Virus record (IMG/VR): IMGVR_UViG_2681813161_000004 | Source of the DNA: a virus | Taxonomy: Duplodnaviria > Heunggongvirae > Uroviricota > Caudoviricetes | Strand: one strand, 5' to 3' | DNA: 22,216 nucleotides | In this document: piece by piece, positions 1-22,216 of the stretch | How positions within the stretch are numbered: the first letter of the stretch is position 1 | Layout: the number at the start of each line of letters is the position of its first letter | Notes under the pieces: model-generated | The model's database searches: none | Told to the model about the DNA's origin: nothing | Seen by the model: only the letters and a program-made list of their open reading frames with translations | Made by a program: the position numbers and the translations under genes

Positions 1-7979: not shown

Positions 7980-10900
7980 CTACCTCACAACAACCAGCAA
8001 ATCGCTGATACTTGCTGTGGGATACCAGCCATTTACCAGCCATGCCGATACAGAAAACTCCAGCGTCATGTGACCGTGACCGGCAGGCATATCAATAACA
8101 CCCGTATATATCAGCGTATTATCCAGGGTCGTTCGGTTATAAATTTCAGCACCGTTTTTCTTCACTATCAGGCTGCATGACGAATAAATATTGTTATTCT
8201 TCCGCTCATGTTTAGCACCGCGAAACGCCACCGCGGGAATAACAATTTGCCGATCAAACGGCTGATCGTCATAAACCCTGACGGTAATGGTCCCTGATGG
8301 CCACCTCTCCGGTGCCCGGGAGTCCCGTGGGAAAGGTTTGCCCACTGTTTTAACGAGATCGCCTTCAATCTGGTTCGCGGACAATTTTCCCAGAACCCGA
8401 CAGTTCTTATTAATCGTGACGTTGTTGAGCGTCCCGGAGTTCGCGTTCACGTTACCGCTGATATCGGCATTTTTCGCCGTCAGCCGTCCGCCAGGTGTCA
8501 GGGAAAATGCCGGAGGATTACCGCCGCTGGTAATGGTCGGAGCCGTCAGGCGTTTCAGGAACACGTCGTTCATGAATATCTGATCGCCCTGACCAACAAA
8601 CATCGGCTTTGTGTTGCCATTCGCAGGATTAATCATCGCAATCCTGTCTGCCGCCAGCAGCACCTGACTCTGCATTCCTGCTGGCGTATTCTCAATACCG
8701 GCACCGATACCCGCAATATAAAGGCGTCCGTCCTTCATCTGTTGCAGCTTCACAGCCCACATGCTGTTCAGGTTATTATTTGTATCAACCTGAACTTTCT
8801 GTATCTGCTGGATTGCAGCACTCTGATTTTCCAGTTTTTTATTGACGGTTTGCGTGATTTCATTGCTGACATTCGTAATGGACGTCCTGATTTCAGTCAG
8901 GTCCGGCGCAAGCTGACCGTTATCAATCTGCGTCCACAACTCCTTGCCGAGATGCGTGTTATTGATCAACCCTTTATAAAAACTCAGATAACCTTCCGCA
9001 TCATCGCTCGCCCGACCGACGGCCTCCACAAATGCCGATTTGCCAACGGTGTTCACACTGCGAACGTAAAAATAATAATCATGGCCCGGCCTGATATTGA
9101 TACTGGCGGCTATCCAGTACAGCGCCGTGCCAAGATAGCGGGCGCTGGTTTCAACCTGCCTGATATCCGCAATCCGCTTTTCCGAAAACCAGAACTCAAA
9201 CTGCACCGTCGGGTCGTATACAGCCAGTTTCGGGACCGCCGTTATCTGAAAATACCCCGGTATCAGTTCAATAGTGACAGGCGCTGCCGGTGCCGCAATC
9301 CGGAACGATACCGACGCCGGATCGCCCTGCTGCCCCCGGGCATTTACCGCCCGGACTGTCAGACTGTAATTCCCCAGCGCCAGCTGCCTGAAGCGGTATG
9401 TGGTTTCCGTCGTCCTGGCTGTGCTGACCAGCCGCTCACTGCCGTCGTCCGCTGCCACGGTCAGGCGAAGCAGGAAGCTCACACCCTTCACCACCTTCGG
9501 CGTGTCCCATCGCGCCAGCACCTGATATTCCCCGCTGTCTGCGGTGACTTCGGCGGTCAGATGCTGCACCGCTGGCGGCGTGACACCATTCACCGTGCCG
9601 CGCCGGTCACCGTCAAAGTGTGCCCCGTTATCCACGATGGCCTCTTTTTCCGGCACATGCTGCACGGCGGTGATGGCATACGTGCCGTCGTCGTTCTCAC
9701 GGATACTCACGCAGCGGAACAGGCGCTGGCGCAGCGTCGGCAGCTTCAGCCCCCACACGCTGTATTCTGCAACGCCGTCAGGAACCCGGCTCACTTTCAC
9801 CTTCACGCCGTCGGTGACGGACTGAACCTCCACGCTGACCGGATTGCCATTTCCGTCAACCAGGCTTATCAGCGTGGTACAGGAGGACGGCAGCGTGATT
9901 TCACGGTCGAGCGTCAGCGTCCGGGTCTGGCTGTTCACCGCCAGTACGCGACCACCGGTGCTGATACCGGCATAATCATCATCGCAGATTTCAATGACAT
10001 CACCCGGTACATGGCGAAGCCCTTCTGCGCCGACGCTGAAGTCCACGGTCTGCGTTTCCAGCAGTTCCGTTTTAATCAGCCACAGCCCGGCGCGGTGCGC
10101 CTGTCCCCGGCTGGTACAGCCAAAGGCATCCATCTTCGTGACGTTACGACCGTAACGGAGAATGGCCTGCGCGTCCTCCACAAGCTCTGTCGCCGTCTCA
10201 TGACCGTTGTCCGGATCAATCCAGTTCACCTCAACGACATTATGGCGGTCCTTCAGGGCGCTGAAGCTGTAGCGGAACGGCGCGCCATCATCCGGCATCA
10301 CCACATTACTGCGGTTATAGGTCCACACTTTATCCGACGGTCGGTCCTGCACGAACGTCAGCGTCTGCCCGTTCCATACCGGCATACAGCGCATCGCCGA
10401 GCAGAAATCACTGAGAACATCCCACGCCTTACGCTGTGTGGTCAGGTAAGCGTTACAGGTGATGCGCGGCTCCGTGCCGCCAAATCCGTCCGGCACTGAC
10501 TGGTCGCAGTACTGGCCGATGACATACAGCGCCCATTTGTCCACATCTGCCGCACCAAGACGTTTCCCCATGCCGTAGCGCGGATGAGTGAGCATGTCCC
10601 ACCGACACCAGGCCATGTTGTTGCTGTATGCTGGCTTAAGCGTTCCGTCCCAGATACCGCTGTATTGCCGCGTCTGCGGGTTATAGTTCGACGGCACCTG
10701 CAGAATGCGCCCGCGAAGATGATAATTGCGACTCACCTGCTGGTTACCGAACTGCTCTGAATCCACCTGCACGCCGACCAGCGCCGTGTTCGGGTAGCAC
10801 TGTTTCACATCGATGATTTCGGTGTACGACGACCAGAGCGTTTTGTTCTGCAGCTGGTCTGTGGTGCTGTCCGGTGTCATCCTGCGCATCCGGATATTAA

Positions 10901-11429
10901 ACGGGCGCGGCGGCAGGTTACCCACCACCACCGAGGCCAGATACTGCGAAGTGGTTTTGCCCTTAATGGTGATGTCTTTTTCCGTCACCCAGCCACCGTT
11001 ACGCTGTATCTGAACCAGCAGGCGGACTTCCGACGGATTCCGGTCCCCCTTTGAGGTGTTTTCCACCAGTGCCTGCACACTGAAGGTCAGGCGCAGACGA
11101 TCAATGTTTGCCGACGTGATGGTCCGGGTGATCGGCGTGTCGTATTTCACTTCCGTACCCAGCACAGTCTCTGAGCCGGAAGATTCAAACCCCTCCGGCG
11201 GTGTCTGCTCCTGCTCGCCGGCGCGGAACACCACCGTAACACCGGAAAAGTTTGTCTTCCCCTCGCTGTCCAGGACTGGCGTACCGTTCAGCAGCACGCT
11301 TTTTAATCCATCCACCGGACCGTCAACCGGCCCTTCGCTGATGGCATCAATCACACTCAGCAACTGCGTGGATTTCAGGTTGTCCTTCGCTTCGCGCGGG
11401 GTATGCCCCTTACTGCTGCCTTTACCCAT
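7980..11429 (-). CDS. J: Tail tip / host specificity protein J (central tail fibre)
   Basis: 1149-aa intact ORF; the N-terminal ~800 residues closely follow lambda J as recalled ([34 protein letters not shown]...); the C-terminal ~300 residues diverge. Confidence 0.95.
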
Positions 11430-11450
11430 TCCTCACGCTCCATAAACGAC

Positions 11451-11474
11451 AAAACCGCCCGCAGGCGGTTTCAC
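11451..11474 (-). other. GC-rich hairpin followed by a T-run in the I-J spacer (terminator- or attenuator-like)
   Basis: - strand aaaccgcc tgcg ggcggtttt: 8-bp stem, 4-nt loop, T4, 22 nt before the J start codon. Confidence 0.4.
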
Positions 11475-11489
11475 ATGAAACATTTTGCA

Positions 11490-12131
11490 TCAGCGACCAA
11501 TCACCACAACCTGACCACCATCCCCTTCGTCTGCCGTGCTGATCTCCTGAGATACCACCCGCGACCCCACGCGCATTTCACCGTACAGAACAGGCAGAAC
11601 ATTGCCCTGGGCAACCATGTTATCCAGTGAGGAGAAACAGGTGTTCTGTTTGCCGTTATCCGTTGTCTGTGTACGGGGAGTTCTGGCTTTCGGTGCCAGC
11701 ATCTGTGCAACACCGCCAAGCGTCATACTGGCACCGAGAGAAAACAGCAGATTACTCGCCATAATTCCTACCCCCGGCATCCATATAGCAACCGCCATAA
11801 CAGCTGCCCCCAGCACCGCCTGAAACACACCGCCACTTTTAGCTCCCACCAGACGCGGTACTATGTGGATCACTGCACCATTTGCCAGCGGCTCATTAAG
11901 ACGGGCAGACAATTCGGTTTCACCTGCATCACGCCCGGCAATGCGCACCTGATACCAGCCGTCACTCAGTTTCTGACGAAACGCCGGGAGCTGTGTGGCC
12001 AGTGCGCGGATGGCTTCAGCCCCCGTTTTCACACGAAGGTCGATGCGGCGGCCAAATCGTTGCAAATCCCCGTAAAGGCAGATGCGTGCCATTCCCGGTG
12101 ACGCCAGAGGGAGTGTGTGCGTCGCTGCCAT
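11490..12131 (-). CDS. I: Tail assembly protein I
   Basis: 213-aa ORF; N-terminus MAATHTLPLASPGMARICLYGDLQRFGRRIDLRVKTGAEAIRALATQLPAFRQKLSDGWYQVRIAGRD and C-terminus ...VVSQEISTADEGDGGQVVVIGR match lambda I from recall; overlaps K by about 100 nt, as in lambda. Confidence 0.93.
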   Translation of the reverse strand: MAATHTLPLASPGMARICLYGDLQRFGRRIDLRVKTGAEAIRALATQLPAFRQKLSDGWYQVRIAGRDAGETELSARLNEPLANGAVIHIVPRLVGAKSGGVFQAVLGAAVMAVAIWMPGVGIMASNLLFSLGASMTLGGVAQMLAPKARTPRTQTTDNGKQNTCFSSLDNMVAQGNVLPVLYGEMRVGSRVVSQEISTADEGDGGQVVVIGR

Positions 12132-12772
12132 TTGTCGGTATACCTCTCTCGTTTACTCAGTTGTTCAGGAATATGGTGCAGCAGCTCACCGTCGCCGCAG
12201 TAAATGGCGGCATGATTCGGCACCGATGAACCAAAACAGCACAGCAGCACATCGCCCGGTTGTGCTGATGACAACGGCACCTGATACAGCCCTGTGGCCT
12301 CCAGATTATCCAGATAGAGATTCTGACCGTGACGCCACCAGTCATCCCCGCGATGAAAATCCGGCATCTCAATCCCCGCCAGATGATAAGCATCCCGGAA
12401 CAGCGTGTAACAGTCCGTCACCCCGTGCTCAAAGCGCCGCCCGGTGAGATGCGGCACACAGCGGAACTTGTGAATCGCCCCCCGGCAGACCAGCCACCAC
12501 GGCAAATCACTCTGCACCTGCAGCCGCCGGTCAGCCTCACTCAGCCAGGGCAGACCACCGGGATGACTGTGGACCAGTGCCACAATCTCCCCCTGCATCT
12601 CTGCCCGCAGCCAGTCTTCCGGTGCGATACGAAAATACGCCTCCGGCTCTGCAGAAATATTCACACAAGGGATATACCGCTCCCCCTCCGGCGTTCTCAC
12701 CACGAAGCCACACGACTCCGCTGGCGCACATCGCCGGGCGTGCGCCAGAATCGCTGATTCTGTCTGTGTCAT
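12029..12772 (-). CDS. K: Tail assembly protein K (JAMM/MPN plus NlpC/P60-like domains)
   Basis: Starts MTQTESAILAHARRCAPAESCGFVV... with the HSHPGG metal-binding motif; matches lambda K from recall. The ORF-track start at 13036 is an antisense-like extension with no homology and is rejected. Confidence 0.92.
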   Translation of the reverse strand: MTQTESAILAHARRCAPAESCGFVVRTPEGERYIPCVNISAEPEAYFRIAPEDWLRAEMQGEIVALVHSHPGGLPWLSEADRRLQVQSDLPWWLVCRGAIHKFRCVPHLTGRRFEHGVTDCYTLFRDAYHLAGIEMPDFHRGDDWWRHGQNLYLDNLEATGLYQVPLSSAQPGDVLLCCFGSSVPNHAAIYCGDGELLHHIPEQLSKRERYTDKWQRRTHSLWRHREWHASAFTGICNDLAAASTFV

Positions 12773-12776
12773 GGAT

Positions 12777-13476
12777 TTACTGAGAAAGTTTATTGATGGA
12801 AAGGAAACCGCCGAAATTACCGGTATTGTTGCGCAACTCACACCCGCGCATACACTTGCTGCATTTGTCCTTCCGGATATCCGTCGTTGGTTTGTCGAAC
12901 TCGTCAGCCACTGCCCTGCCCGTGTAACCACACTCATCAGAACGGTAGGTCCACATACAGGTATTCGCCAGCATGATACGCCCCGGGAAAACCGCGCCAT
13001 CCGTCTCCGTTGGTGTGGCCAGCACAAAAGAGGCACTGACCGCGCTCAGTTCGCTGCACTGCTCGATGCGCCAGCGGCTGATCACCTCCTGCTCCGGATC
13101 GGCGTCACTGTTTCCGTTGACGAAGTTCACCGCATCCAGAAAACGGGCGTAAACCTTACGCCGGACCACCGTTCCGCCGACCAGACTCTGCAGATCTTCC
13201 GCCATCCCGGCGACCATACCGTACAGGTTAGAAACCGTCAGCGTGGGGCGCGTACTGGTGCCTTTGCCATTCAGTTCAAAACCACTCCCCCTGAATGGGA
13301 TACGGCTGATACTGTCGCCCCTGCCAGGTGACCGGCTCACCTTTTTCGTTCTGCTCATTACAGAAAAAATAACGTTCTCCACCGACCTCTGTCAGGTCGA
13401 TTTCCCAGAGCACCACGCTGGCCGACTGCTCCGCACGGGTGCATTCATTCAGTGTTTCCTGCCGGATATCCTGCAT
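12777..13476 (-). pseudogene. L: Tail tip protein L, disrupted by a +1 insertion in a G-run (five C on plus strand, 13287-13291)
   Basis: N-terminal piece (13276-13476) MQDIRQETLNECTRAEQSASVVLWEIDLTEVGGERYFFCNEQNEKGEPVTWQGRQYQPYPIQG then stop; C-terminal piece in another frame resumes ...GSGFELNGKGTSTRPTLTVSNLYGMV...FLSINKLSQ. Removing one G from cagggggagtgg restores PYPIQGSGFELNGKG, exactly as in lambda L from recall. Confidence 0.85.
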
Positions 13477-13805
13477 CAGTTCACCACCTGTTCAAAATCG
13501 GCCGTTACAGTCACCCATAACGCCCCCACGCTTGCCGACCATTTACGACAAGCCACCCTGATCGGTTTCCAGTCATAAGGTGGCGTCCACTGAAATGCGC
13601 GGACGCCACCGTGCCGTTCCAGAAAGGCTTTTAAAGGTGGGTGTTCACCTTTACGAACACGTATCGTCACGCTGTAAGTCGACAGCAGATTATTCAGTCC
13701 CGCCGGGCGACGCTGTTCATAACCATCACCCAGCTTCACTGCCACCACTTTTGGCTCTGATACCACATTCATATCCGGGCGCACCTTCCAGCGAAACGTC
13801 TCCAT
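13476..13805 (-). CDS. M: Tail tip protein M
   Basis: 109-aa ORF METFRWKVRPDMNVV...GDGYEQRRPAGLN...WTPPYDWKPI...FEQVVN, matching lambda M from recall; start overlaps the H stop (TAATG), stop overlaps the L start (TGATG). Confidence 0.93.
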   Translation of the reverse strand: METFRWKVRPDMNVVSEPKVVAVKLGDGYEQRRPAGLNNLLSTYSVTIRVRKGEHPPLKAFLERHGGVRAFQWTPPYDWKPIRVACRKWSASVGALWVTVTADFEQVVN

Positions 13806-16800
13806 TACCGGTATGCTCCACTTAACCGGCCACCATCACGGGCCTGCTGTTGCATAAAGTCCGCGGCCGCTTTTTTCCCGAGGTCATAAACCACCTTCAG
13901 TGCTGCCGGACCTATCTGCCCGTTCGTGCCGTCGTTATTGATCCCGATGTTGTACTGCGGGGCAAACATCACCATGCCTGAACCACCAGTATCCGCCACA
14001 ACCCCCAGCTTACCATCAGCACCGCGACGCAGTGGCAGAATGGCTTCAGGTCCCGCTTCCCCCATCACACCCGCGCCTTTTGCAAAAGCAAAAAACGTCG
14101 GACGGTTAACCACCGTGCCACTGTAGCGACTCAAATCAGCAGACTGGTAAACACCGCCATCAGCATTAGTCGTGAAGCCGAATAAAGAGCCGACGCCCTT
14201 TACCGCCTGCATCATGGCCATCTGTGCCATAATTCTGGCCATATCTGACAACAGGGAAGAGGTGAAGGATTTAAAATTCAGCTTACCGGTGGTACAGAAT
14301 GTCGCCAGTGCATTACCGGCACTGCTGAATGCCACTGTAAACATCTGTTCTGCCGTTCCCACCGCATTATCCGCATCCGCCGTAAAATTCTGAAACGCCC
14401 GCATGGCACCGTTTTTCCAGTCGCCCTGCGCCACTTCCAGTTCCTGCCAGTAGCGTTTGTTTTCATTCAGTTGTCGCTTCAGGCTCCCCTTCAGCACCTC
14501 CTCAGCCCTCCGGTAGTCCTCCGTCCCGTAAGTGCCTTTCTGGCGACTGTCATTCTCAAGCTGTTGCAACTGTTGCCGGTATTCCTGCCGGATGCGCAAC
14601 TGTGCCTGGTAGCGCTGCCGCTGCTTATCCCCCATACCTGCAGTGGCAATATCCAGATTGTGCTGCTCACGCAGTGCACGTTCTTTGTCTGCCAGCTGGC
14701 TGGTCAGCTGAACCGTTTTTTTTCTCAGGTCGTTAAGCGCTGTCTGTTTCTGCAGCTCCTGCTGTTTCACATCCAGCAGCGTCAGCGCCTGAATCAGCTC
14801 ATTCTTACGGGCCAGCACACTCTTTTCATCTGCCGTCAGCTTTTTCCCGTCCAGGTCGCTGATGCGCTGCTGCAGGGCCAGAAGCTGTTTATGCGCTTCA
14901 GTCATCCTTTCAGTGGCAATGCCTGCTGACTGTCTGGCAGCAGCAATCTGCCCTTCCACCTGTGCCTGCTGCTGACTGTACTGCAGCAATAACCGGGTGG
15001 CCTCATCATTACGGGTTGCCCGTGTATTTTTCTTAATGGCTTTTTCGTAACGTTCATTTTCACGCTGTATCGCCGCATCCCTGACAGCCTGGTCGGCGTA
15101 CTGCATGGCATTAATACGCGCAATTTCCCGCTGATGTCGTGCAGCTTCCGTTTCATTCATCCGGTTCAGCGCGGCATTTTCAGCATTCCGGCGTTTCTGT
15201 TGCTCCTGGTAATTCCGTTCTGCCTGCGCTTTTGCATCCTGCAAATCCTTCCGGCGTTTTTTCTCCTGAAGATCGTTAAGACGCTGCTGATCGTACTCCA
15301 CCTGTGTGGAGGCGTTTGTCCACGGATATTTTTTCGCGCGCTGAATTTTTTCCTGTAACGCATCAATCTGCGCATCCAGCGAGTCTTCACGACCAATATT
15401 CATGGCCGCATCCCAGAACTGCTTCCACCAGTCAGACAAGGTTTGCAGCGTACTACCCAGCGCATTGAGATTATTATCAATATCAGATGTGCGTTTACCG
15501 GTTTCCTCTGCCAGCGCAGACATGGCGATCCGGGCCGCATCACTGGACCGCCCCTGCTCCCCAAGGACGCGTATCTGCTCAAGCTGAGTGGCAGTCAAAA
15601 AATGCAGCGCATTGTCCAGCGCCTTCGCGGCATTTACAGGATCATCCTTCAGCCGCTTAAACTGATTTATGGTATCGCTGACCGACTGGCCAACCGATCG
15701 CTCCATCTGTGCGGCAGCTTTCGCCACCATACCAATATCGTTTCCATGAAATGCCCCACTGCCCACCACCTGTGCCAGCGCACCGGCTGCCGCATGTTGC
15801 GTGATACCATTCCCGGATATGGCCCGGCTGAGTTTCCACAACTGCCCGACAGTGACACCGGCATAATGTCCCGTCAGCGCCAGCTGACGGTTAAATTCCT
15901 CGCCCTCCTTCCGGCCGTCATGCCAGGCTTTACCCAGACCCAGGACCGCCGCGACAAGTCCGCCAATAACGCCGCCAGTCATCATGCCTTTCGGCGACAT
16001 CAGTGCGCCTGTCCATCCGGCACGGTTAGCCAGCGTTATCCCGGATCCCCTCAGCGCACCAAAATTGCCGCGCGCCATCTGACTGATTAACACCCCCAGC
16101 TCCCGCCGGGCTGCCGCACTTTTCAGCCCCAGCGAATGTGTGGCTTTTCCTGCCCGCTCCATTTTGCGGATATACACTTCTGCAGCACTGCTTACCCCCA
16201 GCTGAGCCGCCCTGGCGCGAAGCAACTCAGAAGACGACAGATTCTGGCGGGTTGCCTGCTCTTTAAGCTGGCGGATAAACGCCGCTTTCTGCCGGGTGGC
16301 CTGTTCCTCTGCCTGCGTCAGGGCACGGGTTTTCGCCGTGATCTCCGAAATCAGCGCCAGATAATCCTGCTGACCAACCCCGCCACTGTTTCTGGCCTGT
16401 CGGATCTGCTGCTGAATACGCTGTAATTCCTGAAGCCCCGCACCGGCCTGTTTCACACTGTCAATCTGGCGATAAAAGGCGGCAGCCGCTTTATCCTGCG
16501 CCTCCGCCAGTGCCCTGGCCTGCGCCTGTTCCTCGCGCATTTTCTGATTCAGGGCATCCACGCGCAGACGGGTTTGTTCCACCTCACGGGCCATGCGTTC
16601 ATGAGCCCGTGCATTCTTCTCCACCGTCTGCGCATGGGCTGATGCTGCTGTTGCAGCCGAAGAAGCCGCATGCATTGTCTGCCGGGCCGCCTGAGTCTGA
16701 CGCTCCATAAAACGCTGCATACGGGCAGAAGACCGTTCTGCATCACCGGCTGCACCATTCAGAAGGTTTTTGATACGGGGAATTTCATTTTTAAACTCTG

Positions 16801-16846
16801 CCGCATCAATCCCCAAATCAATGACCAGGTTGGCTATCTGGTCCAT
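13805..16846 (-). CDS. H: Tail tape measure protein H (about 1013 aa from the ATG at 16846)
   Basis: Long intact ORF; coiled-coil Ala/Gln/Arg-rich middle; C-terminus ...NNDGTNGQIGPAALKVVYDLGKKAAADFMQQQARDGGRLSGAYR matches the lambda H C-terminus from recall. Start chosen at the ATG preceded by GGAGGTG; the ORF-track start is a TTG ten codons upstream. Confidence 0.9.
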   Translation of the reverse strand: MDQIANLVIDLGIDAAEFKNEIPRIKNLLNGAAGDAERSSARMQRFMERQTQAARQTMHAASSAATAASAHAQTVEKNARAHERMAREVEQTRLRVDALNQKMREEQAQARALAEAQDKAAAAFYRQIDSVKQAGAGLQELQRIQQQIRQARNSGGVGQQDYLALISEITAKTRALTQAEEQATRQKAAFIRQLKEQATRQNLSSSELLRARAAQLGVSSAAEVYIRKMERAGKATHSLGLKSAAARRELGVLISQMARGNFGALRGSGITLANRAGWTGALMSPKGMMTGGVIGGLVAAVLGLGKAWHDGRKEGEEFNRQLALTGHYAGVTVGQLWKLSRAISGNGITQHAAAGALAQVVGSGAFHGNDIGMVAKAAAQMERSVGQSVSDTINQFKRLKDDPVNAAKALDNALHFLTATQLEQIRVLGEQGRSSDAARIAMSALAEETGKRTSDIDNNLNALGSTLQTLSDWWKQFWDAAMNIGREDSLDAQIDALQEKIQRAKKYPWTNASTQVEYDQQRLNDLQEKKRRKDLQDAKAQAERNYQEQQKRRNAENAALNRMNETEAARHQREIARINAMQYADQAVRDAAIQRENERYEKAIKKNTRATRNDEATRLLLQYSQQQAQVEGQIAAARQSAGIATERMTEAHKQLLALQQRISDLDGKKLTADEKSVLARKNELIQALTLLDVKQQELQKQTALNDLRKKTVQLTSQLADKERALREQHNLDIATAGMGDKQRQRYQAQLRIRQEYRQQLQQLENDSRQKGTYGTEDYRRAEEVLKGSLKRQLNENKRYWQELEVAQGDWKNGAMRAFQNFTADADNAVGTAEQMFTVAFSSAGNALATFCTTGKLNFKSFTSSLLSDMARIMAQMAMMQAVKGVGSLFGFTTNADGGVYQSADLSRYSGTVVNRPTFFAFAKGAGVMGEAGPEAILPLRRGADGKLGVVADTGGSGMVMFAPQYNIGINNDGTNGQIGPAALKVVYDLGKKAAADFMQQQARDGGRLSGAYR

Positions 16847-17154
16847 AACGCACACCTCCGGAAATACCTTCCCCAAGATGCATCAGTTCTTCGTCCGTTC
16901 GCTCCGGTATCCCGTTCTCTTCCGGTAAAAGGCTGAAATCAGCCACCGCAGCATCACTGCTGCCGGACACCATTCTCACGATCAATGCCTTCAGCGAGGC
17001 AAACTGCGCATCCATCCACACATCACTGAAGCTCTGCATCCGGAAATAATCGCCCCCTCACCAAGCTCAGTGGCCGACATTTCCGACAGCATCCGCCGCC
17101 AGTCTGCCCGCCGGAACTCCCGGGCAAGCCGCATGACAAACTGCATTTCCCGCG
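16818..17154 (-). pseudogene. T: T region of the G-T tail assembly chaperone (-1 frameshift extension of G), apparently interrupted by a further frame change near a five-C run (plus 17053-17057)
   Basis: The -1 frame from the G slippery site is open and protein-like to a stop at 16991-16993 (...REMQFVMRLAREFRRADWRRMLSEMSATELGEG...); a third frame then carries the protein-like ORF 16818-17039 (MQSFSDVWMDAQFASLKALIV...), which ends 29 nt into H. The two pieces cannot be joined without a 1-nt indel around 17040-17060. Confidence 0.45.
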
Positions 17155-17541
17155 TCAGGACTTTTCCGGCGTCAGCGCCTCATGATCATCATCCCCGGCA
17201 TTCTCAATGGTCCCCATACCGCTCAGCGACAGAACCCTCTCCGCCCCCGCGCCCAGCGCATCATACGACCATGTTGTCATAATGGATGCGCAAAGCGTCT
17301 CAACATCCTGAGACTGCTCAGCATTCCACAGTGAGCGGGAAACCAGCCAGGCATTGATATCCATTCCCATACGCAGAAAAGCAATCTGTCGTTCAGCCTC
17401 CGGCAGTTCTCCCTCCTGTGCATCAAACTTTGCCGTTCGCTGCTGAACAAACGTCAGATATTCAATTCTCTGCAGCCCGGACAGCTCACTGAGCACCACG
17501 GACTGTTTTTCATAATTAAACGTATCCTGTTTCAGAAACAT
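17155..17541 (-). CDS. G: Tail assembly chaperone G
   Basis: Starts MFLKQDTFNYEKQSVVLSELSGLQRIEYL..., compare lambda G MFLKTESFEHNGVTVTLSELSALQRIEHL from recall; candidate slippery heptamer G GAA AAG (plus 17161-17167) five codons before the stop, at the position of lambda's G GGA AAG. Confidence 0.88.
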   Translation of the reverse strand: MFLKQDTFNYEKQSVVLSELSGLQRIEYLTFVQQRTAKFDAQEGELPEAERQIAFLRMGMDINAWLVSRSLWNAEQSQDVETLCASIMTTWSYDALGAGAERVLSLSGMGTIENAGDDDHEALTPEKS

Positions 17542-17557
17542 CATGTTCTCCGGATGC

Positions 17558-17579
17558 AAAAAGCCCCGGATAACCGGGC
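17558..17579 (-). terminator. Terminator/attenuator-like hairpin followed by T5 between V and G
   Basis: - strand gcccggttatccggggc followed by ttttt; stem cccgg/ccggg (5 bp, loop ttat, closing g:c uncertain); lies between the V stop (17599) and G start (17541). Confidence 0.45.
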
Positions 17580-17598
17580 AATGATGAGTATCGTCCTG

Positions 17599-22216: not shown

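Follow-up and report, generated by a model that had tools for sequence, protein, structure and literature searches.

A one-base frameshift in the tail tip gene L of an ipaHd-bearing prophage remnant in Shigella

Tail module and ipaHd cargo of the window

The minus strand of the window (the whole stretch of DNA analysed here, 22,216 nucleotides, virus record IMGVR_UViG_2681813161_000004) encodes a tail module of the lambda type. Its genes run in the order FII remnant, Z, U, V, G, T, H, M, L, K, I, J, lom, tail fibre and DUF4376, and ipaHd, in the opposite orientation, comes after DUF4376. Eight genes of the module are still open, namely M, K, I, H, G, V, U and Z. The coordinates of these genes and of ipaHd are as follows:

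17599..19335, minus strand: V, U and Z tail genes, open ORFs
17155..17541, minus strand: G (tail assembly chaperone), intact ORF
13805..16846, minus strand: H (tape measure), intact ORF
13476..13805, minus strand: M (distal tail protein), intact ORF
12029..12772, minus strand: K (JAB and NlpC/P60), intact ORF
11490..12032, minus strand: I, intact ORF
2283..4034, plus strand: ipaHd (T3SS effector E3 ligase), intact cargo gene

The product of ipaHd is 583 aa long and scores 562.8 bits against the NCBIfam profile IpaH_Shig (cut-off 550). A MxiE-box-like sequence, GTATCGTTTTTTTACAT, is located at 2071-2087, 196 nt upstream of the ipaHd start, with one mismatch to the consensus and 0.01 occurrences expected by chance. 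This would be consistent with ipaHd still being under T3SS-linked control.

At the ipaHd end of the window, two IS1 copies (1-753, cut by the window edge, and 1198-1965) flank a 444-bp piece of the chromosomal ydfI/ydfJ junction (754-1197), and related loci have a further ydfI fragment beyond the other end of the remnant. This arrangement suggests an IS-mediated rearrangement at a ydfJ-type prophage site. The contig AERO01000018.1, from S. flexneri CDC 796-83, is 100% identical to the window over 6724-17392; in it an IS cuts G at residue 51, the region is joined to chromosomal genes of the kdsB/mukF side, and DUF1133 genes stand in place of lom. It is a different rearrangement of the window's prophage remnant.

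The nearest relatives in complete genomes are the ipaHd prophages of enteroinvasive E. coli (EIEC; CFSAN029787, VL46, FDAARGOS_943 and others), with 98-99% nucleotide identity over about 16 kb.

The L frame and the five-G run in related strains

The original prediction had the lambda-like frame of L break off after PYPIQG and resume in another frame, which the ORFs, their coordinates and the split of the PF05100 (Phage_tail_L) match bear out. The gene is made up of the following parts:

13276..13476, minus strand: 5' fragment of L (63 native codons, then E-W-F-stop), matching PF05100 positions 1-36
13287..13291, minus strand: G5 homopolymer (five C on the plus strand), which is G4 in intact relatives
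12777..13286, minus strand: 3' part of L in the +1 frame, residues 64-232 including Cys173, Cys182, Cys205 and Cys212, matching PF05100 positions 36-206

From the ATG at 13476 the 5' frame reads MQDIRQETLNECTRAEQSASVVLWEIDLTEVGGERYFFCNEQNEKGEPVTWQGRQYQPYPIQGEWF. The ORF begins with MQDIRQ, finishes with QYQPYPIQGEWF at the TGA at 13276-13278 and encodes 66 aa, the last of which are PYPIQGEWF. The lambda-like sequence resumes in the +1 frame with SGFELNGKG and runs to SINKLSQ before a stop (its tail reads FGGFLSINKLSQ), and the two pieces of the PF05100 profile abut exactly. L lies between M and K, as in the lambda-type tail-tip operon. Removal of one G from 13287-13291, the repair that had been proposed, does restore the gene: the resulting protein has 232 aa and aligns end to end, 1-232 to 1-232, with the lambda tail tip protein L (PDB 8iyk_L, E-value 4.3e-149). 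Judged by the alignment, such a match cannot be due to chance, and the downstream frame retains all four Fe-S cysteines at their aligned positions. Members of Phage_tail_L are encoded by a single uninterrupted ORF, but L has a stop after 66 codons. On the evidence of its sequence, L is a pseudogene of the Phage_tail_L / lambda gpL family.

Lambda gpL consists of an N-terminal HDI beta-sandwich (residues 1-166) and a C-terminal Fe-S domain (residues 154-232), the latter with a 4Fe-4S cluster on Cys173, 182, 205 and 212 (PMC10721106). The truncated product (66 of 232 aa) is without most of the HDI beta-sandwich and without the whole C-terminal Fe-S domain, and with its 63 native residues it would be unable to form either domain.

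In the EIEC prophages the annotation gives L as intact, with 232 aa and the name 'phage minor tail protein L' (WP_001152598.1). Between the window and the three EIEC loci compared, the sole indel in L is the extra base, accompanied by two substitutions in 699 nt. One of the two changes Thr89 to Ala, so that the repaired L is one residue off the EIEC protein.

Comparison of the run length in related strains, as the original prediction had advised, gave a uniform picture. Loci were retrieved through the 66-aa truncated L and then through the M and K proteins of the window, and all of them have GGGGG at the L site. Together they represent 20 distinct Shigella assemblies, which belong to serotype 6 strains of S. 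flexneri and to relatives, so that the run is G5 in 20 of 20 Shigella assemblies and G4 in all three intact EIEC loci examined. Nine of the 20 are complete chromosomes: CP000036.1, which we take to be S. boydii Sb227, CP026811.1, CP055124.1, CP049285.1, CP099865.1, CP162059.1, CP162073.1, CP162080.1 and CP011511.1. Records of exactly this 66-aa protein exist for Shigella flexneri CCH060 and CDC 796-83, and 109 blocks of the assembly collection list it. CP026811.1 is the chromosome of S. flexneri 64-5500, of serotype 6 (PMC9455713), and CDC 796-83 and CCH060 are likewise serotype 6 strains (PMC4206707). Several public assemblies list no L product at this place, and older annotations give split ORFs.

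The five-G allele is present in none of the 3,394 complete E. coli genomes that match an 80-nt segment around the site, whose best matches are one base shorter. The five-G string was likewise not found in the IMG/VR viral contigs or among the GTDB species representative genomes. The five-G loci are 99.8-100% identical to the window, and they differ among themselves by private lesions that split H, J, K, G, Z or ipaH. They thus stem from different strains and are not copies of one faulty record. The window itself is not fully identical to any locus compared and represents a further independent sequence. The recurrence of G5 in 20 assemblies, together with its absence from the E. coli genomes that match the segment, therefore indicates a true mutation that has been fixed in a Shigella lineage.

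These data bear on the possibility, raised with the original prediction, that the extra G is a sequencing artefact and that the true sequence has four G and an intact L. Homopolymer miscounts are a common class of error, and the draft AFGC01000023.1 has another homopolymer difference in L (T6 to T5) that might be an error. However, GGGGG appears in 20 assemblies from different projects, complete as well as draft, of strains that are distinct by their other lesions, and the window adds an independent sequence to them. A run of five is also short for a systematic error. An artefact can hence be given hardly any weight, and the five-G allele is best regarded as real.

In AFGC01000023.1 the five G are accompanied by the change of T6 to T5, 78 nt upstream, which reopens a 232-aa L ORF with 26 scrambled residues (L at 8330-9028 of the retrieved locus L021). 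Either the T6 to T5 change is a second mutation that compensates for the first, or the draft miscounts the homopolymer. We considered this locus as a reversion to intact L and rejected it, since it keeps G5 and has a second indel.

The exact repaired protein, with four G and Ala89, is present in 34 contigs labelled Shigella boydii, with EAA1662855.1 as one record of it, which suggests that the ancestral G4 allele of L survives elsewhere in Shigella. The M and K proteins of the window, when used as anchors, gave five-G loci only; the four-G Ala89 allele therefore sits with other M and K alleles or in other strains.

The location of the lesion in a mononucleotide run also brings to mind a phase-variable contingency locus that switches L on and off. 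Five bases are well below the run lengths that slip at useful rates in contingency loci. The run length is constant, at G5 in every Shigella assembly and G4 in the three intact EIEC loci, none of the matching complete E. coli genomes has the 80-nt segment exactly, the best being one base short, and the rest of the tail module is broken. Phase variation was rejected on account of the invariant run length and has a vanishingly small probability.

Other lesions of the tail module and the fate of L

According to the original prediction, J, I, K, M and H were intact and the L frameshift would by itself stop tail tip assembly. The ORFs of I, K, M and H are indeed open, but J is cut short, and further lesions lie elsewhere in the module:

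19567..21956, plus strand: IS66-family element (tnpA, tnpB, transposase), at the expected place of the head genes
19325..19492, minus strand: FII remnant, residues 67-123 only, by comparison with the intact EIEC prophage
16818..17146, minus strand: T part of G-T, in which the loss of 1 bp at about 17057 shifts the frame
7980..11429, minus strand: J, shortened by an IS insertion, with Ig_GpJ_C matched to 124 of 135 positions
6724..7984, minus strand: IS3-family (IS600-like) element that interrupts the 3' end of J, with CAA at either edge
4213..5994, minus strand: tail-fibre / DUF4376 genes, with losses of 4 bp and 243 bp

Set against its intact EIEC counterpart, the T part of G-T lacks one base at about 17057 on the minus strand (GAGTGGGG to GAGGGGG). 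Its frame is garbled after SATELGE and soon meets a stop. The deletion is common to the window and all 20 Shigella assemblies and is absent from the EIEC relatives. In lambda, gpGT is needed for tail assembly.

FII is cut down to residues 67-123, with the IS66-family element a short way upstream. This shortened FII beside the IS66-family element, with no head genes adjacent, is again common to the 20 assemblies and the window. Where related loci reach further, IS66 is followed by fragments of an IS3 element and of ydfI and by a GGDEF gene, so that the head genes are missing from the place where they would be expected. The head module might conceivably have been relocated elsewhere in the genome.

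The element in the 3' end of J comprises orfA (100 aa) and orfB (272 aa). It replaces the last 11 codons of J and its end supplies the stop codon, so that J has 1149 aa compared with 1159 in the intact protein; the two agree no further than residue 1148 of 1159, and the receptor-binding profile Ig_GpJ_C is matched only in part. Besides the window, only some of the five-G strains have the insertion, which is therefore younger. In the tail-fibre / DUF4376 genes, a 243-bp deletion lies at about 4685. A 4-bp deletion at about 4895 on the minus strand, the loss of one ACTG unit of (ACTG)3, adds a frameshift to the tail-fibre gene; among the 10 Shigella loci that match the site pattern, the unit loss is private to the window.

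The L frameshift is thus not the single lesion that stops the tail, since the T deletion, the cut FII, the cut J and the fibre deletions stand beside it. As far as sequence can tell, the prophage remnant has at least three ancestral lesions, of which the L frameshift is one. The locus has the marks of a cryptic prophage. It has several independent inactivating lesions (+1 in L, -1 in T, the IS in J, the cut in FII and the deletions in the fibre genes). In the window and the longer related loci, the head, packaging, lysis and regulatory modules are missing, and the tail module abuts IS elements, followed by ydfI / GGDEF genes of the chromosome. The lesions of L and T are inherited in 20 assemblies at 99.8-100% identity.

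Together, our results lead us to propose, with a probability of about 0.93, that the change from G4 to G5 in L is a genuine, vertically inherited and neutral +1 frameshift in a lambda-like prophage that is decaying in a Shigella lineage including S. flexneri serotype 6 strains, and that no functional gpL is made. Replication slippage in the mononucleotide run may have turned G4 into G5. Translation would then stop after 66 residues, leaving the phage without the functional hub protein gpL. The prophage would already, or at the same time, have been unable to make particles, so that the lesion in L would have been neutral. Individual strains would go on adding lesions of their own, with ipaHd and the MxiE-box-like site staying intact. 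Since the T lesion and the FII/IS66 junction are found in every strain with the L lesion, the L frameshift would be neutral or nearly so.

We infer, rather than observe, that there is no gpL at all, for the stop context resembles a +1 recoding site. The +1 motif of prfB, the gene of RF2, consists of AGGGGG, 3 nt, CTT_T, TGA and C, with rare natural TTTTTGA variants (PMC12421855). The mutant L reads CAG GGG GAG UGG UUU UGA A (13276-13300, minus strand), that is, AGGGGG-AGUGG-UUU-UGA-A, with a slippery YUU_U (UUU UGA) directly before the stop. One could thus imagine that L is leaky, the insertion having made an RF2-like site at which tRNA-Phe slips +1 at UUU_U and some full-length gpL is produced. 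As in prfB, AGGGGG, a U-run slip codon right before UGA and a +1 slip into a productive frame are all present, and the slip would lead back into the native frame at the cost of just two exchanges, S64E and G65W. The crude predicted energy of the anti-Shine-Dalgarno duplex is about that of the prfB site, although the duplex is paired into the slip codon and the estimate is too crude to discriminate. However, AGGGGG is 5 nt from the slip codon and not 3 nt as in prfB, with only the weaker register GGGGAG at 3 nt, and the UGA is followed by A and not by the C of a weak stop context. The motif was created by mutation, at a place where the gene normally lacks a stop, and is not conserved: the intact relatives have G4, and the allele is absent from the E. 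coli genomes searched. With T, J, FII and the head module defective, there would also be no selectable function. It is unlikely, though conceivable, that this chance-built shifty stop lets ribosomes slip +1 measurably and yields full-length gpL (S64E/G65W), which would make L leaky rather than null. As an account of the L lesion as a whole, recoding is highly improbable. Measurable leakiness of L is possible but unproven, and biologically moot given the other lesions. The reading that we favour stays a plain frameshift in a decaying prophage.

The appropriate annotation of L is that of a pseudogene, frameshifted and part of a grounded prophage remnant with ipaHd; it should be flagged neither as a possible sequencing error nor as the only reason for a defective tail. 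The lesions of L and T that these strains share are stable markers of this Shigella lineage. Set against the intact EIEC counterparts, the locus is a small, clean example of prophage decay with the virulence cargo kept intact, and for the field of +1 frameshifting, the RF2-like motif that arose by accident is a small curiosity. Beyond correct annotation, the significance of the lesion is little.

Comparison with known systems

The L of the window resembles lambda gpL (PF05100; PDB 8IYK chain L) in its alignment over the full 232 aa after repair, in the four Fe-S cysteines and in the gene order M-L-K-I-J. It differs from lambda gpL in that its frame is broken after codon 63 and its product has 66 aa.

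The ipaHd lambdoid prophages of EIEC share with the window the order of the tail genes, lom, tail fibre and ipaHd. Unlike the window, they have G4 in L, an intact T, a J of 1159 aa and an intact fibre gene, and two of the three have complete head genes. Each of these features is lost or broken in the window.

From the Shigella prophage remnants that surround chromosomal ipaH genes, the window differs in nothing of substance. In these remnants, ipaH lies amid prophage genes, IS elements and pseudogenes, and the window is an instance of this class. The L frameshift accordingly belongs to a type of feature that is already known, namely frameshifted pseudogenes of prophage remnants beside chromosomal ipaH genes, and represents routine prophage decay.

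Follow-up and report, generated by a model that had tools for sequence, protein, structure and literature searches.

Probable inactivation of T by a one-nucleotide deletion in the lambda-type G-T tail chaperone cassette of a defective Shigella prophage

The region between V and H in the window (the whole stretch of DNA that was analysed, 22,216 nucleotides) is, with high confidence, part of a lambda-type tail assembly chaperone cassette (V-G-T-H) of a defective lambdoid prophage, in which T appears to have been inactivated by a real, inherited deletion of a single nucleotide. The host of this prophage is Shigella, of the boydii/flexneri-serotype-6 lineage. Both the kind of gene pair and the frameshift-site variant that it carries are already known, and a G/GT pair is ordinary for lambda-type phages. 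The importance of the finding is slight beyond correct annotation: the appropriate label for T of this Shigella prophage is pseudogene, with a one-nucleotide deletion in a Trp codon as the cause.

The G gene, its neighbours and the frameshift site

The genes that define the cassette are the following.

17602..18339, minus strand: V, major tail protein, intact, upstream of G (tblastn, 98.8% identity, 246 aa)
17155..17541, minus strand: G, tail assembly chaperone, intact, 128 aa, ending ...LTPEKS before its stop codon (Pfam PF06894, Phage_TAC_2)
17161..17167, minus strand: inferred -1 slippery heptamer G GAA AAG, zero-frame codons GAA AAG, one codon before the G stop
13805..16846, minus strand: H, tape measure protein, intact, 1013 aa (tblastn, 99.5% identity, residues 1-1013)

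A Pfam search matched residues 1-119 of G to PF06894 with an E value of about 1e-39, and gpG of the WP_000478927.1 type is 100% identical to it over the 128 aa. Two short ORFs lie between V and H, and the order in the window is V (17602-18339), G (17155-17541), the T fragments (16818-17164) and H (13805-16846), with the start of H at 16846 overlapping the 3' end of T. The same V-G-T-H order was assigned in relatives by Pfam families, their tape measure proteins belonging to TMP_2, TMP_4 and Tape_meas_lam_C. When the proteins of an intact E. coli prophage (locus L019) were compared with the window by tblastn, V, G, H, M, K, I and most of J were found to be uninterrupted and in lambda order. The original prediction had proposed a G-T tail chaperone pair here, and both the Pfam families (PF06894 and PF06223) and the gene order bear this out; its coordinates for the end of G, the heptamer, the stop at 16991-16993, the ORF at 16818-17039 and the run of five Cs are all correct on the minus strand.

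The arrangement resembles that of lambda, in which G/GT likewise lies between V and H and belongs to PF06894 (G) and PF06223 (T), and in which T likewise occupies the -1 frame overlapping the 3' end of G and ends inside the start of H. The two systems differ in three respects. Lambda has the heptamer G GGA AAG (GCG GGA AAG at the homologous place) where the window has G GAA AAG, so that re-pairing in the P site would be near-cognate in the window; the slip site is one codon from the G stop in the window and six in lambda; and T of the window, unlike that of lambda, is broken by the one-nucleotide deletion.

The 3' end of G reads ...ACG CCG GAA AAG TCC TGA, with the stop at 17155-17157 on the minus strand. 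The -1 frame opens at 17179, just 25 nt before the G stop, which confines the shift to seven codons, and within these the sole plausible re-pairing motif is G GAA AAG; after the heptamer the -1 frame begins KVLTREMQFVMRLAREF.... The heptamer does not strictly follow the X XXY YYZ rule, as the P-site GAA would re-pair to GGA with a G-U pair. The junction CCGGAAAAGTCCTGA is identical in all relatives of this G/T lineage examined, including phages mEp460, cdtI, Tritos, HannyBb and Ayreon. The corresponding bases are CCG GAA AAG TCC TGA in Gifsy-2, whose GT fusion shows 53% identity, GCG GAA AAG CCC in phi80 and GTG GAA AAG CCC in LLS. The heptamer is kept in four lineages (mEp460, Gifsy-2, phi80 and LLS) despite different flanking codons; phi80/LLS and Gifsy-2 carry it at the place homologous to that in the window, although they show 37-53% protein identity to the window, have other flanking codons and retain intact T frames, and the G/T overlap in phi80 and LLS is longer. 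In the LLS record (PQ299149.1) a joined CDS is accompanied by a feature named 'minus-one programmed translational frameshift site GGAAAAG'. Judged by this conservation, G GAA AAG is the putative standard frameshift site in this G/T lineage and in several more, and the earlier label of a variant slippery site, which suggests something special to this sequence, does not hold.

In intact relatives, most ribosomes would terminate at the end of G and a few per cent would slip by -1 on G GAA AAG. From general knowledge of frameshifting, the A-site Lys-tRNA would move from AAG to AAA with cognate re-pairing, while the P-site Glu-tRNA would move from GAA to GGA, keeping two Watson-Crick pairs and a G-U pair in the middle position. 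The slipped ribosomes would continue into T to produce the G-T fusion, which would link the tape measure protein to the major tail protein. We infer these tRNA mechanics and this frameshift rate, as well as the loss of chaperone function in the window. Among the tetramers studied in E. coli reporters A_AA.G shifts by far the most readily, and tetramers without a stimulator are barely above background (PMC4066793). Folding of 17060-17200 for a downstream stimulatory RNA structure gave z = -1.06, which is not significant, and an Rfam scan of the whole window returned no family at the gathering score. A literature search for GGAAAAG in phage tail genes turned up no published experiment on this heptamer.

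The inspected records of this lineage (L001, L002, L015, L019 and Ayreon, MF807953.1) enter G and T as two separate CDS with T beginning at an internal ATG, and in Ayreon MF807953.1 (L014) T is called shorter, at 87 aa. A joined ribosomal-slippage CDS appears only in the distantly related phage LLS. A joined CDS of the LLS style, placed at G GAA AAG, would be a more accurate annotation for the related records.

The T fragments and the site of the lesion

T of the window is divided as follows.

17057..17164, minus strand: T part 1, 36 genuine T codons read in the -1 frame of G (KVLTREMQFVMRLAREFRRADWRRMLSEMSATELGE), from alignment with intact T
17056..17057, minus strand: deletion site, the T of a Trp codon TGG being lost between the two bases, from alignments
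16991..17056, minus strand: out-of-frame tail of the truncated GT' (GAIISGCRASVMCGWMRSLPR) with its stop at 16991-16993, from translation
16818..17054, minus strand: T part 2, the remaining 78 T codons (GDYFRMQSF...GPDSQPGH and stop) in the other frame, from tblastn and PF06223

Two references were aligned with the window, E. coli FDAARGOS_943 (99.8%, the nearest copy among complete E. coli genomes) and phage mEp460 (96.4%); up to the lesion T part 1 is identical to the intact T of both. At the lesion these two read GGT GAG TGG GGC GAT (G E W G D) and the window reads GGT GAG GGG GCG AT; the sequence of the intact relatives is GAGTGGGGC and that of the window is GAGGGGGC. The run of five Gs on the minus strand (five Cs on the plus strand) at 17053-17057 arose because the T of TGG was lost from between its flanking Gs. 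The G/T cassettes of mEp460, cdtI, Tritos, HannyBb, Ayreon and about 1,800 E. coli prophages show 96-99.8% nucleotide identity to that of the window, with the same junction CCGGAAAAGTCCTGA and a T sequence that is identical apart from the deletion; the copies of this group that were inspected have an intact TGG and a T of 115 codons, whereas the window and its Shigella relatives are missing that T base. The ancestral peptide at the lesion is ...ATELGEWGDYFRMQ... (in its longer form ...ATELGEWGDYFRMQSF...), and the lost Trp aligns with a Trp in lambda (ADW), in phi80 and LLS (GDW) and in Gifsy-2 (SEW). A run of six Gs read as five, which had been put forward as the repair that would restore a continuous product, is excluded by the alignments, in which the lost base is the T of TGG; the ancestral peptide is accordingly not ...ELGEGGDYF....

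On the far side of the lesion, residues 32-109 of T map by tblastn to 17054-16821 with 100% identity in a different frame. T part 2 contains the ORF at 16818-17039, which encodes the C-terminal 73 residues of T (MQSFSDVWMDAQ...GGVRYGPDSQPGH) and matches Pfam PF06223 (Phage_tail_T) with E = 1.8e-8. When the lesion is repaired, the G-T fusion matches both Pfam domains (G and T), and its T extension aligns with lambda T over 112 residues at 38% identity (BLASTP, E = 4e-28). The original prediction had described a protein-like -1 frame with the remainder of T in another frame; alignment and Pfam show both to be T-like, and the homology of the ORF at 16818-17039 to T is confirmed by its PF06223 match. 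The -1 frame of the window runs for 57 codons to 16991-16993, compared with 115 in intact relatives. The break comes after just seven residues of the Pfam T domain, which leaves the 183-residue GT' without nearly all of it, and a Pfam search found no T domain in the truncated GT' as encoded. Any ribosome that shifted frame here would make this 183-residue product and stop at 16991-16993. On the alignments, then, T in the window is best described as a true pseudogene. In an exact look-up the 51-aa truncated ORF was absent from the protein collection and from all contigs, probably because gene callers pass over an ORF so short or so heavily overlapped.

The bases created by the deletion suggest one way in which the allele might be leaky and not dead, namely a second -1 slip on the new G_GGG that would yield a full-length GT with Gly in place of Trp (...ELGEGGDYF...). 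On GAG GGG GCG the tRNA could re-pair as a cognate one position back, after which GGC GAT TAT, codons of the T frame, would be read; moreover, in one carrier of the deletion (L012) the genes in 6.2 kb between capsid protease and tape measure are all called as uninterrupted ORFs. If such rescue took place, two tandem -1 shifts would supply a trace of GT with the Trp-to-Gly change, and this could explain the presence of the deletion in the L012 prophage. In E. coli reporters, however, G_GG.G did not prove shift-prone, its above-background signal being ascribed to internal initiation (PMC4066793), and the yield, being the product of two rare shifts, would be negligible. The Trp that would be replaced is conserved from lambda to Gifsy-2, and the surrounding prophage has no head genes and a broken L. 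We consider rescue of this kind highly improbable.

It is also very doubtful that the T fragments have taken on separate roles, for example through expression of the 73-aa ORF at 16818-17039 alone as a new small protein. This ORF keeps most of the Pfam T domain and is annotated as a protein in many assemblies, being called on 478 contigs, but no ribosome-binding sequence is evident before its ATG, where the upstream bases are gattatttccggATG. The T of this family is produced solely in fused form with G, as established for lambda (Levin 1993; Xu 2013/2014; both through PMC5009743), and the decay of the neighbouring tail genes argues against selection on the module.

Recurrence of the deletion in Shigella genomes

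The identical deletion was found in about 20 fetched loci (L003-L010, L012, L020-L027 and L029-L032) from roughly a dozen independent assemblies, both finished and draft. Nine of the ten places in the first fetch carried it (CP000036, CP026811, four other CP0268xx chromosomes and three drafts), and a second fetch with 10-kb flanks added further carriers. Among the carriers are S. boydii Sb227 (CP000036), S. flexneri serotype 6 strain 64-5500 (CP026811) and six further CP0268xx chromosomes, together with the drafts AMGB01, PSSQ01, PSST01 and, in a more divergent prophage, CABVWS01. Over 15.4 kb the window matches CP026811 at 99.96% identity; its identity to Sb227 is 99.94%.

Outside these genomes the intact form prevails. 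Seventy-nine usable IMG/VR contigs have the same G/T junction, and 75 of them contain an uninterrupted T of 115 codons, while three have this deletion and one has another deletion; the product ending at 16991 is therefore not full length, in agreement with the original prediction of a broken T. When 71 nt with the deletion in the middle were searched against 5,426 complete RefSeq E. coli genomes, about 2000 places but no exact match came up, and most of these places differ from the window by a one-base gap alone (98.6%). The deletion allele had no match among the GTDB species-representative genomes, a result that carries no information if, as is assumed, Shigella is without a representative of its own there. 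The deletion is a clean lineage marker, shared by Sb227, S. flexneri 6 64-5500 and several other assemblies and without an exact match in the 5,426 complete E. coli genomes.

The original prediction had offered an indel of one nucleotide or a miscalled run length as alternatives. The indel is indeed present near the run of five Gs (five Cs), but a miscall does not agree with its recurrence in about 20 loci. An error of sequencing or assembly, in which the length of a homopolymer or a single base was misread and T is really intact, would find some encouragement in a second one-nucleotide deletion close by, which affects the following feature.

17558..17579, minus strand: V-G intergenic intrinsic terminator, hairpin at 17563-17579 and T-run at 17558-17562, annotated as rho-independent in mEp460

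One C has been lost from the 5' arm of this terminator, leaving three at 17576-17578 in this window only; all Shigella relatives in which that stretch is exact have four. The loss lowers the predicted stability from -16.2 to -10.9 kcal/mol, and could be a private mutation or an assembly error. Over the 821-nt G-T stretch, moreover, the window differs from the closest complete E. coli copy by two indels and zero substitutions. Against an error in T, the same deletion recurs across the fetched loci, in independent assemblies and in three IMG/VR contigs, and the missing base is a T between Gs, not a member of a homopolymer. We give very little weight to the possibility of an error, and from these sequence comparisons the T deletion is judged to be a real mutation inherited within Shigella.

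Decay of the prophage and history of the deletion

The T deletion is one of several inactivating lesions in the prophage remnant, whose other relevant features are listed here.

12780-13476, minus strand: L, minor tail protein, frameshifted by one extra G (G4 to G5 at 13287-13291)
4673-5952, minus strand: side tail fibre gene (stf), frame broken by a 4-nt deletion near 4898/4899
19325-19492: remnant of a head-tail joining gene (W-like), last 57 residues, adjoining IS66
19567-21956: IS66 element, with orfA at 19567-19986, TnpB at 19983-20333 and TnpC at 20364-21956
6767-7923: IS3-family element with ORFs of 100 aa and 272 aa, just after J
2283-4034, plus strand: ipaH-type gene, intact, 583 aa, with LRR_TTSS and NEL domains (type III effector E3 ligase), at the distal end of the remnant

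The deletion in stf is the loss of one unit of a CTGG CTGG tandem repeat, and J ends at 1149 aa compared with 1159, which is 10 codons early. IS66 truncates the W-like gene and takes the place of the head genes; in CP026811 host genes lie directly beyond this element, which indicates that the head genes are gone. Pseudogenes have accumulated genome-wide in Shigella (PMC3218036). The window resembles the ipaH-bearing prophage remnants of Shigella, in that it is an IS-riddled lambdoid element with frameshifted structural genes beside an intact ipaH, and it provides one more example of them. The remnant has probably been retained for its ipaH effector gene. Genes of the ipaH type are also found in enteroinvasive E. 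coli; the intact ipaH here fits the Shigella origin that is shown by the 99.96% match to CP026811.

The deletion in T is present in two differently rearranged chromosomal contexts. The first, which is that of the window, Sb227 and CP026811, has IS66 directly against Z, host genes (Aldedh, glutaminase, DUF4186 and GGDEF) at its side and a broken L. The second retains FI, W and Z together with an intact L; its U and V are truncated and its J is split. Pieces of a mannitol-dehydrogenase-family gene occur in both, which suggests that the T deletion is older than the later IS-mediated rearrangements and the lesion in L. The extra G in L is common to the window, Sb227 and CP026811 and absent from the other Shigella copies with the T deletion, which makes the L lesion the younger of the two.

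One carrier stands apart from this history. In CABVWS010000008.1 (L012) the T deletion, at about position 2975 of the locus, lies on a G haplotype of the mEp460 type, in a prophage that is only 89.6% identical over about 5 kb and whose genes are called as uninterrupted ORFs over the 6.2 kb from capsid protease to tape measure. The sequence of T does not vary between haplotypes. Because L012 has the other G haplotype, a single origin of the deletion requires recombination, or else the deletion arose twice; the L012 allele is thus the result of either recombination between lambdoid prophages or recurrent deletion.

Two copies of IS1 are present in direct orientation at the beginning of the window, from 1 to about 770 and from 1213 to about 1980, with ORFs of 167 aa and 91 aa repeated in each. 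Beside them, at 727-954 on the minus strand, is a 75-aa N-terminal fragment of a mannitol-dehydrogenase-family protein. Fragments of that family flank the prophage in related genomes, suggesting that the element is located in or beside a mannitol-dehydrogenase-family gene.
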